A DNA stretch of 64,000 bases. Source: Escherichia phage moskry. The notes beneath the pieces were generated by a model. That model worked only from the letters and a program-made list of their open reading frames with translations. It ran no database searches and was not told where the DNA came from. Below, piece after piece: positions 1 through 64,000 of the stretch. How positions within the stretch are numbered: the stretch's first letter is position 1; each line of letters begins with the position of its first letter. The position numbers and the translations under genes are program-made. The stretch is from the sequence record MN850651.1. One strand, given 5' to 3'.

Positions 1-101
1 ATTACGATTTTACCATCAACCCAGTCTAGTTTTGTAATATAGACTATATGATGAGAACCGTCTTCAAGTGTAATCAGAATCTCTTGAATGACATTTTCCA
101 T
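1..101 (-). CDS. Partial ORF, N-terminal ~33 codons of a gene running off the window start (gene 40 position downstream of uvsX)
   Basis: ATG at 101..99 opens MENVIQEILITLEDGSHH... with no stop before the window edge; weak ribosome-binding site. Confidence 0.3.
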   Translation of the reverse strand, partial: MENVIQEILITLEDGSHHIVYITKLDWVDGKIV

Positions 102-157
102 TGCTGAACGGACAATTTTAAGAGATTCATTAAACACTCGTTCTTTGCGAATGTCTT

Positions 158-175
158 CCCCTTCCGAAGAAGGGG
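158..175 (-). other. RNA hairpin, 7-bp stem with UUCG tetraloop on the minus-strand transcript, 36 nt after uvsX stop
   Basis: Plus strand ccccttc-cgaa-gaagggg is a perfect dyad; no U-run follows, so stability element rather than classic terminator. Confidence 0.5.
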
Positions 176-210
176 ATTCATCAACGATTTCTAGATTTAA
201 ATCATCGAGA

Positions 211-1383
211 TTATTCATCGAAATCTTCCATTTCGTCAAGGTCGTTTTCTATATCTGCTGCAGACGGAGCATCAGAAGTTTTAACAGGAACTTTAGTTGT
301 TGCTTTGCAATTAATAAGGTCGTTAACAGCGTCATCAACTTCTTTAATAGAAGAGATAGCACCTAGTTTATATTTAGTTTCAATTGCATCTCGGAAAGGT
401 TTGTGTTTAAACAAAGGTCCCCAGAATTCTACACAATCAGTAGCTTTAGCACGCCATGATTTTTCTTCACGAATCATTTCACCTGTTTCTTCGTCAAGGA
501 ATTCACGAGCATACCAACCGGCTTTAGGCTTAACTACAAAACCAATTTCAGTTGCCATTTCTAACAAGCCACTGAATGGGTCAATACCGCCATCAAAATT
601 AACCGTGATTGGGAAAGTAGATTTCTCTTTAACTGTACGAGATTTTTCTGCTTTCAACGTGAAGTCATAACCGGTCAATTCTGTACCTTCTTTAACCTGA
701 CGTTTAGAGATAAAGAATACAGTGTTAGCAGAGTAAAGAATACCTGTACCACCACCCATAATCTCTTTAGGATATAGTCCGCCGATTTCCATTGCTGTAT
801 GGTTGATTGCAACACACGGAATATCTTTAATAGTCAGATAAGGAGTCACAATACGGAACAGAGATTTAAGTGCCTTAGCACGAGACATATCACCTACAAC
901 TTTCTCGTTCAATGCATCTTCGGTTTCTTTCTTAGATGCAGTATTACCAATCGAGTCAATAAAGATAATAACTTTATCACCGCGTTCAATAGCGTCAAGC
1001 TGATTAGTCATATCGACTTTAAGTTGTTCGACAGACTGAATTGGTGTATGAACTACACGGTCTAAATCGACACCCATCGAACGGAAGTAAGATTCTGAAG
1101 CACCGAATTCTGAGTCATAAAACAAACAGATTGCATCTTTATATTTCTTCATATACGCTGCAACCATAGTTAGTCCAAACAATGTTTTAAAATGTTTAGA
1201 AGGTGCAGCAAAAATAGTCAAGCCTGATTGCAATCCTGCATTCAGAGCACCACCTAGTGCAATATTCAACATCGGAATACGAGTAGGGACTTCATCACGA
1301 TTATTAAACAGCTTAGACTTAGTCAAGTCTGCAGTCATTTTAGAAGTAGAAGCTTTAATCAGACGAGATTTTAAATCAGACAT
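211..1383 (-). CDS. uvsX: UvsX RecA-like recombinase
   Basis: 390 aa; near-collinear with recalled T4 UvsX (MSDLKSRLIKASTSK..., KETEDALNEKVV, GWYAREFLDEETGEMIREEKSWRAK). Confidence 0.95.
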   Translation of the reverse strand: MSDLKSRLIKASTSKMTADLTKSKLFNNRDEVPTRIPMLNIALGGALNAGLQSGLTIFAAPSKHFKTLFGLTMVAAYMKKYKDAICLFYDSEFGASESYFRSMGVDLDRVVHTPIQSVEQLKVDMTNQLDAIERGDKVIIFIDSIGNTASKKETEDALNEKVVGDMSRAKALKSLFRIVTPYLTIKDIPCVAINHTAMEIGGLYPKEIMGGGTGILYSANTVFFISKRQVKEGTELTGYDFTLKAEKSRTVKEKSTFPITVNFDGGIDPFSGLLEMATEIGFVVKPKAGWYAREFLDEETGEMIREEKSWRAKATDCVEFWGPLFKHKPFRDAIETKYKLGAISSIKEVDDAVNDLINCKATTKVPVKTSDAPSAADIENDLDEMEDFDE

Positions 1384-1437
1384 TGTATTTTTCCATAGGC
1401 ATCATTATATTTTACTCATGTTTAAAAGATAAGATGA

Positions 1438-1465
1438 TTATATACTAAGGGTTATACAGCATTTA
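1438..1465 (-). promoter_or_regulatory. Candidate T4 middle (MotA-type) promoter upstream of uvsX
   Basis: Minus strand reads aaaTGCTGTAtaacccttagtaTATAAT: MotA-box-like TGCTGTA about 12 nt upstream of a TATAAT -10. Confidence 0.4.
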
Positions 1466-1481
1466 AAAATTTAAATGGCTC

Positions 1482-2030
1482 TTAACGAGCCCATTTAATG
1501 ATTTCTGTAATCAAATAATTACGTTCGCTTGCATTAAATCCTATAACTTTGTTAGCACCATCATGATTAAGTAATTGATACGTTTGGATTTTGTTATGAA
1601 TTGCAAACTCTTCAAAATATGAAATGACTGTATTAAAACCGAATGAAGACAAAGTAATAAGGTCGTCTTCAAAACTTTCAGTCATTTCGTTACGTGTTAA
1701 AATAATTGTGAACACATCATGGTTTTGGCAAAGACGAACATAATCCTGTTCATAAACATCAAGAACCGAGTCCGCATCTTGTCGAATACGTCCATAAACC
1801 CAGTTACTAATATATCCACGGTCTAACAGATAAATCTTAGTAGGGTCTAAATAATTCAACATCGTTTCGAAACAGCCGACTTCATTTCGAGACTTAACAT
1901 CGAAACGCCCATCAACTGTTCGTTTAGGGAAATCAATCTTTACATATCTTTCACTAATTTCCATTATGTCATTAATGAAAGTTGTTTTACCAGCATTATC
2001 CGGCCCGTCTACTAAAATAATTTTAGCCAT
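1482..2030 (-). CDS. P-loop nucleoside/nucleotide kinase-like protein (dNK/dNMP-kinase fold), unknown substrate
   Basis: 182 aa; Walker A VDGPDNAGKTTF; LDRGYISNW resembles the ERS/DRS motif of deoxynucleoside kinases; distinct from gp1. Confidence 0.55.
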   Translation of the reverse strand: MAKIILVDGPDNAGKTTFINDIMEISERYVKIDFPKRTVDGRFDVKSRNEVGCFETMLNYLDPTKIYLLDRGYISNWVYGRIRQDADSVLDVYEQDYVRLCQNHDVFTIILTRNEMTESFEDDLITLSSFGFNTVISYFEEFAIHNKIQTYQLLNHDGANKVIGFNASERNYLITEIIKWAR

Positions 2031-2031
2031 T

Positions 2032-2931
2032 TTATTCCTCGATTACGACATCTTCGTATTTAGGTATATTATACGGTGAAGAAATTAAAGCATTAAAGTA
2101 GATGAACTCACCAAGACCTGGATGGAATACTTCTTCAGGATTTTCGAAATATTGAATCTTCGGACGTCCTTTAAGAATTTGATAGTACTCAGTTTTAGTT
2201 GGATTAAAAATTCGAATCAGCGCTTCTTCAGGATACTTATTTCTGTCGAAGCTATTATTTGGATCGGTTATATAAAGCGGTTGACCTAATTGAATTGCGC
2301 ATTCAACCACTTGTTCAAAACGATAACACGGGTCACTAATTCGAAATGGATGAAAAATACCATCTAGATGAATAGGAGCCAAATCACCTACAAGACGCTG
2401 CATGATGGAAGGACGTATAACTTTCTGAGTTACGATAATCTTATTACCATCTGCACCTGCGTTAACCAGCACTTCTTTTTGACGTTCATTCAACACAGTA
2501 GTTTGAAGTGAACTATTAACTGACAACATATCGGTTTTTAAGAATTCGTCAATATAAAAACGTGGTTTATTAGGGTCTGCCGTGATATTGAAATTGAATT
2601 CTACATCAAAAGCGCCGTCATAACCAGTGATATCTGTTATTAGAAAATCACAATCATAATAAGCAATTAATGAATCAACCACAAATTCATTTTCAGACCA
2701 GAAATATTTACGAGTGTTATACGCGTTATCTTTATACCATAATGGAACAAACTTAAATTCCGGGAAAAGACGTTCACATTCTTTAATATCAGATGCATTA
2801 CGTGGATATGTAATCACATCACCTGGATTAGCACGGTGCAAATGAAGTTGGAAGTTGCCATCCTTAAGGATAGCATACTGTCCAGTTTCATAAGACCGCA
2901 TACTCAAAATAGGTACGCGGAAAATAGCCAT
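2032..2931 (-). CDS. Hypothetical protein in the T4 beta-gt position; candidate DNA sugar transferase
   Basis: 299 aa ORF, stop/start abutting gene 42 homolog; no resemblance to recalled T4 beta-gt. Confidence 0.55.
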   Translation of the reverse strand: MAIFRVPILSMRSYETGQYAILKDGNFQLHLHRANPGDVITYPRNASDIKECERLFPEFKFVPLWYKDNAYNTRKYFWSENEFVVDSLIAYYDCDFLITDITGYDGAFDVEFNFNITADPNKPRFYIDEFLKTDMLSVNSSLQTTVLNERQKEVLVNAGADGNKIIVTQKVIRPSIMQRLVGDLAPIHLDGIFHPFRISDPCYRFEQVVECAIQLGQPLYITDPNNSFDRNKYPEEALIRIFNPTKTEYYQILKGRPKIQYFENPEEVFHPGLGEFIYFNALISSPYNIPKYEDVVIEE

Positions 2932-3647
2932 TAGTCAAGAAATCCTTTAACATAATCAAAATCACGTTCAAACACATGGGCACTTACCATGGTATGAGTA
3001 TAATCACCAACTTCTACACCACATTCGTTAGCGATATAATGAAGTAATTTTCCTTGGAGATAAAAATCCAACTGCATAACAACAGCACAGTTCTGAGAAC
3101 GCATATGACAGTGGGTATAAAGCTTACCATCACGAATATAATAAGTCACTGAGTCAGTACATGGATATTCAAGTGTTTCGTCCGAATCAAGCAAAGCCTG
3201 ATCAGAACTTTCTAGAATTTGGAACACAACTCTTCGAGAGTTAGGTTTCTCTTTAAGTTCTTTTAGAAGAGCCGGTAATTGGGCCGCAATGCGAGGACCG
3301 TAGAAAGTGTTGAAGTTTGCAGGCAAAGCGTCTGATTTAGGTTTAGAAATAAATTTAGCGACATTAGGATATGCCTTAAACGCTTCTTCTGCATCAGTAC
3401 CACCAGAAATCATAAACTTCCAGAAGTCTTCGGCATATTCATAAGAGATGCGGTTAATACGTGGGTCGGTCATTTTGAATGATGATGGATTGTCAACAAC
3501 TACTGTCATGGACCCGATTTCATTACAACGTCCAATACGAGAATTAGTTACGAATTCGGGGTTTTCTAAAATTTCACGATTGACTGCTTTAAATGCGGTT
3601 TGAAAATCTGCGGCTTTGATATATTTCATTGTGTTATGTTTTCCCAT
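2931..3647 (-). CDS. 42: dCMP hydroxymethylase-like enzyme (thymidylate synthase superfamily)
   Basis: 238 aa; catalytic Cys context YPCTDSVTYYIRDGK and HMRSQN parallel T4 gp42 CTNTVQYLIRDKK / NMRSND. Confidence 0.75.
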   Translation of the reverse strand: MGKHNTMKYIKAADFQTAFKAVNREILENPEFVTNSRIGRCNEIGSMTVVVDNPSSFKMTDPRINRISYEYAEDFWKFMISGGTDAEEAFKAYPNVAKFISKPKSDALPANFNTFYGPRIAAQLPALLKELKEKPNSRRVVFQILESSDQALLDSDETLEYPCTDSVTYYIRDGKLYTHCHMRSQNCAVVMQLDFYLQGKLLHYIANECGVEVGDYTHTMVSAHVFERDFDYVKGFLD

Positions 3648-3689
3648 GTTTACCTCAATACAATTTATTATATACTCAATTCGTAAAGC

Positions 3690-3929
3690 TTATTTGAATT
3701 TCTTAGCAATGTTGATATAACGTAAAGCTTCAGAATCTATACTTCCAAGAACACTATGAAGGAATGCATCAGCGTAGTATTCTAGTTGAACAGGTTCTTT
3801 AATCGCTTTAGCCGCTTTAGTTTCAAACAGGCCCATAAGGGCCTTTTTAAGAATTTGTTCGTTGCTATTAATTTTTATGGTCAAAATCTCTTCATTAAGT
3901 TGGTGGTTAAAAGTTTTTCTAGAAATCAT
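3690..3929 (-). CDS. Small hypothetical protein
   Basis: 79 aa ORF co-directional within the modification block. Confidence 0.45.
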   Translation of the reverse strand: MISRKTFNHQLNEEILTIKINSNEQILKKALMGLFETKAAKAIKEPVQLEYYADAFLHSVLGSIDSEALRYINIAKKFK

Positions 3930-5104
3930 TCCGGGTACCTCAAAGCGTCGTCAGAGTTAGTTATATCAATAATAGATATAGAATTTTCTGATAACCCATT
4001 TTTAGATAACTGGCGTTTATAATATCTTTCACAATATGTACACGTCGTCCCGCAGATTTCATTAGCACAATCGAAATCTGGATGTCTGAACCACCTTTTT
4101 TCTAAAAAGCCGTCTAACAAAGAGGTTTCAATATTTACCGTATGTGAAAACTCGGTCTCATTTTCAAGAGTGAAAATGGTCTCTAAAGGCTTCCACAATT
4201 CCAACAAATTACCTTCAAACTTTTCAGAAGCATAAGCTTCAAGAACTTTCAAAATGTAGTCGGTGCTACCTGTACGTCCCGAAACTTTAAATTGAGTGAT
4301 ACCAATATCGTTATAAAGTTTCAAATCTTGGGGACGAACAAAACGAGTTCTCAACCAGTTAAATGGGTCTGTATCACGAGCTTTAATACAGTGCTGCATA
4401 GGATATCCGTTTAAGGATTTAGCATCATCAGCCGTAACATCAGTACTATGGAAAATATAGCAAGAGTCACGATAGCTACAATGTGTTGTATACCCTTTAC
4501 CAGCATTAGAACAGAACTCATTTACAAGAACTTCAAATATTATATTGTTCTTATTGCAAAACTCTGCTGCACGCTTCAGGAAAGAAACTGAACGGTTCTT
4601 ATGAATTCCACAGCAGACCTTTTTGATATTATATTGGTCATGCAAGTATTTGATTTGAGTTACAGCATCGACATGTAGAATTGTTGAAACTTCAATCTCA
4701 ATGTCTTTATTGACTTCACGAACAATTTCCATAACAACAGGGTTAGCGATAGTAATACGCCATACGCCTATTGACCAAAGATACTGAACATAATCCTGAA
4801 TAGCTTTCTTCTTCCACTCAACTAGTTCTCTTTTTGAACCAGGATTTATCGTGTTGAGTGTATAGTTAAAGCAAATACCTAATTCGTTACAACGTTTAAC
4901 GTAGTCTTCTAACATCTTTTTGTCAACGTCAGGAAGCCTAAAATCAGGTCTGGCTGCTACAAAAGCCATTTCTCTTGTAGAGCCGTATACTTCGTTTATC
5001 AAGCTATTAGGATAAGTTTTATTGAGCTCTACGATTTTATCAAGAAGAGCTAAATCAAAATTCGTTCCGATTTTAAAAGTATTCATTTTTTTTTTGCATC
5101 TCAC
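3926..5104 (-). CDS. Hypothetical protein with C-terminal Cys cluster; candidate sugar transferase or accessory enzyme
   Basis: 392 aa; C-terminal CANEICGTTCTYCERYY; no family recognised by eye. Confidence 0.55.
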   Translation of the reverse strand: MRCKKKMNTFKIGTNFDLALLDKIVELNKTYPNSLINEVYGSTREMAFVAARPDFRLPDVDKKMLEDYVKRCNELGICFNYTLNTINPGSKRELVEWKKKAIQDYVQYLWSIGVWRITIANPVVMEIVREVNKDIEIEVSTILHVDAVTQIKYLHDQYNIKKVCCGIHKNRSVSFLKRAAEFCNKNNIIFEVLVNEFCSNAGKGYTTHCSYRDSCYIFHSTDVTADDAKSLNGYPMQHCIKARDTDPFNWLRTRFVRPQDLKLYNDIGITQFKVSGRTGSTDYILKVLEAYASEKFEGNLLELWKPLETIFTLENETEFSHTVNIETSLLDGFLEKRWFRHPDFDCANEICGTTCTYCERYYKRQLSKNGLSENSISIIDITNSDDALRYPE

Positions 5105-5145
5105 GTTAATTGATGCGATGGTTTTTGCAGGTCTTACTTAAATTA

Positions 5146-5547
5146 TTATAGATTAGGTTTATATGATTTAAATGTTTCGAATTCGCCTTTATTCATAAGA
5201 GCTTTGAATTCGTCAGGACGCATAGCTTTGTCGTCGATAATCCAATCATATACTGGTTTATGTGTTAGCAAATTATGGTACTTCAAGCCAATGTTTGCTA
5301 AGTTCTGAATCAGACTTGGGAGAATGTCAATTGCTATACGACCAGGACCTACTGACTTCATACCGCGAGCAGTGTAAAGCGTTATGGTATGCCCTGCATC
5401 ATACAGGGCATTAATGGCAGACACCATTTCGACGTCTGGTTTGAAGTTCACGTAATCACGATTGTTATTCCACTCTGTTATACAATCATCGACATCAAAA
5501 CAAAGATTAAGCATGTTTTCTACACGGTGCATTAGATTCGTTCCCAT
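5146..5547 (-). CDS. HAD-superfamily-like small phosphatase (putative sugar-phosphate phosphatase)
   Basis: 133 aa; motif-I-like FDVDDCIT, motif-II-like ITLYTARG, Lys and IIDDK downstream. Confidence 0.5.
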   Translation of the reverse strand: MGTNLMHRVENMLNLCFDVDDCITEWNNNRDYVNFKPDVEMVSAINALYDAGHTITLYTARGMKSVGPGRIAIDILPSLIQNLANIGLKYHNLLTHKPVYDWIIDDKAMRPDEFKALMNKGEFETFKSYKPNL

Positions 5548-7217
5548 TGATGAGTGATATCGCCACCAATTGGGCGATAAGAAACACCAGTTTCTTTATC
5601 AGTTAGTACCCATTTACCAGGATTTTTTGTAATCAGAGTAGCCGTTACAGGTTCTGCTACGTCATAACTAATAGAGCCGTCTTGAAGTACACGGCCCATG
5701 TTACGTAATTGCTTAGTCAGAAGTTCCATACCTTTATAATATGCAGCTACCGCTTTAAGTGGATTATTCTTGAAATAACCACCTAATGCAATCCAGATAA
5801 TTGCCACTGCCAAATGATGATACTCGTTAAACGAACTCATCTTTCCATATTTGTAAACTAATGGATTGATGTTAATAGTCACATTACAAGTTGTTTCATC
5901 AATAGTAAACTGTCCCCAGGTCGGATTAGCGTTGAATTCATCATAACCTGAAACAGCATAAAGCACTTTAGCTTCATCGTACAATTTTGGCCCGTAAATC
6001 TTGGTTTCCCCAAAATATCCACGAGGGTCGATAAACTTGACTTCGCCGTTATCAGTAATCATAGTATTACTGAAGTTCGGGTCACCATGAATAACAGAGT
6101 ACTGTCCCTGAGAACGGTTATGATAACGAATAAGGTGTTCTAAAGCTTGTTTCAGCATTGGCTTCAGACGCCCAATCTTAGTGTAGTTCACATGGGTGAT
6201 TTTACCAAATGAATCAATCAATGGTTGAATGCTTTCACAACGATCAATAACTTTCGTATAGAATTCTTTAGTGAAATCACGGCGAACAGTTTCAGGACTT
6301 ACAAAATAAGTGTCTGTGCTGAATTTCAGTGCATCTAAAATTGCATCAACAATTTGTGGACGAGCAAGACTTGATTTGGATTTAATATATTCAAATGCCG
6401 GCTTACCTTTAATGCGTTCCATTTCAAAGTTATTTTCATTAACAGAAACTAACTGAGGAACTGAATCTGATTTCACTTTAAGATACCATGAAATCTCATC
6501 TTTCTGAAGAGCTCGACCCTGTTCGGTTAATGCGAATTTAGTTACAGTTTCTTCACCAATTTCAACTGCATTAAAACTACGATTAAGTTCACGAACTTCA
6601 TGAGCTTTTTCAAGTTTAGGCATATCACCTAAATCAATTAGATTCATAAGCTCTGATTTATTGAATGCGCTGCCGTAAAGGAATTCTACGAAATCGCGTC
6701 CTTTGCAGTATTCATGAATTTCCTCATCGGTAGAACCCATATAGAATTCCCAGTCTTTGAACTGATAAATTCCTACAACATTACCACCTGTTGAACCTAC
6801 GTTAGTGATATTTTCACCGTCGAAATTATATCGACATTCGTCACCCTTAACATAGATTGCGTTAACATTCCAAGACCATGAACCAAAATCGGGAATAATA
6901 TCACACCAGTTAACAATTACATTATGGCCGTCTAAATCTTTGTGTAATTTAGCAAGAGCATAAGCAGAACCGTACGCTTCATCAACTGTACGAATAGTCA
7001 CATTGAACCCTTCTTGCTCACAATAAGCTCGAACAGTTTCAGCAAATTTTGAATGAACTACTACAATAATTTCATCTGCGCCAAGGTCAGAATAAATTGT
7101 ATACAAATTGCTCAGAATAGTGTCTTGTTTATAGTTAACAAGCACCTTAGGAATATGATGCGTTATTGGATATAAACGAGTCGCCAGTCCAGCACCAAGA
7201 ATAACAGCTTTTTTCAT
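5532..7217 (-). CDS. Bifunctional sugar-1-phosphate nucleotidyltransferase (N-term) / APH-choline-kinase-fold anomeric sugar kinase (C-term)
   Basis: 561 aa; N-term AVILGAGLATRLYPIT..PK (RmlA/GalU-type); C-term VIHGDPNFSNTM and FIDPRG (kinase catalytic loop). Confidence 0.7.
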   Translation of the reverse strand: MKKAVILGAGLATRLYPITHHIPKVLVNYKQDTILSNLYTIYSDLGADEIIVVVHSKFAETVRAYCEQEGFNVTIRTVDEAYGSAYALAKLHKDLDGHNVIVNWCDIIPDFGSWSWNVNAIYVKGDECRYNFDGENITNVGSTGGNVVGIYQFKDWEFYMGSTDEEIHEYCKGRDFVEFLYGSAFNKSELMNLIDLGDMPKLEKAHEVRELNRSFNAVEIGEETVTKFALTEQGRALQKDEISWYLKVKSDSVPQLVSVNENNFEMERIKGKPAFEYIKSKSSLARPQIVDAILDALKFSTDTYFVSPETVRRDFTKEFYTKVIDRCESIQPLIDSFGKITHVNYTKIGRLKPMLKQALEHLIRYHNRSQGQYSVIHGDPNFSNTMITDNGEVKFIDPRGYFGETKIYGPKLYDEAKVLYAVSGYDEFNANPTWGQFTIDETTCNVTININPLVYKYGKMSSFNEYHHLAVAIIWIALGGYFKNNPLKAVAAYYKGMELLTKQLRNMGRVLQDGSISYDVAEPVTATLITKNPGKWVLTDKETGVSYRPIGGDITHQWERI

Positions 7218-7258
7218 GTTGAAGTCCTCATTGGTAAGTAGGAGTATTGTACACTATT

Positions 7259-7402
7259 CTAGTTAAAGCATTCATACTTTGCTTGTAGTCCAATCATAAT
7301 CCATCCAATTACAAGTGTTGGAATCATTACTGGAGCCGTTAAGCTCCAGTAGATAGTCATGACAAGCATCAATAGTAAAAGTCCTATTGTTATTGCTTTC
7401 AT
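7259..7402 (-). CDS. Small hydrophobic membrane protein (47 aa) in imm-equivalent position
   Basis: ATG overlaps upstream stop (ATGA); MKAITIGLLLLMLVMTIYWSLTAPVMIPTLVIGWIMIGLQAKYECFN; below ORF-track size cutoff. Confidence 0.4.
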   Translation of the reverse strand: MKAITIGLLLLMLVMTIYWSLTAPVMIPTLVIGWIMIGLQAKYECFN

Positions 7403-8034
7403 TGTTCGCCTCGTAACATGGCACCTAGTGCACCGCCTGGATGGAACTTAAGGAAGTCATTAGAGGTAAATCCACGCTCAGACGAAAGGTTGATAGCGAA
7501 CGTATCGATAAGCGCTAACAACAATGTAGTGGACATAGTCGGAGCTAAAGAGTTCTCGTCAACTTCTACCGCGATACCGGTACAGAACGTATAATCAAAA
7601 AGAGCTTCGTATTCTTGTGGAATGTCAGGGTTACAATGCAACAGAATCTGTTTGACGTTCGGGCGAATCATTTTAAGATGCTTAGCCACGCCTATCATTT
7701 CTTCAGTTTTACCAGAACGACTAATATGAATCAACACATCATTAGGCGCAATGAATCCTGCATCACCGTGAGAATAATGCCCAGTGTTCAAGTACATACT
7801 AGGGATACCGAGTGAAGCAAATGTCTCAGAAGCTTTAGTTGCAATATTAGCATTCTTACCAACACCTGTAATAATTACTCGGCTTTCATAATTACTAAGT
7901 CCCGGGCGTCGAAGAGTTTCTAGAATAGCATTATAACGAGCAGGGTTTTGACTAATTACTTTGGCCATAGCGGCCAAAGAAGAAGCTTGTTTTATGATTG
8001 CGTCAATAGCGATAGTAATAGGAGTAGTTTTCAT
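7399..8034 (-). CDS. SIS-domain sugar-phosphate isomerase, KdsD/GutQ-type arabinose-5-phosphate isomerase-like (no CBS domains)
   Basis: 211 aa; GVGKNANIATKASETFASLG..HGDAGFI..ISRSGKTEE..LAPTMSTT..FHPGGALG parallels E. coli KdsD SIS domain. Confidence 0.75.
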   Translation of the reverse strand: MKTTPITIAIDAIIKQASSLAAMAKVISQNPARYNAILETLRRPGLSNYESRVIITGVGKNANIATKASETFASLGIPSMYLNTGHYSHGDAGFIAPNDVLIHISRSGKTEEMIGVAKHLKMIRPNVKQILLHCNPDIPQEYEALFDYTFCTGIAVEVDENSLAPTMSTTLLLALIDTFAINLSSERGFTSNDFLKFHPGGALGAMLRGEQ

Positions 8035-8074
8035 ATTTCTCTCATTTAATTAGTTTACCGTCCATGTCATTATA

Positions 8075-10786
8075 TCAAAAATCGAACATATCGAACAGAG
8101 ATGCTTTCTTCTCGTAATCGAGTTTCGCCGCTGATGTGAATCCTTCAAGTGGTTTAATAAATGTCTTCTCAAGGAGAACCGTGTAGTCCATCCAATGAAG
8201 TACATCATCTTTGATTAAATCAGTGATTTCAGTACCAGAAGGCCATGCGATACATTTATCACCGAATGGGTTTCCTTCACGTAAAGGCAGAACATATACT
8301 TTTTCACCTTCTACAACTTGTGGTGCATCGATATTACCTTTGATAGCCCGGTTATACGTCAGAATTCCACGAATATGGAACGGGCATTTAGGACCAGGGA
8401 ATCCACCTACATCATATTTAGCAATGTTATTCGCAGAAGATACCGACGCGATGCTAATATAATTCAATTGACGGAATTCTTTTTCAAACTCTTTAAAATA
8501 TTCTTGTAATGATTCTTCACCTTCTTGAAGCATACGACGAATACATTCCTTAAGAGCTTTCTGTACTGCTTTAGGGGTTGAAGATTTCTGTGTTTCGAGA
8601 CCCATGATTTTAAGCTTAGGTTCAGCGTATCTAGTTCCTTCCATATCCCACACGTTTAATGCATAACGTTTCTTACCAGTCCAAAATCCACCAATACCTT
8701 TAGAACCAAGCGGAGGTCCAGCGATAGCTTCTCGGTCCATGAACATCAAATGTTGCTTATTATTCATGTATTCGCACATTTCACGGAAACCTCTATCAAT
8801 AGCAGGTTCCATACGTTCACGAGCGAACTTATCTAAGAAGTCTACCCAATGGTTAGTATCGCGGAATTTAGATTCACCAACCTTATCAATAATTTTATCT
8901 GCAGATACGTAAATGGAGTCTGTATCACCATATAGAACGAAAGCTTCACCTTCTGTACCACAAACTTCATTCAGATATTCATTAACTTTACGTTCAATCC
9001 ACTGTAAAGCCATTTGACCAAATGTTGTGATTGCAGTAGCATTACGCAAATCGTAATAACGGAACCAAACGTTGCCAAGTGCACCATAAAGTGAGTTGAT
9101 AAGCAATTTACGGTTAATTTGGGCAGTCATACCTGCAACTTCAGTACGTTGAGCTCTAAACAACATTTCATTAAGAGATTTAGCAGACAACTTTTTAATC
9201 TTTTCTTTAATCTCATCGCTAAAGTCGAAACGATAATCAACATCTAATGGTTCGTCAACAGAAAGATTAGGATTATGCAACGCCTCTTTAATTATTTCAC
9301 CATTACGTTGAGCCGCAAGCATATAACCTTTATGTTCTTTACGTTGATTAAAGACTTTAGTGATTTCAGTTGGAACTACACCATCACGGTCTTTATAATA
9401 CATCATGCCGTTAGGAGAGCAACTGTACACATCAGAAGGACGTTCAGCAACAGCGTTAATATAATCATGCAATGGAGCTACTTTAAACGTTCCTGCTATT
9501 GTTTCTGGGCTAATATTCACTTGGCGAATAATACTTGGATACAGAGATGTAAGGTCGAAACTCATTACATATTTGTATCGATTTGGAATAGGTTCCTTAA
9601 CAAAAGCGCCAGGATAAGGTTGAACTGGATGCGAACGACCTTGTGGAATCACCTTGTTCTGCTCTTTAAGGCTATTGAAAATAATAGCGTCCCAAGTTTT
9701 AATTGGACTGAACACAGATTGAATCTGAATTTTAGCATAATACCCCATGTCCAAACTCAAGTTAATGAACTGGCGTTTAGCATCAATTTGCAATACACGA
9801 TACACGTCGATAATGTTATAAGAAATATATCGTTGGTGATTGCTTTCACGAAGCTTAGAAATAGGGCCGTCATATTTCAGTTTACCAACGTTCAATTCAA
9901 ATTCTGAAATGTAATCCAGAGAATATGACGGTTGGTTCGTGAAAGAGAACTTTTTGTAAAGGTCAATGTAATCAAGAACAGAGATACCGAACAATGTAAT
10001 GATTTCACGAGAACCATACATGTTTTCGATAACTTTAACACGAGTTTTACGATGTGGTGATAAACGTTTCGCAGTAGATTCGCCAAAAATATTCTTGATT
10101 CGGTTATACACATATGGAATATCAAATGACTCAACGTTCCATCCAGTCAAAATGACAGGAGTTTTCTGTTGCCAGAAGTTGAGATATTCCATCAATAATT
10201 CTTTTTCATTATCAAACGGCATATAAACGATTTTGTCGATAATTTCGGATGGAACTTCATCACCACCTTGTTCTTGAAGCTTAGCTGCAATTTCGATAGA
10301 CCATTCTTCTACATTACCATATGGAGAATTCAATAGATCAAATACGTAGAACCTGTCGTCAATTGAGTCATAATGGGTGATGGCATCAATTGGATGTTTT
10401 GCTTGTGACGGCTCAGGGAACCCATCCGGAGATGTTACTTCGATGTCGAAGTTAGCCACACGAATTTTTGTATGGTCGTATTTGATTTCATAGTTATAAG
10501 TGTCAGACAAATACGCCAATTTGAAATCGTCCATGCCAAGTGCTTCAAGTCCGATATCTTCCATGCGTTTAATCCATTGGGAGGCATCACGCATATTAGC
10601 GAACAACTTACGAGTACACGGCTTACCGTAGATATCGAAATATTTCGTAGCCTGACTTTCTGGACAATGAGCAAACAGTGATGGTTTATATTCTACTTCA
10701 CGAGTACGTTCACGGCCATTAGAATCGATGTAACGTTCAAAAATTGAATCACCAATCTGTTCAACCGTTAAGTAAAATTCTTTCAT
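8075..10786 (-). CDS. 43: DNA polymerase (family B), gp43
   Basis: 903 aa; MKEFYLTVEQIGDSIFERYIDSNGRER..., exonuclease and polymerase motifs (YGDTDS); N-terminus matches recalled RB69 gp43. Confidence 0.97.
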   Translation of the reverse strand: MKEFYLTVEQIGDSIFERYIDSNGRERTREVEYKPSLFAHCPESQATKYFDIYGKPCTRKLFANMRDASQWIKRMEDIGLEALGMDDFKLAYLSDTYNYEIKYDHTKIRVANFDIEVTSPDGFPEPSQAKHPIDAITHYDSIDDRFYVFDLLNSPYGNVEEWSIEIAAKLQEQGGDEVPSEIIDKIVYMPFDNEKELLMEYLNFWQQKTPVILTGWNVESFDIPYVYNRIKNIFGESTAKRLSPHRKTRVKVIENMYGSREIITLFGISVLDYIDLYKKFSFTNQPSYSLDYISEFELNVGKLKYDGPISKLRESNHQRYISYNIIDVYRVLQIDAKRQFINLSLDMGYYAKIQIQSVFSPIKTWDAIIFNSLKEQNKVIPQGRSHPVQPYPGAFVKEPIPNRYKYVMSFDLTSLYPSIIRQVNISPETIAGTFKVAPLHDYINAVAERPSDVYSCSPNGMMYYKDRDGVVPTEITKVFNQRKEHKGYMLAAQRNGEIIKEALHNPNLSVDEPLDVDYRFDFSDEIKEKIKKLSAKSLNEMLFRAQRTEVAGMTAQINRKLLINSLYGALGNVWFRYYDLRNATAITTFGQMALQWIERKVNEYLNEVCGTEGEAFVLYGDTDSIYVSADKIIDKVGESKFRDTNHWVDFLDKFARERMEPAIDRGFREMCEYMNNKQHLMFMDREAIAGPPLGSKGIGGFWTGKKRYALNVWDMEGTRYAEPKLKIMGLETQKSSTPKAVQKALKECIRRMLQEGEESLQEYFKEFEKEFRQLNYISIASVSSANNIAKYDVGGFPGPKCPFHIRGILTYNRAIKGNIDAPQVVEGEKVYVLPLREGNPFGDKCIAWPSGTEITDLIKDDVLHWMDYTVLLEKTFIKPLEGFTSAAKLDYEKKASLFDMFDF

Positions 10787-10798
10787 TTAATTTCCTTT

Positions 10799-10814
10799 AG
10801 ACGAGTTATTGTCT
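10799..10814 (-). promoter_or_regulatory. gp43 translational operator hairpin (autogenous repression site)
   Basis: Minus-strand RNA AGAC-AAUAACUC-GUCU, the loop I recall for the T4 gene 43 operator, just 5' of SD AAGGAAA and AUG. Confidence 0.6.
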
Positions 10815-10845
10815 TTTGTTTGTTGATGAACTTATTATACTCCAA

Positions 10846-10863
10846 ATGGGACCGAAGTCCCAT
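10846..10863 (-). other. UUCG-tetraloop hairpin between regA and gene 43
   Basis: Minus strand AUGGGAC-UUCG-GUCCCAU, 5 nt after regA stop. Confidence 0.55.
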
Positions 10864-10867
10864 TGCT

Positions 10868-11245
10868 TTAATTACCAATTGTATATTTTGCTTTCAAAGT
10901 CCAGTCATCTTTCTGTTTAAAAGAGATAACACGGAAGTTATTAGTTAGGCCAAACAGATCTTCACGAGCAGAGTCTTCAATAACAATCAATCCCCAGTCT
11001 TCAAGCAACTGGGCAATCGAATCACGTCGTTGGTAGTCTTCACCATCAATATCAACTTGACGCCCGTCCATACGCAACATTTCTTTAAAGTGGACGATGT
11101 AATATTTACCTTGCTTTTGGAGGATATGACAGGACTGATAAAGAACTTTATCCTTGTTATTAGCGATGCCCATACGGGTCAGAGTCTCTTTGACTTTAAG
11201 AAAATCTTCGGGGTTCTTCAATTTAATTTCGATCATTTTTACCAT
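10868..11245 (-). CDS. regA: RegA translational repressor
   Basis: 125 aa; ...[44 protein letters not shown]... matches T4 RegA. Confidence 0.95.
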
Positions 11246-11802
11246 TCCAATGCTAATTTTTTAAATTGTTTTTGTTCTTTCACATTTTTTGTAACTTCTT
11301 TGAGAAACTCATCAGTGACCATGGCCTTCAGTTCTTTAAGGACTATTGGCAGCTTGTTATTTTTTTCAAGGAGCCGCTTATACTCGGTAGCATCATTCAT
11401 GTTGATTGTGTAACGTTTCATCAACAGTTTGATAACTAGTAACTCTGAAGTGTCTTCGACTAGTTTAGCCCATTTAGAGAATCGACGACCATGCGGAATT
11501 GCCGCCATCATATAGTTGAAGTGCGCTTCATCACTTAATTCAGAACCGACTAAGTTCATCATGTAAACGGCTGGCATACATTCCGGGAACTGTGATAATG
11601 AGTTCTCAACCATAAATTTTGAGTAGTCGACCTGAGCAATTGACATAGATTTCTTTTCATTAATAGCATTAATGATTTTAAAGAATTCATTCTCAGGTTT
11701 TTCTTTAAACATGTCAGCACATTTTTGAATCGCATCAGCGTCGTTAGACTTCCATGCGATTTGGTGCTCGTTAAGCTGGACGTCATCATCAAATAAGTTC
11801 AT
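11239..11802 (-). CDS. 62: Clamp loader small subunit gp62
   Basis: 187 aa; matches T4 gp62 ([31 protein letters not shown]). Confidence 0.93.
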
Positions 11803-11803
11803 A

Positions 11804-12766
11804 TTATTTCCAAGTCAGTTCGCAGGTCAGTTGAAGAAGCATATACATAACATGTAATTCAATATTACTTGCTAATCCATGAAACTTATTATTTTCGCCT
11901 GCAATTTCATAAAGCGAAATAATACTTTTACCAGGTGCAACTTGGTCATAACATTCTGAAACTAATTTATCGATGAACCATGAATAATCTGCAGCATATT
12001 TTGGAGCTAATGCACGAAGTTGTTTGATATCTTTGTTCTTCATTGCTTCGATAACATCAGAGACTGTGCCACGGTCATTAGTTACGATAGACAAAATACC
12101 AGCATCAAGAACACCTTTAGACGAGTACTGGTCTAATTGTCCAATTGTACGGCGAAAGTCCGGAAAGTTCTTTTTAACCAGAGCTGCAACAACTTTCATA
12201 TCAGCGATTTCGATATTTTCGTTCTTACAGATTTCAACCATACGATGAATCATTTTCTTCATCATCGAGATTTTATCTTCTTCGGTTGGACGTCCGAATT
12301 CGATAACTCGACAACGACTACGTAATGGTTCAATAATTCCATCGATGTTGTTAGCAGTAATAATAATAGAACAGTTACTAGAGAATTCTTCCATGAATGT
12401 ACGAAGATGGCGTTGTGATTCGGCGAGGCCACTACGGTCAAATTCATCGATAACGATAACTTTCGGCTTGCCTTCCATTGAGACTGAACGAGCAAATGCA
12501 GTTAACGGACCGCGTACAAAATCAATCTTACAATCAGAACCGTTGACGAACATCATTTCAGCATTGATATCATTACATAATGCTTTTGCTACGGTTGTTT
12601 TACCTGTACCAGGAGAAGGAGAGTGCAAAATAATATGAGGAAGTTTTCCTTTAGATACTAAAGACTTGAATGTTTCATGGTCATACGCAGGCAGAATACA
12701 TTCGTCAATGGAAGAAGGACGATATTTCTGTTCTAGAATGTGTTCTTTGGAATTGATAGTAATCAT
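11804..12766 (-). CDS. 44: Clamp loader ATPase gp44
   Basis: 320 aa; Walker [16 protein letters not shown] box; T4 gene order. Confidence 0.93.
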
Positions 12767-12791
12767 GTAATTTTCCTCATTATCATTAAAC

Positions 12792-12809
12792 TGGAGGATT
12801 TCTCCTCCA
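12792..12809 (-). other. Hairpin with GAAA tetraloop in 45-44 intergenic region
   Basis: Plus tggagga-tttc-tcctcca perfect dyad 26 nt upstream of gene 44 ATG. Confidence 0.45.
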
Positions 12810-12841
12810 TAATCGTATCACAATAAACGTAAAGCTTTGAC

Positions 12842-13528
12842 TTAGAAGTCGTGAGTAGAATCGGCTTCCATCGCAATAACATAACTTACTTGAGAGCTTT
12901 CAAACTTGGCTGCAACTTTATCACCGGCTCCCCACAACATTACTTTATAGTTACCTGGTTGGATTTTCATATTAGCCATATTGATTACGAAGTTAAAGTT
13001 ATTAGAACCGTCATAATCAGTAAGAGTCAAAGAATACTTAGGACGAGTTAGTCCGGAATCTTCAACTTTATTGTAACCGTTGATAACAATTTTACCATCT
13101 TTATTTGTAATAGCAATTGTATCAATCTGAAGACCACGTGAAACTCGAAGCAATTGTTGAAGGTCTTCAGCTTTAATTTCAGTAATCACAGAAGCCACTG
13201 GGAATTGAATTGGCTTATTAGGAAAAACAATGGTGCTCTTGTCAGCGGCAGGCCAATAAACTGTGGAACGTGTATCTGCAATTTTAATGTTGCCATCAGT
13301 GTGCATTGAAATTTCAGCATCATCAGACACTAGACTCAAAATGCTTAAGAAGCTATTCAAATCATAAAGTGCTACGTCAAAATCAATTTCATCAGAGATA
13401 TTTGCTTCCGCATAAGTGGTGCCATTAACTGCACGAGTCATAATAAATTTACCTTGACTCAGCAGAATGCCGGAGTTAATAGAGGCAAAGTTTTTCAGAA
13501 TAGCGATAGTATCTTTAGACAGTTTCAT
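12842..13528 (-). CDS. 45: Sliding clamp gp45
   Basis: 228 aa from internal ATG at 13528 (MKLSKDT..., SD AAGGAAA upstream); matches T4 gp45; ORF track extends to 13543. Confidence 0.93.
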   Translation of the reverse strand: MKLSKDTIAILKNFASINSGILLSQGKFIMTRAVNGTTYAEANISDEIDFDVALYDLNSFLSILSLVSDDAEISMHTDGNIKIADTRSTVYWPAADKSTIVFPNKPIQFPVASVITEIKAEDLQQLLRVSRGLQIDTIAITNKDGKIVINGYNKVEDSGLTRPKYSLTLTDYDGSNNFNFVINMANMKIQPGNYKVMLWGAGDKVAAKFESSQVSYVIAMEADSTHDF

Positions 13529-13570
13529 TTTATTTCCTTTCAAGACAATTCAAAGTTTATAACAAATTTA

Positions 13571-13987
13571 TTATGCAGCAACCATCTGCTTTTTAATAGC
13601 TTCAGGCAGTGATTCAATATATTCTGGAATTTTAGAAGCAACAATTTCGCCAGCGGCAATTAGTTGTTCGTCGGCATCAACACAGTAGAAATCTTCCAGA
13701 CGCTCAGAACCGTCTTTATCAAGAATGATTTTTCCGCCGGCTTCAATAGAATCTTTATAGTGCTTACGCATCAGATGAATCCACATATCAGATACATCAT
13801 TATCAATAAAACCATAAATCATAAAACGAGTTTCTTGTGGCAAAGATTGGAGTTTTTTAGCACTTGCGTCATCACAATGCAGGACCCATGCTTTACGAAC
13901 ACGATTATGGTTATGTGGGTTAGCGTCAGTACGGATAGAAGTAACTTTCAGATCAGCAGCAGTGAAACCTTTAGCAGTAGTAAACAT
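13571..13987 (-). CDS. rpbA: RNA polymerase-binding protein RpbA-like
   Basis: 138 aa ORF in the 45-46 position. Confidence 0.6.
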   Translation of the reverse strand: MFTTAKGFTAADLKVTSIRTDANPHNHNRVRKAWVLHCDDASAKKLQSLPQETRFMIYGFIDNDVSDMWIHLMRKHYKDSIEAGGKIILDKDGSERLEDFYCVDADEQLIAAGEIVASKIPEYIESLPEAIKKQMVAA

Positions 13988-13999
13988 ATTATTTCTCTC

Positions 14000-14200
14000 T
14001 TATTCGTAGAAGTCGGTAACTGTCCATGCGGAATTGCGATTAGACATTATTTTATTATACTCATCTTTAAAAGCAGATTTGAGCATTTGTTCAGTAACAA
14101 TATGTTCTTCACCTGAAAACGTATTGGTCAAAACATATTTTTTAATTTCAGGGACAACGAGAAGATGTTGGCCAGTTGAATACTCCATGTTGTTCTCCAT
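14000..14200 (-). CDS. Small hypothetical protein
   Basis: 66 aa ORF between rpbA and 46. Confidence 0.45.
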   Translation of the reverse strand: MENNMEYSTGQHLLVVPEIKKYVLTNTFSGEEHIVTEQMLKSAFKDEYNKIMSNRNSAWTVTDFYE

Positions 14201-14242
14201 TTAATTTGATGTGGTCATTATAACCACATCGTGTTAAAGCGT

Positions 14243-15931
14243 TTATGAAACAGTCATTACCGTAAATCGTCCAACTTTGCTCATCTGAAGATGTTGTCCA
14301 TAACGTTGAGGGTCATGGTCTCGATGAGAGATAATGAACACATTAGTATTTTGTAAACTTCCAAGAATGGTATCTATAGCCTTAACAGCCTCAGAATCGA
14401 CAGCACCATCAAAAACCTCATCAAGAATCAGAGTGTTGATTTTAACACCAGAGACCTTTTCAGCAATATCTCGCCATGTAAACAACAACGCGATATCGAT
14501 ACGTGCCTTTTCACCTTGACTAAATGAAGCATAACTAAAATCTTCACGACCACGTGATTTTATAGATTCATTGAATTCTTCATCAATAGAAAACACGTAA
14601 TCAGCTTCCATGATTTTAAGATAATGGTTAATCTGCTTGTTGAACAGAGGCACATATTTTTTAATGATAGCACCTTTAATACCAGAATCTTTTAACATAT
14701 CTGTGATAATACCACGATGGTATTTTTCAAGAACGATATCCGATTTTGTTTTAATGATTTTATCAAGTTCTTTTTGAAGCAAAGCTATCTCATCGGCATG
14801 GTCGATAAATTCCGCCGAGGCTTGTTCTATTGCAGCTTTAACTTTCTTAGCTTTATCAATAGTGGCAATCATTGCTTGTTTCTTGGTACGAATATCAGAT
14901 GCAAGGTCCTGTTTAGTCTTAACATTAGCTCTATATTCGTCCACTAGGACACTCAGATTATCTCTGTGACAGGTAAGTTGCTCGAATGAGTGATTACATT
15001 CATGAAGCTTATCGGTAATCTTAGAGACAATAGGATCACCCTGGTGCAACTGTGATGCACAAGTAGGACATGTACCACCATCATGATACATCTTAATAAC
15101 TTTGTTATATGAGTCGATTTTAGATTTAATCAAGAATGCTTCTTGTCCGATCTTGTTGAATGCCTCAGTAGGGTCTTCATCAAGAACGATATTAAGTAGT
15201 CGCTCATTAGCTTCTTCGATTTCTGCTTTTAATGAACGAGCTTCTTTGGCTAGGTCGTCATACATATTCTGTAGACGCGCTACATTATCACCAGATAATT
15301 TCTTTTGACGTTCGATATTCTCGTTATAAATCTTAATTTGTTGGATAACACCATCTTTCTTAGCATCGAGAACTTGTCCCTGGGAATTAAGTTCTCGAAC
15401 TTGAGACTTATTGATTTTATCCATTTCGGCGAGTGTGCCGACTTCTAAAAGGTCTTCGACAAGTTTTCTACGAGCAGGGGTGCTAAGAGCCATGAAAGGG
15501 GTATACCCTGCCGTCCCAAGCACAACGATCTGTTTAAAAGACGCGTATGACATTCCGATGCTACGTTCAAATTCTTCTTGGAAGTCACGACTGCTGGCAG
15601 ATTCATCAAGACGAACACCGTCAACGGAGATTTCGAAAATATTGGGCTTTTGGCCTCGTTTAATGAAGTATTTTTTATCATCGAATTCCATCCAAAGCTC
15701 AACTAAGAGCTCTTTCTTGTTCGTGCTATTAATGATTTGTCCTTTCTTAACATCACGAAATGGTTTACCGAAAAGTCCGAAAGTAATGGCTTCTAACATC
15801 GTAGATTTACCACCGCCATTTTTACCAGTGATTAATGTCTTTTGGACTTTATCTAATTGGATATCAATAGGATTCCCACCTACCGACATGATGTTTTGAT
15901 AACGAACACGATTTAATTTAAATGATTTCAT
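14243..15931 (-). CDS. 46: Recombination endonuclease subunit gp46 (Rad50/SbcC-like)
   Basis: 562 aa; Walker A GKNGGGKSTMLEAI, CPTC zinc hook, LILDEVFDG. Confidence 0.95.
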   Translation of the reverse strand: MKSFKLNRVRYQNIMSVGGNPIDIQLDKVQKTLITGKNGGGKSTMLEAITFGLFGKPFRDVKKGQIINSTNKKELLVELWMEFDDKKYFIKRGQKPNIFEISVDGVRLDESASSRDFQEEFERSIGMSYASFKQIVVLGTAGYTPFMALSTPARRKLVEDLLEVGTLAEMDKINKSQVRELNSQGQVLDAKKDGVIQQIKIYNENIERQKKLSGDNVARLQNMYDDLAKEARSLKAEIEEANERLLNIVLDEDPTEAFNKIGQEAFLIKSKIDSYNKVIKMYHDGGTCPTCASQLHQGDPIVSKITDKLHECNHSFEQLTCHRDNLSVLVDEYRANVKTKQDLASDIRTKKQAMIATIDKAKKVKAAIEQASAEFIDHADEIALLQKELDKIIKTKSDIVLEKYHRGIITDMLKDSGIKGAIIKKYVPLFNKQINHYLKIMEADYVFSIDEEFNESIKSRGREDFSYASFSQGEKARIDIALLFTWRDIAEKVSGVKINTLILDEVFDGAVDSEAVKAIDTILGSLQNTNVFIISHRDHDPQRYGQHLQMSKVGRFTVMTVS

Positions 15932-16182
15932 ATGTATTCTCTTCGAATGAAGTCCTCTACATATTTTAACATGTCATCTCTATCAGCAAAATATTCATCT
16001 AGTTCTGCATACATAACAACACCTGGCGCGTACTCACAGGTAACATACATTGTTCCAAAGAAACGAGGAGTTGATTCCTCGTAATTCTCAGTCCATTCAA
16101 CGATACCAATATAACCGTCACCAATACTAAATTCATGACGATGGATTTCATAATCAGTCTTCGTCATTATACGCATCCTCAA
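15928..16182 (-). CDS. Hypothetical protein
   Basis: 84 aa, overlaps stop/start of neighbours. Confidence 0.5.
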   Translation of the reverse strand: MRMRIMTKTDYEIHRHEFSIGDGYIGIVEWTENYEESTPRFFGTMYVTCEYAPGVVMYAELDEYFADRDDMLKYVEDFIRREYI

Positions 16183-16411
16183 TACACGCTTCAGCCATTT
16201 TAAGAATAGAACTGGGAGTATCGTTGTCCATTATATTAAAGCTAAATTCAATAGCCCAGTCGGTGCAGACATGAACTGCTTTAACTTCATTGCCTTCAAC
16301 GCGTAATGGCTCAATCCAATACTTGATAGTGTTCTCGAATCCATCATCATCTTTAACGTCTATTTCAACTTCAAGCCCGAGCCCAGCATTGTTAAATTCA
16401 TCTAAAGTCAT
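16154..16411 (-). CDS. Hypothetical protein
   Basis: 85 aa acidic ORF. Confidence 0.5.
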   Translation of the reverse strand: MTLDEFNNAGLGLEVEIDVKDDDGFENTIKYWIEPLRVEGNEVKAVHVCTDWAIEFSFNIMDNDTPSSILKMAEACIEDAYNDED

Positions 16412-17427
16412 TGTGTTGCCTCAATATAAAGTTCGTTGGAATATTTGACCAGCGCTTCTCTGTCTTCGTCTGAGATATCTGGAATCGCGTCAATATATTC
16501 TTTAATGATATCTTGAAGTGATTTAATCTCGATTTCCTGGTCGTCATCAGATTCAACACTGTTATCAACTTTAGAAACCATACGAAGAGAGTGAACTACT
16601 TTTTCAAGTTCAGATTCAAACTTAGTCAAATCTGAATCAATTTCTGATACTATAACACGTACGGCTAGATTAGTATAATCAGAATAATTGATTTTGCCTT
16701 TAAACGGATAAGTGATTCGTCGATGCCATGTTGTTTCATTAGGAATAAATTCCATACGTTCAACATCAGTGTCAAATACCCAGAATCCTCGAGGGTCGTT
16801 CTCATCACCTGCAGTAAGGGTCCATGGTGTCCCAATATATTTGACGTTAGCAGCTTCAGAGATTGTGTGGAAGTGGCCGGACCAGACTTGTTTATAGGTC
16901 TTTAAGAAATCAGGTTCAAGCCCATGAGACTTCATTCCTTTATAGAAATAAAAGCCGTTCAGTTCCCAGTGACCAACACAATACGCAGCAGAAGAAGTCT
17001 TGATGTGCTCTAAGATTTCACCTGTATTTTCTTCACACATCCATGGAACGATATCAATCAGACATCCGTCAAAATCTACAGTAGTTGGATGTTCGTAAAT
17101 AGTAAAGTTTTCAAATTGAGTTAACAATTCAGAAACAGTGTTAGGTGTTATTGTATTTTTAAACGCCATGTCATGGTTTCCTATCGTGACATGAACGTGA
17201 ATGCCTGCTTTAGAAATCATATCAACGATTTCACGATTGAATTCCATTGTACGATGTGTTATTGCTTTACGGACGTCAAACCAATCACCGTACTGAATCC
17301 AAGTTTTAATCCCGTGTTTCTTAGAGTATTCAATTGCTTGACGAATACCGTCACGTTGAATATCTTGGACCCATGGGTCGTCTTGTTTGACTCCGATATG
17401 GAAGTCGCCTAAGTGCAAAATTTTCAT
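16408..17427 (-). CDS. 47: Recombination nuclease subunit gp47 (Mre11/SbcD-like)
   Basis: 339 aa; MKILHLGDFHIG, GNHD, GHWELNGF phosphoesterase motifs. Confidence 0.95.
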   Translation of the reverse strand: MKILHLGDFHIGVKQDDPWVQDIQRDGIRQAIEYSKKHGIKTWIQYGDWFDVRKAITHRTMEFNREIVDMISKAGIHVHVTIGNHDMAFKNTITPNTVSELLTQFENFTIYEHPTTVDFDGCLIDIVPWMCEENTGEILEHIKTSSAAYCVGHWELNGFYFYKGMKSHGLEPDFLKTYKQVWSGHFHTISEAANVKYIGTPWTLTAGDENDPRGFWVFDTDVERMEFIPNETTWHRRITYPFKGKINYSDYTNLAVRVIVSEIDSDLTKFESELEKVVHSLRMVSKVDNSVESDDDQEIEIKSLQDIIKEYIDAIPDISDEDREALVKYSNELYIEATQ

Positions 17428-17473
17428 ATTATTTCCTCATTAGTTAATTCATTTTATCATCCGTTTATAAAGC

Positions 17474-17500
17474 AAAAAAAAGGAACTCCGAAGAGTTCCT
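17474..17500 (-). terminator. Rho-independent terminator (UUCG hairpin plus U-run) upstream of gene 47
   Basis: Minus strand AGGAACUC-UUCG-GAGUUCCU followed by UUUUUUUU. Confidence 0.7.
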
Positions 17501-17672
17501 ATCCACATAGTACACCGTACAGAGGCTCATTTGAACTTTTAAATCGAATGGGCTTGTATGTAATAGTTCCTTCGGCTTTAGCTTTATCATAAGACTCTTT
17601 AAAACGTCTCATTCTTTCTGCTTTGCCTTTACTGATTTTATCGAAATTTTCAGAAGTCGGGATGTTCGTCAT
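17499..17672 (-). CDS. Small hypothetical protein (57 aa)
   Basis: MTNIPTSENFDKISKGKAERMRRFKESYDKAKAEG...; SD GAGGTG upstream; not in ORF track (size). Confidence 0.4.
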   Translation of the reverse strand: MTNIPTSENFDKISKGKAERMRRFKESYDKAKAEGTITYKPIRFKSSNEPLYGVLCG

Positions 17673-17711
17673 GCATAATCACCTCTCAGAAAATACCTAA
17701 ATCGATTTCTC

Positions 17712-17933
17712 TCATCGTTTCCACCATTTCTTAACTTGAAATGAATCAACCCACACGAGTTGTTTTGGGTCTGCCTTTACAATAGGCGGACAAATTTCTG
17801 TAATAGAACCGTCGTGATATTCCTTTTCGGAAATTTTAACACAAAGAGGACCACCTAATTTAATGGTGAACCCTGCGTTCAGCTTCAGACGTTTAAACTT
17901 TGTTTGAACTAGCGCCATTAATGATGTCCTCAA
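17712..17933 (-). CDS. Hypothetical protein
   Basis: 73 aa ORF. Confidence 0.45.
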   Translation of the reverse strand: MRTSLMALVQTKFKRLKLNAGFTIKLGGPLCVKISEKEYHDGSITEICPPIVKADPKQLVWVDSFQVKKWWKR

Positions 17934-18216
17934 TAGCCTGACGAGTAGTAATCCACTGGATTTTAATTAACTTGTCATTATATGGTTGTCGTAGAATATC
18001 CCGAGATTTCTTAATAGCATATTCATAAGCTTCGAAGTTGTTTTGAATTGCTGCTTCTTGAGCATGAGCATAAAGACGGTTTAGTTCAAAACGATTCTTT
18101 TTAAGAATCTTTTCAGATTTTTTACGTGCTTCAGCTTCATTTTTCTTTTGGATTTCTTGTAGCATTTTAGCTACTGCATCTTCTGCTTCTTTATTTTCAA
18201 TAATCTCGGTAGTCAT
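17893..18216 (-). CDS. Hypothetical protein, Lys/Glu-rich helical
   Basis: 107 aa ORF. Confidence 0.5.
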   Translation of the reverse strand: MTTEIIENKEAEDAVAKMLQEIQKKNEAEARKKSEKILKKNRFELNRLYAHAQEAAIQNNFEAYEYAIKKSRDILRQPYNDKLIKIQWITTRQAIEDIINGASSNKV

Positions 18217-18217
18217 A

Positions 18218-18427
18218 TTATCTCATTAAATTAAAATAAAAACGTCCATCCTCTTCAATACAGAACTCATACTCAACCGGAGTCCCATTTATCGAAAATG
18301 ACACGTCATGTGGGTTCAAAGGGTCGATGTCAAAATTAATTTTAAATTCACGACCCAACAATTTTACCAAATAAGGGATTGCTTCGTCAAAAGGTTCTTC
18401 TAAGTAGTTAGAGATGTCAATTGTCAT
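18218..18427 (-). CDS. Hypothetical protein
   Basis: ORF track 18218..18511; internal ATG at 18427 avoids overlap with gene 55. Confidence 0.45.
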
Positions 18428-18974
18428 CCTCATATAAAAAATCCAAACTAGGCGAATCGCTAACAACTTCCTTCTTTTCAGCCCCAGGAGCTTTATAAGC
18501 GGATTCTTCATAATGCGTCATTTTATCGTAGATGTCTTGAATAAACGTTTCATCTACCAACGCTACCATATCATCGTCATGACTGTCGTAGACATTATGA
18601 ACGAAGTAACTATATTTCTTTGCAACTTCCTTACGTTCTTTTTTGATACGTTGGACAAAAGCATTAAAACAAGCTCGAGTTATGTATGCATGTGGGTTAT
18701 TGTACTTAGTTTCGTCGAAATTATGAAGTCCCTTAATAGAGGCTTCAATCCCATCTGCAATCATCTCCTGCTTCCAAGACTGGGTATATCCTGAAAAGTT
18801 GAAACGTTTGGACAGGCCTTCGGCGATAAGCATAATTGCTAAACCGATGGTATCATTCTGACGAATAATTTTGTTTGGGTCTTTATTATTTAAGAGCTCC
18901 TTTTTCCACTCGATTATAGCGGCGAGAAGCTCTTTATTATTCACATAGTTATTTTTAGGTTTTTGTTCAGTCAT
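18417..18974 (-). CDS. 55: Late-transcription sigma factor gp55
   Basis: 185 aa from ATG 18974 (SD AAGAGG); [20 protein letters not shown]...[27 protein letters not shown] matches T4 gp55. Confidence 0.93.
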
Positions 18975-19046
18975 AAGTACCTCTTGGCTCAATTCATAGG
19001 TCTATTATATCATAATATTTAGAGACCTATCTTAAAGCACGAGATA

Positions 19047-19316
19047 CTATCGGAGCAAACAATACGCCTGGAATACTTTTTCCATTAAACGTTTGAACTC
19101 ATGGATATCGATATAAAGCTCAGTAAGACCGGCATTATAAAGAAAATCTAAAAAGTTCTCATGTGTTTCGTTATAGTCGCCTTCGTTTAATTGAGATACA
19201 TGAGTTTCCCAAAAACCAACACCTTTAACGAATGGAAAATACGTGACTTTCATGTATTCGTCAACATAAAATTCGCCCAGCTTTTCTTCAGTTATACTGA
19301 TTCGAGTTATTTTCAT
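19047..19316 (-). CDS. Hypothetical protein
   Basis: 89 aa ORF. Confidence 0.5.
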   Translation of the reverse strand: MKITRISITEEKLGEFYVDEYMKVTYFPFVKGVGFWETHVSQLNEGDYNETHENFLDFLYNAGLTELYIDIHEFKRLMEKVFQAYCLLR

Positions 19317-19540
19317 TCTAGTTCCTTTGCTGCTTCAAGAGCAGCATCCAGCGAATCAAATTGGTCAACGAAATCAATATTCAACGCATCGTCAACCGTA
19401 GCATATAACCACCATTGTTTGAATTCGTATTCTAGGATAAATCCAGGCCCTTCAATCTGAGGAAGACCTAGGCTATTTGTACCAACTTCGTAACCAGCTA
19501 GACGCAGGTCATTAATCAAAGTTTCTGTTAATACGCTCAT
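19313..19540 (-). CDS. Hypothetical protein
   Basis: 75 aa ORF, start overlaps upstream stop. Confidence 0.5.
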   Translation of the reverse strand: MSVLTETLINDLRLAGYEVGTNSLGLPQIEGPGFILEYEFKQWWLYATVDDALNIDFVDQFDSLDAALEAAKELE

Positions 19541-19917
19541 TTTACCGCCTTAACAATTTTCAGGTCAACGAATTTTTTCTTACGTTGATTTTTCATACGA
19601 CGGATAGTCTTTTCAGAGATTTCATGTTTCTGATAAGCTTTAGATTCAACACCAAATGCAGCAACGTCAAATTCAGAAAGAATATATTGTACTAGAATTT
19701 CACGAATAGAATTACGTCCAATTTTCTGGTCGTGTTTTTGCATGATTTCATAAAGACGGAATTCCCACGCATCAAGAACTTGAGGAGTAACAATATTGCC
19801 AGATTCCAGAAGAGCAACAACTTTATCGAAAGCGAAAGAATTAACTACGTTTTTGATTTTAGTAGACATATTATTTTCCTCGGTTATTTTATTATCCAAC
19901 GAGAGAATTATACTCAT
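19537..19917 (-). CDS. Hypothetical protein
   Basis: 126 aa ORF (start may be internal Met). Confidence 0.5.
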   Translation of the reverse strand: MSIILSLDNKITEENNMSTKIKNVVNSFAFDKVVALLESGNIVTPQVLDAWEFRLYEIMQKHDQKIGRNSIREILVQYILSEFDVAAFGVESKAYQKHEISEKTIRRMKNQRKKKFVDLKIVKAVK

Positions 19918-19935
19918 CTCTCAAGAGTTTGTATA

Positions 19936-20175
19936 CTATTTTTTAAGCATGAAAAGTAAGTAATTTGTATCACGTGGAGTAATATCAACACCCATATCAA
20001 AGATGCCTTTATAGATTGGGTATTTGTTTTCGGTTGTATCGAAGCTGAAACTATTTCCATCACAACTAACAGTAATAGCATCTGTTAAAATGTCATACTC
20101 AATCCTAACAATTGAATCCCCAATTTTAACGTCGAGGTGTTTTTTGAATTTGATAAAATCTAATTCTTGGGCCAT
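19936..20175 (-). CDS. Hypothetical protein
   Basis: 79 aa ORF. Confidence 0.45.
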   Translation of the reverse strand: MAQELDFIKFKKHLDVKIGDSIVRIEYDILTDAITVSCDGNSFSFDTTENKYPIYKGIFDMGVDITPRDTNYLLFMLKK

Positions 20176-20238
20176 GATATTTTACTCATTTTAAGACGAT
20201 AGGAAGATAATAACATGTCTTCCTATCGTTGTACATTA

Positions 20239-20451
20239 TTAACCGAACTTTTTAGCGCCTTTCCAGCCTTCGTACATAACTGCACAAGTCAATAGTACAG
20301 CGTGCTGGCATTCTTTGTATTTGTAAACCCAGAACCAGCGTAAGAAGTCTTCATCCTCAACGCCGTTGAGTTTCATATTGGCAAAGAATTCTGCACGTTC
20401 TTCACGAAGCTTTTGCGATAACATAGATTCAGGATTCATTTTGTGTTCCAC
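20239..20451 (-). CDS. Hypothetical protein
   Basis: 70 aa ORF. Confidence 0.45.
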   Translation of the reverse strand: MEHKMNPESMLSQKLREERAEFFANMKLNGVEDEDFLRWFWVYKYKECQHAVLLTCAVMYEGWKGAKKFG

Positions 20452-20663
20452 GCCCCATTTTCATCGATGAACTTAATCCAGTCATTTACAGACCATTTAG
20501 TTGTATCACCCTTTGGATTAACATTTAAAGTGTATAATCCCTGCTTAAAAAGCATTCGTTTGATATTCATAATTTCCTCAACTGTAACGATAACATTCGT
20601 TAGCTTTACGTTTGGCTTCAGTATGAGAAGTATTATAATCATAATCTTCTTTACTGTAAACAT
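20436..20663 (-). CDS. Hypothetical protein
   Basis: 75 aa ORF. Confidence 0.4.
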   Translation of the reverse strand: MFTVKKIMIIILLILKPNVKLTNVIVTVEEIMNIKRMLFKQGLYTLNVNPKGDTTKWSVNDWIKFIDENGAWNTK

Positions 20664-20901
20664 CTTTTTTCAACTTACGAACTTCTTTGCGGAGTTGTCG
20701 ATTCATTTCGTTCTTGACTTCAGAATCAACGCCTTTCATACGTTTCCATTTATCTGAGCGGAAGATGTTTTCAACCATGTCTTTGTGGCTAACACCGTCA
20801 GGAGCTTTACGCTTACCAAAATAGTCGTAATCGCGAACTTTCAAATCTTTACGACGATATGTTTTACCCATAAGTACCTCAGAGGTTGATTGATACGACA
20901 C
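20578..20901 (-). CDS. Hypothetical basic protein
   Basis: 107 aa Lys/Arg-rich ORF; overlaps previous ORF so one start is probably internal. Confidence 0.4.
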   Translation of the reverse strand: MSYQSTSEVLMGKTYRRKDLKVRDYDYFGKRKAPDGVSHKDMVENIFRSDKWKRMKGVDSEVKNEMNRQLRKEVRKLKKDVYSKEDYDYNTSHTEAKRKANECYRYS

Positions 20902-21127
20902 GTTTGATAAAATTCACTTCACTTACTGAAAGGTCTTTAAGACCGATTGATTCTAAACGCTGAGTAAGCGTCAACATCGGGATATAATCCCAATGAGTTT
21001 TATTTGCTTGATAAGTACGGACGCCATTAGCAATTTCAACATGCAAATCGGAAATGGTAACGAATACCAGACGCTCGTCATCAACTTTAAGGGTTAGAAC
21101 AACTTTCTTTGAATCTAAACTAATCAT
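20879..21127 (-). CDS. Hypothetical protein
   Basis: 82 aa ORF. Confidence 0.45.
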   Translation of the reverse strand: MISLDSKKVVLTLKVDDERLVFVTISDLHVEIANGVRTYQANKTHWDYIPMLTLTQRLESIGLKDLSVSEVNFIKRVVSINL

Positions 21128-21468
21128 GGCTTAATTTCCTTCGCAATTGAACAGAAGATACCACGGTCACAAAGCATTTCGCCAATTTCTGGATATTTGA
21201 TTGAACGGTACCAAACATCCAGGCTTGAAACTCTGGTTATCTGTACTGCATTACCGTTGACAGAATAGTACTGGTCAACCTTAATTTCTTTATCTTCAAT
21301 TGTCATTTTATTTTCCTCTATAGTAGATGGTTTAATCTTAACACATTTATTGAGGATGTAAACTGTTTTATGAAAATATTTTTTGATTTGAGAGGGGCAC
21401 AAGGAGATAGTGAAGTGAAGATTCCAATGGATTATATTAGAAATGAGATAAAGAAGACCAGGCGGCAC
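21124..21468 (-). CDS. Hypothetical protein
   Basis: 114 aa ORF. Confidence 0.45.
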   Translation of the reverse strand: MPPGLLYLISNIIHWNLHFTISLCPSQIKKYFHKTVYILNKCVKIKPSTIEENKMTIEDKEIKVDQYYSVNGNAVQITRVSSLDVWYRSIKYPEIGEMLCDRGIFCSIAKEIKP

Positions 21469-21472
21469 CTGG

Positions 21473-21796
21473 TCAATCTTCTATGATATCAGAGTCATAT
21501 CCTAATGAAATCAAGGACTTTTTAAACTCTGCAATATTCTTTTGTTTCTTATCATTTAAAAATATGACAGGATAACGAATATTAAGTGAAGTGAATCCTG
21601 CACGTTTAGCAAGAGATACGATTAAAGGACGGTCATATTCAATCTTACCATTATTAGTGAGGACTTTATAAAATGTATAAGGAGCATTGAGCTCCTTTAA
21701 AAGTTTTGTAACAGTATAACATCCTGGACAACGTCCAACTTCTTCAGGGATGCCATAAATTTCAATCTTGTTCTTTAAGTTCGAGTTTTGTTCCAC
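21473..21796 (-). CDS. Thioredoxin/glutaredoxin-like redoxin (CPGC motif)
   Basis: KIEIYGIPEEVGRCPGCY...; ORF track extends to 21925 but that overlaps the upstream gene; GTG start at 21796 assumed. Confidence 0.45.
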   Translation of the reverse strand: MEQNSNLKNKIEIYGIPEEVGRCPGCYTVTKLLKELNAPYTFYKVLTNNGKIEYDRPLIVSLAKRAGFTSLNIRYPVIFLNDKKQKNIAEFKKSLISLGYDSDIIED

Positions 21797-22079
21797 GAGA
21801 AATAATTCCTTGGTAAGCCCAATAAGGAGGATTAACAGAATCCTCACCAGAGTTTTCTTCAGGAAAATAAACCTGGATAACGAAGCCGGATTCATCAAAG
21901 GTAAAATAAACCGTAGGCAGTTCACCTAACAAATCGGCACGAGCGTTGATTTCTTCGAGGTCTTGTTCACGTCCAGCCCAAAAACTAGGATTTAGACTAC
22001 ATTCATAGAAATAATAGTCATTACCGAACATATCAAAACCTTTCCAACTCTCTACCACATACCGCTCAAAACTAATCAT
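21762..22079 (-). CDS. Hypothetical acidic protein
   Basis: 105 aa ORF. Confidence 0.5.
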   Translation of the reverse strand: MISFERYVVESWKGFDMFGNDYYFYECSLNPSFWAGREQDLEEINARADLLGELPTVYFTFDESGFVIQVYFPEENSGEDSVNPPYWAYQGIISRGTKLELKEQD

Positions 22080-22081
22080 AA

Positions 22082-22297
22082 TTAAGCCTTTTTATCAAGA
22101 ACAGAATTCAGTTTATTAGTAATTTTGTCCAAACGTTCATTGAATTCGCTGGAGGATAAACCCTTTTCTGGAGAAATTAAACTAATCACGAAAAATACAC
22201 CAGTAAAAGGAATAAGAAAAATAGCTCCAACTGCCATAAACAAAAAGAACGTTACAGTTGTAAGAAAATCAGCTAAACCTTTACGAAATTTATACAT
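22082..22297 (-). CDS. Small membrane protein
   Basis: 71 aa with one hydrophobic helix. Confidence 0.45.
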   Translation of the reverse strand: MYKFRKGLADFLTTVTFFLFMAVGAIFLIPFTGVFFVISLISPEKGLSSSEFNERLDKITNKLNSVLDKKA

Positions 22298-22407
22298 ATT
22301 TACCCTTAATTAACTAAGCATTGATAAGCACTAAACTATATTGGGAATAAAATTCTGGACCAAAACGAAAAATCATATCATTTATAGTATCCATAATATA
22401 ATTCAAT

Positions 22408-22878
22408 TTAATCATGTTTCCACACCCCATCTGTATTTGACCAAAGTCGCTGATTATCTGATCCTCGCCACAGCTTTTTAGTCGGAAGATTTTTCTCATA
22501 CTTCCCATCAATAATAACATCAACATATTTAAGCATTTCTAGTTGTTTAATATCTTCAAACTTATATCCTGTCCACAACCAAATGCTTTTATTAGGATAA
22601 AGATTTTTTACTGTTTGAGCAATGCGATGAATAACATCTCGGTTATCAGGATAGAGAGGGTCTCCTCCTGTTATAGTTAATCCTTCTATATAATCATTAT
22701 TCAAACATTCAATTAATTGTTCTAGTGTCTCTCCAGTGAATGGAGCACCATTTCTAGCGTTCCATGTTGATTTATTATAACACCCTTCACATTTATGCAA
22801 ACAACCTGTAACGAAAAGAACGACCCTACAACCAGGGCCATTCACAAAATCGCAAGGATAAAATCTATCATAATTCAT
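22408..22878 (-). CDS. nrdG: Anaerobic ribonucleotide reductase activating protein (radical SAM)
   Basis: 156 aa; CxxxCxxC (CLHKCEGC) near N-terminus; overlaps nrdD start. Confidence 0.9.
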   Translation of the reverse strand: MNYDRFYPCDFVNGPGCRVVLFVTGCLHKCEGCYNKSTWNARNGAPFTGETLEQLIECLNNDYIEGLTITGGDPLYPDNRDVIHRIAQTVKNLYPNKSIWLWTGYKFEDIKQLEMLKYVDVIIDGKYEKNLPTKKLWRGSDNQRLWSNTDGVWKHD

Positions 22879-24692
22879 TGGTGTTTAACCCTATGCATGA
22901 TTTCTTTATTTTTGCCTAGATTAAATCCGCGTTCGTTCGGGTTTCCAAGATAACCGCATGTTCTTCTTATAGTGTTCATCTTTTTAGGATCAGTTTCTCC
23001 GCAAACTGAACAAACAAATCCATTTTCGGTAGGAGTCATTTCATGAGTACTTCCACATGTAAAACATTTATCTACTGGCATATTAACACCAAAATAATCT
23101 AAATGTTGTGCAGCATAATCCCAGACAGCCTCAAGTCCCTTTAAATTGTTTTTCATATCTGGAAGTTCAACATAAGAAATGTGACCACCTGTCGCAATGA
23201 AATGATATGGCGCTTCACGAGAAATCTTTTCAAACGGAGTAATATTTTCTTCTACTGAAACATGGAAACTATTAGTGTACCAGCCTTTATCAGTGACATC
23301 CTTTACACTTCCATATTTTTCTGTATCAAGTTTACAGAAGCGATAACAAAGGTTTTCAGCAGGAGTGGAATATAAACTAAAAGCAAATCCGGTTCTTTCA
23401 GTCCACTGTTTAAGATGAGCATTCATTTTAGTTAAAATTTCTTGTCCAATATCACGACCGACAAGAATATTCAATTCGTGAATACCAATGTATCCTAGGG
23501 ACACTGAACTTCTACCGTTTTTAAATAACTCAATTATATCGTCATCAGGTTTAAGACGAACCCCGAATGCACCTTCTTGGTAAAGAATAGGAGCAACAGT
23601 CGCTTTAACTCCTTTTAAGGAACTAATTCTACACATCAAAGCTTCAAAACACAGGTCCATTCGTTCATTGAACAATTCGGCAAATTTCTGTTCATTGAAT
23701 TGTGTTCCAATATAAGAATCTAACGCAATACGAGGAAGATTCAGTGTTACAACGCCAAGATTATTGCGTCCATCAAGAATTTCATTGCCAGTTGAATCTT
23801 TCCATACGCTCAAGAAACTACGGCAGCCCATTGGAGAAACAGGAACTGAAGAACCGGTAATAGCTTTATTATTCTTAACCGAAATAATATCAGGATACAT
23901 TCTTTTGCTTGCGCACTCTAGAGCAAGCTGCTTAATATCATAGTTCGGATCATCTTTATAAAGATTAACACCTTCTTCAACAAACATAACAAGCTTAGGG
24001 AAAATAGGAGTTATTCCATCACGACCAAGACCTTTAATGCGGTTTTTAAGAATTGCTTTCTGAATCATTCGTTCAGTCCAGTCGGTTCCTGTACCAAATG
24101 TAATTGTTACAAAAGGAGTCTGTCCGTTTGAACTAAAGAGAGTATTTACTTCATATTCATAAGCTTGGAATGCATCGTATACGTCTTTTTCTGTTTTAGA
24201 TTGAGCATAATTCAACGCATCAGCGATTTGCCATTTTTCTGCATCTTCAACATGTTTAGCGTATGTGCGTTTAACATAAGGAGAAAGAACTTTATCGACA
24301 TTCGCAAATGTAGTTCCGCCATATTGGTGTGAAGCAACTTGTGCGGTAATTTGTGCCATAATTGCAGTAGCAACGCCAATAGATTTAGGCGTTTCAATTT
24401 GAGCATTGCCTAATTTAAATCCATTCTCAAGCATCCCCTTTAAATCGACTAAACAGCAATTGGTAAACGGAAGAGCAGGAGAATAATCAATATCATGCAT
24501 GTGAATGATTCCGCTTTCATGCGCATGCATAATAAAAGACGGGACCATATTTTTGGCAATGTGCTTAGACACAATACCAGCCATAAGGTCCCGTTGAGTT
24601 GGAAAAACACGAGAATCTTTATTAGCATTCTCGTTCAAAAGATCTTTATTAGTTTTATAAATTAATCCTTCAATTTCTTTTTCAATTTTCAT
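22875..24692 (-). CDS. nrdD: Anaerobic ribonucleoside-triphosphate reductase (glycyl radical enzyme), intron-less
   Basis: 605 aa continuous ORF; C-terminal CxxC Zn site and RRTCGYLG glycyl radical motif. Confidence 0.95.
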   Translation of the reverse strand: MKIEKEIEGLIYKTNKDLLNENANKDSRVFPTQRDLMAGIVSKHIAKNMVPSFIMHAHESGIIHMHDIDYSPALPFTNCCLVDLKGMLENGFKLGNAQIETPKSIGVATAIMAQITAQVASHQYGGTTFANVDKVLSPYVKRTYAKHVEDAEKWQIADALNYAQSKTEKDVYDAFQAYEYEVNTLFSSNGQTPFVTITFGTGTDWTERMIQKAILKNRIKGLGRDGITPIFPKLVMFVEEGVNLYKDDPNYDIKQLALECASKRMYPDIISVKNNKAITGSSVPVSPMGCRSFLSVWKDSTGNEILDGRNNLGVVTLNLPRIALDSYIGTQFNEQKFAELFNERMDLCFEALMCRISSLKGVKATVAPILYQEGAFGVRLKPDDDIIELFKNGRSSVSLGYIGIHELNILVGRDIGQEILTKMNAHLKQWTERTGFAFSLYSTPAENLCYRFCKLDTEKYGSVKDVTDKGWYTNSFHVSVEENITPFEKISREAPYHFIATGGHISYVELPDMKNNLKGLEAVWDYAAQHLDYFGVNMPVDKCFTCGSTHEMTPTENGFVCSVCGETDPKKMNTIRRTCGYLGNPNERGFNLGKNKEIMHRVKHQ

Positions 24693-25162
24693 TTTAAACT
24701 CTTTCTAAGCTGCTTTTTGAATGAAGCTATTAATTGTGTTTTAGTATCAGATTCATTATATTCAAATCCTCTTTGAAGCATCTCGGTCATCATTTCCTCT
24801 TTACCTAGTCTTGAGAACTCTTTAGTTTTGTCTGGAACAAAATTAGGATGGACATTATTATCAGAATAGTCTTGTTTCAAATAAGCAAGAAGAGCTTCAA
24901 GCCATTCGAGGTAATCAACGTTTTGACCTTTAAGACCAGAACGGTTGAACTTATGCTTCATTTGACCTTCTGCTGCATTGCACAGGTTACATAGTAAACC
25001 ACGAACCTTACCAGCTTTTGGCCCGTTTAATTCATGGTCGTGGTCAAGATGGTTACCTTGAACATCAGGGTCTAATTCACGGTGGCAAATAGGACACTTA
25101 CCATTCTGTGCATCATAAAATTTTTGTTTTTCTTCTTTATATTTTGCGCCTGATAATAACAT
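24689..25162 (-). CDS. 49: Endonuclease VII (Holliday junction resolvase) gp49
   Basis: 157 aa; CPICHRE..HLDHDHE..CNLCNAAEG matches T4 gp49. Confidence 0.93.
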   Translation of the reverse strand: MLLSGAKYKEEKQKFYDAQNGKCPICHRELDPDVQGNHLDHDHELNGPKAGKVRGLLCNLCNAAEGQMKHKFNRSGLKGQNVDYLEWLEALLAYLKQDYSDNNVHPNFVPDKTKEFSRLGKEEMMTEMLQRGFEYNESDTKTQLIASFKKQLRKSLK

Positions 25163-25197
25163 GATAAACCCTTACCTTAAATAGATAAGGGTATTTA

Positions 25198-25623
25198 TTA
25201 ACTTAAACGTCTTTCTAAATATTCAATGTATTCTGCGGCTGCTTGCATCAGGTTACCTTCATAGCCGTCGTTATTTTCTTGTCCGGCTAATTTAGCTAAT
25301 GCATAAGAAATTCGTTCACCTTCGAATTCACCAAGTTTACTACCTAGCACATCCGCAATATCAGCCGAATCAATTTCTTCGAGTTCATCTATTGAATGGG
25401 ATTCCCAGAAGCACCAAAGAGAAGTATCACGGTCATAGATGCAAAGTTTCTCACCTGTGTTCAACATCACTTCGATAATGCCATGGTCGCCATAACCATC
25501 TTCGGTAGTAGTACCAATTACCTTGATGATCGTATCTTTCTTTAATTCAGGAAACTTGACTTGTAGTTCTTCATCTTCTTTAACAATCTTGAACCATTTA
25601 CCGCGAGTTTCAGAAATATTCAT
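25198..25623 (-). CDS. Hypothetical acidic protein
   Basis: ORF track 25198..25761; internal ATG at 25623 (MNISETRGKW...) abuts the stop of the upstream small gene. Confidence 0.5.
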   Translation of the reverse strand: MNISETRGKWFKIVKEDEELQVKFPELKKDTIIKVIGTTTEDGYGDHGIIEVMLNTGEKLCIYDRDTSLWCFWESHSIDELEEIDSADIADVLGSKLGEFEGERISYALAKLAGQENNDGYEGNLMQAAAEYIEYLERRLS

Positions 25624-25624
25624 A

Positions 25625-25822
25625 TCAATATTCTCTATAAAAGTTACGATGAGAACGTTTAGCTTTGCGAAGCTGACGTTTAGTAGGACGAACTGTAAAT
25701 GGTTGTCCAGAGAAAAAATTCGGATCGGTTTTAATAAGCAAATACCAATCATGTTTGCCATTTTTTAATAAACGGTACAATAATTTAACTTGCATAATAA
25801 TCTCTTCCCATTTCCATATCAA
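25625..25822 (-). CDS. Small hypothetical protein, basic C-terminus
   Basis: 65 aa ORF. Confidence 0.45.
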   Translation of the reverse strand: MIWKWEEIIMQVKLLYRLLKNGKHDWYLLIKTDPNFFSGQPFTVRPTKRQLRKAKRSHRNFYREY

Positions 25823-25923
25823 TTAATTCATTTATTGAAGGTTCATCATAACACGTTTCTTCGTCGTTGTAAACTGATTCGACGTCTGGCTCGACCGTCT
25901 CCCATCGAGCCGAATACCATGGT

Positions 25924-26133
25924 TTAACCGCGGAGCTTATTGAGCTCTTCATAATCAACCCAAGATTCTAGCCCAGATGGCAAATCAGATTCAATTTCCC
26001 AAAGAAGCTCTTCAATTTTCTGAAGACGATCTAATTCTTCAACAGGAATAGTAACCATTGATGGAGCTCTTGCTGCACTAATATCGTAAATCATATTTAC
26101 CCCAGTTTGACCACACAATCGCCATATTTCCAC
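25924..26133 (-). CDS. Hypothetical protein
   Basis: 69 aa ORF. Confidence 0.45.
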   Translation of the reverse strand: MEIWRLCGQTGVNMIYDISAARAPSMVTIPVEELDRLQKIEELLWEIESDLPSGLESWVDYEELNKLRG

Positions 26134-26312
26134 TTAGAAATAGACTTTTCGCCATTAGAATAATAAACTTCGAGTTTAGCACGATTATTTTTAATTTGAA
26201 TAACCTTGGCTGTCATCAAAGTTCCATACCCATAGTAAACTGCAACTTCATCACCTACATATACCGCGTTTCCACGGTAGTCATGGATATAATCAGTTCC
26301 TTTAAGCATCAT
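26097..26312 (-). CDS. Hypothetical protein
   Basis: 71 aa ORF. Confidence 0.45.
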   Translation of the reverse strand: MMLKGTDYIHDYRGNAVYVGDEVAVYYGYGTLMTAKVIQIKNNRAKLEVYYSNGEKSISKWKYGDCVVKLG

Positions 26313-26572
26313 TTAAAATATTCCCGCAGTTGATCAAATCCACCAATGTGACTTCCGTCAGGAGCAAACACTTGAGGCATAGTCAATCCAACTTGTGATT
26401 TACGTCCAAGCTTAACCAGAAGCTCAGCAATTTTTTCTTCATCGAATACACCTTTTTCTGGCATAACATTAATGAATTCAAATGGCTGTTTCTTAACAGT
26501 CAGCAATCGTTTAGCATTATCACAATAAATGCATTTATGAATAGTAGAGTCATACCCGTACACTTTAAACAT
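26309..26572 (-). CDS. nrdC: Glutaredoxin (T4 thioredoxin) NrdC
   Basis: MFKVYGYDSTIHKCIYCDNAKRLLTVKKQPFEFINVMPEKG... matches T4 NrdC; start at internal ATG. Confidence 0.92.
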   Translation of the reverse strand: MFKVYGYDSTIHKCIYCDNAKRLLTVKKQPFEFINVMPEKGVFDEEKIAELLVKLGRKSQVGLTMPQVFAPDGSHIGGFDQLREYFK

Positions 26573-26978
26573 TATTTTTCCTTTCATCGATTAAATATGC
26601 AACGCCAAATACAATACATGTAATAAAACCTGTGATACAGATAGAAACCAACAACACTGTACCAAAGAACCAAATCAGGTTATCTTTAGTAGTTTGTTTG
26701 ATATCCATCTCACGAATTTCTATAGCTATCGTATCACCTTTATTCAGAAGCGTATAAAACGAAGGTGATACACGCCTGTCAAAAACTCGTCCTTGTTCAT
26801 CTTTATAAACTGCAATAAATTCTAATTTAGAATATTTTCCTGTAGATTGTCCTGAGATTAATTCCACTACCTCCACAGGAATTACTTTAGTTTCCATGTA
26901 AGTATTCTGGCTGTTCCAAATGAATGGAATGATGGCAAAAACTAAAGCTGCGATAAAACAACGAAGGCTATATCTCAT
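26565..26978 (-). CDS. Membrane protein (two TM segments)
   Basis: 137 aa ORF, hydrophobic N- and C-terminal segments. Confidence 0.5.
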   Translation of the reverse strand: MRYSLRCFIAALVFAIIPFIWNSQNTYMETKVIPVEVVELISGQSTGKYSKLEFIAVYKDEQGRVFDRRVSPSFYTLLNKGDTIAIEIREMDIKQTTKDNLIWFFGTVLLVSICITGFITCIVFGVAYLIDERKNNV

Positions 26979-27283
26979 TATAATGTTCTCTCAAATTTGT
27001 GGAAGCATTTACGGCATTTCAATTTCAAGTTATCAGTGGTCCAGTTAACCAGTTGGACTTGGATAGTTCCACATTCCGGGCATGGATGTTTTGCTGCCGA
27101 TTTGGCAGCATTTTCACGTCGTTCAACCATTTTCATTATTTCGTTCCATGCCGGAGGAACGAACTCTTCTTCACCGTGGATTTTATCTCGCTGAACAAAT
27201 TCGATCTTTGAACTATCGTCAATAAACTTAACCAAGCCATGATTAGTGCTCATATCAATATCCTCTAAAAGACGTAGTTTCAT
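26978..27283 (-). CDS. Zinc-ribbon protein
   Basis: 101 aa; CPEC...CRKC. Confidence 0.5.
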   Translation of the reverse strand: MKLRLLEDIDMSTNHGLVKFIDDSSKIEFVQRDKIHGEEEFVPPAWNEIMKMVERRENAAKSAAKHPCPECGTIQVQLVNWTTDNLKLKCRKCFHKFERTL

Positions 27284-28233
27284 TATAACACCTCAATGGC
27301 ATTTCGTAAACCATCCGCTTTCGCATTCAGAGCTTTTAACGATTTAGTTTGTTCTGCAATCTGGGCTTCGACTTCTTTCAGACGAGATTTGAGATATTCG
27401 CGTTCTTCTCTTAAGTTATCAACTTTTTCTGCTTTAGGCTCTTTAATAGGCTTAGGCTTATACTCGTTAGGGTTCTTCAACTTAATTTGAATGCGAGAAC
27501 TGTATAACATTGAACCATTATCTTCGGTTTCATCATACATTTCTACCACGTCCATGATTCTTAACATCATGCGAAGTTTATAAGACAGCGAACGAACGGT
27601 TTTGTTGCGCTTATTAATTTCTTCGGCTTTCATGGTACCGAGATTACGTGAGTAGTAATAAGGAACCTGGATATCAATTGATAATGATGCGTTACCATTA
27701 CCGGTTGGTTTGAATACTGCAGTAACCCAATCTTTAACATGAACTTTATTTGTACGATCATCGCCGCCTGTGAATAATTTACGAGAATGTTTAAAAAGCA
27801 TATTCACTTGGTTATTGAATTCACAAGCAAATTTATCAGCAAATTTAGTTTCAGGAATGGTAGATAACCAATCAGCCAAATGAGTCTTTTTAACATCATT
27901 AACAATAGTGAATTCAACCAAATCGGTTTTAGATGTCACAGATTTAATAAAGCTCGGCTTCATAAAGTTTTTAATGTTATCGCGAGCTACAGTAGAAGAT
28001 AATAAACGAGAACGTTTGAACCATTGAAGCAACGTCCCTAACGAATGAGAATACGCATTTTGAGTATCTTTACAGATATGATTTTCTTGGCCTATGTATG
28101 TACCAAAATCGCGAAGAATACCACTTACTACATCTCGGTGTGGAACATCAAATCCTAGTGCACCAGAAGCACGTTGGGCATGAACGTTAGCGATAAGACC
28201 TGCAAAGTATTCAATGTAATGTGAACGTGTCAT
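27283..28233 (-). CDS. Hypothetical protein with C-terminal coiled coil
   Basis: 316 aa; own upstream early promoter cassette at 28261-28291. Confidence 0.55.
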   Translation of the reverse strand: MTRSHYIEYFAGLIANVHAQRASGALGFDVPHRDVVSGILRDFGTYIGQENHICKDTQNAYSHSLGTLLQWFKRSRLLSSTVARDNIKNFMKPSFIKSVTSKTDLVEFTIVNDVKKTHLADWLSTIPETKFADKFACEFNNQVNMLFKHSRKLFTGGDDRTNKVHVKDWVTAVFKPTGNGNASLSIDIQVPYYYSRNLGTMKAEEINKRNKTVRSLSYKLRMMLRIMDVVEMYDETEDNGSMLYSSRIQIKLKNPNEYKPKPIKEPKAEKVDNLREEREYLKSRLKEVEAQIAEQTKSLKALNAKADGLRNAIEVL

Positions 28234-28260
28234 AATATTTTCCTCTCATTAAGATAGATT

Positions 28261-28291
28261 CATTATACTCCAACCATCCTTGGTTGTAAAC
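28261..28291 (-). promoter_or_regulatory. Early sigma70-type promoter with internal dyad (PeSL-like cassette)
   Basis: Minus strand GTTTACA-aCCAACCAtccTTGGTTGgag-TATAAT; near-identical copy at 29281-29311. Confidence 0.6.
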
Positions 28292-28295
28292 TATT

Positions 28296-29255
28296 TTATG
28301 ATTTTAATGCATTCATTGCGTTAAAAAGTTTAGAATACTGCAACTGGAGATTCGTTACAACACTTTGAGCATCACGAAGTTTAGCTTGTGCTTTGTCAAG
28401 TTCAACAGACAGTTGGTCCATAGTGGCCTTGATTTGATTATAATGGTAATCTTCGGCCGGAAGAAGGTCATTAGAAACATTTAGTTTTACTGCAGACAGT
28501 TTGCACACATTTGGCAAACCTTTAAACATTGATTTACCCGAAGTAGAATAAGCACTTAGGACTTCGGCCTGTTCAATTGGGGTCCCAGTAAGCGATGCTT
28601 CAAACGTTGCATTTTCCTTTTTAAGATTTTGATAATATTCGGAGTCTTTGTGCCACCATGGCGCAGGAACCTTTTTACCAATAGATACACGAGCCTGGAT
28701 AGCGATATGGCCCTTATTCTTGATAGGGTTGATAATATTAAGCTCACGAGAATAAATTGCTTTAATCTGGTGAATATTATCACCTAAAACTTCCAACGCT
28801 TGGTGGAATACACGAGCAACGTTATCATTCTTAGGTTTATACGTAAGAGTGAACTCATTCTCACTGATAACCATGATTTCCAACTTATCGTAAGTATATT
28901 TCAAATGTTTCATGTTAATTGCTTGAGGATGAATACGAGAAGCAATGGCCATCAGATTGTTAAGGTTATTCCGGAACTGCTTAGCGAAATATTGTCCTTC
29001 ACCGCCAATACAAAAATTACGAAGTTTCTGTTTGGCTAATAAACGGCTGAACTCACCATTTTTAATGAACTCTTTAACGGGTGTGTTAGTAACGCATTCA
29101 AATTGAGTAAACTTACGAGAAGTAATCCCATAATATGAACAGACTTCCTCAATCTCTTCAGGAGTCTTTACAGGCATACGGATAGGATTAGGTCCTGGAG
29201 TATATGCGTTCGAGGTAAATTCTTTGATAAGTTCTTTACGTGTAATAAAAGCCAT
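28296..29255 (-). CDS. Hypothetical protein with C-terminal coiled coil
   Basis: 319 aa. Confidence 0.55.
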   Translation of the reverse strand: MAFITRKELIKEFTSNAYTPGPNPIRMPVKTPEEIEEVCSYYGITSRKFTQFECVTNTPVKEFIKNGEFSRLLAKQKLRNFCIGGEGQYFAKQFRNNLNNLMAIASRIHPQAINMKHLKYTYDKLEIMVISENEFTLTYKPKNDNVARVFHQALEVLGDNIHQIKAIYSRELNIINPIKNKGHIAIQARVSIGKKVPAPWWHKDSEYYQNLKKENATFEASLTGTPIEQAEVLSAYSTSGKSMFKGLPNVCKLSAVKLNVSNDLLPAEDYHYNQIKATMDQLSVELDKAQAKLRDAQSVVTNLQLQYSKLFNAMNALKS

Positions 29256-29280
29256 TTTATATTCCTCATGTTGAAAAATT

Positions 29281-29311
29281 TATTATACTCCAACCATCCT
29301 TGGTTGTACAT
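29281..29311 (-). promoter_or_regulatory. Early promoter / PeSL-like cassette (repeat copy)
   Basis: tattatactccaaccatccttggttgtaca repeats the 28261 element. Confidence 0.55.
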
Positions 29312-30306
29312 CATTCCTTAAGAAGTTTTACTACTTGAATAAGATTAGCTCGTTCTGTTTTATTTTTACCATTTAAGCCTGCTAATCGTGAGATTTCATC
29401 GTCAGTCTGTTGAATAGTTACATTAAGTTCGTTAATCAAAGCTTCAAAGTATTTGATTTGCTCAGCATGTTTTGATTCAAATTTCTGAACAGGAATAACG
29501 TCTTGGTTCAGTTCATCAATAAGGTCTTTAAGAGCATCTTCTTGGTTGATATCATATTCAACTTCTTTTATTTCTTCAACGAGCTCGTCTTTATATCTAA
29601 CGTCTTTTAGTCCTGGTGCTGGTCCTGAAATCTCTTCTTTAAGAGTACAAACATATCCAATACGGTATCCAATGCCGTCTCGCTTGATATCAACTTCGTC
29701 GATAAATCCACAATGTTTAAGACCAGAGCCGATTAGGTCAAAATATCCTTGACGTCGTCCTTCAAACGTTACACGAACTACTAAGACAGTTTTACCTGCA
29801 ACCTTTTGAAGCTCACATTTATAAAAGTCAGTTGAACCTGAATAACTTGGATGAGTTTTAAAGTTCATCTGACGATCTAGGCCCATTTGTAAGCGTGCTG
29901 TTACGGCCATAAAACGTGTTTGGTTCTCGTTAAGATGAGCAACAATCCATTTCAAAGGCATTTTACACTGTTCACGACCGAACAAATCAGTACGTCCTAG
30001 ATTACGCAGGATGTTGTTAGAGTTAATCATCGACAGAACGTTAAGTTTATTCAGCGCGCTGAAGATTCCATCAGCCATTGATTTTCCATAACCTTTACAC
30101 GCTTTAATAAGTGCTCGCGGCAGATTAGTATAGATTTCAGACGGCATATGAAAATCAAATTTACTAACCAGTAATTGATGAACTTGGATAGCAATTTGTT
30201 CATAATTAAGTGCTCTGCGATCGTTATGGTCTTTAAACCACACTTTAATCTGTGAAGCACATAAACCGTTAATTTCATGTTTTACCGCATCAGATGTAAT
30301 GCTCAT
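29311..30306 (-). CDS. Hypothetical protein with C-terminal coiled coil
   Basis: 331 aa. Confidence 0.55.
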   Translation of the reverse strand: MSITSDAVKHEINGLCASQIKVWFKDHNDRRALNYEQIAIQVHQLLVSKFDFHMPSEIYTNLPRALIKACKGYGKSMADGIFSALNKLNVLSMINSNNILRNLGRTDLFGREQCKMPLKWIVAHLNENQTRFMAVTARLQMGLDRQMNFKTHPSYSGSTDFYKCELQKVAGKTVLVVRVTFEGRRQGYFDLIGSGLKHCGFIDEVDIKRDGIGYRIGYVCTLKEEISGPAPGLKDVRYKDELVEEIKEVEYDINQEDALKDLIDELNQDVIPVQKFESKHAEQIKYFEALINELNVTIQQTDDEISRLAGLNGKNKTERANLIQVVKLLKE

Positions 30307-30368
30307 AACTATTTCCTCAGATTGAATTGGAACTCAAAACCATTATAACCCGTCCTTGGGTAAAGCGT

Positions 30369-30893
30369 TTATGCGTGAACCGTCTTTAAACGTTCTTCAA
30401 ATTTCCGAAGAAGTGCTTGGCGTTCTGCTCGTTGTTCCGTATAAGTTTTAATACGACCTGAAGTGAGGGCGTATTGTTCGTTTACCGATTCCTTCATAAA
30501 ATCAGGAATCTCACGACAAGCTTTTATTTCGTCGAACTTGTCAATAACTGCTTGTTGTTCTGCAATCAGATTGTTGTAGTATTCGATATCCGATTTAATG
30601 TTTTGGATATCAGACTCAGTAGGCATGTTACGTGCTTTACGTTTTGCCTGATACTCTGCGTTTGTAGCACGACTCCAGTGAAGAGTACGTTTTTTGTTAG
30701 TGTTTTTATAGACTTCCAAAATCCCAACTGAATCGATGATAACAATCCAGTTCCAACGGCTTTTGTAAATCTCTCCTCCAGAAACGGTAATCTCGTTACC
30801 GCATGCTACTTCATTAAAGAACTTGCTTTGTGCTTCAGATTTAAATTTACCGTCGTTATAATTTACCAGGTTGAAAATATCTTTAGCGTTCAT
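30369..30893 (-). CDS. Hypothetical protein
   Basis: 174 aa. Confidence 0.5.
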   Translation of the reverse strand: MNAKDIFNLVNYNDGKFKSEAQSKFFNEVACGNEITVSGGEIYKSRWNWIVIIDSVGILEVYKNTNKKRTLHWSRATNAEYQAKRKARNMPTESDIQNIKSDIEYYNNLIAEQQAVIDKFDEIKACREIPDFMKESVNEQYALTSGRIKTYTEQRAERQALLRKFEERLKTVHA

Positions 30894-30951
30894 GTTTTAC
30901 CTCCAGTAGTTGATAGGTCTATAATAACATAACTATAGACCTTGTAAACAA

Positions 30952-31239
30952 CTAAAAGAAACTTTTTTCGGTATTTTTTCCACTGAACCAAACCGACTTC
31001 GGGATTTTTTGTAATTTTTCAGATTTAAGTTTCTCTTCCAGTTCTTTCTTATATACACCCTTGTCGTACTGGAGCATCTCTATGGCATTCTTTTGCAAAC
31101 GATCTAAGGTAATTAAGGCTTTAGTTTTTCCTTTCAAGGAAGAGTCCTGGCGAACCTCCTCGCTATATTGCATCGTAGAACTAACCATACGATGAGCATA
31201 CAGTTCGACTGCGGCTTTAATTTTTTGCATAAAATCCAT
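30952..31239 (-). CDS. Hypothetical protein
   Basis: 95 aa. Confidence 0.45.
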   Translation of the reverse strand: MDFMQKIKAAVELYAHRMVSSTMQYSEEVRQDSSLKGKTKALITLDRLQKNAIEMLQYDKGVYKKELEEKLKSEKLQKIPKSVWFSGKNTEKSFF

Positions 31240-31377
31240 AACATATCCTCTTTGATTTGTACATCATTATTTTTAAATATTTCTATGCCCTCAGTAGGTT
31301 CCTGGTGTCCTTCTTTGAGGTAAGCCATATGATTATTCATCTTTATGGCTTTTGTTACCTCAGAACTTCCTATAAGC

Positions 31378-32379
31378 TTATTTCAGTAAAGTTACTTCAG
31401 AGATTTCCTCCCAACCATCTTTATCAGTTGAAATAAAATCTGCTACATAAAGAGCCGTACGTAATGATACATTGCGAAGACGAGATACGTTAGCCTTCAT
31501 CCAGGACAATGCTTTATACGTTTCTGCATCAGTCAGACCACGTTTCTGCATCATGTCAGTAGATAATATTACATCTTCAACTCGAACCATAATCTCTTCA
31601 TTAGAGTGTACTCCAAGGTCGAGATACACTGAACGAGATACTAAAGCTTGAAGGTGTGGAGCAAGTTTCGAACCGCGTTCTAACTCTTTATCGATATCAA
31701 CGTTTGTAATGAAAACGATAGTACCTTCAAACTCAAATTCTTTATCAATACCCTTATCATCGAGATAAGATGACGCAGTGCTCCAACAAACTTTGCGTTT
31801 ATCTCCGGTATCTAATGCTGCTTTAAGAAGATTCAAGATGTCCATATCTGAGAATACGTCAACGTCATCGATTAAGAGAACGCTGTCTGCATCACGGTTG
31901 AGCCAAAGTTGTTCGTAAAGGCCAATACCAGAGATTTTACCATTAATGCTTTTGTATTTGATGAAACCATTATCATTAGCATTATTAAGTGCTTTATCCA
32001 GAGAATACGTCTTACCAATACCGGCTGCACCTGAAATAATGAGTGAACGAATTTTGCCATCGATAATGCCATTCGTCATCATGTTCATTACTTTAAAGCG
32101 TTTGTTGATACGAGTTTTCATATCTTCAGTGCTTTCAACAACTGCAACTGGTGATGTCTCAACTCTTTCCATTACGATGTCTGATTTGAAGACCCATACT
32201 CCACGTTCAGAACCATCAATCATAACGAAAATTTTACCGTCACCTAAGTGGGAACATTCAGGATTAAGCTTTGCTGGGAACCAGGTCTTTGTGGCAACAT
32301 AAGAACCAGAGATTTCGTTATTACGATAGATACCTTTTTTGATTTGAACGTTGAACATTTTATTCTCCAATTTACTCAT
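31378..32379 (-). CDS. AAA+ / P-loop ATPase domain protein
   Basis: 333 aa; Walker A ISGAAGIGKTYS, Walker B LLIDDVD. Confidence 0.6.
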   Translation of the reverse strand: MSKLENKMFNVQIKKGIYRNNEISGSYVATKTWFPAKLNPECSHLGDGKIFVMIDGSERGVWVFKSDIVMERVETSPVAVVESTEDMKTRINKRFKVMNMMTNGIIDGKIRSLIISGAAGIGKTYSLDKALNNANDNGFIKYKSINGKISGIGLYEQLWLNRDADSVLLIDDVDVFSDMDILNLLKAALDTGDKRKVCWSTASSYLDDKGIDKEFEFEGTIVFITNVDIDKELERGSKLAPHLQALVSRSVYLDLGVHSNEEIMVRVEDVILSTDMMQKRGLTDAETYKALSWMKANVSRLRNVSLRTALYVADFISTDKDGWEEISEVTLLK

Positions 32380-32454
32380 TTCGTTTCGATAGGTCTATAA
32401 TAACATATCCTAAAAGCATGTACACTACTTTTTAAAAATATTTTAACCCCCTAA

Positions 32455-32470
32455 AGGGACCCGAAGGTCC
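32455..32470 (-). other. UUCG-tetraloop hairpin
   Basis: Plus gggacc-cgaa-ggtccc; follows the 93-aa gene on the minus strand. Confidence 0.5.
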
Positions 32471-32476
32471 CCACAT

Positions 32477-32758
32477 TTACTTATCACACTTAGCAACATA
32501 ATTAGGCATATCACAGAATACGGAGCGAGTAACTACTCGACCCTTTGACCATGCTTCAGTTGCTTGTCCGGCCGTGCTATTAATATAGCTTGATTTAATG
32601 TTCTCAATACCCTGAGAATGTGATGCATTTACCGAACCATTGGAAGGCCCAGAAGACTGGCTACCACCAGCTCCTGCACTACCGCTGGCTGCACCCGTGG
32701 TAGCACCAACAGAGAATGCCATCATTACTGCGAATAAACCAATTACTAATTTTTTCAT
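32477..32758 (-). CDS. Small secreted Gly/Ser-rich protein with signal peptide
   Basis: 93 aa; MKKLVIGLFAVMMAFSVGA signal-like N-terminus. Confidence 0.5.
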   Translation of the reverse strand: MKKLVIGLFAVMMAFSVGATTGAASGSAGAGGSQSSGPSNGSVNASHSQGIENIKSSYINSTAGQATEAWSKGRVVTRSVFCDMPNYVAKCDK

Positions 32759-32789
32759 ATTTACCTCAAGTTAATGGTTATTTATCTAT

Positions 32790-33779
32790 TTATTTATAGT
32801 AAGAATTATGATTTTCGAGATAGACTTGCTCAAGGAAATCATCCCAGAAACTCATATCTACTTTTTGTTGCATACCATTCTTGGCAGCTCGTTCTGATGC
32901 TTGTTCAACTTGGTCAACGATATCTTCTAGGAATTCTTGTACAGTTTTAAACGTATGTTTACCAAGCTTAACATCGAGAATAAATGGAGCATCCTGAAGT
33001 GGGTAAACCAGGTCGCCGGTTTTGTAAATTTCTAATAGTTGAAGTCCACCACGACATGCATGACTCAATGCTTTCCAGTCAATACCTTCGTTGGCTTCTG
33101 CCTTACGAGCACGTTCACCATAGTTCTCTTCCAGTTTAACCAGGATGGCATTGAACTCTTTATTGGTTAACGTGTCTTGGAACTTACGGTCTAACAGATT
33201 ATAGAATGTTTGCTTACCTGTTTTCTCGTTTTCGGTTTCAACCCACGAAGCAAATTCACCTACAGGCAGAACATTCTTCATATGTGATAAACGAATTACT
33301 GCACCATTATCAAAGTATTGTCCCCATTCATTAGAACGTTTAAGGGCTTGACGAAGAACAGCCAGTCGAGAACCCTTGACACCGTATTTAGAAGCTTGCT
33401 TACGGACATACCCTAAATAAGATTTCATGTTAGTGGTATAGAAACGAGACCTGTTATCTTGAATATACTTCCATACATCAGGCAAATCAGATTTAACTAC
33501 TAGACTTTGTGGAGTGTGAAGCATATCTAATGCGACGGTTTCACCATCCGTAGCTAGTTTAAAGAAATATTTGAGACTATACAACTCATGGTCCACGTCG
33601 TCTTTTGTGTTCTTAGAAGATGTGTTATTCGTGTTCTTGCTCATATGTTCTTTAACGTTACCGGTCAAGATATCACGAGCATGAGGGACATAAATTTCTT
33701 TAAAATCAACGTCAGATTCTGGGGTAGACGTTCCATAAAGGTGGCTACCAAAGTAGCCTTTCATAATTGTTTTCATCAT
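32790..33779 (-). CDS. Pol-beta-superfamily nucleotidyltransferase-fold protein (minimal NTase), unknown substrate
   Basis: 329 aa; N-terminal GYFGSHLYGTSTPESDVDF fits the hG[GS]x(9-13)Dh[DE]h signature. Confidence 0.5.
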   Translation of the reverse strand: MMKTIMKGYFGSHLYGTSTPESDVDFKEIYVPHARDILTGNVKEHMSKNTNNTSSKNTKDDVDHELYSLKYFFKLATDGETVALDMLHTPQSLVVKSDLPDVWKYIQDNRSRFYTTNMKSYLGYVRKQASKYGVKGSRLAVLRQALKRSNEWGQYFDNGAVIRLSHMKNVLPVGEFASWVETENEKTGKQTFYNLLDRKFQDTLTNKEFNAILVKLEENYGERARKAEANEGIDWKALSHACRGGLQLLEIYKTGDLVYPLQDAPFILDVKLGKHTFKTVQEFLEDIVDQVEQASERAAKNGMQQKVDMSFWDDFLEQVYLENHNSYYK

Positions 33780-34249
33780 TTAGCCTTATATTCAAGAGTA
33801 GGACAGACTTTTTCTTTACGAGCTTTAAGGTATTCGCCTATTAATGATTTCTTACGTTCAATAGGCTCAAGTCCATTTTTAATTCGTTCTTGGTTTTGTG
33901 CAATGAACTCAATTTCTTTATAATATTTTCTGTCGTTATATTTGTCTAACAACCAAGACGGACCAATTACCAACCCGGTAGCAATAAAAGCCATGACTGC
34001 TACCATTAAAATGCCTACACCGATTGAAGCCGGAACTAATGACCATAGACTGCTAAAAACAAAGAATTTAGTTAAAATTTCCTGGCCAATGATTGTGACT
34101 GCGGCTAAAATCGCAAATCCAATAATTGAAACAGCCAATACCGGGATTAACGTTTTCCAAAAATAAGCACACAACGTTTTCGGACGATTCCATGTACTAT
34201 TGAACGCGGCATAAAGTTTAAAGTGCCAAGAGTTTTCATTGATAATCAT
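33776..34249 (-). CDS. Integral membrane protein
   Basis: 157 aa, 3 predicted TM helices. Confidence 0.5.
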   Translation of the reverse strand: MIINENSWHFKLYAAFNSTWNRPKTLCAYFWKTLIPVLAVSIIGFAILAAVTIIGQEILTKFFVFSSLWSLVPASIGVGILMVAVMAFIATGLVIGPSWLLDKYNDRKYYKEIEFIAQNQERIKNGLEPIERKKSLIGEYLKARKEKVCPTLEYKAK

Positions 34250-34258
34250 AATAATTCC

Positions 34259-34792
34259 TTATTTCAAAGTTGGGATAATAGAATCGAGATAAGCTTTAAG
34301 AGCAACTGCCTCATCTTTGTCTAATGTAATGATATGTTGACGAAGGTCATCAATTTGGCGAATAACTACGACATCACCATCTTCATAAGAAGGATTAACG
34401 CCTAGGACTGTTGTATAGTCAGGGCGGTCCTGATTTGTAATAAAAGCATTACGGCATTTAGCCCATTGAAGTTTGGCCTTTTTGGCTGTTTCAGATTCCA
34501 TTAATTCTTTCACCTTAGTGACAAATGTTTTCCAATTATTGATAGAAAAACATTCGTCTTCAGTTTCGATATTGGCTGCGTTGTAAAGACCAGGATAAAA
34601 ACGAACTTGGAGGTCTTCACCAATGTTAATTACCTCTCGACGACGTCCAGACGGATTGAGTTTCAAAATCTTGTCCAGTTCCATAGGAAGAATAGTAGCA
34701 GCATCATCTTCTTGTGTCAGAACATACACATAACCACGTTTTTCGATACATAAATCACCAAACAACTCGGTTGTTTCAATTACAGTTTTCAT
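34259..34792 (-). CDS. Hypothetical protein
   Basis: 177 aa from ATG (track start 34804 is TTG). Confidence 0.5.
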   Translation of the reverse strand: MKTVIETTELFGDLCIEKRGYVYVLTQEDDAATILPMELDKILKLNPSGRRREVINIGEDLQVRFYPGLYNAANIETEDECFSINNWKTFVTKVKELMESETAKKAKLQWAKCRNAFITNQDRPDYTTVLGVNPSYEDGDVVVIRQIDDLRQHIITLDKDEAVALKAYLDSIIPTLK

Positions 34793-35137
34793 ATTATTCA
34801 CCAATTAAAGTTTCAACAAAATTCACCAAATCATTCAGACAAGCATCAACCTGTTTTTCATAAAAGTCTTCGTTATCATTTACTGCGTGATAAGCTACAT
34901 CATTCAAATCCGAATCGGCTTCACGTAAGTCATGGATAAGGTCCATCAATTTATTAGCTTGTTCACGGGTCATTTTACCATACTCGTTTCAATAAGATTC
35001 ACTATGCCGTTTACCATGTTATAAGTAAACATCGGATAATTGTATTGTACTACAACATAAGCGATAAGCAAAAGTTTCATTTTGTTCTCCGTTTGTTTTG
35101 ATAGGACTACTATAACATAGTCCTACCAAGATGTAAA

Positions 35138-35368
35138 CTACCGATTGTGTTTTAAATGTTGATAAAGTTCTTCAACTTGTTTAGGGTCCAAAACAATTAG
35201 GTCATTTTCTTGACGAAGATAAATCCATCCCTTATCCCCAGGTCCATTTTTACAAAACATCACCACCATATCATCTTCAGCGCTTTCAGGTAAAAGTTCA
35301 AGTACACCGTCTTCAGATTTTCCAGTATAATCGTAAAGCATAATATCCTCACATAATCTCGTTAACAT
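35138..35368 (-). CDS. Hypothetical protein
   Basis: 76 aa. Confidence 0.45.
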   Translation of the reverse strand: MLTRLCEDIMLYDYTGKSEDGVLELLPESAEDDMVVMFCKNGPGDKGWIYLRQENDLIVLDPKQVEELYQHLKHNR

Positions 35369-35597
35369 ACATTTGCAATTCGGTGTGGGCGTCAGCCATC
35401 TTTTTCATAGCTCTGTTAATGTCGATGTCTCCATCTTCGCAACCATGAGCATTTTCCCAATCAGATACCGCATTAGCGTACTCTTCAATCAAAAACATTA
35501 ACTTAGAAATTTTTTCTTTACGTGACATAACGTTCTCCTCTAGTAAGTAAGGTTTACTATAACACAACCTGAGGAGAAGTAAACTGATAGATGCCAA
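35349..35597 (-). CDS. Hypothetical protein
   Basis: 82 aa. Confidence 0.45.
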   Translation of the reverse strand: MASISLLLLRLCYSKPYLLEENVMSRKEKISKLMFLIEEYANAVSDWENAHGCEDGDIDINRAMKKMADAHTELQMYVNEIM

Positions 35598-35622
35598 AAA
35601 GCCCCAACCATAAGGAAGGGGC
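35596..35622 (-). terminator. Rho-independent terminator after rI
   Basis: Minus strand GCCCCUUCC-UUAU-GGUUGGGGC followed by UUUUUGG. Confidence 0.65.
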
Positions 35623-35629
35623 TAGTAAA

Positions 35630-35932
35630 TTAGATAGATGTAGGCTCTAATTTTATTTTCATGAACTCGGCAAATTGTCTGGCAGTTTTTATGCCTTGTT
35701 CATGACATTCAAATGCATCATCACAGGGGCTATTTTTGTAATGCTTTGCCATATACTTATAGAATTTTTCAGAATTCTCGACATTTTGAATTTCAAACAA
35801 AGTATATACGTTTTTAATCCCTGATTCCATAAAGTTATCAAAATATGGGTCAACATATGCAGTGCCAACAATAGGAGTTGTTGCTGCAAAAAACCCCAGC
35901 ATCGCCATGACAGCTATCGCTCTTAAGGCCAT
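35630..35932 (-). CDS. rI: Lysis inhibition regulator rI (periplasmic, signal anchor)
   Basis: 100 aa; MALRAIAVMAMLGFF...VDPYFDNFMESGIKNVYTLFE...CDDAFECHEQG resembles T4 RI. Confidence 0.85.
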   Translation of the reverse strand: MALRAIAVMAMLGFFAATTPIVGTAYVDPYFDNFMESGIKNVYTLFEIQNVENSEKFYKYMAKHYKNSPCDDAFECHEQGIKTARQFAEFMKIKLEPTSI

Positions 35933-35944
35933 ATAGGCCTCCTG

Positions 35945-36157
35945 TTAATTTTGGCCAGTATTTATTTTTCGCCTTTGGACGGCCTTAACATCTGTGAGGT
36001 ATTTTTCCAGCTTGCGCTTGCGTGTATAATCAGCTTTAGAACCAGTTTGACGGATATCCTCGTTTAAATGAGAAATAGAATGTCCTAATTCTCTTCGGAT
36101 TTCATCCAATTGGGTTACAGTAAGATTACGAAGTTGTCTTTCGTTTAATTGCTGCAT
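35945..36157 (-). CDS. Hypothetical protein
   Basis: 70 aa; TATAAATA late-promoter-like motif upstream. Confidence 0.5.
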
Positions 36158-36184
36158 ATATACCTCTTGGTTAGATATTAGTAT

Positions 36185-36766
36185 TTATAACAACCCTGTC
36201 AAATCATTCCAATGCTTCCGGCATAATGACACATATCTATCGGTATCACCAATTTCAATTTGACTGCCATCTGTAATTGGAAGTCCGTCTTCCGTGACTC
36301 TAGCTACCATTGTGGCCTTTTTACCACAATGACAGACACCTTTAAGTTCAACAAGCTTATCAGCAATAGCCATTAATGCTTGAGAACCTTCAAATAGATT
36401 ACCTTTAAAATCTGTTCGTAGTCCATATGCCATTACCGGCACATTGTATACGTCAACAATACGACTAAGTTGATACACCTTTTCAGTAGTTAAGAACTGA
36501 GCTTCGTCAACAAATACACAGTGAATATCCTTTTGTGCTGCAGCCCATTTATAGAATTCAAAGATATCCATGTCTTTTGTAATTATATTGGCGTCCTGAC
36601 GAATACCAATACGAGAGACTATTTCACCTTTTGAATCGCGAGTATCAATAGCCGGTTTAAGAACTAATACACCCATGCCACGTTCTTTATAGTTATGTGC
36701 GGCAGTAAGTAATGAAGCAGACTTACCAGCGTTCATAGCGGCATATGTAAAAATTAAACTAGCCAT
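36185..36766 (-). CDS. tk: Thymidine kinase
   Basis: 193 aa; MASLIFTYAAMNAGKSASLL...VCHCGKKA matches T4 Tk. Confidence 0.95.
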   Translation of the reverse strand: MASLIFTYAAMNAGKSASLLTAAHNYKERGMGVLVLKPAIDTRDSKGEIVSRIGIRQDANIITKDMDIFEFYKWAAAQKDIHCVFVDEAQFLTTEKVYQLSRIVDVYNVPVMAYGLRTDFKGNLFEGSQALMAIADKLVELKGVCHCGKKATMVARVTEDGLPITDGSQIEIGDTDRYVSLCRKHWNDLTGLL

Positions 36767-36956
36767 AAGAGTCCTTAGTTAAATTTTCTAAATATGTTTC
36801 CAAATCATTTTCAGCTTTATCGATAGATTTTACTAATTCGTAATATGTTTCGGCATCTCCATAATCAGAAGATAATTCAAAAGACAAATCCTTTTCTAAA
36901 CTAATAATTTCACCAACTAAAAATAATATTTCGTTCTTTTGTTCGCGAGTAATCAT
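36759..36956 (-). CDS. Hypothetical protein
   Basis: 65 aa. Confidence 0.45.
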   Translation of the reverse strand: MITREQKNEILFLVGEIISLEKDLSFELSSDYGDAETYYELVKSIDKAENDLETYLENLTKDSYG

Positions 36957-37159
36957 AAGGAATTTATATAATCAATGAGTTCTTGTTCTTTATTATCGAA
37001 TTCTTTAGAAAGTTCTTCGTACTCGTTTGCGCTAAAAGGACCGCATTCATTACAAACTTTTTCCAATTCGCTATTTTTATCCATAACTTCGTGGATAAGA
37101 GAAAAGAGTCTGTCTTTTTGTTCTTTACTTAAACTCATAACCATGTCACCTTTAAGCAA
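36953..37159 (-). CDS. Hypothetical protein
   Basis: 68 aa. Confidence 0.45.
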   Translation of the reverse strand: MLKGDMVMSLSKEQKDRLFSLIHEVMDKNSELEKVCNECGPFSANEYEELSKEFDNKEQELIDYINSL

Positions 37160-37362
37160 TATTCTTCTACATGTTGTTTACGGCCTTTCTTATCAATAAA
37201 GGTATATTCAACGAATGTTCCGATGTAGTCTTTATCTACATCATGTGGACTATTAATTGGACATTTAGTACGACAAATGCGTTCCCATTGACGAATAATT
37301 ACTGCCTTATTCTTTGGATCGTATGGATGTGGATAATGTATATTCATAATAACGGTTCCCAA
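37135..37362 (-). CDS. Hypothetical protein
   Basis: 75 aa. Confidence 0.45.
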   Translation of the reverse strand: MGTVIMNIHYPHPYDPKNKAVIIRQWERICRTKCPINSPHDVDKDYIGTFVEYTFIDKKGRKQHVEEYCLKVTWL

Positions 37363-37841
37363 TCAACAATCACAATTTCTAGTTTAGTAGAATACGTATC
37401 TAAAATCTCTTCGATGACATCCCAGTTTCCACCACCAATACCTGCGCCAATTCTTGGCATATAAATTACAGGCTTTGTTATCTTATTCTTTCCGAATTCA
37501 TTTAATTCTATTATACAATTCATTAAAGCAGAGTACTCAAAATTAGGTCCAGGCTCAAACTGCGTATAAAGATTAAAGCAATAAGCTTTATGGGTCTTAA
37601 AATATTTTTCATAAACCGAATAAGACCCGAGTTTAGACTCGTCTCCATATGCAGTTTGAAGTTTATCGGCTTCCAGAATTTTTGGATAAGCCTTTGCTAA
37701 TTGTCCTGCCACACCGGCGCCCATTGTATGAAAACAATTACACCCATGAGCAATATTATTACCTTTAGAAAACAGGGCGACAATATCGCCCTTGATATAG
37801 TTTTTAATCACTTGCTGCAAGTCCTCTATTATAAGAGTCAA
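37344..37841 (-). CDS. Macro-domain-like protein (putative ADP-ribose binding/processing)
   Basis: 165 aa; GNNIAHGCNCFHTMGAGVAGQLAKAYP resembles the NxxN...GxGVAxx macrodomain motif. Confidence 0.45.
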   Translation of the reverse strand: MTLIIEDLQQVIKNYIKGDIVALFSKGNNIAHGCNCFHTMGAGVAGQLAKAYPKILEADKLQTAYGDESKLGSYSVYEKYFKTHKAYCFNLYTQFEPGPNFEYSALMNCIIELNEFGKNKITKPVIYMPRIGAGIGGGNWDVIEEILDTYSTKLEIVIVDWEPLL

Positions 37842-38151
37842 CTAGACGGTCTACCATAGAATTGCATGCTGCCTTATCTTTAGGTTCCGCCACCGAGCAT
37901 TCTAATATTTGCCATTTTTTATAGTATCTTTTAATTAAGGTAGACGCCTTGAACCTACTAGACGCCCCATCTTTTTCTCCGTCTTTATACGCATATAACA
38001 ATTTTTGTGAAAAATCTACTTTACACTCTTGACTTTTACCACAATAATCAGACGCCGTTCTGTTTGTATACTCCGTTACATCAGTATATGTAGTATTAGC
38101 AAGAGCGTTAAATGAAACCAAGCCAACTATTAAAGCCAACATTTTGGTCAT
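37804..38151 (-). CDS. Secreted protein with signal peptide (vs-position)
   Basis: 115 aa; MTKMLALIVGLVSFNALA. Confidence 0.5.
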   Translation of the reverse strand: MTKMLALIVGLVSFNALANTTYTDVTEYTNRTASDYCGKSQECKVDFSQKLLYAYKDGEKDGASSRFKASTLIKRYYKKWQILECSVAEPKDKAACNSMVDRLVDSYNRGLAASD

Positions 38152-38690
38152 TCTTTTATTTCCAGTAGTTTATTTGATTTAAGGTAATTAGCCTTTTCTA
38201 GGACTTCAGAAGCATATTTACTTCCAGCACTCGTCTTCCATCCCGCATTATATGAGGATATAGCTTTTCTTATATCCCCGTTATGTATATTTAACCAATA
38301 AGAAAATTCTATATAAGCCCATCTGGCTGAATTAGACCGCTTAGATAGCATTTTCTTAATTTGGGCATCAGTCATATTGTAACCAAGCTGGTTAATTCTT
38401 GCCCTCATTGTTGGTAGATAATTTTGGAACATTCCATACGCATGGTGACCTTTCTTATCTTTAAGATTAATACCGGCAGATGATTCTTGCCATAGTATTG
38501 CGGCCATTATGTATCCAAGTCCTTTCTTATGCATATTTTCATGCGTTTTAAATTTTCCATCCTTAGAAAACTGTTCCCCAAACTGATAAGCATAATTCAA
38601 GTTATCGAGTTGGACATTACTAAAAGTATGCTCGGAGCTATGTGCTGATAATGAAAGAGCAAATAGACCAGCGAGTAGTGCTTTTCTCAT
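38148..38690 (-). CDS. Periplasmic lytic-transglycosylase-like protein
   Basis: 180 aa; signal peptide; ILWQESSAG...YGMFQ motif typical of SLT domains. Confidence 0.55.
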   Translation of the reverse strand: MRKALLAGLFALSLSAHSSEHTFSNVQLDNLNYAYQFGEQFSKDGKFKTHENMHKKGLGYIMAAILWQESSAGINLKDKKGHHAYGMFQNYLPTMRARINQLGYNMTDAQIKKMLSKRSNSARWAYIEFSYWLNIHNGDIRKAISSYNAGWKTSAGSKYASEVLEKANYLKSNKLLEIKE

Positions 38691-38698
38691 GTTTACCT

Positions 38699-39157
38699 CT
38701 AGATTTTAATCACTGCTTTAGAAGCTTTTCCTGGTAGTCGTTTACTGTTAATAATAGCCATTCTGCATTGAAGAGTCTTCATTTTGAATGCCGGATTTTC
38801 GCGACAAACTGTAAGTCCCAACCAAAGATTTCCATCAGTTATTTCTAAACGGCCTGGACGGTATTCGACACCTTCGACAAAATCTTCATCAACATCTGGA
38901 CGTGCCGGCATTGATAAAAATTCTGCAACTTCTTTAACATGATTTTTTACTTTACGAAATAATTCAAAAACGTAATTCTCATCTATTTCTCTCTGGATGG
39001 CACGATCTAAGAGATGTTGAGAATACTTGATATGAAAGCCTGGTAGTCCAAGAGACTTTGCAGCATCTTTTATACTGGCATTTATTTTGCGGAACTCCGT
39101 TTCAAAGATTCGACGGAGTTTATTACGGCGGATAAAAACTTCCGAATTGATAGTCAT
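38699..39157 (-). CDS. regB: RegB endoribonuclease
   Basis: 152 aa; MTINSEVFIRRNKLRR...HLLDRAIQREIDENYVFELF...LQCRMAIINSKRLPGKASKAVIK matches T4 RegB. Confidence 0.93.
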   Translation of the reverse strand: MTINSEVFIRRNKLRRIFETEFRKINASIKDAAKSLGLPGFHIKYSQHLLDRAIQREIDENYVFELFRKVKNHVKEVAEFLSMPARPDVDEDFVEGVEYRPGRLEITDGNLWLGLTVCRENPAFKMKTLQCRMAIINSKRLPGKASKAVIKI

Positions 39158-39217
39158 TTTGATTTCTCCTCTAGTTGACAGGTCTATAGTAACACAACTA
39201 GAGGAGATGTAAACTGC

Positions 39218-39427
39218 TTATTCTTGGAATGGTGTGAGTTTTCCAGCTATCGAACAAATTTCTACCATTGCAGGATAAAACTCTTTCACTTGTTCAAGGC
39301 GCTGGACAGCGTACCGCATTTCGCCTTCTTCAAGACAAGCCACCTGGTCATCGAGCAAATATTTATGGTAACCAGTACAGGCTTCACTAATGATACGTTG
39401 GAATTCTTGCAAACTTTCAATTTTCAC
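39218..39427 (-). CDS. Hypothetical protein
   Basis: 69 aa. Confidence 0.45.
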   Translation of the reverse strand: MKIESLQEFQRIISEACTGYHKYLLDDQVACLEEGEMRYAVQRLEQVKEFYPAMVEICSIAGKLTPFQE

Positions 39428-39693
39428 TAGTATTTTTCCTCAGGTCGAAATACTGCACGACACGCCCACATGCTGGCTTCTTTTAGATGTTGCTTAGCGT
39501 ACTTAAGAGCCTGCACTGCATCCATATCTTCTTTGGTTTGTTGCTCTGTTTCGTTTTCTTTCAAGATATATGCTTCTTCAATCAGAGCATCAAACAACAA
39601 TCCAAGACGGACTTCAGCATCTTTAATAGCGTTCACTTTACCGATTTTATCATCAGTATGCGGCTTGTAGCCTTTGATGTCTTCAATCGACAT
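39427..39693 (-). CDS. Hypothetical protein
   Basis: ORF track 39427..39861 truncated to internal Met to limit overlap with the next gene. Confidence 0.4.
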   Translation of the reverse strand: MSIEDIKGYKPHTDDKIGKVNAIKDAEVRLGLLFDALIEEAYILKENETEQQTKEDMDAVQALKYAKQHLKEASMWACRAVFRPEEKY

Positions 39694-39907
39694 AAGGAAT
39701 TTCCTCATCAGTGGCAAGGTCATATTCGACCAATTGGATAGGCTCATTAATACCATATCCACGTACAGTGATATCAGTTGTCGGATAGTTTCCAGTAATA
39801 TCACCCATTCTAAATGATTCAATGAATGATTGCTCGCCTGAGCAACTAAACCAGGCGGCAAAACATTTTAAAACATCTTCAGACCCTTCTATAATCAATT
39901 TAGCCAT
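39683..39907 (-). CDS. Hypothetical protein
   Basis: 74 aa. Confidence 0.45.
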   Translation of the reverse strand: MAKLIIEGSEDVLKCFAAWFSCSGEQSFIESFRMGDITGNYPTTDITVRGYGINEPIQLVEYDLATDEEIPYVD

Positions 39908-40269
39908 TATAGACTCTCAGTAAAGGTACGAGCGATAACGTCGCGCTGCTGTTCTGGAGTCAGAGAGTTAAAGCGAACTGCATAACCGGATACACGAATG
40001 GTCAGCTGCGGATATTTTTCCGGATGCTTAACTGCATCTTCCAGAGTTTCACGACGCAGAACATTAACGTTCAGGTGTTGACCACCTTCAATTTTAACTT
40101 TAGGTTGATGTTCAATTTCAATTTCACGGGCATTCAAACCGTAGAAAATTTCCGGGTCTACAATAGCGTCTTCTTTAAAAGTCTTAGAGACAATAATCCG
40201 GGCTTGAGTACCGTCTTCAAAATAAATAGTGCCTTTGTGTGTGCCTTCAAGAATTTGATATGCTTTCAT
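39907..40269 (-). CDS. Autonomous glycyl radical cofactor (GrcA/YfiD-like)
   Basis: 120 aa; C-terminal [59 protein letters not shown] matches recalled E. coli GrcA. Confidence 0.85.
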
Positions 40270-40275
40270 ATAACC

Positions 40276-40584
40276 TCAATTAGAAAATAAATTTATCCAA
40301 GTTTTTTCTTTAATCAAAAATGGGTCGGAATTAAACGCCATTAAACTTTGAGTGATTAATCCCTTAAATGGCCCATCAATAAATTCCATTTTGAAATGTG
40401 GAATACTAGTCATCAACCGTGCATTAGGAGCAGTACAAAGAACCTGCTGCCCTGCGAACGGACCTTTAGTCAAACGATATCGTTTAGGTTTAAAATGGTA
40501 AATCTCGTAATTTTCTACAAGGGCCCTTTTATTGCATACTGGGCTGTTATAACAATACTCAAAAACTTCAATAGTGGTCATCAT
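40276..40584 (-). CDS. Hypothetical protein
   Basis: ORF track 40276..40632; internal Met start avoids overlap. Confidence 0.45.
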   Translation of the reverse strand: MMTTIEVFEYCYNSPVCNKRALVENYEIYHFKPKRYRLTKGPFAGQQVLCTAPNARLMTSIPHFKMEFIDGPFKGLITQSLMAFNSDPFLIKEKTWINLFSN

Positions 40585-41120
40585 TGCATTCCAATCACAA
40601 AAAATTGAGGACGAGCAATACCGCCGTTGCAATATTTACTTTTGCAACAGTGTTGGACTGTTTTAATATGGATGTCGTAAATCTTATCCATATCAGGAGC
40701 TTTAATAGGCTCGTCAATTATATACAGAATACGAGAAAGCGTTAATCCACGGAATTTATGTCCTTCATTACCAATAAAACTACGGACAGAATCAGTAAAT
40801 AAACGGAATCGAATATCATCGCTAGAATAACGAGAAAATTCTTTTTCAATGTTGCCAGCAGAAATTTTAGCATAAGCTGAAGTATTAGAAAGAACAATAA
40901 CTGTTCCACCATCATACAGCCAATTAGCAGCAAAATTAGTTACTGCGGTCGATTTACCTGATTGTCTGCCGCCGTCTAAACGAAGTGTACAGTACTGCTT
41001 GAGTACGTCTTCGAATGGTGGGATATAACCGTTCTTACAAATTTCTTCTACTCTAGCATCAGAATGGTGTGTAAAAGCATTCATCAGGGATAGATAAGGA
41101 CCAGTTAAAAATGTTCTCAT
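40581..41120 (-). CDS. P-loop NTPase-like protein
   Basis: 179 aa; Walker A DGGRQSGKSTAV. Confidence 0.5.
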   Translation of the reverse strand: MRTFLTGPYLSLMNAFTHHSDARVEEICKNGYIPPFEDVLKQYCTLRLDGGRQSGKSTAVTNFAANWLYDGGTVIVLSNTSAYAKISAGNIEKEFSRYSSDDIRFRLFTDSVRSFIGNEGHKFRGLTLSRILYIIDEPIKAPDMDKIYDIHIKTVQHCCKSKYCNGGIARPQFFVIGMQ

Positions 41121-41288
41121 TTAGTTTCTCTTAAGGTTGGGGCCATTCCATGGCGCATGAATTGTCCATTTCTGTATTTACCCATTACCGCACTTGGGCA
41201 CGACCTTATTACAGGTTGGAAAAGGTACATCACTCAGAGGACTCGACGTTCATGAGGAGAGGTTGCGTTTCCCTTTATTAGGCAAGAA

Positions 41289-41618
41289 TTATACTCTAGG
41301 CTTTTGAGCTTGTTTGGTATTGGATTCCCATGCGGCTTTGGTAATTTTGTTAGCGGCATAACCAAAGGCATTAGATAGAACACCTTTAGAGTTGAATACA
41401 TCCAATCCAATAAGTACACCGGCTGTGTTAAATTTAGGAGCAAAGTACGCATTAGTTTTAGAAAGAGCTTTTTTCAATTCAGGGTCTTGAACCAAGCTAT
41501 CAAAAACACCTTTACTATTTACTTTATATGTTACTTTGGGATTTTTACCTTCTTCGATAGCAGCTTTCTGTTCCGCAGATAATGTAACTTCAGTGATAAA
41601 CTCCTGATATGTTTTCAT
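41289..41618 (-). CDS. Internal (capsid-injected) protein with capsid-targeting sequence
   Basis: 109 aa; N-terminus MKTYQEFITE matches the T4 IP targeting sequence MKTYQEFIAE. Confidence 0.75.
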   Translation of the reverse strand: MKTYQEFITEVTLSAEQKAAIEEGKNPKVTYKVNSKGVFDSLVQDPELKKALSKTNAYFAPKFNTAGVLIGLDVFNSKGVLSNAFGYAANKITKAAWESNTKQAQKPRV

Positions 41619-41643
41619 TTTGTTCCTATTGTTTTAATTTATG

Positions 41644-41958
41644 TTATTCTTTAGGGAAGTTTTTAGAGTATGCGTCATAAAGTTTATTACCGATGCGACG
41701 GAAGACTTTAGCTGCAAAACGGTTTTCAGGGTTTTTAATCATGATTTGCATCATGTAAGTTCCTGCATCCGAAAGAGCTTCTTCATAGTACCCATTAATT
41801 TCTTTAAGAGTCCTACGTTTACCACCAGGACCATCAACAGTAATTTTCCATTTACCTGTAGAAGTGCGGCTCGGTGGCTCAACTTGTTCAATCCAAATAT
41901 AACCACCTTCAACGCGTTGGTTGGCGGATTCTGCAATAAATTCTTTATACGTTTTCAT
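41644..41958 (-). CDS. Internal protein with capsid-targeting sequence
   Basis: 104 aa; MKTYKEFIAE; early promoter GTTTACG-N17-TATAAT upstream. Confidence 0.75.
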   Translation of the reverse strand: MKTYKEFIAESANQRVEGGYIWIEQVEPPSRTSTGKWKITVDGPGGKRRTLKEINGYYEEALSDAGTYMMQIMIKNPENRFAAKVFRRIGNKLYDAYSKNFPKE

Positions 41959-42021
41959 TTTTGTTTCCTTGTTTGTTTTGATAGAGTAATTATACCATAT
42001 TAATACTTAAGCGTAAACAAT

Positions 42022-42282
42022 TTAAGCTTTACCGCCAGAAATAATTCCGAAGTTGTTAAAATCATATCCAATATCGTCAACATCTACTTTAGGACTTGCT
42101 ACAACATAAGCAATTTCACTACGTTTTGCATAGGTGTTGATTTCTTTACCATCGCCACCTAAGAAAGAATACCCATTACGTTTTAATGAGCCAAAGTCTT
42201 CCGCATCACCAATGAAAGCTTTAACTTTAAATTTAGGGTCTTTGGCATCTGCTTCATTGATAAATTCTTGATACATTTTCAT
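42022..42282 (-). CDS. Internal protein with capsid-targeting sequence
   Basis: 86 aa; MKMYQEFINE. Confidence 0.7.
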   Translation of the reverse strand: MKMYQEFINEADAKDPKFKVKAFIGDAEDFGSLKRNGYSFLGGDGKEINTYAKRSEIAYVVASPKVDVDDIGYDFNNFGIISGGKA

Positions 42283-42288
42283 TTTTCC

Positions 42289-42702
42289 TTAGTAAATTGA
42301 TTTACCATAGTATTTGTACCAAGTCGGACGTTGAGCAATTTTTTCATCTAAGCGTGCTTGACTTATCGCAATGGACGCTTCGGACGGGACATAATTATTA
42401 CGAAATTCGGCAGGGATGTCGGAAATATCCTGGACTGTCGTGTCCTTGATTTTGAAACCACGTTTCAAGCATTCAGCGATTAGCTCGATTTGTCGTAAAC
42501 GTAAAAATTCGAGTTTGTCGTAAAAGAATGTTACGTGACCTGTGCCTAAGATAAATGTTGGAGAGATTTTAAAATCCTTTACACGTTTACCGTTTTGAAC
42601 ATGTTTACGGACTGCACCAAATACGCGTGGTAATTCACGATACTCAGCCATAAGATGTTGGTCGGCCAGTTCAGAAACAAGTGTTAAATTGATACGGGTC
42701 AT
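42289..42702 (-). CDS. denV: Endonuclease V, pyrimidine-dimer DNA glycosylase
   Basis: [35 protein letters not shown]... matches T4 DenV; start at internal ATG. Confidence 0.95.
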
Positions 42703-42760
42703 AATTTCCTCCAAGTAGTTGATGAATGTATAGTATCAAAACCCTTGGAGGAAGTAAACA

Positions 42761-43042
42761 CTATTTTTCTGAAGCGCCTGAAATATATTTTTCAAGACGT
42801 TGTTTCATTAGCGAGCCGTTCTTAGCGATTTCTTCCGGTTTATCGCACATACGTAACAAGGCTTCAAGCTTAGCGATATCGCTAGTACGTTCAAATTTGC
42901 GAGTATCTATCTTACTAGCAAGTTCAGAAATACGTGCTAGTAGACTTTCGGCTTCAACCAAAGCTGCACCTAGCTTAGTTGCAAATGTGTCAGTAGCTTC
43001 GTTAAGAATAGATTCTGATAAAAATTCACTATATGTTTTCAT
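42761..43042 (-). CDS. Internal protein with capsid-targeting-like N-terminus
   Basis: [10 protein letters not shown]...; start taken at internal Met of the track ORF. Confidence 0.65.
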
Positions 43043-43527
43043 ATATACGCTTTCCAAGTTCCTGTTTTAAATGTTGAGATTACACGTTTCGCGCGATTAG
43101 GTGTCTGACGATACCATTTAGATTGGGCTAGATTTACTGCCGCTTCATCCCAACGTTTCTGATGAAGCATACGAAGAGAATTAGTAAAACCGGCGACGCC
43201 TGCTACACCCATTTGGAAGACCATATTGACCAATGCACAACGACGAACCGCATCTAAAGAATCATATACCGGTTTAAGTTTAGCATTACCCAAGATTCCG
43301 CGAACGGCTTTATCAACGTCTTCATTAAATAGCTTTTCAGCCTCATCAAGGGTAATTGTACCGTTGCATTTACGTCCGATCATTCTGTCAAGTTCAGCTT
43401 TAGCTACGGCTAAAGACGGGTTCTTTGTTACTAAATGGCCTATGCCAATCGTCCAAAAGCCTTCGGTGTCTTTGTATAAAGTCAGTCTAAGACCTTCGTC
43501 ATTACGAAGCATTTCAAATATATTCAT
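43039..43527 (-). CDS. e: Lysozyme (endolysin) e
   Basis: [32 protein letters not shown]... matches T4 lysozyme. Confidence 0.97.
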
Positions 43528-43561
43528 AATACCTCCCACGTTTATAGGAGGTATTTATTAC

Positions 43562-44020
43562 TTATAGGAGGGTGGTGATCACCTTATATAATGATTTGCC
43601 CATTACATATTCCCATTGAGAAGGTTTAATTAAAGCGAATGCATCAAATTCAGGAATCTGTCGTCCGTCTGGGAATGTATGATAGGAATTACAAACACTG
43701 TTTCTGAATTGCTCGTGCTCTACAGGGATGGTATATAGGAACAGATGAATATTCTTATTGTCTGAGTAATGATGTTCGCCTAGGTCTTTCAGGAAGGCAG
43801 GGTCATATTGTGTAAACCCAGTTTCTTCTTCGCATTCACGAATAGCGGCTTCGATAGGAGATTCGCCAGGTTCGACACGGCCTTTAGGAATATCCCACCG
43901 ATGAGCTAATGCACCTTTAGGACGAGAACCAGTTACACGCCCCATGAATAATTCTTTATCTTCGGTAAGGAAAATAATACCGGCTGATAGTTCTTTCACT
44001 TTATTTTTCTTACTCATCAT
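43562..44020 (-). CDS. nudE: Nudix hydrolase
   Basis: 152 aa; Nudix box GRVEPGESPIEAAIRECEEETG. Confidence 0.9.
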   Translation of the reverse strand: MMSKKNKVKELSAGIIFLTEDKELFMGRVTGSRPKGALAHRWDIPKGRVEPGESPIEAAIRECEEETGFTQYDPAFLKDLGEHHYSDNKNIHLFLYTIPVEHEQFRNSVCNSYHTFPDGRQIPEFDAFALIKPSQWEYVMGKSLYKVITTLL

Positions 44021-44261
44021 CTCGGTCCCATGATTTGGCCATTAATTCGGACATAAATTCTTCAATGCGCGTTTCTTTAGATGGACTTTCACTATTAGAG
44101 ACCGCAAGTTTGTAATCTGCAATAGGACAGAACATATCAAGGTCCATATTAAGGTCGTCTTTGATTTTTTCTTCTGACACATCTTTATCATATGTGTACA
44201 GATAACTATCACATGATTCTGATTTAATGTAAATTGCTATACTCATCTCAAATTCCTGCAT
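44010..44261 (-). CDS. Hypothetical protein
   Basis: 83 aa. Confidence 0.45.
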   Translation of the reverse strand: MQEFEMSIAIYIKSESCDSYLYTYDKDVSEEKIKDDLNMDLDMFCPIADYKLAVSNSESPSKETRIEEFMSELMAKSWDRDDE

Positions 44262-44734
44262 TCGGTAATAAAACGTTCAACTTCATTATTCTTGGCCTTT
44301 ATCCTGTCTTTACGTTCCTGTAAACTACTTTTAACAAGATTAATAATGATGCCTACAGTACCTCCACCAATTATACCGCCAATTATACTTACGATAGCAG
44401 ATGCTAATAAGATAGCAATAATATCAACAAAACCGAAAGAACTCACCTTAGTACTAAAAAACCACACTGACGGTACAAATATAATCCATCCTGTTATCCA
44501 TTGGCACTTATTGAAAAACTTTTCAAGCTCAGCTTGAGTTGTTCGTATTACTTCATCGATAGGTTGATATCCATTAATGTATCTGTTCACAATAATACCT
44601 GCTGGCTGGTCGATTTTAAATTCTTGGCAAATACGTTTCACTAAGTAGGATGGACATCCTGTCCAATCCACTGAATAGTACGAAATACCTTCATTGCCGT
44701 CGTCAATATTAGACCAATATAGTTTGTTAATCAT
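44243..44734 (-). CDS. Membrane protein
   Basis: 163 aa; Gly/Ile-rich TM segments. Confidence 0.5.
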   Translation of the reverse strand: MINKLYWSNIDDGNEGISYYSVDWTGCPSYLVKRICQEFKIDQPAGIIVNRYINGYQPIDEVIRTTQAELEKFFNKCQWITGWIIFVPSVWFFSTKVSSFGFVDIIAILLASAIVSIIGGIIGGGTVGIIINLVKSSLQERKDRIKAKNNEVERFITECRNLR

Positions 44735-45420
44735 TACCAGCCTTCCATAGGGAATTCTAGATAAACTTGAGCGTTGACACGAATTTCATTGGTAATCTTT
44801 TTAACTCGGTCTGTATTACGAGATACACGTCCGAACCAACGCCATCCATTACTAATTGCACGAGAACCAGTGTGCCATGTTTGCCAATCAAACTGAAGAA
44901 GAGTACGGTCCGGAGCTTCCCATTTCTCTAGTTCACCTTTTTCAATTTTTTCGAGGACTTCTTTGTGCCACTGACGATAGATAAGTTCGCCATCAGGAAT
45001 CTGACTGAACTCTGCAGTTCCTGTTGCAAAATGAGTAGGACACACATCAGCGTTAACAAGACCAAGAATGTGTTCAGACAAATAGCGAGGATTGTCATAG
45101 TCAGGTTGTCCTGCAGTAATAAAGTGTTGACCAACCGGAATATCCGGGCGTGGTACATCGTCATGGTGATAACCTGGGATAGCAGGGTACCAACCGGGCA
45201 TCAGCATGTGGACTCGTGAATCAAATACAACCTGGTCGGTGTTCCAATCATCTGGCAAGTTCATGATGAAGCTGCGAGTAATAGGACCGCCGTTATTATA
45301 AGCAAATTCTAAACTACAGTTGAAGAACATAGGCTCGTTTTTAATCTGGTCGTTTTTAATCGCATGAGCAAAACCACCTACTGCACGAGCTTGACTATTA
45401 AACACTTTAGAACTATTCAT
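44734..45420 (-). CDS. Hypothetical protein
   Basis: 228 aa. Confidence 0.55.
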   Translation of the reverse strand: MNSSKVFNSQARAVGGFAHAIKNDQIKNEPMFFNCSLEFAYNNGGPITRSFIMNLPDDWNTDQVVFDSRVHMLMPGWYPAIPGYHHDDVPRPDIPVGQHFITAGQPDYDNPRYLSEHILGLVNADVCPTHFATGTAEFSQIPDGELIYRQWHKEVLEKIEKGELEKWEAPDRTLLQFDWQTWHTGSRAISNGWRWFGRVSRNTDRVKKITNEIRVNAQVYLEFPMEGW

Positions 45421-45421
45421 A

Positions 45422-45727
45422 TTATTTTCCTCGACATTCTTTAATGAAATTTTCTAGATTGGTAGATTCAATAGCTTTTTTACGAGCTTCTGCGTGTTCT
45501 TCTTCGGACAATTTACGTTTATAATTGACCCAGACATTATGGTCGAAACCAGACGTGGCATATAATAACAAAGCTCCAACGAATAGCAAAAATGGTGATA
45601 AAAATATACAACCAGGAACACCATCCATACTGTAAGCCTTTTGTAATACTGCAACAGAAAGAGTTGCGTAAAAAGGTGATGCAAGTATTGTTAAAAGACC
45701 AATTCGGTTGGTTTCGCCTAATTTCAT
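45422..45727 (-). CDS. Membrane protein
   Basis: 101 aa, two hydrophobic helices. Confidence 0.5.
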   Translation of the reverse strand: MKLGETNRIGLLTILASPFYATLSVAVLQKAYSMDGVPGCIFLSPFLLFVGALLLYATSGFDHNVWVNYKRKLSEEEHAEARKKAIESTNLENFIKECRGK

Positions 45728-45785
45728 AATATTCTCCTCATGTTTTAATAGGACTACTATAACATAGCCCTATCAGTTTGTACAC

Positions 45786-46004
45786 TTATTTTGACATTTC
45801 TTCGATGTCACGACGATACCCATCACGAACTTCACGAAGAGCTTCAAGGCCACACATAGGCTCGATACCAGTAATGTGAACTTGATTAATCTGATACTCT
45901 ACATCTTCTAACTGAGCGAAAACATAACGACGTTCTGCTGCACAACCAGGTTTAGCTTTACCGAAACGTTTATTCAAAGTAGTCATTTTTATATCTCCAT
46001 TCAC
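45786..46004 (-). CDS. Hypothetical protein
   Basis: 72 aa. Confidence 0.45.
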   Translation of the reverse strand: MNGDIKMTTLNKRFGKAKPGCAAERRYVFAQLEDVEYQINQVHITGIEPMCGLEALREVRDGYRRDIEEMSK

Positions 46005-46066
46005 TCATTTGTTTTGATAGGTCTATAGTATCAACAACTACAGACCTTGTAAACTGTTTTGTGAAA

Positions 46067-47023
46067 TTATTTGAAAGGTTTTACCATATGAAAGTTTTGT
46101 TTGAAACGCTTGACGTAATCGTCGTGTCCTAAGCTTTGGTACATACTTACTACTTTGCTATAATTTTCCCAAGCGAACTCACGGAACCATCCTGATGTGA
46201 TTGATGTACAGACCTTTTCAAGGGCCATCATAAAACTATCACGTGGATGGATTTTAAAGTCATTAGGAATCTGAGAACGTTCTAATGCTAGTACACATGA
46301 TTCTTCATATACACCGGCCAATTTGACCATTTCTGGTAATGATTCGAACTTCTCGCGTGAGGTCATGACTTCAGAACCATCTTTCATGTAAAATGTATAC
46401 GCTGGACGGTCTGTTAGTGCAATGGCTTCGTGAATAGTATCATGGTCATATGTATAGATGTCATCTTTAAAGAACGCACTTTTAGAAGTGTCAAGAACAG
46501 GGTGAGCATAGTTCAAAGTTTCTTTTTGGCGTTTCAGCATAATTTCAGTAAGTTCATCGTTCAGTGTAACACCTTTACCACGAAGATACTGAATATGGTT
46601 CATAGTCTTTAAAAAGAATGGATTATTTTTCTTGAAACGATGAGACATCTTAATTGCAAGACATATCTCAGGAGTTGCCCAGTAAAACCCGTTCAAACGG
46701 TCTTTAGACAAATTTTTCTCAGCGTATTTTAAAAGGTCATAAGAAGACGTGAAATCTTCAGGAGTGAGTTCACCGACTAATTCACGGACATTAGTGATTG
46801 CCGGAACAATATATGCTTCAAAATGAGTTTCGCGTCCATTATGGAAGCATTTGAAAACTTGGACATCAGGGTTATCTTGGTGAACATATACACCCATCAT
46901 TTGATTTTTGAATGCATTCCAAGAACCTTGGTCCGCAATAAAGTCCCAATCACTATTTTTAATAGCGCTAGAATCAATAAGACCGTGATAGTGAAGTGCA
47001 CGAGAACCAATAACTAACATCAT
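46067..47023 (-). CDS. Hypothetical protein, possible nucleotidyltransferase-fold N-terminus
   Basis: 318 aa; VIGSRALHYHG...SDWDF weakly resembles the GS...DxD NTase signature. Confidence 0.45.
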   Translation of the reverse strand: MMLVIGSRALHYHGLIDSSAIKNSDWDFIADQGSWNAFKNQMMGVYVHQDNPDVQVFKCFHNGRETHFEAYIVPAITNVRELVGELTPEDFTSSYDLLKYAEKNLSKDRLNGFYWATPEICLAIKMSHRFKKNNPFFLKTMNHIQYLRGKGVTLNDELTEIMLKRQKETLNYAHPVLDTSKSAFFKDDIYTYDHDTIHEAIALTDRPAYTFYMKDGSEVMTSREKFESLPEMVKLAGVYEESCVLALERSQIPNDFKIHPRDSFMMALEKVCTSITSGWFREFAWENYSKVVSMYQSLGHDDYVKRFKQNFHMVKPFK

Positions 47024-47051
47024 AATATTTTCCTCGGATTAATTCATTAAC

Positions 47052-47303
47052 TTAAATTTCACGACATGCGATATTATATTCATCCCAGAGGTCATCATGT
47101 GAAGCCTCTACCAATGGAACGATTGTACCGTTTATGTCTTCATTATAAGGGCAAATTGTACAGTGCGCATCTTCGAATCGGATGCCTTTGTGTTCAGATT
47201 TTTTATAACGCATATCGAATATCTTTGCAAACTTTTCACGAGTAATGGTTTTACCAACTACTTCGGTTCCGATACTTTCGTAATAAATCATTGTGGACTC
47301 CAT
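47052..47303 (-). CDS. Hypothetical protein
   Basis: 83 aa. Confidence 0.45.
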   Translation of the reverse strand: MESTMIYYESIGTEVVGKTITREKFAKIFDMRYKKSEHKGIRFEDAHCTICPYNEDINGTIVPLVEASHDDLWDEYNIACREI

Positions 47304-47353
47304 TTAATTTGATAGGACTACTATAACATAGCCCTATCTTGTTGTAAACTGTT

Positions 47354-47551
47354 TTAGCAAGAATAACTAGATGATACCCAGCCTTGAACAGTGATACTAT
47401 TGTTGGATAATGAGATCGCGTCCTGGAGATTCAGACCTGCGTTATCTTCAATCCACAATGTAACTTCTTCGCGTTCTTCTGTTGCAATTTGGAACAGGTT
47501 TTCCAGAGCAGCTACTGCCGTACGTACAGCACAATCTAATTCACGAGACAT
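47354..47551 (-). CDS. Small protein, C-terminal WVSSSxxC family member
   Basis: 65 aa ending QGWVSSSYSC. Confidence 0.5.
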   Translation of the reverse strand: MSRELDCAVRTAVAALENLFQIATEEREEVTLWIEDNAGLNLQDAISLSNNSITVQGWVSSSYSC

Positions 47552-47560
47552 ATGATTTCC

Positions 47561-47833
47561 TTAACAAGTGTGAGAAGATGCAACCCAACCGCCATCTTCA
47601 AGGCTCAAGTTGTAGTCGTATTGGTAAACGTCAGCCCATTCAGCATAGCCGTTTTTTGTACAACGTTCAAGATCGGCTTTAAGATGTCCGGGTGAATGAT
47701 AGGTTCCACCCATACCATAAGCTGGATACAAGTCGAATGTTGTGTTTTGTTTATCAGCAATTTCTTTGGCAGCCTCAATAGCTGCATAGATTTTTGCTAC
47801 GGCTTCAGCCAGTTCGGTTTGTTCTTTAGACAT
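47561..47833 (-). CDS. Small protein, C-terminal WVSSSxxC family member
   Basis: 90 aa ending GGWVASSHTC. Confidence 0.5.
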   Translation of the reverse strand: MSKEQTELAEAVAKIYAAIEAAKEIADKQNTTFDLYPAYGMGGTYHSPGHLKADLERCTKNGYAEWADVYQYDYNLSLEDGGWVASSHTC

Positions 47834-47842
47834 AATGATTCC

Positions 47843-48148
47843 TTAGCACAACGCAGAAGACGAAACCCAAGCACCTTCAGTAATAACGTAACCATTACCT
47901 TCACGCTTAACATCGCCACCATTATTTTCAATTTCATCTTTCATCCACTGGGATACGATTTCACCCTTAGGATAATAAGTACGACCGCTACCATAATCAC
48001 CTACAGAAAATGATACGGCATATTGGTCTGCGATCTTTGTTGCTTCTTCTTCGATACGTTCAGCTTGATTCAGAAGTTTATAAATTGCATCTGAAGCGGA
48101 TTTGGCATCATTAAACTCTGGTACTTTAATTTCAATAATCTTACTCAT
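47843..48148 (-). CDS. Small protein, C-terminal WVSSSxxC family member
   Basis: 101 aa ending GAWVSSSALC. Confidence 0.5.
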   Translation of the reverse strand: MSKIIEIKVPEFNDAKSASDAIYKLLNQAERIEEEATKIADQYAVSFSVGDYGSGRTYYPKGEIVSQWMKDEIENNGGDVKREGNGYVITEGAWVSSSALC

Positions 48149-48246
48149 TTTCTACATTCCTTAATAAAGTTTTCGATTGTTTCATTTTCACGTCTAGCTA
48201 GGAGTTCATTATAACTAATCATTTGAGAAGCGTAAACAGCATAAAT

Positions 48247-48669
48247 TCAGTTCAGGCTTTTGCATCTTATCTCCTTAACGAATTCCATGGCTTCGTCATA
48301 TTCATATTTTTTAACAGCCTCGTCATATTGAGCTCTTGCTTTTGCACATTGAATTTTCCATTCGCGTACTCGAGCTCTATAATGTCGTCCTTGGTACCAA
48401 TATCCCACCCAATTAATAGGCATTAATAAAAATGGCACAATAAACGACCCGGCTATAATAAGTAAAAACACTGCATCAGACGATATAACTTCACTAGAAT
48501 CTAAAACAGCTCCTATAATCATAAAGATTAAAAATGCTAAAGCTAAAATAGGGCCAAATAGTACTTCGTTTGGGATTAATTTACGTTTGTATTCGTATGC
48601 CCAGGGCTTAATTGGCATGTACAGGGTTGGCTTTGACATATTCTCTACATTCCATAATAAATTGCTCAA
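48247..48669 (-). CDS. Membrane protein
   Basis: 140 aa; two TM helices then basic C-terminus. Confidence 0.5.
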   Translation of the reverse strand: MSNLLWNVENMSKPTLYMPIKPWAYEYKRKLIPNEVLFGPILALAFLIFMIIGAVLDSSEVISSDAVFLLIIAGSFIVPFLLMPINWVGYWYQGRHYRARVREWKIQCAKARAQYDEAVKKYEYDEAMEFVKEIRCKSLN

Positions 48670-49210
48670 GGATTAAATTGTTAGTGAAATTAGGACTAAC
48701 AACCATAGTTTCATAAAGCGCATCAATAGCACTTAAAGCATCAACTCTCTTAAGCAAAGGCTTGCCTTCATACATAGTTTCAGAATCGACGATTAAAGTG
48801 AAGTAGTATTTTTTATTATTGACCAGAACTTCTGTATCAATATAAAACATGTTAGACCTTAAAAGCTTGTCTCTAAAACCATAATAATCTTTAGAGCATT
48901 CGCTGATATATTCCCATTCAGTGTTTAAACAACAAACAGACCATGTAGGAGCAACGAACTCAGTGAATCTAATATCATGGTCTGCAACTAGTTTAGCAAT
49001 AGCTCCGATATCATGAATCATAATACCTGGGGCTAATAAAGATTTTCTGCTATGGCTAGCCGTTTTCTCAGTAGTCTCATAAGAAGACGACCAGTACCAT
49101 TTACGTCCAGTTGCAACATATCGTAATGAATCAACTAAAGACGTAGGTGGATTTACCTTATCTCGGAACTCTTCGAACATTGAGTCAATATCATTATTTT
49201 GGTTTCGCAT
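48608..49210 (-). CDS. Hypothetical protein
   Basis: ORF track 48608..49231; probable start at internal Met. Confidence 0.5.
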   Translation of the reverse strand: MRNQNNDIDSMFEEFRDKVNPPTSLVDSLRYVATGRKWYWSSSYETTEKTASHSRKSLLAPGIMIHDIGAIAKLVADHDIRFTEFVAPTWSVCCLNTEWEYISECSKDYYGFRDKLLRSNMFYIDTEVLVNNKKYYFTLIVDSETMYEGKPLLKRVDALSAIDALYETMVVSPNFTNNLILEQFIMECREYVKANPVHAN

Positions 49211-49259
49211 GTTAACTCCTTTATTATCCAAAAGGAGGACCGGAGTCCTCCGTATTATT

Positions 49260-49868
49260 TTATTTCAAAGAGTTAATATATTCTTGTACATCTGCAGAAG
49301 TGGTTTCGACACCAGCTGGAGTGCCATTGAACGTTTCAACACGAGTCAGAGTGTCTTCGATATCAACCTTAGTCAGTGCAGCGATTTCAATTACATCATC
49401 AGCCGTAGAGATACCAAGGGCATTAGCTGCTCGAGTTTCACGAATGTATTCGAGTTTGATTGCCAGATTCTGACGAGCATCGTCAAGTTCAACCACCTTA
49501 CGAGCAATTTCAATTCGCATAGCGGCATACCCGTCAGCTTTTGTATTAAGTTGTTCGGCAGTTCGACGATACAGAAGACCAAGCTTAGCATGCATGGTAA
49601 CATCTTGTCCTTCGGCCAGGAGCTTACGAATTTCACGTTCCTTAGAAGCGGCTTGCTTGTTCTTTTCATTAACAAGTTCGCGAATACGTTTTTCTTCATT
49701 AATAGATTTAACAGAAGCCGTTTTTAGTTCTTTGATTTGGGTAATCAACTTATCTGCAGCTGCGTTATACTGTTCTTCGACAGTCAGATTTTTAGCCATA
49801 GCAGTACCCAGTTTAGTGCGGATGAATTCAACAAGTTTCTTCAGTGTGTTCATATTATTACCTTTCAA
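49260..49868 (-). CDS. Coiled-coil protein
   Basis: 202 aa, heptad-rich. Confidence 0.5.
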
Positions 49869-49923
49869 TTGGTGGTTTATTATCCAACGAGAGCATTATA
49901 CTCTGCTCTCAAGAGTTTGTAAA

Positions 49924-50151
49924 TTATTTTTTAATCAAATTGACATAAAACTTGGCGTCTTCGGGGTGCATGCCTTCGCAGTATTCTTCAACCATGAACT
50001 TCTTAACAGCTTCATAAGGACCACTCAGATTAAGCTCGGTTGTCCAGAACTTGGAATCTTGTACTGAATCGATACGAACTTCAGGGTGACGGTTGCGAAT
50101 AACTTCTTCTGTGTATTCATAATCAACGACATCAATACTAACTTTAGCCAT
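49924..50151 (-). CDS. Hypothetical protein
   Basis: 75 aa. Confidence 0.45.
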   Translation of the reverse strand: MAKVSIDVVDYEYTEEVIRNRHPEVRIDSVQDSKFWTTELNLSGPYEAVKKFMVEEYCEGMHPEDAKFYVNLIKK

Positions 50152-50430
50152 TTTGTTTTCCTCTTGATTTGATAGGACTACTATAACATAAACTTACTTA
50201 GATGTAAATTATTTCAACGTCACCTTTAGCTGCTTTATAACCTTCAGCCCAAGATACAACAGAGTTTTTATCTGAGGATTCAAATTCAGGCATTGGACTT
50301 TCACCAATATTCACACAGTATGTTTCTTCATTTTCATCGAACCAAATAATTAAAGTAGTCATTTTGTTTACTCCTCTGTAGTTGTTAAGTCTATAGTATC
50401 ACCATCCTTGGTGATTGTACATCATTATTT

Positions 50431-50736
50431 TTAATTTTTCCAACTTAACAACTTGTAGTGTCCTTCATTCATACGTGGTTTATCCCAAGAAATACTAATA
50501 TATGATTCACTGTCAATAGAAATCGCCGGGTTTTTCTCTACCGTAAGACCTTCACTTTCCAGCCATTCAATAGTATTTGCGCATAAATCAGAAGAACACC
50601 TCATCGGGAACCGGCAAGATTTTTCACCTTTAGCTGCAGTGTTATACATCTTTTCTAAAATACGCTTTTGCACGTTTTTAAAAATAGTTTCAGCAGATTC
50701 TTCAGATTTTTTATTCAGTTCAGTGTAAAGACTCAT
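50431..50736 (-). CDS. Hypothetical protein
   Basis: 101 aa. Confidence 0.45.
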   Translation of the reverse strand: MSLYTELNKKSEESAETIFKNVQKRILEKMYNTAAKGEKSCRFPMRCSSDLCANTIEWLESEGLTVEKNPAISIDSESYISISWDKPRMNEGHYKLLSWKN

Positions 50737-50825
50737 AATATTCTCCTCATGTTTTGATGGGTCTATAGTAACACATCTAGGGAAGAAGTAAACAACTTTT
50801 TCAGTAAGTTATAGACCCCCTAATG

Positions 50826-50841
50826 GGGACCGAAGTCCCCA
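50826..50841 (-). other. UUCG-tetraloop hairpin after internal-protein gene
   Basis: Plus ggggac-cgaa-gtcccc. Confidence 0.5.
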
Positions 50842-50845
50842 TTCT

Positions 50846-51478
50846 TTACTTACGAGTTTTTGCATACTGAGCAGCGTCAGCAGCCAAACGACCTGCCTGA
50901 CGAAGTTTTTCTTTAATCTCATCATGAAGTGGTTGAGTATACTTCAAACCTTCGATAGTCAAATAAAGACGATAAAGGTCTGGGGTATCAAGGTTGTTGA
51001 TATGTTGGCCATTACGAAGACTATTGAATTCACGAACGAGTGAAGATGTATCGGATTCAATATCACGAACAAGCGAAGATAGTTGTTTATATTTTTTTTC
51101 CAGGCTAGAAGTATCAAACTTAAGAGCAGGAGCTTTAGGAGTTGCTTTTACTTCAGGCTTAGGCTTAGGTTCAGGTTTTGCTATTGCTTTAGGGGTCGCA
51201 GGTTTAGGAATGGTAGGAGCAGGTTTTACTTTAGGCGAACCCGATTTAGCAGAAACACCACCACTAACAATATCTTTGAATGCTTTAGAAGCTCTGTAAT
51301 ATTCTTTTTGGCTGGAAGTGTCGATACCGTACATGGCTTGAACGTTTTTGAAAAACTCTGTACTAGTTTTTGTACCAGAAATAGCATCGTAAGCAGCTTG
51401 CCATTTCTCTTTTGTCATACGTACGCCGGCTTCGGTGATTACTTCCGTTTCGGCTAAAAATTCATTAAAAGTATACAT
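50846..51478 (-). CDS. Internal-protein-like head protein with Pro/Lys-rich linker
   Basis: 210 aa; N-terminus MYTFNEFLAE (targeting-sequence-like); PKVKPAPTIPKPATPKAIAKPEPKPKPEVKATPKAP; TATAAATA late promoter motif at 51512-51519. Confidence 0.6.
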   Translation of the reverse strand: MYTFNEFLAETEVITEAGVRMTKEKWQAAYDAISGTKTSTEFFKNVQAMYGIDTSSQKEYYRASKAFKDIVSGGVSAKSGSPKVKPAPTIPKPATPKAIAKPEPKPKPEVKATPKAPALKFDTSSLEKKYKQLSSLVRDIESDTSSLVREFNSLRNGQHINNLDTPDLYRLYLTIEGLKYTQPLHDEIKEKLRQAGRLAADAAQYAKTRK

Positions 51479-51522
51479 TGATGGTCCTTAGAAAGTGGGT
51501 TTATTGTTTACTATATTTATAC

Positions 51523-51550
51523 AAAAAAGCCCCAACCTTTCGGAAGGGGC
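51523..51550 (-). terminator. Rho-independent terminator
   Basis: Minus strand GCCCCUUCCGAAAGGUUGGGGC followed by UUUUUUG. Confidence 0.65.
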
Positions 51551-51853
51551 TATATACCTTGTCGGGGTTCCACCTGCTAAGGCAAGTGTTTGTACGAAAC
51601 GCCGGGATTCGAACCCGGTTATTAAGTAGTTGACGCTACTCAATATTTTTAAAAGGCCATATCTCGACCATATCCGAACGTTCCGTCAAAAACGCTACTC
51701 GGCTTACGGCAAAGATATTTCCTCGAATCGATAATTCGGTGCGCCGTTTCTGCTGTGATGTAAGGGGATATTAACAAATCGTAAAGATTTATTAAGACCA
51801 GTCCTTACTCAGGGAACATCAGTCCGACGACTTACCGGTAGCGACCCGGCTTC

Positions 51854-52198
51854 TTATTTTGACATATCATCAATTTGCTCTCGACGCCGACGCCATAGAT
51901 TAATCGCTTCATTAACACATTCGGCGTTTGGTATATGACGGCAATAATATAATGATTCGCGTTTCTGGAACCGATGTTGCAATGGGATTTCGTTTAAAAG
52001 GTCTTTACGGTCAAAGTATTCAAAACTAGTTAACCCAGAACGGTTTTTAAGGAACTTCCAATGACCGAATTCATTTTGAACATAGATGTAATCTGCATGT
52101 TGGTATAACAAATTAATCAATCGGTCTGAAATAACTGTATCATGTTCGTTAAAATAAAACGTTAAATCATGAACTACTAAGTAAACATTACCTTTCAT
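51854..52198 (-). CDS. Hypothetical protein adjacent to tRNA genes
   Basis: MKGNVYLVVHDLTFYFNEHD...; ORF track start at 52246 would overlap tRNA-Arg, so internal Met preferred. Confidence 0.45.
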   Translation of the reverse strand: MKGNVYLVVHDLTFYFNEHDTVISDRLINLLYQHADYIYVQNEFGHWKFLKNRSGLTSFEYFDRKDLLNEIPLQHRFQKRESLYYCRHIPNAECVNEAINLWRRRREQIDDMSK

Positions 52199-52219
52199 AT
52201 TTTCCTCACTTGAAGTTGG

Positions 52220-52293
<74 letters not shown>

Positions 52294-52299
52294 AATATA

Positions 52300-52373
52300 T
52301 GACCCAGACCAGATTCGAACTGGTAACCTTTCCCTTATGAGGGGACTGCTGCTAACCATTGAGCTACAGGGCC
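52300..52373 (-). tRNA. tRNA-like gene, anticodon CAU (Met or lysidine-Ile type), irregular D-arm
   Basis: T-arm ACCAG-TTCGAAT-CTGGT, anticodon loop CTCATAA, acceptor GGCCCTG/CTGGGTC with one U-U mismatch; D-stem does not pair canonically. Confidence 0.5.
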
Positions 52374-52452
52374 TAAATAACTTTCTATTATGAAAGGCAC
52401 TTTAGAGCACCTTTGGTAATAGAGGGTATGAATTAATAATAACACATAATTC

Positions 52453-52968
52453 TTAAAGCAAATCAATCATTTTAACAGTCGGCAAAACGATTTCTTCTTC
52501 AATATAAGCAAATTCAACACATTCAACTACACGCAAGAAATCATAATCATAATATTCAGAAGCATTGCCAAGAATATCAGTGAGACCTTCTGATACCAAA
52601 TATCCATTCTCACGGAACAGGTCAAATACACGTGATTCGTCTTCTTCAGATTTATTACCGAGGTCGACTTCAATATCAAAGACCTTTTTAATGAATTCTG
52701 GATAAAGATGGTCTGAGAACAGTCCTTCAACCAAGTATTCATAGATTAAAAGCGAGCAATCACTGAATAGTGTATTACCACAGTAACGTTCAGCTTTAGT
52801 ACTAGAATGACGACTCTTAAATTTCTTCAAGAGATATTTAAACTGTTGGAGCTCATGCTCTTCTACACCAAATAATGTTTTGGTTTTATAGTTGTCACCG
52901 TCATTTTCCGAAGTAGTGACATCAATTACGTAACCCTTAGGAATTGTACTGCCTAAACAAATATTCAT
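52453..52968 (-). CDS. Hypothetical acidic protein
   Basis: 171 aa. Confidence 0.5.
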   Translation of the reverse strand: MNICLGSTIPKGYVIDVTTSENDGDNYKTKTLFGVEEHELQQFKYLLKKFKSRHSSTKAERYCGNTLFSDCSLLIYEYLVEGLFSDHLYPEFIKKVFDIEVDLGNKSEEDESRVFDLFRENGYLVSEGLTDILGNASEYYDYDFLRVVECVEFAYIEEEIVLPTVKMIDLL

Positions 52969-52972
52969 TTAC

Positions 52973-53263
52973 TCACCGTACCATATTAATGTAATTATAT
53001 TCAATGCAACGTAATTTCAAAGGATTCTTGAAAATATCATATTCAAGAGGGCCTTTTTCTGTTTCAATAAAGAAATCAAAGTTCACACTATTAAATTTGC
53101 GGTCTTCCCAAAGTAATTTAACCTGTGAAGATGAACGGTCGACGTAAACCTTTTCAACTTCAAAGTGGGTCAAAATACCATAGTAATCGACTAGTGCTTT
53201 AGCTGCAGCTCGGTCGCTTTCATATCCATTCTCAACGGATTTTACCTTAGCATAAAGAATCAT
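52973..53263 (-). CDS. Hypothetical protein
   Basis: 96 aa. Confidence 0.45.
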   Translation of the reverse strand: MILYAKVKSVENGYESDRAAAKALVDYYGILTHFEVEKVYVDRSSSQVKLLWEDRKFNSVNFDFFIETEKGPLEYDIFKNPLKLRCIEYNYINMVR

Positions 53264-53622
53264 GAATGTTCCACCATTTCAAAGGTATGAGCATCAACAA
53301 TATGATACCAGTCAAAATTTTCTTCTGCGTTTTTATAAATTTCGCGAAGAGCCTCAACAGTTTTTCCTGTAGCAACAAGATCATCAATACCGCCAAGAGG
53401 ATAACAGTCGTAACCAGCAAACAGAAGGAAATTAATAGTTTCTGTAGGTTCTGGATGCAGAATACCGTTATCATCTACCACTTCAAAGAAAGTGTAAGAA
53501 GGAGTACAAGTTTTAATCCAAGCCCAGGCTTGAGCTGCTGAATCAAATGGCCTGCGTATCAAACGACAATCAGGGTCTTTAGAAGGATTTGCTTCAAAAT
53601 CTGCATATACATGATATTTCAT
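53260..53622 (-). CDS. Hypothetical protein
   Basis: 120 aa. Confidence 0.5.
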   Translation of the reverse strand: MKYHVYADFEANPSKDPDCRLIRRPFDSAAQAWAWIKTCTPSYTFFEVVDDNGILHPEPTETINFLLFAGYDCYPLGGIDDLVATGKTVEALREIYKNAEENFDWYHIVDAHTFEMVEHS

Positions 53623-53829
53623 TTACTCACCTTTTGCAATTTTATCCATAACGATAGCGATTAAGCCGATTAGAAATGCTACTACCAATGAGATAGAATT
53701 TTCTGTTGTTGTCAGTAGTCCACAAATGAATCCTACAAACATCGAAAAACTAAAAGCCATTGAAGCAATTACTACAGCAACATTACGAATCAGTTCAGCG
53801 CGTTTCATTTTATTTCTCCATTTACTCAT
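53623..53829 (-). CDS. Small membrane protein
   Basis: 68 aa, two hydrophobic helices. Confidence 0.45.
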   Translation of the reverse strand: MSKWRNKMKRAELIRNVAVVIASMAFSFSMFVGFICGLLTTTENSISLVVAFLIGLIAIVMDKIAKGE

Positions 53830-53878
53830 TTGTTTTGATAGGACTACTATAACATAGTCCTATCAGCATGTAAACTAC

Positions 53879-54166
53879 TTACAGAAGAGTTTTTGCAATA
53901 ATTTTAAGCTGAGCTACAGAAATATGCTTAGCTTTAAACAGTGCAGTCTCTTCAGCCGGAGAGATAACAATAGTAGCGCCATCTTTCTTAGCAGACCATC
54001 CATCCCCTAAGTAAACAGTACCTTTTACTTCTTCGCCGTCAACCAGGCCAATCATTGGTTTACCCTCACGTCCTTTATTTGCTTTAATAACTTCGGAAGT
54101 AAGGGTTGCTTCGGTTAGAGTAGAAACATTAGCATCAGGTGATATAAATTCTTTATAGGTTTTCAT
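53879..54166 (-). CDS. Internal protein with capsid-targeting-like N-terminus
   Basis: 95 aa; MKTYKEFISP... Confidence 0.6.
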   Translation of the reverse strand: MKTYKEFISPDANVSTLTEATLTSEVIKANKGREGKPMIGLVDGEEVKGTVYLGDGWSAKKDGATIVISPAEETALFKAKHISVAQLKIIAKTLL

Positions 54167-54243
54167 TTTATTTCCTTGAGGTCGTTTATTTGATAGGATG
54201 ATAGTAACACACCATCATCCTTATGTAAACTGTTTTGTGAAAA

Positions 54244-54929
<686 letters not shown>

Positions 54930-54933
54930 TTTA

Positions 54934-55668
54934 TTACCTTAAGATTGTTTCAATTTTAGAATAAAGCTCTTCTAAAGAGCCGTCGTTTGTAATAACTAAA
55001 TCGCCTTCTTCAATAGGCAACCCAGCTTCTGTAATATGTTTATCGGTGGATTCCGTACCAGAGCGAACCACATGAATAACTGTAGCACCCATCGCTCTAG
55101 CGGTTTCCATTTCATGGACTTGACGTGTATCGGTTACGACATAGTAATCGAAATCACTTCCAATATAATCCATATAGTTTAATGCAAAAAGCTTAACCCA
55201 ATACATACGGTCAAATAAATTAACGACAACATCCGTACCGAGGGCTTGCATAAGACGGCGGATTGACCATGTGTCGTTGATATTATTTATAGCTTCACGC
55301 AGGGCTTCATATGGTTTAATATCTAGATACGAATATCCACCTTCTAACGATGATAATACTTTAACATTATTAATCGGTAAATATTGACTTTGTAAATAAA
55401 TTAGCGCTTCTTCCATTAATTCAATAACATCCAACTTATTGATATTTAATGGCGTTTCACGGTCGTATCCAACACCTTCAAAGTATTCATATTTCAACTC
55501 AGTGAATACATCAGGGTTTTCAGCATGTTTACGTCCCCAGGCTATTGCTAGAGCGTCTTTAATCGGATAGGCCAATTGGTATTTTACGGATTTAAAGTTT
55601 GAATTGATGTAATCAGCAGTGGTGTCTTTACCACTACGTTTGATGCCGCTTAAAAAGATTAGCTCCAT
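54934..55668 (-). CDS. 1: Deoxynucleoside monophosphate kinase gp1
   Basis: 244 aa; MELIFLSGIKRSGKDTTADY...WSIRRLMQALGTD...ITNDGSLEEL matches T4 gp1. Confidence 0.95.
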   Translation of the reverse strand: MELIFLSGIKRSGKDTTADYINSNFKSVKYQLAYPIKDALAIAWGRKHAENPDVFTELKYEYFEGVGYDRETPLNINKLDVIELMEEALIYLQSQYLPINNVKVLSSLEGGYSYLDIKPYEALREAINNINDTWSIRRLMQALGTDVVVNLFDRMYWVKLFALNYMDYIGSDFDYYVVTDTRQVHEMETARAMGATVIHVVRSGTESTDKHITEAGLPIEEGDLVITNDGSLEELYSKIETILR

Positions 55669-55721
55669 AGGTTTTCCTCATATAATTTATGAGTGATTAT
55701 AACATACGGAGCTAGAAGCGA

Positions 55722-56312
55722 TTAACGCAAGGAAGGGTGTCTAGAAATGGATTTAGATTCGGCTGCCTGACGTGGTTGTTGAGATACAATGACTTCGCCA
55801 TCCTTTTCTATCGTCATATACGCGTAGTGAATAGTTGCTACGCACGTAACGGCAGGGTCAGAGTCTTCAGTGTAACTAAATTCAATTTCACTCAAATCAG
55901 AAATCCATGGTTTATAGAAATTTGCCGTCAAAACGACTTCTGTCTTATTGTTGTTTAAAATGTGCAAAGTAACAAACTCAGGACCATCGGAGTGGGCCGT
56001 ATTGTGTCCGGTTATATAGTTATTAGTGCTGAGCATCCATTTATACATGTTCATCCAGGACATCATGTCTTCATCAACTATAAATCGTACAATAAAAGGG
56101 TCATATTCAAATGTGGTGCCTGCACGCATTGCACGTCCTAACCCCATTGTGCCTGTCACAGTTTCAACAACAGGAATTCTCACACCTGGCAATGGAGCCG
56201 TTTGGGCATTGAGCACAAAACCTGAAGTTCGTGTACTATCCGGGATATCCACAACAAAGTTTGTTATATTTGTTTGGTTAAAAATCTGTCTCGCTGGACG
56301 AGTCATAAGCAC
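55722..56312 (-). CDS. 3: Tail completion / sheath stabilizer gp3
   Basis: 196 aa in T4 gene order between 1 and 2; N-terminal start uncertain. Confidence 0.65.
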   Translation of the reverse strand: MLMTRPARQIFNQTNITNFVVDIPDSTRTSGFVLNAQTAPLPGVRIPVVETVTGTMGLGRAMRAGTTFEYDPFIVRFIVDEDMMSWMNMYKWMLSTNNYITGHNTAHSDGPEFVTLHILNNNKTEVVLTANFYKPWISDLSEIEFSYTEDSDPAVTCVATIHYAYMTIEKDGEVIVSQQPRQAAESKSISRHPSLR

Positions 56313-56408
56313 CTCAAAAACGCTTTAATAAAAATACAGTATAATGGTTTTAGGTCTCTTCCATTAATCTGGTTCAACAGAATATCAGAAGAACGGAAGA
56401 GAATAGAA

Positions 56409-57230
56409 TTAAGATTTCCAAACAGTATTCGCAGAGAAACGTTTTCCTTTTGACATAAACTGCTGAGTAGGTAACATGATTATGTTAGCCCAGTCTTTAG
56501 GAGCTATTTCTGTTATTGTTCCTCTAATGTGGCCTGGCAGGTATGCTTTAATCATTTTGTCAGCACCTTGAAATCCTTTCACCTTGCTCCAGTCTATCTT
56601 CAACTTTGTGTTATTAGTAATAGTAGTTGTGCTAGCATATTGCTTCAGCAATTCTTCAAGAAACTGTTGACGTGCTTTAGGTGGGATATAGTGCAAGTTT
56701 AACCCGTACATCAAATTATGTTTACCTAATCCCAAATAAATAATTAAAGGATATCGGTCCCAATACGGCAGAGTATCTTTATGTTTAGCATCATACACGT
56801 AAGTATAAATTTTGCCTGGCGTAGGCTTGACTACTTTATGACCTTTTACACTTTTCTTAATTGTTTCAACAAACCACTTAGATGATTTGTTGTTTACTGC
56901 TGCGCCTTCATTTCTAATCTTTTCTCGTATTGAACTGCGAAACGAGTTTATCATCAGAAGTTGACGTTCTTGCTTATTGAGTTTATTTTTAGGTTTAGAT
57001 TCAAGCGTTTCAATTTTCTGTGCAGTCTTAATAGATGATGCATATCTAGACATTGCAGATGTAAACGACGAGTATTTTATTCCTTTTGATTCTGCAAATG
57101 CTTTTGCAGTGATTCCTTTCTCTTTAGCTTTCTTGTATTCTAATCCTATCTCAATCCATTTTCTTTCATTCATAGACTGAGCAATCTTAGGGGCTTGTAC
57201 GCCTTCAGATATAATTTGGAATATGCTCAT
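56409..57230 (-). CDS. 2: DNA end-protector protein gp2
   Basis: 273 aa (T4 gp2 is about this size), gene order 3-2-4. Confidence 0.7.
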
Positions 57231-57232
57231 AA

Positions 57233-57682
57233 TTACCCCTTGTATCCGAGTTTTCTAAGTCCGTCTTCGGTTAGAACTCGAAATTTTATATTTCTCTTTT
57301 CAGCAACAGCCGAGGCAGCTTTCCATTTGTCACAGTTCACAGACCAGGTATATATTTCATTCATATAACGTTTCTTTGCTGCAGTCGTAAGATTTGCAGG
57401 CTTAATAGGTGGTTGAGTTTCTTTCTTTGGTTTTATTTCTACAAAGAACTCTTGACCTGATGCATCTTTCATCCATATGTCCATATAGTATCGACGTTTC
57501 TTACCTTCAGCATTACAAAAATATGGAATTACTGCCGTTTCACTACCCCATGCAATAATTTCTGGATTTTTATCCAACCATTCGAAAAAGAATTTTTCCC
57601 AGTTTGAACGATACGTTATTTTGGTATGGTCTCCACGGTATTTTTTTAAATTTTTTGGGACCCATTTACCAGAGTAGGCCAT
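57233..57682 (-). CDS. 4: Head completion protein gp4
   Basis: 149 aa from ATG 57682 with SD GGAGG; [18 protein letters not shown]...[31 protein letters not shown] matches T4 gp4. Confidence 0.9.
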
Positions 57683-57694
57683 GTTGTCCTCCTT

Positions 57695-57717
57695 ATAAAT
57701 AGTATTATTATTTATAC
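57695..57717. promoter_or_regulatory. Divergent late promoters (TATAAATA) for gene 4 (minus) and gene 53 (plus)
   Basis: Plus TATAAATA at 57695-57702; minus-strand TATAAATA encoded at 57710-57717. Confidence 0.6.
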
Positions 57718-57743
57718 CAATTTCATATTGGAAGGAGACTATC

Positions 57744-58319
57744 TTGTTATTTACATTCTTCGACCCAATAGGATATAGTGCTAAAACAGTTAATAAGAAC
57801 GCACCTACTATTCCTATGACAGACATATTTCGTAACTATAAAGAGTACTTTAAGCGTGTTGCTGCCAATTATAGATTACGTTCTTATTATATTAAAGGCT
57901 CTCCGCGTCCTGAAGAACTAGCAAACATAATTTATGGAAACCCTCAATTATACTGGGTTCTTTTGATGTGTAACGATAACTACGACCCGTATTATGGTTG
58001 GATTACATCTCAGGAAGCAGCGTATCAAGCTTCTATTCAGAAATATGCAAATGCTGGTGGAGACCAAATTCTTTACCATATTAATGAGAACCGTGAGAAA
58101 TTTTACAATTTGGTTTCATATCCAGACGAGCCTTTAGTGTGGTACGATAAAGGTGATGAAGCTCGTAAGTATCCGCAATATAAAGGACCTTTAGCTGCAG
58201 TAGATACTTATGAAGCTGCAGTATTAGATAATGAAAAACTTCGTAAAATAAAAATTGTTGCAAAAGAAGATATAAACTCGTTTATCACAGATTTGATTCG
58301 TGAGATGGAGATTGCATAA
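57744..58319 (+). CDS. 53: Baseplate wedge protein gp53
   Basis: 191 aa; LFTFFDP...PRPEELANIIYGNPQLYWVLLMCNDNYDPYYGWITSQEAAYQ matches T4 gp53; apparent TTG start after GGAGG. Confidence 0.88.
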   Translation: MLFTFFDPIGYSAKTVNKNAPTIPMTDIFRNYKEYFKRVAANYRLRSYYIKGSPRPEELANIIYGNPQLYWVLLMCNDNYDPYYGWITSQEAAYQASIQKYANAGGDQILYHINENREKFYNLVSYPDEPLVWYDKGDEARKYPQYKGPLAAVDTYEAAVLDNEKLRKIKIVAKEDINSFITDLIREMEIA

Positions 58320-60052
58320 TGGAAATGATTAGCAGTAGCCTTAATTGGTTCGTGGGTGTTGTCGAGGACAGAATGGACCCATTAAAACAAGGGCGAGTTC
58401 GAGTGCGAGTAGTTGGACTTCATCCCGCACAGAGAGTACAAGGCGACGTGCAGGGTATTCCTACAGAAAAACTTCCATGGATGACTGTTATTCAACCTAT
58501 TACGTCTGCATCAATGTCAGGTATTGGTGGTTCTGTTACAGGTCCTGTTGAAGGAACTCGAGTATATGGTCATTTCTTAGACAAATGGAAAACAAACGGG
58601 ATTGTACTTGGTACATATGGCGGAATCGTACGTGAAAAGCCTAATAGACTTGAAGGTTTTTCAGACCCGACAGGTCAGTATCCGCGACGTTTAGGTAATG
58701 ATACGAACGTATTAAACCAAGGTGGTGAAGCTGGTTATTATTCGAACTCTAACGTAATTCAAGATAACAACTTAGATTATGGTATAAACCCAGACGATAC
58801 AGATTTAGCAAATATTCCAGAAGATGATGACCCTAATTTTACAATAACGGAAATGTTACGTCGTGATGAAGGTCTTCGTGATAAAGTGTATTGGGACCAT
58901 CTCGGGTATCCTACAGTAGGTATTGGACACCTTATCGTAATGGAAAAGACCCGAGATATGTCTCGAATTAATAAATTGTTATCTGATCAAGTAGGGCGTG
59001 AAGTAACAGGAAATCCGGGAACTATTACATTAGAAGAAGCAACAGCGTTATTTGAGAAGGACCTTGCTAAGATGCAGAAAGACATTCGTTCTAATTCTAA
59101 AGTAGGTCCTGTTTATGCTAAAATGAACAGATCTCGCCAAATGGCATTAGAAAACATGTGCTTCCAAATGGGCGTTGGTGGTGTAGCAAAATTCAATACT
59201 ATGCTTAAAGCAATGGCCGAAGGTGATTGGAAAACTGCATACAAATCTGGGCGCGATTCATTATGGTTCCAACAGACTAAAGGACGCGCTTCACGTGTAA
59301 CAACAATTATTTTAACCGGTAACATGGAATCATACGGTGTTCCTGTTAAAACACCGCCTTCACCAGGAGTTGGTGCCGATTTAGTTACTAGAAATACCGA
59401 TTCAGAAGACCCGGCTGGTCCTCCTGTTCCATTAGATTCACGCATCCTTTTTAAAGAACCGGAATCAAGTTATCGTGGTGAGTATCCATACGTTCATGCT
59501 ATGGAAACAGAAAGTGGTCATATCCAAGAATTTGACGATACTCCAGGTAATGAACGTTATCGTTTAGTTCATCCAACAGGGTCATATGAGGAAGTTTCTC
59601 CGTCTGGGCGACGTACTCGTAAAACTGTAGAAGACCTTTTTGACATCACTAATGGTGATGGGAACTTCTTGATTTCTGGCGATAAGCTTGTTAACGTTGG
59701 TGCTAATGAAATATATTATAACATGGCAGACCGCCTCCATCAAATAGACGGCAATGACACAATCTTTATTCGTGGTAACCAATCTAAAACTGTTGAAGGC
59801 GATGGAACTCTTTACGTTAAGGGTAATATCAAAATAGTTGTTGACGGAAATGCAGATATTCTTGTTAAAGGTGATGCTAAAACTCAGGTCGAAGGGAATC
59901 ATGATTACACCGTCAACGGAAACGTTAAATGGACTGTTAATGGTAATGTTGATATGACTGTTGCCGGGGATTGGGCAGAAACAATGTCTACAATGAGCTC
60001 AGTAGCTTCAGGACAATACACTGTTGACGGATCTCGTATTGATATTGGGTAA
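58319..60052 (+). CDS. 5: Baseplate hub / tail lysozyme gp5
   Basis: 577 aa; MEMISSSLNWFVGVVEDRMDPLKQGRVRVRVVGLHP, lysozyme domain, C-terminal beta-helix VxGxxxV repeats. Confidence 0.97.
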   Translation: MEMISSSLNWFVGVVEDRMDPLKQGRVRVRVVGLHPAQRVQGDVQGIPTEKLPWMTVIQPITSASMSGIGGSVTGPVEGTRVYGHFLDKWKTNGIVLGTYGGIVREKPNRLEGFSDPTGQYPRRLGNDTNVLNQGGEAGYYSNSNVIQDNNLDYGINPDDTDLANIPEDDDPNFTITEMLRRDEGLRDKVYWDHLGYPTVGIGHLIVMEKTRDMSRINKLLSDQVGREVTGNPGTITLEEATALFEKDLAKMQKDIRSNSKVGPVYAKMNRSRQMALENMCFQMGVGGVAKFNTMLKAMAEGDWKTAYKSGRDSLWFQQTKGRASRVTTIILTGNMESYGVPVKTPPSPGVGADLVTRNTDSEDPAGPPVPLDSRILFKEPESSYRGEYPYVHAMETESGHIQEFDDTPGNERYRLVHPTGSYEEVSPSGRRTRKTVEDLFDITNGDGNFLISGDKLVNVGANEIYYNMADRLHQIDGNDTIFIRGNQSKTVEGDGTLYVKGNIKIVVDGNADILVKGDAKTQVEGNHDYTVNGNVKWTVNGNVDMTVAGDWAETMSTMSSVASGQYTVDGSRIDIG

Positions 60053-60055
60053 TAT

Positions 60056-60571
60056 ATGGCACAAATACTTCCTTTAAATACCGACTTAGGAGAAGACATG
60101 GAAGGGGCGTCTATTGACGTCCTTTTTACTCCACAGTTAGAAACAACCGAAACTTTAGTGTCAATAAATATAACAGATTATGAACCGACACAAGGCATTA
60201 CGGTAGATGGTAATCGTTTATATGGAACATATGAAAGTGTGTTTAGCTTTTCTTCGGATGCATTGAAATACCGATTAAATGATGATTTTGAAACCGCATC
60301 TTCATGGGATGATTTACCAAAAGATGAATCCACACAGTTATATTTGTGGAGAGCTCCTCAGAATCTTCGTAAAGTGTTTAGTTATACGGTTGAAATGATT
60401 TATAACTACCAAGAAGAAAGTTCATCAGGCGGTTCTAGAAGTGACTCTGGTACAGAACCTCCACCGGCTCCAGTACAAAAAACTCTTACTAAGGTTTATA
60501 CAAAAACTATAGTAGGAAATTGGAGCAAATGGGCTCATCAATTACGAAACTATGTTTATGCGAGGCCGTGA
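60056..60571 (+). CDS. 5.1: gp5.1-like protein
   Basis: 171 aa ORF in T4 5.1 position. Confidence 0.6.
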
Positions 60572-60573
60572 AA

Positions 60574-60867
60574 ATGTCTGGCTTAAGTTACGACAAGTGC
60601 GTTACAACAGGTCATGAAGCATGGCCTCCTACGGTAATTAACGCTTCTCAATCTAAAGTATTCACCGGCGGTATTCCTGTTCTTGTGGCAGGAGACCAAA
60701 TAACACCTCATACAGAAATTAAAAAACCATACGAGACTCATGGAGGTGTTACTGAACCTCGTACATCTAAAGTATATGTCACCGGTAAAAAGGCCGTTCA
60801 AATGGCTGACCCAATTTCATGCGGGGATACTGTTTCTCAGGCCTCGTCAAAAGTCTTTATCAAATAG
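60574..60867 (+). CDS. 5.4: PAAR-repeat spike tip protein gp5.4
   Basis: 97 aa from ATG 60574 (MSGLSYDKC...); Gly/Val-rich PAAR-like; ORF track start 60520 overlaps 5.1. Confidence 0.75.
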
Positions 60868-60875
60868 GAATTAAA

Positions 60876-62849
60876 ATGGCAAACACTCCTGTAAATTATC
60901 AATTAACCCGAACAGCGAATGCTATTCCCGAGATTTTTATCGGGGGCACATTTGCCGAAATCAAACAGAACATTATCGAATGGCTTAATGGGCAGAATGA
61001 ATTTCTTGATTATGATTTTGAAGGTTCACGCTTAAACGTATTGTGCGACCTTTTAGCATATAACACTCTTTACATCCAACAGTTCAGTAATAGTGCAGTG
61101 TATGAAAGTTTTATGCGTACTGCAAACTTGCGTAGTTCTGTTGTACAAGCGGCTCAAGATAACGGATATCTGCCTTCATCTAAATCAGCAGCACAAACAG
61201 AAATTATGCTCACATGTACGGATGCATTAAATAGAAACTATATCACCATTCCACGTGGCACTCGTTTCTTAGCATACGCTAAAGATACTTCTGTTAACCC
61301 ATATAACTTTGTTTCTACCGAAGATGTCATTGTAGTTAAAGACAAAAATAACCAATATTTTCCACGTCTTCGATTAGCTCAAGGACGTATTGTTCGCACT
61401 GAATTAACATTTGATAGATTAAAACCTATCATTATTCGTGATAAGAATATTGACCGTAATTTGGTTAAGTTGTATGTTGACGGAGCAGAATGGATTAACT
61501 GGACTCGTAAGTCGATGGTTCACGCTGGTTCTACGTCAACAATCTATTATATGCGTGAAACAGTTGATGGGAACACCGAATTTTATTTTGGTGAAGGCGA
61601 AATCTCTATTAACACATCAGAAGGTGCGTTAACATCTAACTATATTGGTGGCCTTAAACCTGTTCAGGGTTCTAAAATCGTAATTGAGTATATTTCTACT
61701 AATGGCGCAGATGCTAACGGTGCTGTAGGATTTTCTTATGCTGATACATTAGCTAATATCACGGTAATCGATATTAACGAGAACCCTAGCAATAACCCGG
61801 ACTTTGTTGGGGCCGACGGTGGTGGTGACCCTGAAGATATTGAACGTATCCGCGAATTAGGCACAATTAAACGCGAAACTCAACAACGTTGTGTAACCGC
61901 TTCCGACTATGACACATTCGTCTCTGAGCGGTTTGGTTCTATTATTCAAGCGGTTCAAACATTCACGGATTCATCTAAACCAGGGTACGCATATATTGCT
62001 GCTAAGCCTAAATCTGGATTGTATTTGACTTCTGTCCAACGCGATGATATCAAAAACTATTTAAATGATTATAACTTAGGGACTATTACACCTGTTGTTA
62101 TTTCGCCTGATTATTTGTTTATCAAAATGAATATCAAAGTTACATACGCGTTGAATAAACTCCAAGAATCAGAACAATATCTTGAAGGGCAGATTATTAA
62201 TAAAATAGACCGATATTATATCGAAGATGTAGAAATTTTTAACTCATCGTTTGCAAAATCTAAAATGCTAACTTATGTCGATGATGCAGATATTTCTATT
62301 ATTGGTTCTTCAGCTACTATTCAAATGGTTCGCGAAGTACAAAACTTCTATAAAACGCCTGAGGCCGGTATTAAATACAATAATCAGATTAAAGATAGAT
62401 CGATGGAATCTAATATATTCTCGTTTGATTCGCACAGACCTAATCCAGAAAATGCAAACGAAACTATTAAATACGGTGTTCGCATAGTATCTTCTGACCG
62501 TAATGACCGTGGCATAGGTCAAGTTATTATTGGTCCATTTGCAGACGGTGATGTTGTTGAAAACGAAAATATACAACCTTATACAGGTAATGATTTTAAT
62601 AAACTTACTGTTACTGACGGACGAAACAAATACTATTCAATTGGTGAAGTGAATTATCCTGCCGATTCGATTTATTGGAACATTGCTAAAATTGACCTCA
62701 CTTCAGACCGTTTTGAAGTTCAAACAATTGAACTTTATTCCGACCCTGCAGATGATATTATTTTTACAAAGGATGGTTCTTTAATCGTATTCGAAAATGA
62801 CTTACGTCCTCAGTACTTAACTATAGATTTGGAGCCTATTTCACAATGA
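60876..62849 (+). CDS. 6: Baseplate wedge protein gp6
   Basis: 657 aa from MANTPVNYQLTRTANAIPEIF (T4 gp6 N-terminus); ORF track start 60819. Confidence 0.93.
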   Translation: MANTPVNYQLTRTANAIPEIFIGGTFAEIKQNIIEWLNGQNEFLDYDFEGSRLNVLCDLLAYNTLYIQQFSNSAVYESFMRTANLRSSVVQAAQDNGYLPSSKSAAQTEIMLTCTDALNRNYITIPRGTRFLAYAKDTSVNPYNFVSTEDVIVVKDKNNQYFPRLRLAQGRIVRTELTFDRLKPIIIRDKNIDRNLVKLYVDGAEWINWTRKSMVHAGSTSTIYYMRETVDGNTEFYFGEGEISINTSEGALTSNYIGGLKPVQGSKIVIEYISTNGADANGAVGFSYADTLANITVIDINENPSNNPDFVGADGGGDPEDIERIRELGTIKRETQQRCVTASDYDTFVSERFGSIIQAVQTFTDSSKPGYAYIAAKPKSGLYLTSVQRDDIKNYLNDYNLGTITPVVISPDYLFIKMNIKVTYALNKLQESEQYLEGQIINKIDRYYIEDVEIFNSSFAKSKMLTYVDDADISIIGSSATIQMVREVQNFYKTPEAGIKYNNQIKDRSMESNIFSFDSHRPNPENANETIKYGVRIVSSDRNDRGIGQVIIGPFADGDVVENENIQPYTGNDFNKLTVTDGRNKYYSIGEVNYPADSIYWNIAKIDLTSDRFEVQTIELYSDPADDIIFTKDGSLIVFENDLRPQYLTIDLEPISQ

Positions 62850-64000
62850 CAGTAAAAGCGCCAGCAGTCACAAGTCTCAGAATATCCAAGTTGTCCGCTA
62901 ACCAAGTTCAAATACGCTGGGATGACGTTGGTGCTAATTTCTACTATTTCGTAGAAATCGCTGAGACTAAAACGGCAGACGGTGGAATAATTCCCCCTGC
63001 CAGCTACAGATGGATAAATTTAGGATATACTCCTAATAGCAACTGGTTCGAAAATAGCTTAGACCCATTAACTTCTTATATTATTCGTGTATCAACTGCC
63101 GCCGAAGGCTTTGAGAGATCTGATTGGGTATATACCGAAATATTTGAATCATTTCAGACTAACGCGTATACATTTCAACATATGATTGAAATGCAATTGG
63201 CTAACACTTTTATTAGAGAAAAATTTACAAATAACAACATGGCTTATGTCGATTTTAATAACGACACTATAATGGCAGCTCTAATGAATGAATCGTTCCA
63301 ATTTAGCCCTGCTTATGCAGATATTTCATCTATTAAAAATTTCATTATTGGCGAAAATGAGTATCATGAAATTCAAGGTTCGATTCAACAGGTGTGTCAT
63401 GATATAAACCGTGTTTATTTGATGGAATCCGAAGGAATTCTTTATTTGTTTGAACGGTATCAGCCTGTGGTTAAAGTCTCTAATGATAAGGGACAAACCT
63501 GGAAATCGGTTAAATTGTTTAATGACCGTGTAGGGTACCCTGTATCAAGAACAGTGTATTACCAGACAGATTACACCACGTATGTTCTTGGGTACGATAA
63601 ATTATTTTACGGCCGTAAATCAACTGACGTTCGTTGGTCTGCTGATGATGTGAGATTTAGTTCTCAAGATATAACATTTGCTAAAATTGGTGACCAGTTA
63701 AATTTAGGATATGATGTAGAAATATTTGGTAACTATGCATCATTACCTGCTAACGTATCACGTATTGCAGAAGCTATCGTTTGCAATGACGATTATGTAT
63801 ACGTTGCTGCTCGAGATAAAGTTCGTTTTATTAAAACTAGTAATGCCCCTATTGATTCAGACCCGTTATCTCCGACATATTCCGAACGTTTGTTTGAACA
63901 AGAAACATTTAACATCACAGGTAACCCTAAGGCAGTTTGCTATAAAATGGATTCTGTCGGTGGTAAAATATTTGCACTGATTATTGGTGAAGTTGTTAAT
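62846..64000 (+). CDS. 7: Baseplate wedge protein gp7 (5' partial, continues beyond window)
   Basis: ATG 62846 overlaps gp6 stop (ATGA); MTVKAPAVTSLRISKLSANQVQIRWDDVGANFYYFVEIAE matches T4 gp7. Confidence 0.93.
   Translation, partial: MTVKAPAVTSLRISKLSANQVQIRWDDVGANFYYFVEIAETKTADGGIIPPASYRWINLGYTPNSNWFENSLDPLTSYIIRVSTAAEGFERSDWVYTEIFESFQTNAYTFQHMIEMQLANTFIREKFTNNNMAYVDFNNDTIMAALMNESFQFSPAYADISSIKNFIIGENEYHEIQGSIQQVCHDINRVYLMESEGILYLFERYQPVVKVSNDKGQTWKSVKLFNDRVGYPVSRTVYYQTDYTTYVLGYDKLFYGRKSTDVRWSADDVRFSSQDITFAKIGDQLNLGYDVEIFGNYASLPANVSRIAEAIVCNDDYVYVAARDKVRFIKTSNAPIDSDPLSPTYSERLFEQETFNITGNPKAVCYKMDSVGGKIFALIIGEVVN

Follow-up and report, generated by a model that had tools for sequence, protein, structure and literature searches.

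In the 64,000-nt window from Escherichia phage moskry (MN850651.1), the minus strand of bases 1482 to 8034, flanked by uvsX and DNA polymerase gene 43, encodes what is, judged by its sequence, an RB69-like Mosigvirus cluster for DNA hypermodification to arabinosyl-5-hydroxycytosine. The gene cluster is already known: it is the published set with which RB69-like phages convert cytosine to arabinosyl-5-hydroxycytosine. We consider it likely that the explanation holds as a whole, that is, with the 299-aa protein as a compact GT-B arabinosyltransferase and the 392-aa protein as a prephenate-dependent hydroxylase of the U32 family. The prephenate-dependent and oxygen-independent chemistry of the U32 protein is what this analysis newly infers.

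The window is from a Mosigvirus (RB69-like) genome and is 98-99% identical to PhAPEC2, ECO26.1 and RB69. Across 6.8 kb the cluster region shares 97.6-98.9% identity with ECO26.1 3-1, PhAPEC2, RB69 and JS09, and its gene order is collinear with RB69p045-p055. The same gene set and order have been described as RB69 gp45-gp55 (97.8% nucleotide identity to moskry), DLP3 gp76-83 and HY126 Afh (Lee et al. 2026 NAR, PMC13326640). The 299-aa and 561-aa open reading frames are split in the RB69 reference, which these authors put down to sequencing errors (PMC13326640), and both are intact in moskry. The order uvsX, 182-aa, 299-aa, 238-aa, 79-aa and 392-aa ORF given in the original prediction was confirmed, with all genes on the minus strand. 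The features are:

211-1383, minus strand: uvsX (from the ORF layout)
1477..1491, minus strand: terminator-like hairpin with T-rich tail, located at the kinase stop codon (consensus scan)
1482..2030, minus strand: 182-aa thymidylate-kinase-like P-loop nucleotide kinase, RB69p045 (gp45; PHROG 761)
2032..2931, minus strand: 299-aa compact GT-B glycosyltransferase 'GT1', RB69 gp46:47 (fold)
2931..3647, minus strand: 238-aa 5-hydroxy-dCMP synthase of the thymidylate synthase (TS) superfamily, RB69 gp48, the HY126 enzyme (PDB 9iqc/9ir2/9iqu)
3690..3929, minus strand: 79-aa ORF of unknown function, RB69p049 (PHROG 8601)
3926..5104, minus strand: U32-family TIM-barrel protein, RB69 gp50, 392 aa (GTG) or 386 aa (ATG; PF01136)
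5146..5547, minus strand: 133-aa HAD-type phosphatase, RB69 gp51, AfhF analogue (TIGR01689, PHROG 1238)
5532..7217, minus strand: 561-aa bifunctional protein, N-terminal nucleotidyltransferase and C-terminal APH-type kinase, RB69 gp52:53, AfhE analogue (PF00483, PF12804)
7399..8034, minus strand: 211-aa SIS-domain arabinose-5-phosphate isomerase, RB69 gp55 (PF01380; RB69 RefSeq product name)

The hairpin marks the downstream end of the co-directional cluster, ahead of uvsX, by position only, as terminator-like sites were not enriched (5 versus 3.3 expected from shuffles).

The 238-aa protein had been labelled gene 42, with hydroxymethylcytosine (hmC) as the base to be glycosylated. It matched PDB 9iqc/9ir2/9iqu over its full length (E 1e-160) and PF00303 with E 2.3e-15, and it carries the signature C146/N169/D177 (E. 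coli ThyA numbering); C/N/D at these positions were also found in 55 of 57 TS homologues linked to GT1. Asn at position 169 is diagnostic for 5hodCMP synthases, versus Asp for folate-dependent one-carbon transfer, and for RB69 gp48 both 5hodC production and 18O2 labelling have been shown experimentally (PMC13326640). Because of the N169/D177 signature and the near-match to 9iqc, the protein is, as far as its sequence tells, the 5-hydroxy-dCMP synthase described by Lee et al. 2026 (PMC13326640), which depends on a flavin and O2. The gene 42 label and the hmC premise were therefore wrong: the sugar acceptor is 5-hydroxycytosine and the modified base arabinosyl-5-hydroxycytosine instead of a glycosyl-hmC. 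We rejected a dCMP hydroxymethylase of the T4 gp42 type, since ThyA position 169 holds Asn and not Asp and homology to gene 42 exists at the superfamily level only; T4 gp42 was absent from the 60 best PDB sequence matches, among which were MilA and ThyA.

The resemblance of the 299-aa protein to beta-gt had been denied from the start, and at the sequence level this holds: there were no matches in Pfam, NCBIfam or PDB, and hence none to a curated glycosyltransferase family model, and PHROG 3891, to which the protein belongs, is listed as 'unknown function'. By fold it is a compact GT-B glycosyltransferase (GT4-like), with two Rossmann-like alpha/beta domains and a cleft between them. R197, K246 and the stretch H270-P-G272 never vary among 55 homologues, 47 of which have E and 8 of which have D at position 275; some of these may be the residues of the C-terminal domain that bind the NDP in such enzymes, a basic one for phosphate and an acidic one for ribose. 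Its RB69 homologue gp46:47 is listed as predicted alpha-arabinosyltransferase 1 (PMC13326640 Table 1). In a GT1-centred sample from IMG/VR, all 56 usable loci had an N169-type TS and/or U32 gene at most 10 kb away, usually adjacent. Most likely, this conserved partner of the hydroxylase would place the first alpha-D-arabinofuranose on the cytosine 5-hydroxyl. The second sugar would be added by another GT-B enzyme encoded near rIIA, the RB69p003 homologue, which sits between rIIA and gene 39 and was not found within the 64,000-nt window.

The original prediction had named the 299-aa or the 392-aa protein as the most likely transferase, unless both turned out to have other folds and a transferase lay elsewhere in the genome. 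The GT-B fold supports the first choice and the U32 TIM barrel removes the second; a transferase elsewhere does exist, in the RB69p003 homologue. The interval from gene 47 (16408-17427) to an ORF the size of gene 55 (18417-18992) contained only 107- and 97-aa ORFs, in agreement with the claim that no alpha-gt-sized ORF lies there.

The sugar donor would come from the neighbouring genes: isomerase, bifunctional kinase/uridylyltransferase and phosphatase would together yield UDP-arabinofuranose, as experiments on near-identical proteins have shown, the isomerase step being predicted. The isomerase matched PF01380 (E 1.7e-10), the 561-aa protein PF00483 (E 8.5e-10) and PF12804, plus weakly some kinase families in Pfam, and the 133-aa protein the capsule biosynthesis phosphatase model TIGR01689 (E 4e-13). 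As summarised in PMC13326640, the HAD phosphatase converts Araf-1,5-bisphosphate to Araf-1-phosphate, the gp52:53-type protein yields UDP-arabinofuranose, and He et al. reconstituted UDP-Araf synthesis with AfhE and AfhF analogues.

The 182-aa protein would be the dedicated nucleotide kinase of the cluster. It matched PHROG 761 'thymidylate kinase' (E 5.8e-45), with weak P-loop matches in Pfam and NCBIfam, and its homologue is named 'nucleotide kinase' in PMC13326640 Table 1. The gene was kept in all full-length T4-like clusters and in trios of kinase, GT1 and U32 (for example L059), and by this distribution it is part of the conserved cluster core; the substrate may be 5-hydroxy-dCMP or its arabinosylated form. 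The 79-aa ORF, whose start and the U32 stop share 4 nt, is cysteine-free and matched PHROG 8601 (unknown function; E 1e-49) but nothing in Pfam even at E <= 1. In a single-sequence phmmer search, 5 of the 15 T4-like U32 loci had a homologue; the ORF is limited to some lineages. A chorismate mutase identity was ruled out for it, as a separate chorismate mutase ORF stands alongside in loci L018, L023, L026 and L031.

The length of 392 aa is that of the maximal ORF from GTG at 5104; homologues begin at ATG 5086, making ~386 aa more likely. The protein matched PF01136 (U32) over residues 100-292 with 42.2 bits (cut-off 22.4), and its fold is a TIM barrel like that of Mk0906 (5d88), the only solved U32 structure, which rules out a sugar transferase. 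Its best relative in E. coli is RlhA, the 23S rRNA 5-hydroxycytidine synthase (hhalign probability 82%); profile comparisons with UbiU, TrhP and UbiV were weak and non-significant. Ten cysteines are invariant in the family, enough for what may be two Fe-S clusters. Three of them align with proven 4Fe-4S ligands of UbiU: C209-x5-C215 with C169/C176 of UbiU and RlhA, and C239 (motif GYPMQHC) with UbiU C232 (GYPTLC); the putative fourth ligand, presumed like all those besides the aligned ones, would be C198 or another invariant Cys. The C-terminal Cys cluster noticed in the original prediction is real: C346-x4-C351-x3-C355-x2-C358 is invariant across 54 homologues. A radical SAM enzyme was considered for C351-x3-C355-x2-C358 and discarded; the hallmark of that class, a partial TIM barrel whose Radical_SAM domain carries CX3CX2C near the N-terminus, was not found here. 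The protein is probably an Fe-S hydroxylase that works without oxygen.

Its genomic neighbourhood links the U32 protein to prephenate. In 13 of 15 T4-like U32 loci the U32 gene is separated from the TS homologue by a type II chorismate mutase (PF01817, above cut-off), whose gene in Thanatos-2 overlaps the U32 stop codon. DAHP synthase, alone or fused to chorismate mutase, flanks U32 in 7/36 non-T4 phage loci; one such operon (L044) comprises GT1, SIS isomerase, nucleotidyltransferase/kinase, TMP-kinase-like protein, DAHPS+CM, HAD phosphatase and U32, with no TS homologue. Overall, 28 of the 64 U32 loci had chorismate mutase or DAHPS-CM beside U32 and another two had DAHPS alone, versus none of 43 clusters lacking U32 (Fisher p = 2.5e-8 for chorismate mutase), and among non-T4 GT1 loci U32 was present in all five without an N169 TS and absent from all 22 with one (p = 1.2e-5); the sampled loci are phylogenetically related, so both p-values overstate independence. 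Approximately 11 of the 13 genome bins with this U32 subfamily are presumably gut or anaerobic lineages, judging from their taxon names.

In moskry, chorismate mutase is missing. In Dhakavirus IME08 and in Acinetobacter phages, the remainder of the cluster occurs without U32, and the genera that the U32 search listed include none of the 57 Acinetobacter phage records with GT1. The published cluster of Acinetobacter phage DLP3 likewise lists no U32 gene (Table 1), and this phage makes tri-arabinosyl-5hoC (PMC13326640). From these phages it follows that U32 is dispensable for the sugar steps. The absence of U32 from the E. coli Dhakaviruses counts against an oxygen-independent hydroxylase, as do the missing chorismate mutase of moskry, the weak profile matches to UbiU, TrhP and UbiV and the non-canonical Cys spacing.

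We propose, with moderate confidence, that the U32 protein, of the RB69 gp50 family, is an Fe-S hydroxylase that depends on prephenate and not on O2. Its product would be 5-hydroxy-(deoxy)cytosine, and it would be the anaerobic counterpart of the flavin/O2-dependent TS-like enzyme. Prephenate chemistry is suggested by the linkage to chorismate mutase, the enzyme that makes prephenate, and independence of O2 by the displacement of the N169 TS together with the mostly gut or anaerobic taxa of the bins. With oxygen, the TS homologue would hydroxylate C5 of dCMP using flavin and O2, as was shown experimentally for near-identical proteins; without it, the U32 enzyme would make the same 5-hydroxylated base with the oxygen atom taken from prephenate, as is believed for UbiU/UbiV, TrhP and RlhA. 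This would permit DNA modification while a facultatively anaerobic host grows without oxygen, and moskry would depend on the host chorismate mutase for prephenate. Prephenate is the believed oxygen donor of U32 enzymes, none of which has so far been reconstituted in vitro as a hydroxylase (PMC10990095). In the literature that we covered, with He et al. 2026 and Mahler et al. 2025 outside its scope, no link between phage U32 and prephenate hydroxylation was found.

Existing annotations place the U32 protein elsewhere. PMC13326640 Table 1 lists gp50 as 'sugar or heterocycle reductase' and does not discuss its function, and the Bas47 GenBank record names it a UDP-arabinose biosynthesis enzyme; sugar-activation genes also adjoin U32 in many loci. 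We nevertheless regard a role in the sugar branch, with no base hydroxylation, as unlikely. As the pathway is summarised in PMC13326640, UDP-Araf is made with AfhE/AfhF analogues and a predicted isomerase step, leaving no step for U32; arabinosylation persists in DLP3, and the kinase-GT1-U32 trios have no sugar genes. The U32-family literature that we examined describes no reductase, and the chorismate mutase linkage points to prephenate chemistry. That RlhA is the best E. coli match, and that the family is named 'peptidase/collagenase', would fit a phage copy of RlhA or TrhP hydroxylating host or phage rRNA or tRNA, or a true peptidase, in the cluster by chance. Such a role is very unlikely given that the gene lies consistently inside nucleotide or DNA-modification operons, both in T4-like and in Pol III alpha-encoding phages, and is mutually exclusive with the TS-type hydroxylase outside T4-like phages; the protein also lacks the C-terminal domains of the 653-aa RlhA.

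For the 299-aa protein, the rival to a glycosyltransferase is a sugar-1-phosphate nucleotidylyltransferase, that is, an NDP-pentose pyrophosphorylase. PMC12838424 reports that Thanatos TH1_063 has UDP-xylose pyrophosphorylase activity in vitro, and the orthology of TH2_066/TH1_063 with the 299-aa protein is clear (profile E 1e-117). Single purified DLP3 glycosyltransferases, moreover, did not arabosylate 5hoC-DNA, and Lee et al. state that the mononucleotide might be what receives the first sugar (PMC13326640). A pyrophosphorylase is still quite unlikely, as the fold is GT-B and not that of nucleotidyltransferases, and nucleotidyl transfer already has its own domain in the cluster, PF00483 of the 561-aa protein. 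Furthermore, mono-arabinosylated Thanatos has this orthologue as its sole GT-fold candidate (PMC13326640), and the gene always accompanies a base hydroxylase, even in trios without sugar-activation genes. The original prediction in full, in which a gene 42 enzyme makes hmC and the 299-aa or, notably, the 392-aa protein glycosylates it, drew on locations analogous to T4 beta-gt and imm and on the pentose pathway next door, and arabinosyl-hmC was what Thomas et al. 2018 originally reported. With hmC refuted by published NMR and MS data and the 392-aa fold not that of a transferase, it retains hardly any probability.

If our reading of the U32 protein is true, phages of strict aerobes should carry only the O2-dependent enzyme and those of strict anaerobes U32 alone, in many cases together with a chorismate mutase or DAHP synthase of their own. 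Phages of facultative anaerobes should carry both hydroxylases, in parallel to the pairs UbiI/H/F and UbiU/V, and TrhO and TrhP, of the hosts. The protein would then be the first U32 enzyme to act on DNA precursors or DNA.

Compared with T4, the 238-aa protein shares with gp42 the thymidylate synthase fold, the catalytic Cys and the Asp at ThyA-177 that gives dCMP specificity; it differs in Asn169, in using flavin and O2 versus methylene-tetrahydrofolate, and in its product, 5-hydroxy-dCMP. The T4 alpha- and beta-glucosyltransferases have no detectable sequence similarity to the 299-aa protein, which is ~100 residues shorter than alpha-gt. Whereas T4 glucosylates the hydroxymethyl group of hmC, the predicted acceptor here is a phenol-like 5-OH and the predicted donor UDP-arabinofuranose. 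A precedent for the use of bacterial tRNA-modification chemistry and prephenate in DNA cytosine hypermodification is the phage CmoA/CmoX carboxymethylcytosine pathway (PMC12783734), whose enzymes, a Cx-SAM synthase and a methyltransferase homologue, differ from the 392-aa protein; L044, the one fully annotated U32 operon, has no CmoA-like gene.

Distant relatives of the 392-aa protein are the E. coli U32 hydroxylases RlhA (ho5C2501, 23S rRNA), TrhP (ho5U34, tRNA) and UbiU/UbiV (anaerobic ubiquinone hydroxylation), which share with it PF01136, the TIM barrel and conserved Cys that are putatively of Fe-S type in the phage protein. Two of their three known reaction types are pyrimidine C5 hydroxylations; the presumed substrate here is a deoxynucleotide or DNA. 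The canonical motif is CX6CX15CX3/4C (CX6CX16CX38C in UbiU), in contrast to the CX5C spacing of the phage protein, which has six further invariant Cys; among them is the C-terminal CX4CX3CX2C, absent from the E. coli enzymes. One polypeptide makes up the phage protein, unlike the UbiU-UbiV heterodimer. In E. coli, TrhP serves as back-up for the O2-dependent TrhO and UbiU/UbiV for UbiI/H/F, and both are linked to prephenate (PMC10990095, PMC12783734). The O2-dependent counterpart in moskry, gp48, is encoded at a distance of two genes, and in relatives U32 has a chorismate mutase gene as neighbour.

The co-directional minus-strand block of the window that is flanked by uvsX (211-1383) and the DNA polymerase gene (8075-10786) was collinear with RB69p045-p055. 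Over 6.8 kb around the cluster, identity to Escherichia phages ECO26.1 3-1, PhAPEC2, RB69 and JS09 (genus Mosigvirus, family Straboviridae) was 97.6-98.9%. Every ORF named in the original prediction was found again in its place. The block contains:

1482-2030, minus strand: TMP-kinase-like protein, 182 aa (RB69p045)
2032-2931, minus strand: 299-aa protein, GT1 (RB69 gp46:47)
2931-3647, minus strand: 238-aa thymidylate synthase (TS) homologue (RB69 gp48)
3690-3929, minus strand: 79-aa ORF (RB69p049)
3926-5104, minus strand: 392-aa U32 protein (RB69 gp50)
5146-5547, minus strand: HAD phosphatase, toward UDP-arabinofuranose
5532-7217, minus strand: bifunctional nucleotidyltransferase/kinase, 561 aa, toward UDP-arabinofuranose
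7399-8034, minus strand: isomerase, arabinose-5-phosphate production

The 299-aa and 561-aa ORFs are single and intact in the window, while each is divided into two ORFs in the RB69 reference [046c/047c (2233-3133) and 052c/053c (5730-7416)]; this favours sequencing errors as the origin of the RB69 splits, as has been published. A 50-aa ORF with a GTG start (7272-7424) lies between the nucleotidyltransferase and isomerase genes, overlapping the 5' end of the latter; it corresponds in position to RB69 ORF054c, noted as 'similar to T4 42-imm intercistronic region', and is probably not a gene. A scan of 1300-8200 for sigma-70 promoters and terminators gave no enrichment over shuffled sequences.

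The original prediction had sought a DNA sugar transferase in the 299-aa or the 392-aa protein and had assumed hmC as the modified base; its observations were confirmed in part, and of its interpretation only the part on the 299-aa protein was borne out. This protein had no match in Pfam, NCBIfam or the PDB sequences, and searching the PDB with sequence profiles of the 299-aa and 392-aa families yielded nothing meaningful, so that fold comparison alone was informative. An AlphaFold2 model built with 55 homologues as input (pLDDT 95.1) has a GT-B fold, in agreement with the published naming of RB69 gp46:47 as 'arabinosyltransferase 1'. On the basis of this model we propose the 299-aa protein as the first transferase, which would put the first arabinose on, reproducing the published assignment. 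The family has a single member within the window. RB69p003, the second transferase, is encoded beyond the window, in the region from rIIA to gene 39, and neither tblastn nor phmmer found a homologue of it within. The interval from gene 47 (16408-17427) to the gene 55-sized ORF (18417-18992) holds only a 107-aa and a 97-aa ORF, and hence there is no alpha-gt equivalent there, as had been predicted. Single purified glycosyltransferases of phage DLP3 showed no activity on DNA containing 5-hydroxycytosine (5hoC) (Lee et al., PMC13326640), and the first sugar could therefore go onto the mononucleotide. The Thanatos orthologue TH1_063, whose orthology to the 299-aa protein we confirmed, is a UDP-xylose pyrophosphorylase according to a 2025 paper (PMC12838424), a role that conflicts with the GT-B fold. 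GenBank names the Thanatos-2 counterpart of TH1_063, TH2_066 (4534-5436 of locus L137), a 'putative RNA polymerase binding protein'.

The label 'gene 42' for the 238-aa protein was the weak point of the original prediction. The protein is a member of PF00303, the thymidylate-synthase family, matches PDB entries 9iqc/9ir2/9iqu (E = 1e-160) and, aligned to E. coli ThyA, carries C146, N169 and D177; of these residues, N169 is diagnostic for 5-hydroxy-dCMP (5hodCMP) synthases (PMC13326640). RB69 gp48 makes 5-hydroxy-dC, takes up 18O from O2 and binds flavin (Lee et al., PMC13326640). The base in RB69 DNA is thus not hmC: the older assignment as arabinosyl-hmC has been corrected in the literature to arabinosyl-5-hydroxycytosine, and the mono- and di-arabinosyl forms are both present.

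The 392-aa protein is not a sugar transferase; it matches Pfam Peptidase_U32 above threshold. The C-terminal cysteine cluster that had been noticed in it (C346-x4-C351-x3-C355-x2-C358) is invariant in 54 homologues, as are six further cysteines; a radical-SAM reading of the CX3CX2C motif found no support. The length of 392 aa is that of the maximal ORF from the GTG at 5104, and homologues start at the in-frame ATG at 5086 (MNTFKIG). Across phage genera the U32 protein is much better conserved (81-87% identity) than GT1 (45-74%). A C-terminal tail of low confidence (window 3926-3995, residues ~370-392) is common to the U32 proteins of T4-like phages, ends in ...DALRYPE (...DALRYSE in Thanatos) and is absent from non-T4 homologues; it may serve for docking. 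The U32 proteins characterised so far are Fe-S enzymes and have been linked to hydroxylations that proceed without O2 and draw their oxygen from prephenate (PMC10990095). In the description of the RB69 cluster gp50 is named only 'sugar or heterocycle reductase', and neither chorismate nor prephenate is mentioned (PMC13326640).

The comparison covered two sets of IMG/VR loci, 47 centred on U32 and 58 on GT1, together with 13 loci from species-representative genomes and additional metagenome contigs, all scanned with profiles. In T4-like phages U32 is an accessory gene: it is missing from Dhakavirus IME08 and Acinetobacter phage AM101, both of which carry isomerase, nucleotidyltransferase/kinase, phosphatase, TS homologue, GT1 and kinase. 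GT1 occurred in 342 phage records, among them 57 from Acinetobacter, and U32 in 221, with Acinetobacter not among the genera listed; DLP3 makes tri-arabinosyl-5hoC, and U32 is not in its published cluster (PMC13326640). Sugar activation and transfer therefore do not need U32.

Flanks were usable in 56 GT1 loci. Of these, 51 carried a 5hodCMP-synthase-type TS homologue (N169 in 50, S169 in one) and 20 carried U32; both were present in 15, all T4-like, and no locus had neither. U32 was found in all five loci without such a TS, one of which had only a canonical D169/N177 ThyA. Among the non-T4 loci, U32 and a TS of this type were mutually exclusive (four cells 5, 0, 0, 22; p = 1.2e-5). In the S169 homologue (L113, 3615-4304) serine replaces asparagine at ThyA position 169 and D177 is kept; judging from this variant signature, its product may be a different one. 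A Flavodoxin_2-type gene, likely encoding a flavin reductase, usually adjoins TS in the TS-only non-T4 loci, which fits a flavin-dependent enzyme. It was never present in U32-only loci, and T4-like phages lack it. Its positions next to the N169 TS are:

L012, 1978-2523: Flavodoxin_2-type gene
L013, 2605-3123: Flavodoxin_2-type gene
L015, 8715-9275: Flavodoxin_2-type gene
L091-L106, L109 and L115: Flavodoxin_2-type gene

Chorismate mutase (CM), whose product is prephenate, accompanied U32; DAHP synthase (DAHPS) is the first enzyme of the shikimate pathway. In 13 of 15 T4-like U32 loci, a small PF01817 ORF scoring above the gathering threshold stood between the U32 gene and that of the TS homologue; these loci likely include those of Pectobacterium PM2, Yersinia TG1, EcS1, Serratia CBH8 and Proteus Pm5461. 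The Thanatos-2 copy overlaps the stop codon of U32. Non-T4 phage loci had a standalone CM, DAHPS or, in four cases, a DAHPS-CM fusion beside U32. No CM was detected in 43 U32-less loci (p = 2.5e-8; p = 1.5e-6 within T4-like phages; both values ignore relatedness among the loci). Examples are:

L136 (Yersinia phage TG1), 4721-5195: type II CM between U32 and TS, annotated 'hypothetical protein'
L137 (Thanatos-2), 7134-7391: type II CM between U32 and TS, annotated 'hypothetical protein'
L041, 8399-9430; L043, 3-968; L044, 7302-8357: DAHPS directly beside U32
L046, 8323-9384; L003, 9145-9891; L030, 9384-10127: DAHPS directly beside U32

The operon of L044 (GT1, SIS isomerase, nucleotidyltransferase/kinase, TMP-kinase-like gene, DAHPS+CM, HAD phosphatase, U32) amounts to the Mosigvirus gene set with the TS homologue swapped for a prephenate-supply enzyme. 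KDO-8-P synthase uses arabinose-5-phosphate and was considered for the PF00793 neighbour of U32; NCBIfam favours DAHPS by 40-50 orders of magnitude, and the four CM fusions also speak against it. The window Mosigvirus has no CM of its own: the ORF is missing there and in L017, and the slot (3647-3929) holds only the unrelated 79-aa ORF. The latter was rejected both as a CM, giving no CM_2 match and coexisting with a separate CM in relatives, and as an Fe-S partner of U32, containing no cysteine. RimK-like ATP-grasp genes adjoin U32 clusters on large phage contigs (L052 5911-8719, L044 1479-3116), one fused to NlpC/P60, and may decorate the modified base or the sugar with amino acids.

The U32 subfamily was also found in 13 genome bins (including Erysipelotrichales, Oscillospiraceae, Gastranaerophilaceae, Romboutsia, Lachnospiraceae, Clostridia, Angelakisella, Eubacteriaceae and a Phocaeicola faecalis isolate), which we take to be mostly gut or anaerobic taxa; this host range points to anaerobes. 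The cultured Bacteroidota isolate P. faecalis FXJYN30E22 carries a phage-type U32 gene with 44% identity on scaffold 17 (L132, 6049-7125). None of the profiled partner genes occurred within 10 kb of it; it may belong to a prophage, or the enzyme may serve another purpose there.

Gene-neighbourhood evidence leads us to infer that the 392-aa protein is a prephenate-using U32 hydroxylase. In the pathway we propose, the isomerase would yield arabinose-5-phosphate, which the bifunctional enzyme and the phosphatase convert to UDP-arabinofuranose; the 238-aa enzyme forms 5-hydroxy-dCMP with flavin and O2; and the first arabinose would be added by the 299-aa GT-B enzyme, the second by the rIIA-proximal one. 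Without O2, the hydroxylated base would come from the U32 enzyme, its oxygen from host prephenate. The isomerase, UDP-arabinofuranose and 5-hydroxy-dCMP steps are backed by published experiments; the sugar-transfer and U32 steps we infer. U32 may instead act on DNA, a reading for which we had considered that U32-only clusters lack a nucleotide kinase. This argument was dropped, as TMP-kinase-like genes occurred in 22 of 36, including tight kinase-GT1-U32 trios (in seven loci, e.g. L059, next to the gene for DNA polymerase III alpha), and the kinase kept in U32-only operons suggests action at the nucleotide level.

Both the cluster and the assignment of the transferase have been published, and the finding as first posed is thus known; all that the window contributes to that question is intact versions of genes that the RB69 reference splits. 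In full-text searches, no paper tied U32, CM or prephenate to these phages, with He et al. 2026 and Mahler et al. 2025 outside their scope and a prior claim possible. For a gut phage with a base whose only known synthase requires molecular oxygen, a prephenate-using U32 hydroxylase is a concrete, testable answer. If correct, it would allow prediction from sequence of which therapeutic or model phages retain anti-restriction DNA modification under anoxia, and would offer a soluble, easily assayed substrate for the enzymology of a family never reconstituted in vitro (PMC10990095).

It would also extend the U32 hydroxylases from RNA and quinones into DNA metabolism. Known members are UbiU/UbiV, TrhP (ho5U in tRNA) and RlhA (5-hydroxycytidine in 23S rRNA), and among four E. 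coli members RlhA matched the phage profile best (E = 1.1e-5 over 205 columns). MAFFT aligned C209/C215 of the phage protein with C169/C176 of UbiU and RlhA, and its 'GYPMQHC239' with UbiU 'GYPTLC232', so that C209, C215 and C239 fall on three of the four proven cluster ligands of UbiU.

Follow-up and report, generated by a model that had tools for sequence, protein, structure and literature searches.

The DNA base of phage RB69 is arabinofuranosyl-arabinofuranosyl-5-hydroxycytosine and not arabinosyl-hmC (Lee et al. 2026, PMC13326640). In that work the activity of RB69 gp48 as a flavin-dependent 5-hydroxy-dCMP synthase was demonstrated, gp159 (the gp1 ortholog) converted 5hodCMP to 5hodCDP in vitro, and gp48 together with gp159, without gp45, gave 5hodC in E. 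coli DNA. The arabinose-5-phosphate kinase step was placed in the C-terminal domain of gp52:53/AfhE, and phosphate is absent from the final base (PMC13326640). The same authors list RB69p045, DLP3_078 and RL38J1_214 as 'nucleotide kinase' in their Table 1, based on structure searches, and report no experiment on kinases of the RB69p045 type and give them no place in the pathway text (PMC13326640). A 2021 survey described RB69p045 as a thymidylate-kinase homolog that is 'presumably' involved in modification (PMC8056088), and ORF045c is unmentioned in Thomas et al. 2018. As RB69p045 appears in both the 2021 survey and the 2026 table, the existence of the gene and its class are already published, and the function that seems most likely is also the one to be expected. 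What we add is a two-way counted association of the kinase with Asn169 synthases across virus lineages, along with the absence of dUMP-type partners, a map of the conserved residues and the exceptions to the pattern.

The kinase studied here is encoded in a stretch of 64,000 nucleotides from Escherichia phage moskry (MN850651.1), which we call the window. Its closest described relatives in fold are the thymidylate kinases (TMPK; EC 2.7.4.9, PF02223; structures 1G3U from Mtb, 2V54 from vaccinia A48R and 1E2D from human), to which it is about 15% identical. It differs from these in having neither a P-loop Arg nor an Arg-rich lid, in carrying an acidic DD in the lid, and in having a thymidylate synthase (TS) partner that is dCMP-type and never dUMP-type. 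The dNMP kinase gp1 of T4 (PF21448; 1DEK), which acts on hm-dCMP, dGMP and dTMP, probably does the same job, the conversion of a modified dCMP to the dCDP; a search for sequence similarity between the kinase and the gp1-type enzyme detected none. The corresponding kinase of the Pootjesviridae (P10VF gp179) is distant, scoring 20.9 bits against the family HMM and 23.6 bits against the Pfam TMPK model, which has a cut-off of 27. The 5-hmdU DNA kinase (5-HMUDK) of thymidine hypermodification, going by its description (Lee et al. 2021), is likewise a phage P-loop kinase next to a base-modification pathway with a TS homolog. As described, that enzyme phosphorylates the base in DNA to make a leaving group, whereas the RB69 product needs none and the pocket of the kinase is of the dNMP type. 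YorR of SPbeta (2AXP/3KB2) is an uncharacterised prophage P-loop protein.

The kinase gene and its cluster

The kinase ORF (Table 1) is the ortholog of RB69ORF045c (NP_861735), of DLP3 gp78 and of bas46_0140 in Bas46, which carries the database label 'putative thymidylate kinase'. The window is from an RB69-like phage (Mosigvirus), and its first 8 kb is 97.6-98.8% identical to phages of the RB69 group (RB69, PhAPEC2, Bas46). This is a real, conserved gene under purifying selection and not a chance ORF. About 150 Mosigvirus genomes encode the same protein or one that is 98-99% identical to it, and 343 phage records have homologs, the most distant of them at 35% identity. The dN/dS ratio is low, at 0.06-0.17 for close pairs of genomes and about 0.2 for distant pairs. 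The ATG of the kinase gene lies 1 nt past the stop codon of the glycosyltransferase gene upstream and has GAGG in front of it. A consensus scan places a terminator-like hairpin over the stop codon of the kinase gene; it finds no more such sites in this region than chance would give, and the hairpin is suggestive by position only. A phage transposon-mutagenesis preprint included Bas46 and LC53 among the mutagenised phages, with gene-level data for both not reported.

The DNA-modification cluster lies between uvsX and gene 43, and the kinase gene is at its uvsX-proximal end. This agrees with the original prediction that it lies inside a modification block. The order is uvsX, the kinase, a glycosyltransferase (gp46:47), the TS homolog (gp48), a small ORF, a U32-family protein (gp50), a HAD phosphatase (gp51), gp52:53, a second small ORF, an arabinose-5-P isomerase (gp55) and the DNA polymerase. 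The synthase of the window is 98-99% identical to its counterparts in the RB69 group. The meaning of ThyA positions 169 and 177, which we use below to distinguish the types of TS homolog, was taken from Lee et al. 2026 (PMC13326640), and the numbering was verified on the MG1655 thyA sequence. By analogy to AfhE of HY126 (PMC13326640), gp52:53 would be the sugar kinase of the cluster. Elsewhere we saw an FMN reductase gene adjoining an Asn169 synthase as well as a variant cluster with a radical-SAM gene. The kinase was also correctly described as a second nucleotide kinase besides the gp1-type enzyme, whose coordinates are in Table 1.

Table 1. Coordinates in the window of the kinase gene, its motifs and the other features discussed
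Feature	Position	Strand	Basis or remark
Terminator-like hairpin GGCTC-GTTAA-GAGCC with T-rich tail	1477..1491	-	Consensus scan; overlaps kinase stop codon
TMPK-like P-loop kinase gene, 182 aa	1482..2030	-	ATG 2030..2028, TAA 1484..1482
Lid-like segment R113-N-E-M-T-E-S-F-E-D122-D123-L-I, acidic	1656..1694	-	D122 invariant; R113 and D123 at least 90%
DR and base/sugar-site motif LDRGYISNWVY, residues 70-79	1794..1823	-	D70 and R71 invariant; S75, N76 and Y79 at least 90%
Walker A/P-loop GPDNAGKT, residues 9-16	1983..2006	-	G9, D11, G14 and K15 invariant in 40 diverse members
Glycosyltransferase (RB69 gp46:47, arabinosyltransferase 1)	2032..2931	-	phrog_3891; assigned in Lee et al. 2026 Table 1
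5-hydroxy-dCMP synthase (RB69 gp48), thymidylate-synthase homolog	2931..3647	-	Pfam PF00303
Synthase active-site signature MRSQN....D	3066..3095	-	Alignment; Asn at E. coli ThyA D169, Asp at N177
Nucleotidyltransferase and APH-like sugar kinase (RB69 gp52:53, AfhE-like)	5532..7217	-	Pfam NTP_transferase and weak kinase families
gp1-type dNMP kinase (RB69 gp159 ortholog)	54934..55668	-	Pfam PF21448 DNMK, E=9e-97

Fold and conserved residues

Judged by its sequence, the kinase is a divergent TMPK-fold P-loop kinase of the NMP-kinase class, and the class named in the original prediction thus stands, with a Walker A motif GPDNAGKT and further motifs of the TMPK type. Its divergence is apparent from the library searches. 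PHROG 761 is the only library match; Pfam PF02223 gave no match at E<=0.1, TIGR00041 scored 15.6 bits against a cut-off of 83.25, which is below the curated threshold, and NCBIfam returned nothing above threshold. A search of the PDB with the single sequence was set aside as it produced P-loop noise only (e.g. RecA and thioredoxin), while a profile of 19 homologs gave weak matches to TMPKs with E=0.003-0.08. When the family profile was compared by hhalign to Mtb and human TMPK, using sequences identical to those in the PDB, the probability was 80-86%. Among NMP-kinase folds the closest is that of TMPK, and neither sequence nor structure placed the protein with the T4 gp1-type dNMP kinases (PF21448) or with the deoxynucleoside kinases (dNK, PF01712).

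The hhalign alignments pair the motifs of the kinase with the substrate site of TMPKs. GPDNAGKT conforms to the TMPK pattern of a GxxxxGK[ST] P-loop with an Asp, and its D11 is paired with the P-loop Asp (D9 in Mtb TMPK, D15 in human), which in TMPKs contacts the 3'-OH of the dNMP. Further along, F34-P35-K36-R37 is paired with the FPRY/FPER of TMPKs, D70-R71 with the DRY motif (Mtb D94 and R95), and S75-N76..Y79 with Mtb S99-N100..Y103, so that LDRGYISNWVY contains the DR motif and then the S-N/T-x-x-Y/F contacts. In TMPKs the counterparts of the aligned motifs make the contacts to the dNMP, at its 3'-OH and phosphate, at the edge of the base and at the 2' position. One difference is in the residue that follows DR, which is Gly in the kinase where the DR(Y/H/F) of TMPKs has an aromatic residue or His. 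Across 40 diverse members of the family G9, D11, G14, K15, D70, R71 and D122 are invariant, and K36, S75, N76, Y79, R113, D123 and N133 are nearly so.

The catalytic Arg of TMPKs, which is in the P-loop in class I and in a basic lid in class II, is absent from both places. The P-loop Arg position is occupied by N12, and the lid segment (residues 113-125) has the single conserved R113 and the acidic pair D122-D123 and is not Arg-rich. We should have less confidence in residues 41-58, where the two hhalign alignments disagree, one of them putting E50 at human R76 and the other not. That Arg (R74 in Mtb) hydrogen-bonds O4 of thymine in TMPK, and a reading of cytosine specificity from its position was dropped, given that the alignments to human and Mtb TMPK conflict there. 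AF2 confidence is low at residues 37-47 and in the lid segment. With a base-contact segment that aligns ambiguously and a model of low confidence, base specificity is not readable from the sequence.

Association with thymidylate synthase homologs

Among cultured phages the kinase is present in 343 records and a gp48-type synthase in 377. The numbers of kinases and synthases are equal in the phages of Escherichia (176), Acinetobacter (57), Shigella (15), Enterobacter (9), Serratia (9), Proteus (7) and Yersinia (6), and from this match of the per-genus counts it appears that phages without a gp48-type synthase lack the kinase. The additional synthase records include phages of Rhizobium (22), Tenacibaculum and Sphingomonas. 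The position of the kinase varies between genera, but it is always within the cluster. It adjoins uvsX in RB69 and Thanatos-2; in JS98 it is flanked by the phosphatase and synthase genes, and in Klebsiella and Proteus phages by those for the phosphatase and the U32 protein. The syntenic locus of T4 (uvsX-segA-beta-gt-42-imm-imm.1-43) has no family member even at E<=10.

There are exceptions on both sides of the pairing. Morganella phage MP1 has an intact kinase, with all motifs, between pol and uvsX, and no synthase, glycosyltransferase or sugar genes were found at this locus; MP1 was reported to be without any TS homolog (PMC8056088). In the Tenacibaculum phages PTm5 and PTm1, and at one further Asn169 locus, no family kinase was found within 8-10 kb of the synthase. 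Rhizobium phage P10VF (Pootjesviridae) has the order synthase, glycosyltransferase, kinase, with a far more distant TMPK-like kinase (gp179). P10VF_175, which is annotated as a dNMP kinase, had no Pfam match, and a second kinase in the Pootjesviridae is therefore unconfirmed.

The association extends well beyond the T4-like phages. A HMMER scan of 1.84 billion representative proteins yielded 318 relatives at E<=0.001, with 45 of them at E<=1e-10. All seven informative deep members (profile E<=1e-9) have an Asn169/Asp177 synthase, the MRS-x-N...D TS homolog being adjacent or one gene off; this was established directly for six (P0058, P0060, P0044, P0052, P0067 and P0076) and for P0048 via its glycosyltransferase, and P0065 was left out because its gene is at a contig end. 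Several of the contigs of deep members are not T4-like, the synthase and kinase genes overlap in some, and the two are also side by side in contigs without detectable sugar-activation genes. In most loci the glycosyltransferase gene sits between synthase and kinase.

Starting from the synthase gave a similar result. When IMG/VR was scanned with an alignment of Asn169 synthases, a kinase matching the family HMM was within 10 kb in 59 of the 64 Asn169-type loci (41 strong and 18 weak matches), and the usual layout was the synthase, one gene of glycosyltransferase size and the kinase. Three of the five loci without a kinase are contig ends. In the window the TS homolog is Asn169/Asp177 and lies within 10 kb of the kinase gene, its signature being 0.9 kb away. 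The tight coupling of the kinase to Asn169 synthases is independent of lineage, and the narrower family that includes the ORF of the window tracks 5-hydroxylating TS homologs.

In a kinase-side scan of IMG/VR that reached more distant relatives, 40 of 66 loci that are not T4-like had a TS homolog within 10 kb, adjacent or overlapping in about 30, and all of these TS homologs were Asp169/Asp177, as in the dCMP hydroxymethylase gp42 of T4 (RSND....D). BLAST found no homologs of the RB69-type AfhE, SIS, HAD or glycosyltransferase proteins within 10 kb of these distant kinases. A dUMP-type (Asn177) TS homolog was not present at any kinase locus in a search with E. coli ThyA, the sensitivity of which is adequate given that gp48 itself detects ThyA at E=2e-14. 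As its TS partners are only of the Asp177 type, the broader kinase group tracks cytosine-modifying TS homologs.

Many relatives are longer proteins of 310-370 aa that end in a stretch of ~150 residues with homology to the MBD4 glycosylase domain (profile E=6e-20), in which the catalytic Asp motif is conserved. A stand-alone MBD4-like glycosylase is encoded in Xanthomonas phage Xp12 two genes upstream of a dCMP-type TS homolog. The DNA of Xp12 contains 5mC, and a 5-methyl-dCMP kinase activity has been reported for this phage. We considered it as an activity anchor for the family and rejected it, because its TS homolog is Asp169/Asp177 but no family kinase lies within 5 kb.

Substrate and role of the kinase

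We consider it probable that the kinase is a dedicated 5-hydroxy-dCMP kinase and the predicted partner of the gp48 synthase. Its near-constant pairing with a 5-hydroxy-dCMP synthase makes 5-hydroxy-dCMP the most likely substrate; this substrate and the direction of the reaction are what we infer. In such a scheme gp48 would turn dCMP into 5-hydroxy-dCMP, the kinase would use ATP to convert this into 5-hydroxy-dCDP, and a nucleoside-diphosphate kinase would then yield 5-hydroxy-dCTP. The phage polymerase would incorporate the triphosphate, with arabinose being added on the DNA. The original prediction allowed for either a modified nucleotide or a sugar as substrate, and it is the modified nucleotide that the evidence, chiefly that of comparative genomics, supports best. 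It had put hm-dCMP forward for screening, which is not the relevant nucleotide, as RB69-like phages use 5-hydroxy-dCMP (Lee et al. 2026, PMC13326640).

Several observations count against a dedicated kinase and should be kept in mind. The gp159 enzyme already carries out 5hodCMP to 5hodCDP in vitro, and since gp48 and gp159 suffice in E. coli a second kinase is not strictly required. The orphan kinase of MP1, and the absence of a kinase in PTm5/PTm1 and at one other Asn169 locus, are breaks in the pairing. The catalytic Arg residues of TMPKs are missing, and the protein scores below the Pfam and TIGRFAM cut-offs. If it is a dedicated kinase there are two likely options for why it is kept beside gp1. 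It could be more specific for an unstable nucleotide that is prone to deamination, or handle it at a higher flux, or it could be inherited with a mobile module of synthase, glycosyltransferase and kinase. The chemical lability of 5-hydroxycytosine nucleotides may make a dedicated enzyme with high flux important in vivo, and the MBD4-type fusions seen in relatives are consistent with a concern for deamination products. The trio of genes for its part looks like a module that took the place of gene 42 and beta-gt in a backbone of the T4 type that already had gp1.

A more far-reaching version of the dedicated kinase, which we find rather unlikely, is that an Arg-less, acidic-lid TMPK variant forms an ancient core module for O-glycosylated 5-hydroxycytosine DNA with the Asn169 synthase and the glycosyltransferase across unrelated virus families and does in vivo what gp1 cannot. 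It could be obligatory for channelling the unstable 5-hydroxy-dCMP, it could discriminate against dCMP, or its chemistry could differ from a simple NMP to NDP transfer.

The other explanations are each weaker than the dedicated kinase. It is unlikely that the protein is a general or other (d)NMP kinase, acting on dTMP, dUMP, dCMP, UMP or CMP to boost supply, for example of UTP for UDP-arabinose or of dTTP. This would fit the TMPK fold and the many 'thymidylate kinase' annotations in databases, the retention of the kinase in MP1 without a synthase, and the fact that gp1 already handles 5hodCMP. A general supplier is, however, hard to reconcile with a gene that is missing from the T4 syntenic locus, matches the synthase in per-genus counts, is never found with a dUMP-type (Asn177) TS homolog, and has an Asn169 synthase as partner in every informative case. 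It also stands beside the synthase in contigs where sugar-activation genes are not detectable.

A later step, or another modified nucleotide, would explain why both kinases persist although gp1 performs the first step. The kinase would then complement gp1 by taking 5hodCDP to 5hodCTP and bypassing host Ndk, or by salvage of 5-hydroxy-deoxycytidine or glycosylated nucleotides, and it is true that RB69-type Straboviridae have both a gp1-type and a TMPK-like kinase. We think this improbable given that the acceptor site has the conserved motifs of a site for NMPs. The missing class I and class II catalytic Arg residues and the acidic lid could instead indicate a weak or inactive kinase that serves as a binding partner, channelling the product of the synthase or regulating the synthase or glycosyltransferase. 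The tight translational coupling with the glycosyltransferase gene here, and the overlap with the synthase gene in other viruses, would suit such a role. The Walker A Lys and Thr, the DR motif, R113 and K36/R37 are nevertheless conserved in about 40 diverse members, as in active kinases, and with the strong purifying selection on the gene this makes a non-catalytic role quite improbable.

Phosphorylation at the DNA level, of 5-hydroxycytosine or of the sugar in the polymer as by the 5-hmdU DNA kinases, would fit the many relatives that carry a fused MBD4-type DNA glycosylase domain, a module that binds DNA and flips bases. This seems very improbable to us, as the RB69-type protein has no MBD4 domain, the final base has no phosphate, the motifs match a dNMP pocket, and a common role in handling modified cytosine would account for the fusion just as well. 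That the kinase acts on a sugar or sugar phosphate in the synthesis of UDP-arabinofuranose, or on the pentose of the original prediction, is hardly credible even in a cluster that includes sugar-activation genes. Its fold and motifs mark it as a nucleotide kinase of the TMPK type, the arabinose-5-P kinase step is already assigned to gp52:53/AfhE, and relatives stand beside TS homologs with no RB69-type AfhE, SIS or HAD genes detected within 10 kb.

The retention of a second kinase under purifying selection in phages that bear gp1 is a question that these findings raise. If the kinase is what we propose, the gene could be used as a marker, since all informative family members had an Asn169 synthase as partner, and the enzyme would be a candidate for the production of 5-hydroxy-dCTP in biotechnology. 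A dedicated 5-hydroxy-dCMP kinase would complete the nucleotide branch of the 5-hydroxycytosine-arabinose pathway, and it would also explain the movement of this pathway between virus families as a unit of synthase, glycosyltransferase and kinase.

Gene content of the modification cluster in moskry

The RB69 reference record splits the glycosyltransferase as ORF046c/047c and the nucleotidyltransferase/kinase as ORF052c/053c, and both splits have been attributed to sequencing errors in that reference (Lee et al. 2026, PMC13326640). The stop codon of the thymidylate-kinase-like protein (the kinase), just ahead of the uvsX gene, is overlapped by a terminator-like hairpin, in a region where the count of such sites is not above chance.

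Hydroxylation at C5 of 23S rRNA cytidine and of tRNA uridine needs the U32 proteins RlhA and TrhP, respectively. Given these roles, the presence of a U32-family gene within a 5-hydroxycytosine cluster is a striking coincidence. We found this gene in the clusters of Mosigvirus, Klebsiella, Proteus and Thanatos phages, and it is missing from those of JS98 and most of the Acinetobacter phages.

Coordinates of the features in moskry and at related loci (L handles, own coordinates)
Feature	Location	Strand	Remarks
Terminator-like hairpin	window 1477..1491	(-)	GGCTC GTTAA GAGCC, T-rich tail
Glycosyltransferase	window 2032..2931	(-)	299 aa, one unbroken ORF
Peptidase_U32-family protein	window 3926..5104	(-)	Pfam E=8e-11
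Nucleotidyltransferase/kinase	window 5532..7217	(-)	561 aa, one unbroken ORF
Kinase-MBD4 fusion P0058	L006 8001-9074
Kinase-MBD4 fusion P0060	L093 1446-2390
Kinase-MBD4 fusion P0067	L099 5454-6425
Kinase-MBD4 fusion P0076	L100 6001-6951
Stand-alone MBD4-type glycosylase	L091 4914-5396		Xanthomonas phage Xp12

Clusters of other composition

Around the Asn169 synthase (a thymidylate synthase homolog like RB69 gp48), a Logan contig (SRR33230366; L100 4421-10212) carries a cluster of differing make-up, in which the synthase is accompanied by a methyltransferase-like protein, a kinase-MBD4 fusion, a GT4 glycosyltransferase and a radical SAM/SPASM protein. Its product may be another 5-hydroxycytosine-derived hypermodification. 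On an NCBI contig (GCA_034680565.1; L006 9068-9613) an FMN-reductase-family gene immediately follows a kinase-MBD4 fusion and adjoins an Asn169 synthase with a long N-terminal extension, which fits the flavin-dependent hydroxylation reported for gp48 (Lee et al. 2026, PMC13326640).

In Tenacibaculum phage PTm5 (L092 5716-8654) and at locus L153 an Asn169-type synthase occurs together with an AfhE-like nucleotidyltransferase/sugar kinase, a histidine phosphatase replaces the HAD phosphatase, and the family kinase was not found within 8-10 kb. Morganella phage vB_MmoM_MP1 (L014/L089 5005-5535) has an intact kinase with every family motif, flanked by DNA polymerase and uvsX. No synthase, glycosyltransferase or sugar genes were found at this locus, and a published survey lists MP1 as being without a thymidylate synthase homolog (PMC8056088).

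Fusions to an MBD4-type glycosylase

Many of the relatives of the kinase are fusion proteins of 310-370 aa, whose C-terminal ~150 aa form an MBD4-type HhH-GPD glycosylase domain (profile against PDB, E=6e-20) that keeps the G-x-GKY-x-x-D-S motif. Xanthomonas phage Xp12, whose DNA contains 5-methylcytosine, has a stand-alone glycosylase gene of this type two genes upstream of an Asp169/Asp177 thymidylate synthase homolog (the dCMP hydroxymethylase pattern of T4 gp42). A possible role for the domain is the repair of deaminated modified cytosines (T:G, 5hmU:G, 5hoU:G).

Follow-up and report, generated by a model that had tools for sequence, protein, structure and literature searches.

A predicted UDP-D-arabinofuranose cassette in Escherichia phage moskry and a neighbouring U32-family candidate hydroxylase

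Three genes at positions 5146-8034 of the 64,000-nucleotide stretch analysed here (the window) very probably form a phage-encoded route from host D-ribulose-5-phosphate (Ru5P) to UDP-D-arabinofuranose (UDP-Araf) for arabinosylating 5-hydroxycytosine DNA. With this cassette, the phage would make its own UDP-Araf, decorate 5-hydroxycytosine in its DNA and evade restriction and CRISPR. The pathway is real and already published: its genes were nominated by Thomas 2018 (PMC6024577), and it was described by Lee 2026 (NAR; PMC13326640), where He 2026 (Nat Chem Biol) is cited for the biochemistry of AfhE and AfhF of phage HY126. The original prediction had called it the strongest candidate in the window for an uncharacterised system, which this prior work contradicts, as do PDB structures that are identical (9iqw) or ~98% identical to two of the locus' proteins. 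Our analysis of the cassette is therefore an independent re-derivation that adds little new, and it corrects the earlier reading on base chemistry and step order. The new lead is the U32-family gene next door, outside 5146-8034. The relevant features are:

7399..8034, minus strand: predicted CBS-less SIS arabinose-5-phosphate isomerase (211 aa; equals RB69 gp55)
7259..7402, minus strand: hydrophobic membrane-like peptide (47 aa; equals RB69 ORF054c)
5532..7217, minus strand: nucleotidyltransferase–APH/ELK-fold kinase fusion, as modelled (561 aa; equals RB69 gp52:53; predicted AfhE counterpart)
5146..5547, minus strand: small cap-less HAD phosphatase (133 aa; equals RB69 gp51; predicted AfhF counterpart)
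3926..5104, minus strand: U32-family predicted Fe-S protein (RB69 gp50)
3690..3929, minus strand: 79-aa protein coupled to U32 (RB69 ORF049c)
2931..3647, minus strand: thymidylate-synthase-fold 5-hydroxy-dCMP synthase, assigned by Pfam and PDB match (RB69 gp48)
2032..2931, minus strand: GT-B-like DNA arabinosyltransferase 1 candidate (299 aa; RB69 gp46:47, intact here)
1482..2030, minus strand: thymidylate-kinase-like nucleotide kinase (182 aa; RB69 gp45, annotated 'thymidylate kinase')

Shown by the present analysis are the arrangement of the genes, the folds and catalytic residues of their products, and the identity of these to proteins already published or crystallised. The SIS, fusion and HAD ORFs are all present in the ORF list at these coordinates, and the stop codon of the fusion gene overlaps the Met6 codon of the HAD gene by one base (TAATG), bearing out the claim of three tightly packed, co-directional genes. 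The cassette is flanked by the gene for DNA polymerase gp43 (8075..10786) and by the thymidylate synthase (TS) homolog (2931..3647). Of its proposed position between genes 42 and 43, the gp43 flank thus holds, whereas the gene 42 homolog was misread as a dCMP hydroxymethylase, since the TS homolog functions otherwise (see below). Over the cassette, nucleotide identity to RB69 is 97.7%, and the phage is a Mosigvirus. Its genes, their order, the predicted UDP-Araf product and the use for arabinosyl-5-hydroxycytosine are all shared with RB69 gp55/gp52:53/gp51 and the HY126 Afh pathway, with no substantive difference beyond the intact 561-aa and 299-aa ORFs; in the RB69 GenBank record, by contrast, gp52:53 and gp46:47 are split by sequencing errors. 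We infer that moskry behaves like RB69 and HY126. The SIS, nucleotidyltransferase–kinase and glycosyltransferase genes keep company in distant phages as well, and some homologs are Rosetta-stone fusions that carry HAD, SIS, nucleotidyltransferase and kinase domains in single polypeptides of ~900 aa. The start codon of the 47-aa ORF shares bases with the stop codon of the SIS gene; this ORF matches phrog_3610 (6.8e-27), and its ortholog in phage KLB31 (64% identical) is annotated with a transmembrane domain.

The domain assignments of the SIS and fusion proteins lie well beyond chance. The SIS protein matches the Pfam SIS family (1.7e-10) and the PDB entries 3etn (5.5e-25), 5uqi (6.4e-23) and 2xhz, which is KdsD (6.5e-19). 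In NCBIfam it matches KpsF/GutQ TIGR00393 (2.2e-32) and KdsD (1.2e-30), with scores of 112.7 and 107 bits that lie under the full-length cutoffs of 203.7 and 505. It is 36% identical to the SIS domain of E. coli KdsD, and its residues K60, H89, E112, E157 and H198, invariant in the alignment of KdsD and three phage homologs, correspond to KdsD K59, H88, E111, E152 and H193, which we take to be the catalytic and substrate residues. No tandem CBS domains are present in this alignment; the protein stops after 211 residues, at the point where KdsD enters its CBS pair. The isomerase matches in the PDB, the five conserved positions and this early end agree with the earlier description of a KdsD/GutQ-like protein without the CBS pair. 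The protein is predicted to belong to the single-domain subtype of arabinose-5-phosphate isomerases (APIs), like 3etn and 5uqi, and to interconvert Ru5P and arabinose-5-phosphate (Ara5P). The SIS fold, the Lys/His/Glu/Glu/His set and the predicted reaction are common to E. coli KdsD/GutQ, the single-domain APIs (3etn of B. fragilis; 5uqi) and the phage protein; however, KdsD/GutQ carry tandem CBS domains, so the phage protein is nearer to the single-domain APIs. Moreover, KdsD/GutQ feed Kdo or capsule synthesis, whereas the phage protein would feed a DNA-modification pathway.

The fusion protein comprises a transferase half (residues ~1-200) and a kinase half (~210-510). It is 99.6% identical to RB69 gp52:53 once the known RB69 frameshift error is corrected, and Lee 2026 (PMC13326640) equates gp52:53 with HY126 AfhE. 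Pfam NTP_transferase is matched at 8.5e-10, and the profile of the fusion family finds HddC (2.2e-12) and LicC (2.9e-11) in the PDB with its transferase half. Across 19 homologs, G10, R14, L15, K24 and D106 are invariant in this half (G-x-G-x-R-L plus catalytic Lys), as are K227, E241, H377-G-D379..N384 and D397 in the kinase half (HxDxxxxN plus metal-binding Asp). Pfam APH is found in five of the 19 family members (best 5.6e-9), the kinase matches of the moskry protein itself falling below threshold, and the sequence profile of the kinase half detects nothing in the PDB but RIO2 at E 0.08. The APH-type assignment is therefore based on structure prediction together with the conserved motifs. 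Structure prediction, which had been proposed as a check, gave an AF2 model of high quality (pLDDT 90, pTM 0.88) that matched MurU (4y7u, 1.3e-8) and APH(2'')-IIa (3ham, 5.3e-8) in Foldseek, as well as RmlA, HddC, LicC and GMPP. As modelled, the fusion protein is a sugar-1-phosphate nucleotidyltransferase joined to an APH/ELK-fold sugar kinase, the predicted counterpart of AfhE; the Pfam match, the invariant motifs and the RmlA/MurU-type structural matches support the RmlA/GalU-type transferase and APH-fold kinase proposed at the outset. With MurU and the APH fold of 3ham as the best structural matches to its two halves, the fusion protein can be compared with MurU and AmgK, which salvage UDP-MurNAc, and with other anomeric kinases of the APH fold. 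MurU and AmgK are separate proteins, whereas the phage protein has both activities in one chain; AmgK phosphorylates free MurNAc and such APH-fold anomeric kinases act on the free sugar, while the phage kinase reportedly takes a sugar 5-phosphate. A homolog in phage Thanatos, TH1_060, is essential for propagation, and its pyrophosphorylase activity was not detected with xylose-1-phosphate (PMC12838424), which may have been the wrong substrate.

Over residues 5-133 (129 residues), the HAD protein has the same sequence as PDB 9iqw (E 7.8e-88); it also matches 1xpj (5.2e-10), with the HAD motif residues kept in the alignment. It matches phrog_1238 (5e-43) and the capsule biosynthesis phosphatase family TIGR01689 (4.3e-13; 49.3 bits against a 162-bit cutoff), and no Pfam family at E<=0.01. 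The HAD motifs are legible in the translation: FDVDDC (D18 and D20; DxD motif I), TLYTARG (motif II Thr) and IIDDKA (motif IV acidic pair). Met6 (5532) is the likelier start, because both the RB69 annotation and the 9iqw construct begin there. Judged by its sequence, this is a divergent cap-less HAD protein, recognised mainly via 1xpj and 9iqw, and it is predicted to be the counterpart of AfhF, an arabinose-1,5-bisphosphate 5-phosphatase. From the names and the identity, we infer that the PDB entries 9iqw and 9iqc belong to HY126. The identity to 9iqw and the HAD motifs uphold the phosphatase class assigned originally; the release of free arabinose is not supported, AfhF of HY126 acting on arabinofuranose-1,5-bisphosphate (Araf-1,5-P2) according to Lee 2026.

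Taken in order, the CBS-less SIS isomerase would convert Ru5P to Ara5P, and the C-terminal APH-fold kinase would phosphorylate C1 of Ara5P to yield Araf-1,5-P2, the 5-phosphate holding the sugar in its furanose form during this step. The small HAD phosphatase would then strip the 5-phosphate, and the N-terminal MurU/RmlA-type transferase would combine the resulting Araf-1-P with UTP to give UDP-Araf. The text of Lee 2026 (PMC13326640) describes HY126 AfhE as an Ara5P kinase and AfhF as dephosphorylating Araf-1,5-P2, in the order Ara5P, Ara-1,5-bisphosphate, Ara-1-P, UDP-Araf; for the bisphosphate order and the UDP carrier, this is a secondary account of He 2026. These two elements, like the base chemistry and the hydroxylase activity, are carried over to moskry from published work on proteins that are near-identical or homologous to its own. 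The enzyme classes and Lee 2026 are both in line with the end product proposed originally, an NDP-arabinose for decorating cytosines of phage DNA.

The TS homolog matches Pfam Thymidylat_synt (2.3e-15) and is ~98% identical to PDB 9iqc/9ir2/9iqu. Flavin- and O2-dependent 5-hydroxy-dCMP synthase activity has been demonstrated for its RB69 counterpart gp48, and RB69 DNA contains arabinosyl-5-hydroxycytosine with an ether link (Lee 2026; PMC13326640). Both findings run against the original prediction, which had taken this neighbour for a dCMP hydroxymethylase homolog and arabinosyl-hydroxymethylcytosine for the modified base of RB69. DNA of Mosigvirus NP contains 5-ara-dC and 5-ara-ara-dC (PMC13390438). 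In moskry, the adjacent TS-fold enzyme would supply the acceptor precursor 5-hydroxy-dCMP, and UDP-Araf would be spent by the 299-aa glycosyltransferase, for which Table 1 of Lee 2026 (PMC13326640) is the basis of the DNA arabinosyltransferase 1 assignment, and by a second glycosyltransferase outside the window, so that 5-hydroxycytosine in the phage DNA would bear either one arabinose or two.

A salvage order, as put forward in the original prediction, would have the HAD protein release free D-arabinose from Ara5P, the kinase phosphorylate its C1 and the transferase make NDP-arabinose, comparable to FKP or AmgK/MurU. This order would suit a kinase whose fold resembles that of anomeric kinases of free sugars, and a transferase half similar to MurU, the partner of AmgK, but free arabinose would be mostly pyranose at equilibrium, and the product is a furanoside. 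Furthermore, the set of SIS protein, bifunctional kinase/transferase and HAD protein mirrors the ADP-heptose pathway, in which the SIS isomerase GmhA, the bifunctional kinase/nucleotidyltransferase HldE and the HAD phosphatase GmhB proceed by C1 phosphorylation through a bisphosphate to the sugar-1-phosphate, which is then nucleotidylated. The logic is identical, although the ADP-heptose pathway is an analogue and the cassette not a member of it: it handles a C7 heptose rather than C5 arabinofuranose, HldE combines a ribokinase-type kinase with a cytidylyltransferase-type transferase where the phage has an APH/ELK kinase and an RmlA/MurU-type transferase, and the carrier is ADP instead of UDP. 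Table 1 of Lee 2026 (PMC13326640) still words the steps by way of free arabinose, whereas the text of the same paper reports the AfhE and AfhF substrates given above and hence a route via arabinose-1,5-bisphosphate. We therefore regard the salvage order as improbable and retain the bisphosphate order.

Even less probable, to the point of being very unlikely, is that the sugar nucleotide serves a purpose other than DNA modification, be it a boost of host Kdo/LPS or capsule through Ara5P or the glycosylation of virion proteins. The family names are of capsule or LPS type (KpsF/GutQ; EcbF-BcbF capsule phosphatase), the title of PDB 9iqw reads 'Capsule biosynthesis protein', and giant-virus homologs may serve capsid-fibril glycans. 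However, every T4-like locus embeds the cassette with a 5-hydroxy-dCMP synthase, a DNA glycosyltransferase candidate and a nucleotide kinase, and neither a Kdo8P synthase nor a CMP-Kdo synthetase is encoded by the window ORFs around the cassette. In addition, chemical analysis has detected arabinose on DNA from RB69 and from Mosigvirus NP (PMC6024577, PMC13326640, PMC13390438).

Between the cassette and the TS homolog lies the U32 gene, to which the accessible literature assigns no role. Its product matches Pfam Peptidase_U32 (PF01136; 7.7e-11, 42.2 bits against a 22.4-bit cutoff), and the top PDB fold match of its AF2 model (pLDDT 83.7) is the U32 protein 5d88 (2.1e-7). The true start is likely the ATG at ~5086. 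Among the U32 proteins, RlhA is required for ho5C2501 in rRNA and TrhP for ho5U34 in tRNA, both independently of O2, and prephenate has been shown to be the oxygen donor for the pair UbiU–UbiV. The phage protein has the U32 TIM-barrel core in common with RlhA, TrhP and UbiU/UbiV. Of the canonical Fe-S motif cysteines of UbiU/RlhA/TrhP, the first and second are matched in the alignment by C209 and C215, and the third and fourth have no aligned counterpart. In their place, it has a C-terminal CX4CX3CX2C motif and other invariant cysteines, ten in all being invariant across 16 phage homologs (including C198 and C239). It is only 16-21% identical to RlhA/TrhP/UbiU/UbiV and is without the U32 C-terminal domain. 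Pyrimidine C5 hydroxylation, for which RlhA and TrhP are required, is the chemistry that the cassette needs; the candidate substrate of the phage protein would be a deoxynucleotide or DNA rather than rRNA or tRNA.

The genomic neighbours of the phage U32 gene suggest a link to prephenate supply, which it would share with the U32 hydroxylases. Throughout ~74 phage loci, it accompanies chorismate mutase (CM) and/or DAHP synthase (DAHPS) genes, which would supply prephenate, the oxygen donor of UbiU–UbiV. A Pfam-valid CM_2 gene adjoins U32 in 14 of 16 T-even-type loci, and a DAHPS-CM fusion, or DAHPS or CM alone, does so in seven divergent loci; the moskry window has no CM gene. Homologs of the 299-aa glycosyltransferase adjoin U32 in 37 of 50 loci, homologs of the nucleotide kinase are close to it in 39 of 50, and kinase–glycosyltransferase–U32 trios are frequent without a nearby TS-type hydroxylase.

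From these sequence features, we tentatively propose, at somewhat less than even chances, that the U32 protein is a candidate Fe-S, prephenate-dependent, O2-independent pyrimidine C5 hydroxylase, an estimate that includes the reading not having been reported already in He 2026 or Mahler 2025. Together with its 79-aa partner, and with chorismate mutase in most related phages, it would provide 5-hydroxy-deoxycytidylate, or else hydroxylate the DNA itself, where oxygen is lacking. RB69-like phages would then reach one modified base by two routes, using the TS-fold enzyme with flavin and O2 under aerobic conditions and U32 with prephenate under anaerobic ones, a pairing that parallels TrhO/TrhP, UbiIHF/UbiUV and T4 NrdAB/NrdDG; many uncultured phages, which have the trios but no TS-type enzyme close by, would depend on U32 as their sole hydroxylase. 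If true, this would explain how gut phages carry out an O2-requiring DNA modification under anoxia, and no U32 hydroxylase before this one would have been placed in the metabolism of DNA or deoxynucleotides. A rationale would also emerge for phage CM and DAHPS genes as suppliers of an oxygen-donor cofactor, and a widespread family of phages, uncultured and huge ones, would stand out as likely to carry glycosylated hydroxypyrimidines in their DNA.

The 79-aa ORF was considered as an AroQ chorismate mutase and rejected: it has no CM_2 Pfam match even at E<=10, no BLASTP similarity to phage CM and an hhalign probability of 0.2%, and the catalytic Arg/Arg/Lys/Ser/Gln columns are not conserved. It is translationally coupled to U32 (GAATGA) and always lies beside it, neither CM nor this ORF ever being found without U32 in the phage loci surveyed; it matches phrog_8601 and has a conserved motif of its own, YY-DAF-HS.

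The three cassette genes are minus-strand ORFs at the positions originally predicted, and they lie within a minus-strand block of uniform base composition that begins with the DNA polymerase gene; the genes correspond to RB69 ORF045c-055c. The block is arranged as follows:

8075..10786, minus strand: DNA polymerase gp43, first gene of the block
7399..8034, minus strand: SIS protein, 211 aa
7259..7402, minus strand: hydrophobic 47-aa ORF between the isomerase and fusion genes, its start overlapping the SIS stop
5532..7217, minus strand: nucleotidyltransferase (NT)-kinase fusion, 561 aa
5146..5547, minus strand: HAD-like protein, 133 aa
3926..5104, minus strand: U32 gene, following the HAD gene
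3690..3929, minus strand: 79-aa ORF (orf79), coupled to U32
2931..3647, minus strand: TS homolog (RB69 gp48), following orf79
2032..2931, minus strand: GT, 299 aa, following the TS homolog
1482..2030, minus strand: Tmk-like kinase, following the GT and followed by UvsX

The stop codon of the fusion gene shares one base with the Met6 codon of the HAD gene (TAATG), and Met6 is the start in both the RB69 annotation and the PDB construct. Positions 3600..8100 share 99.3% identity with Escherichia phage ECO26.1 3-1 and 97.7% with RB69, with more than 150 near-full-length matches among Mosigvirus genomes. In the RB69 reference record (L001), the NT-kinase (ORF052c/053c) and the GT (ORF046c/047c) are each broken in two, whereas both are intact in the window (561 and 299 aa). 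This fits the published attribution of the RB69 splits to errors in sequencing, the division between ORF052c and ORF053c having been traced to a single base (Thomas 2018, PMC6024577). The 47-aa ORF is very hydrophobic and conserved (phrog_3610; 64% identity in Klebsiella phage KLB31, where the ortholog is annotated with a transmembrane domain), and its setting in a sugar-nucleotide operon is puzzling.

Domain, fold and catalytic-residue evidence bears out the enzyme classes proposed for the three proteins. The SIS protein matches Pfam SIS (1.7e-10), the arabinose-5-phosphate isomerases of the PDB (3etn, 5.5e-25; 5uqi, 6.4e-23; E. coli KdsD 2xhz, 6.5e-19) and, under the full-length cutoff, NCBIfam KpsF/GutQ (2.2e-32). 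It is 36% identical to E. coli KdsD on alignment, and its end coincides with the start of the KdsD CBS pair. Residues K60, H89, E112, E157 and H198 align with KdsD K59, H88, E111, E152 and H193, the catalytic and substrate residues of that enzyme.

The N-terminus of the fusion protein matches Pfam NTP_transferase (8.5e-10) and, as a family profile, HddC (2e-12) and LicC (3e-11). Among 19 homologs (29-73% identity), both the transferase residues G10, R14, L15, K24 and D106 and the ELK/APH catalytic set of the kinase half (K227, E241, H377-G-D379..N384, D397) are kept, with 5 of the 19 also matching Pfam APH. A sequence profile built from the kinase half retrieved only RIO2 from the PDB (E 0.08), so structure prediction was needed. 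The resulting AlphaFold2 model (pLDDT 90, pTM 0.88) matches MurU, RmlA, GMPP, HddC and LicC in the fold of one half and APH(2'')-IIa (3ham, 5.3e-8) in that of the other. Some GenBank records already name the fusion a 'putative enzyme involved in UDP-arabinose biosynthesis', and deletion of its homolog in phage Thanatos, TH1_060, abolishes phage growth (PMC12838424).

A Pfam search with the HAD protein returned no match; DxD, Thr and DD motifs are seen in its sequence, which is identical to PDB 9iqw over 129 residues and related to 1xpj. Homologs of about 900 aa unite HAD, SIS, NT and kinase domains in a single chain, a Rosetta stone arrangement. One of these, P0084 (926 aa; loci L003-L005), has the order HAD-SIS-nucleotidyltransferase-kinase and is encoded on giant-virus-like contigs bearing RNA polymerase subunits and a MutS-HNH gene, and a further homolog, P0091, comes from a eukaryotic transcriptome. 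Judged from these domain orders, some eukaryotic viruses may carry the entire route from Ru5P to NDP-pentose as one fused protein.

The original prediction regarded the cassette as a candidate for an uncharacterised system that could act through free arabinose, and mentioned hmC as the acceptor. The pathway had, in fact, been published: RB69 DNA was found to bear arabinose, with ORF055c and ORF53_52c proposed as the UDP-arabinose genes of the module (Thomas 2018, PMC6024577), and the modified base was later shown to be 5-hydroxycytosine rather than hmC, bearing one or two arabinoses through an ether link (Lee 2026, PMC13326640). The neighbouring TS homolog is not a hydroxymethylase; gp48 is flavin-associated and makes 5-hydroxy-dCMP with oxygen from O2 (Lee 2026). 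The order of steps also differs from that envisaged, as the reported route runs via a bisphosphate, from Ru5P to Araf5P (gp55), Araf-1,5-P2 (kinase of gp52:53), Araf-1-P (gp51) and UDP-Araf (transferase of gp52:53) (Lee 2026). That paper credits the in vitro proof, with AfhE and AfhF of HY126, to He 2026. DNA of Mosigvirus NP likewise holds 5-ara-dC and 5-ara-ara-dC (PMC13390438). The three-gene UDP-arabinose finding is thus already known. PDB entries 9iqc, 9ir2 and 9iqu are approximately 98% identical to the TS homolog of the window, and we infer that they and 9iqw derive from the HY126 work.

The ADP-heptose pathway consists of the SIS isomerase GmhA, the kinase/transferase HldE and the HAD phosphatase GmhB, and the phage SIS, NT-kinase and HAD genes follow the same gene-set logic. 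Because of this parallel, the bisphosphate order is chemically sensible; the 5-phosphate keeps arabinose in the furanose form.

The U32 gene (RB69 gp50) is listed merely as a 'sugar or heterocycle reductase' and left undiscussed in the RB69 study (Lee 2026, PMC13326640). Nothing on its role was found in the other accessible literature, and He 2026 and Mahler 2025 may already treat it. The U32 proteins RlhA and TrhP are needed for ho5C2501 in 23S rRNA and ho5U34 in tRNA, respectively, and UbiU and UbiV hydroxylate ubiquinone without O2. UbiU-V have been shown to take their oxygen from prephenate, which was proposed as the donor for the entire U32 family, most members of which have a four-cysteine [4Fe-4S] motif in common (PMC10990095). 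The window protein scores above the Pfam U32 threshold, and the best solved-structure match of its model is the U32 protein 5d88; by sequence, it has no relative in the PDB at E<=1. Its C209 and C215 align with motif cysteines 1 and 2 of UbiU, RlhA and TrhP, whereas the canonical cysteines 3 and 4 do not. Across 16 phage homologs, ten cysteines are invariant, including those of a C-terminal CX4CX3CX2C motif.

U32 orthologs are 80-89% identical in Straboviridae of Klebsiella, Enterobacter, Serratia, Proteus, Yersinia, Providencia, Edwardsiella and Shewanella, a higher conservation than that of the NT-kinase across comparable phages (42-73%). U32 is found in 221 phage records, and the host genera listed for it do not include Acinetobacter. 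The NT-kinase is found in 373, 57 of them from Acinetobacter phages. JS98-like coliphages have the other arabinose genes and lack U32. The next tier of relatives (37-58% identity) belongs to contigs of uncultured phages, with lengths reaching 466 kb; those at 50-58% had been candidates for cellular genes, and their contigs proved to be phage or huge-phage.

We compiled 50 U32 loci (45 from IMG/VR and 5 others; mostly ±8 kb, ±7-10 kb for three). Of these, 39 contain a Tmk-like kinase, 37 a GT homologous to the 299-aa protein, 29 the NT-kinase and 23 the SIS protein, and tight, overlapping Tmk-GT-U32 trios occur in six divergent loci. Within the stretches covered, the RB69-type TS enzyme is confined to the 16 T-even-type loci; the other 34, divergent loci gave a sole 'TS' match, in L030, and it is a canonical ThyA. 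When viral contigs were scanned for the RB69-type enzyme with only two peptide patterns, 24 loci were found and none lay on divergent U32 contigs, a weak negative result.

A second association concerns chorismate mutase (CM) and DAHP synthase (DAHPS). The 79-aa gene that is coupled to U32 in KLB31 encodes a Pfam-valid CM (CM_2, 38.5 bits; cutoff 27 bits), and a CM of this kind separates U32 from the TS gene in 48 phage records, which cover at least 11 host genera. Among them is Serratia phage LC53, which has been named as a carrier of arabinosylated 5hodC (Lee 2026, PMC13326640). In divergent phages, a DAHPS-CM fusion is found directly upstream of U32 (L040, L041, L043, L045), and U32 is elsewhere flanked by DAHPS alone (L009, L028) or CM alone (L047). 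The DAHP_synth_1 neighbour in L009 was considered as a KdsA/Kdo8P synthase, which would have provided a link to Ara5P, but NCBIfam favours DAHPS (2.6e-70 versus 2.9e-17 for Kdo8P synthase). Iterated DAHPS and CM profiles contaminated each other through the DAHPS-CM fusions, and non-iterated searches told the two apart. The phage CMs retain the positions of EcCM R11, R28, K39, S84 and Q88. U32 occurs in 15 of 24 loci with an RB69-type TS gene; CM and/or orf79 is present in 14 of these 15 and in none of the 9 without U32 (JS98-like, Acj9 and PspYZU05-like). Hence, U32 and CM/orf79 act as a single insertable module. Linkage of U32 to CM, DAHPS or DAHPS-CM and to Tmk-like/GT genes spans loci L002, L006-L010 and L014-L084.

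The window itself has no CM gene. Its orf79 occupies the slot of the genuine CM_2 of KLB31, but it is not a CM: it shows no Pfam match and no BLASTP similarity to CM, lacks the catalytic residues and gives an hhalign probability of 0.2%. Yersinia and Pectobacterium phages have orf79 and CM side by side. The orf79 of the window, translationally coupled to U32 (GAATGA), belongs to a tiny separate family (YY-DAF-HS..G...E..R), and in some Mosigvirus genomes its match is in two pieces or covers only part of the length. Counts in a promoter and terminator scan did not exceed the shuffled expectation. One sigma-70-like match (10/12, TTTAAA-16-TATAAT, 5145..5172, minus strand) falls where the HAD gene ends, a short way upstream of U32, and there is an A-run ahead of the likely U32 ATG (~5086); the site does not amount to functional evidence and is only a hint that U32 and orf79 might be transcribed separately.

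The simplest reading of the family membership and gene neighbourhoods is that U32 is a candidate prephenate-dependent, O2-independent pyrimidine C5 hydroxylase; that this is both true and so far unreported we hold to be a real prospect, somewhat short of an even chance. In RB69-like phages, U32 would be the anaerobic counterpart of the O2-dependent gp48, and in phages without a TS-type enzyme (most contigs viewed over ±8 kb) it would be the sole source of the acceptor hydroxyl. Aerobic/anaerobic pairs include TrhO/TrhP, UbiIHF/UbiUV and the two ribonucleotide reductases of T4, and a dual supply by gp48 and U32 would be comparable to these. It is also possible that U32 modifies the sugar, hydroxylates RNA or is the protease of its annotation; none of these roles explains the linkage to CM and DAHPS.

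In huge phages, U32 neighbours include dCMP deaminase, thymidylate-kinase-like, UDG-like and DnaE-type polymerase genes. Two contigs of 466 and 60 kb (L006 and L007) share Thymidylate_kin, a UDG-like domain, dCMP deaminase and U32, followed by a conserved ~250-aa protein without a family match, and in the smaller contig the UDG-like domain is fused to a DnaE-type PolIII alpha. These gene sets hint that huge phages have a hydroxypyrimidine modification of their DNA, for which the base may be uracil instead of cytosine.
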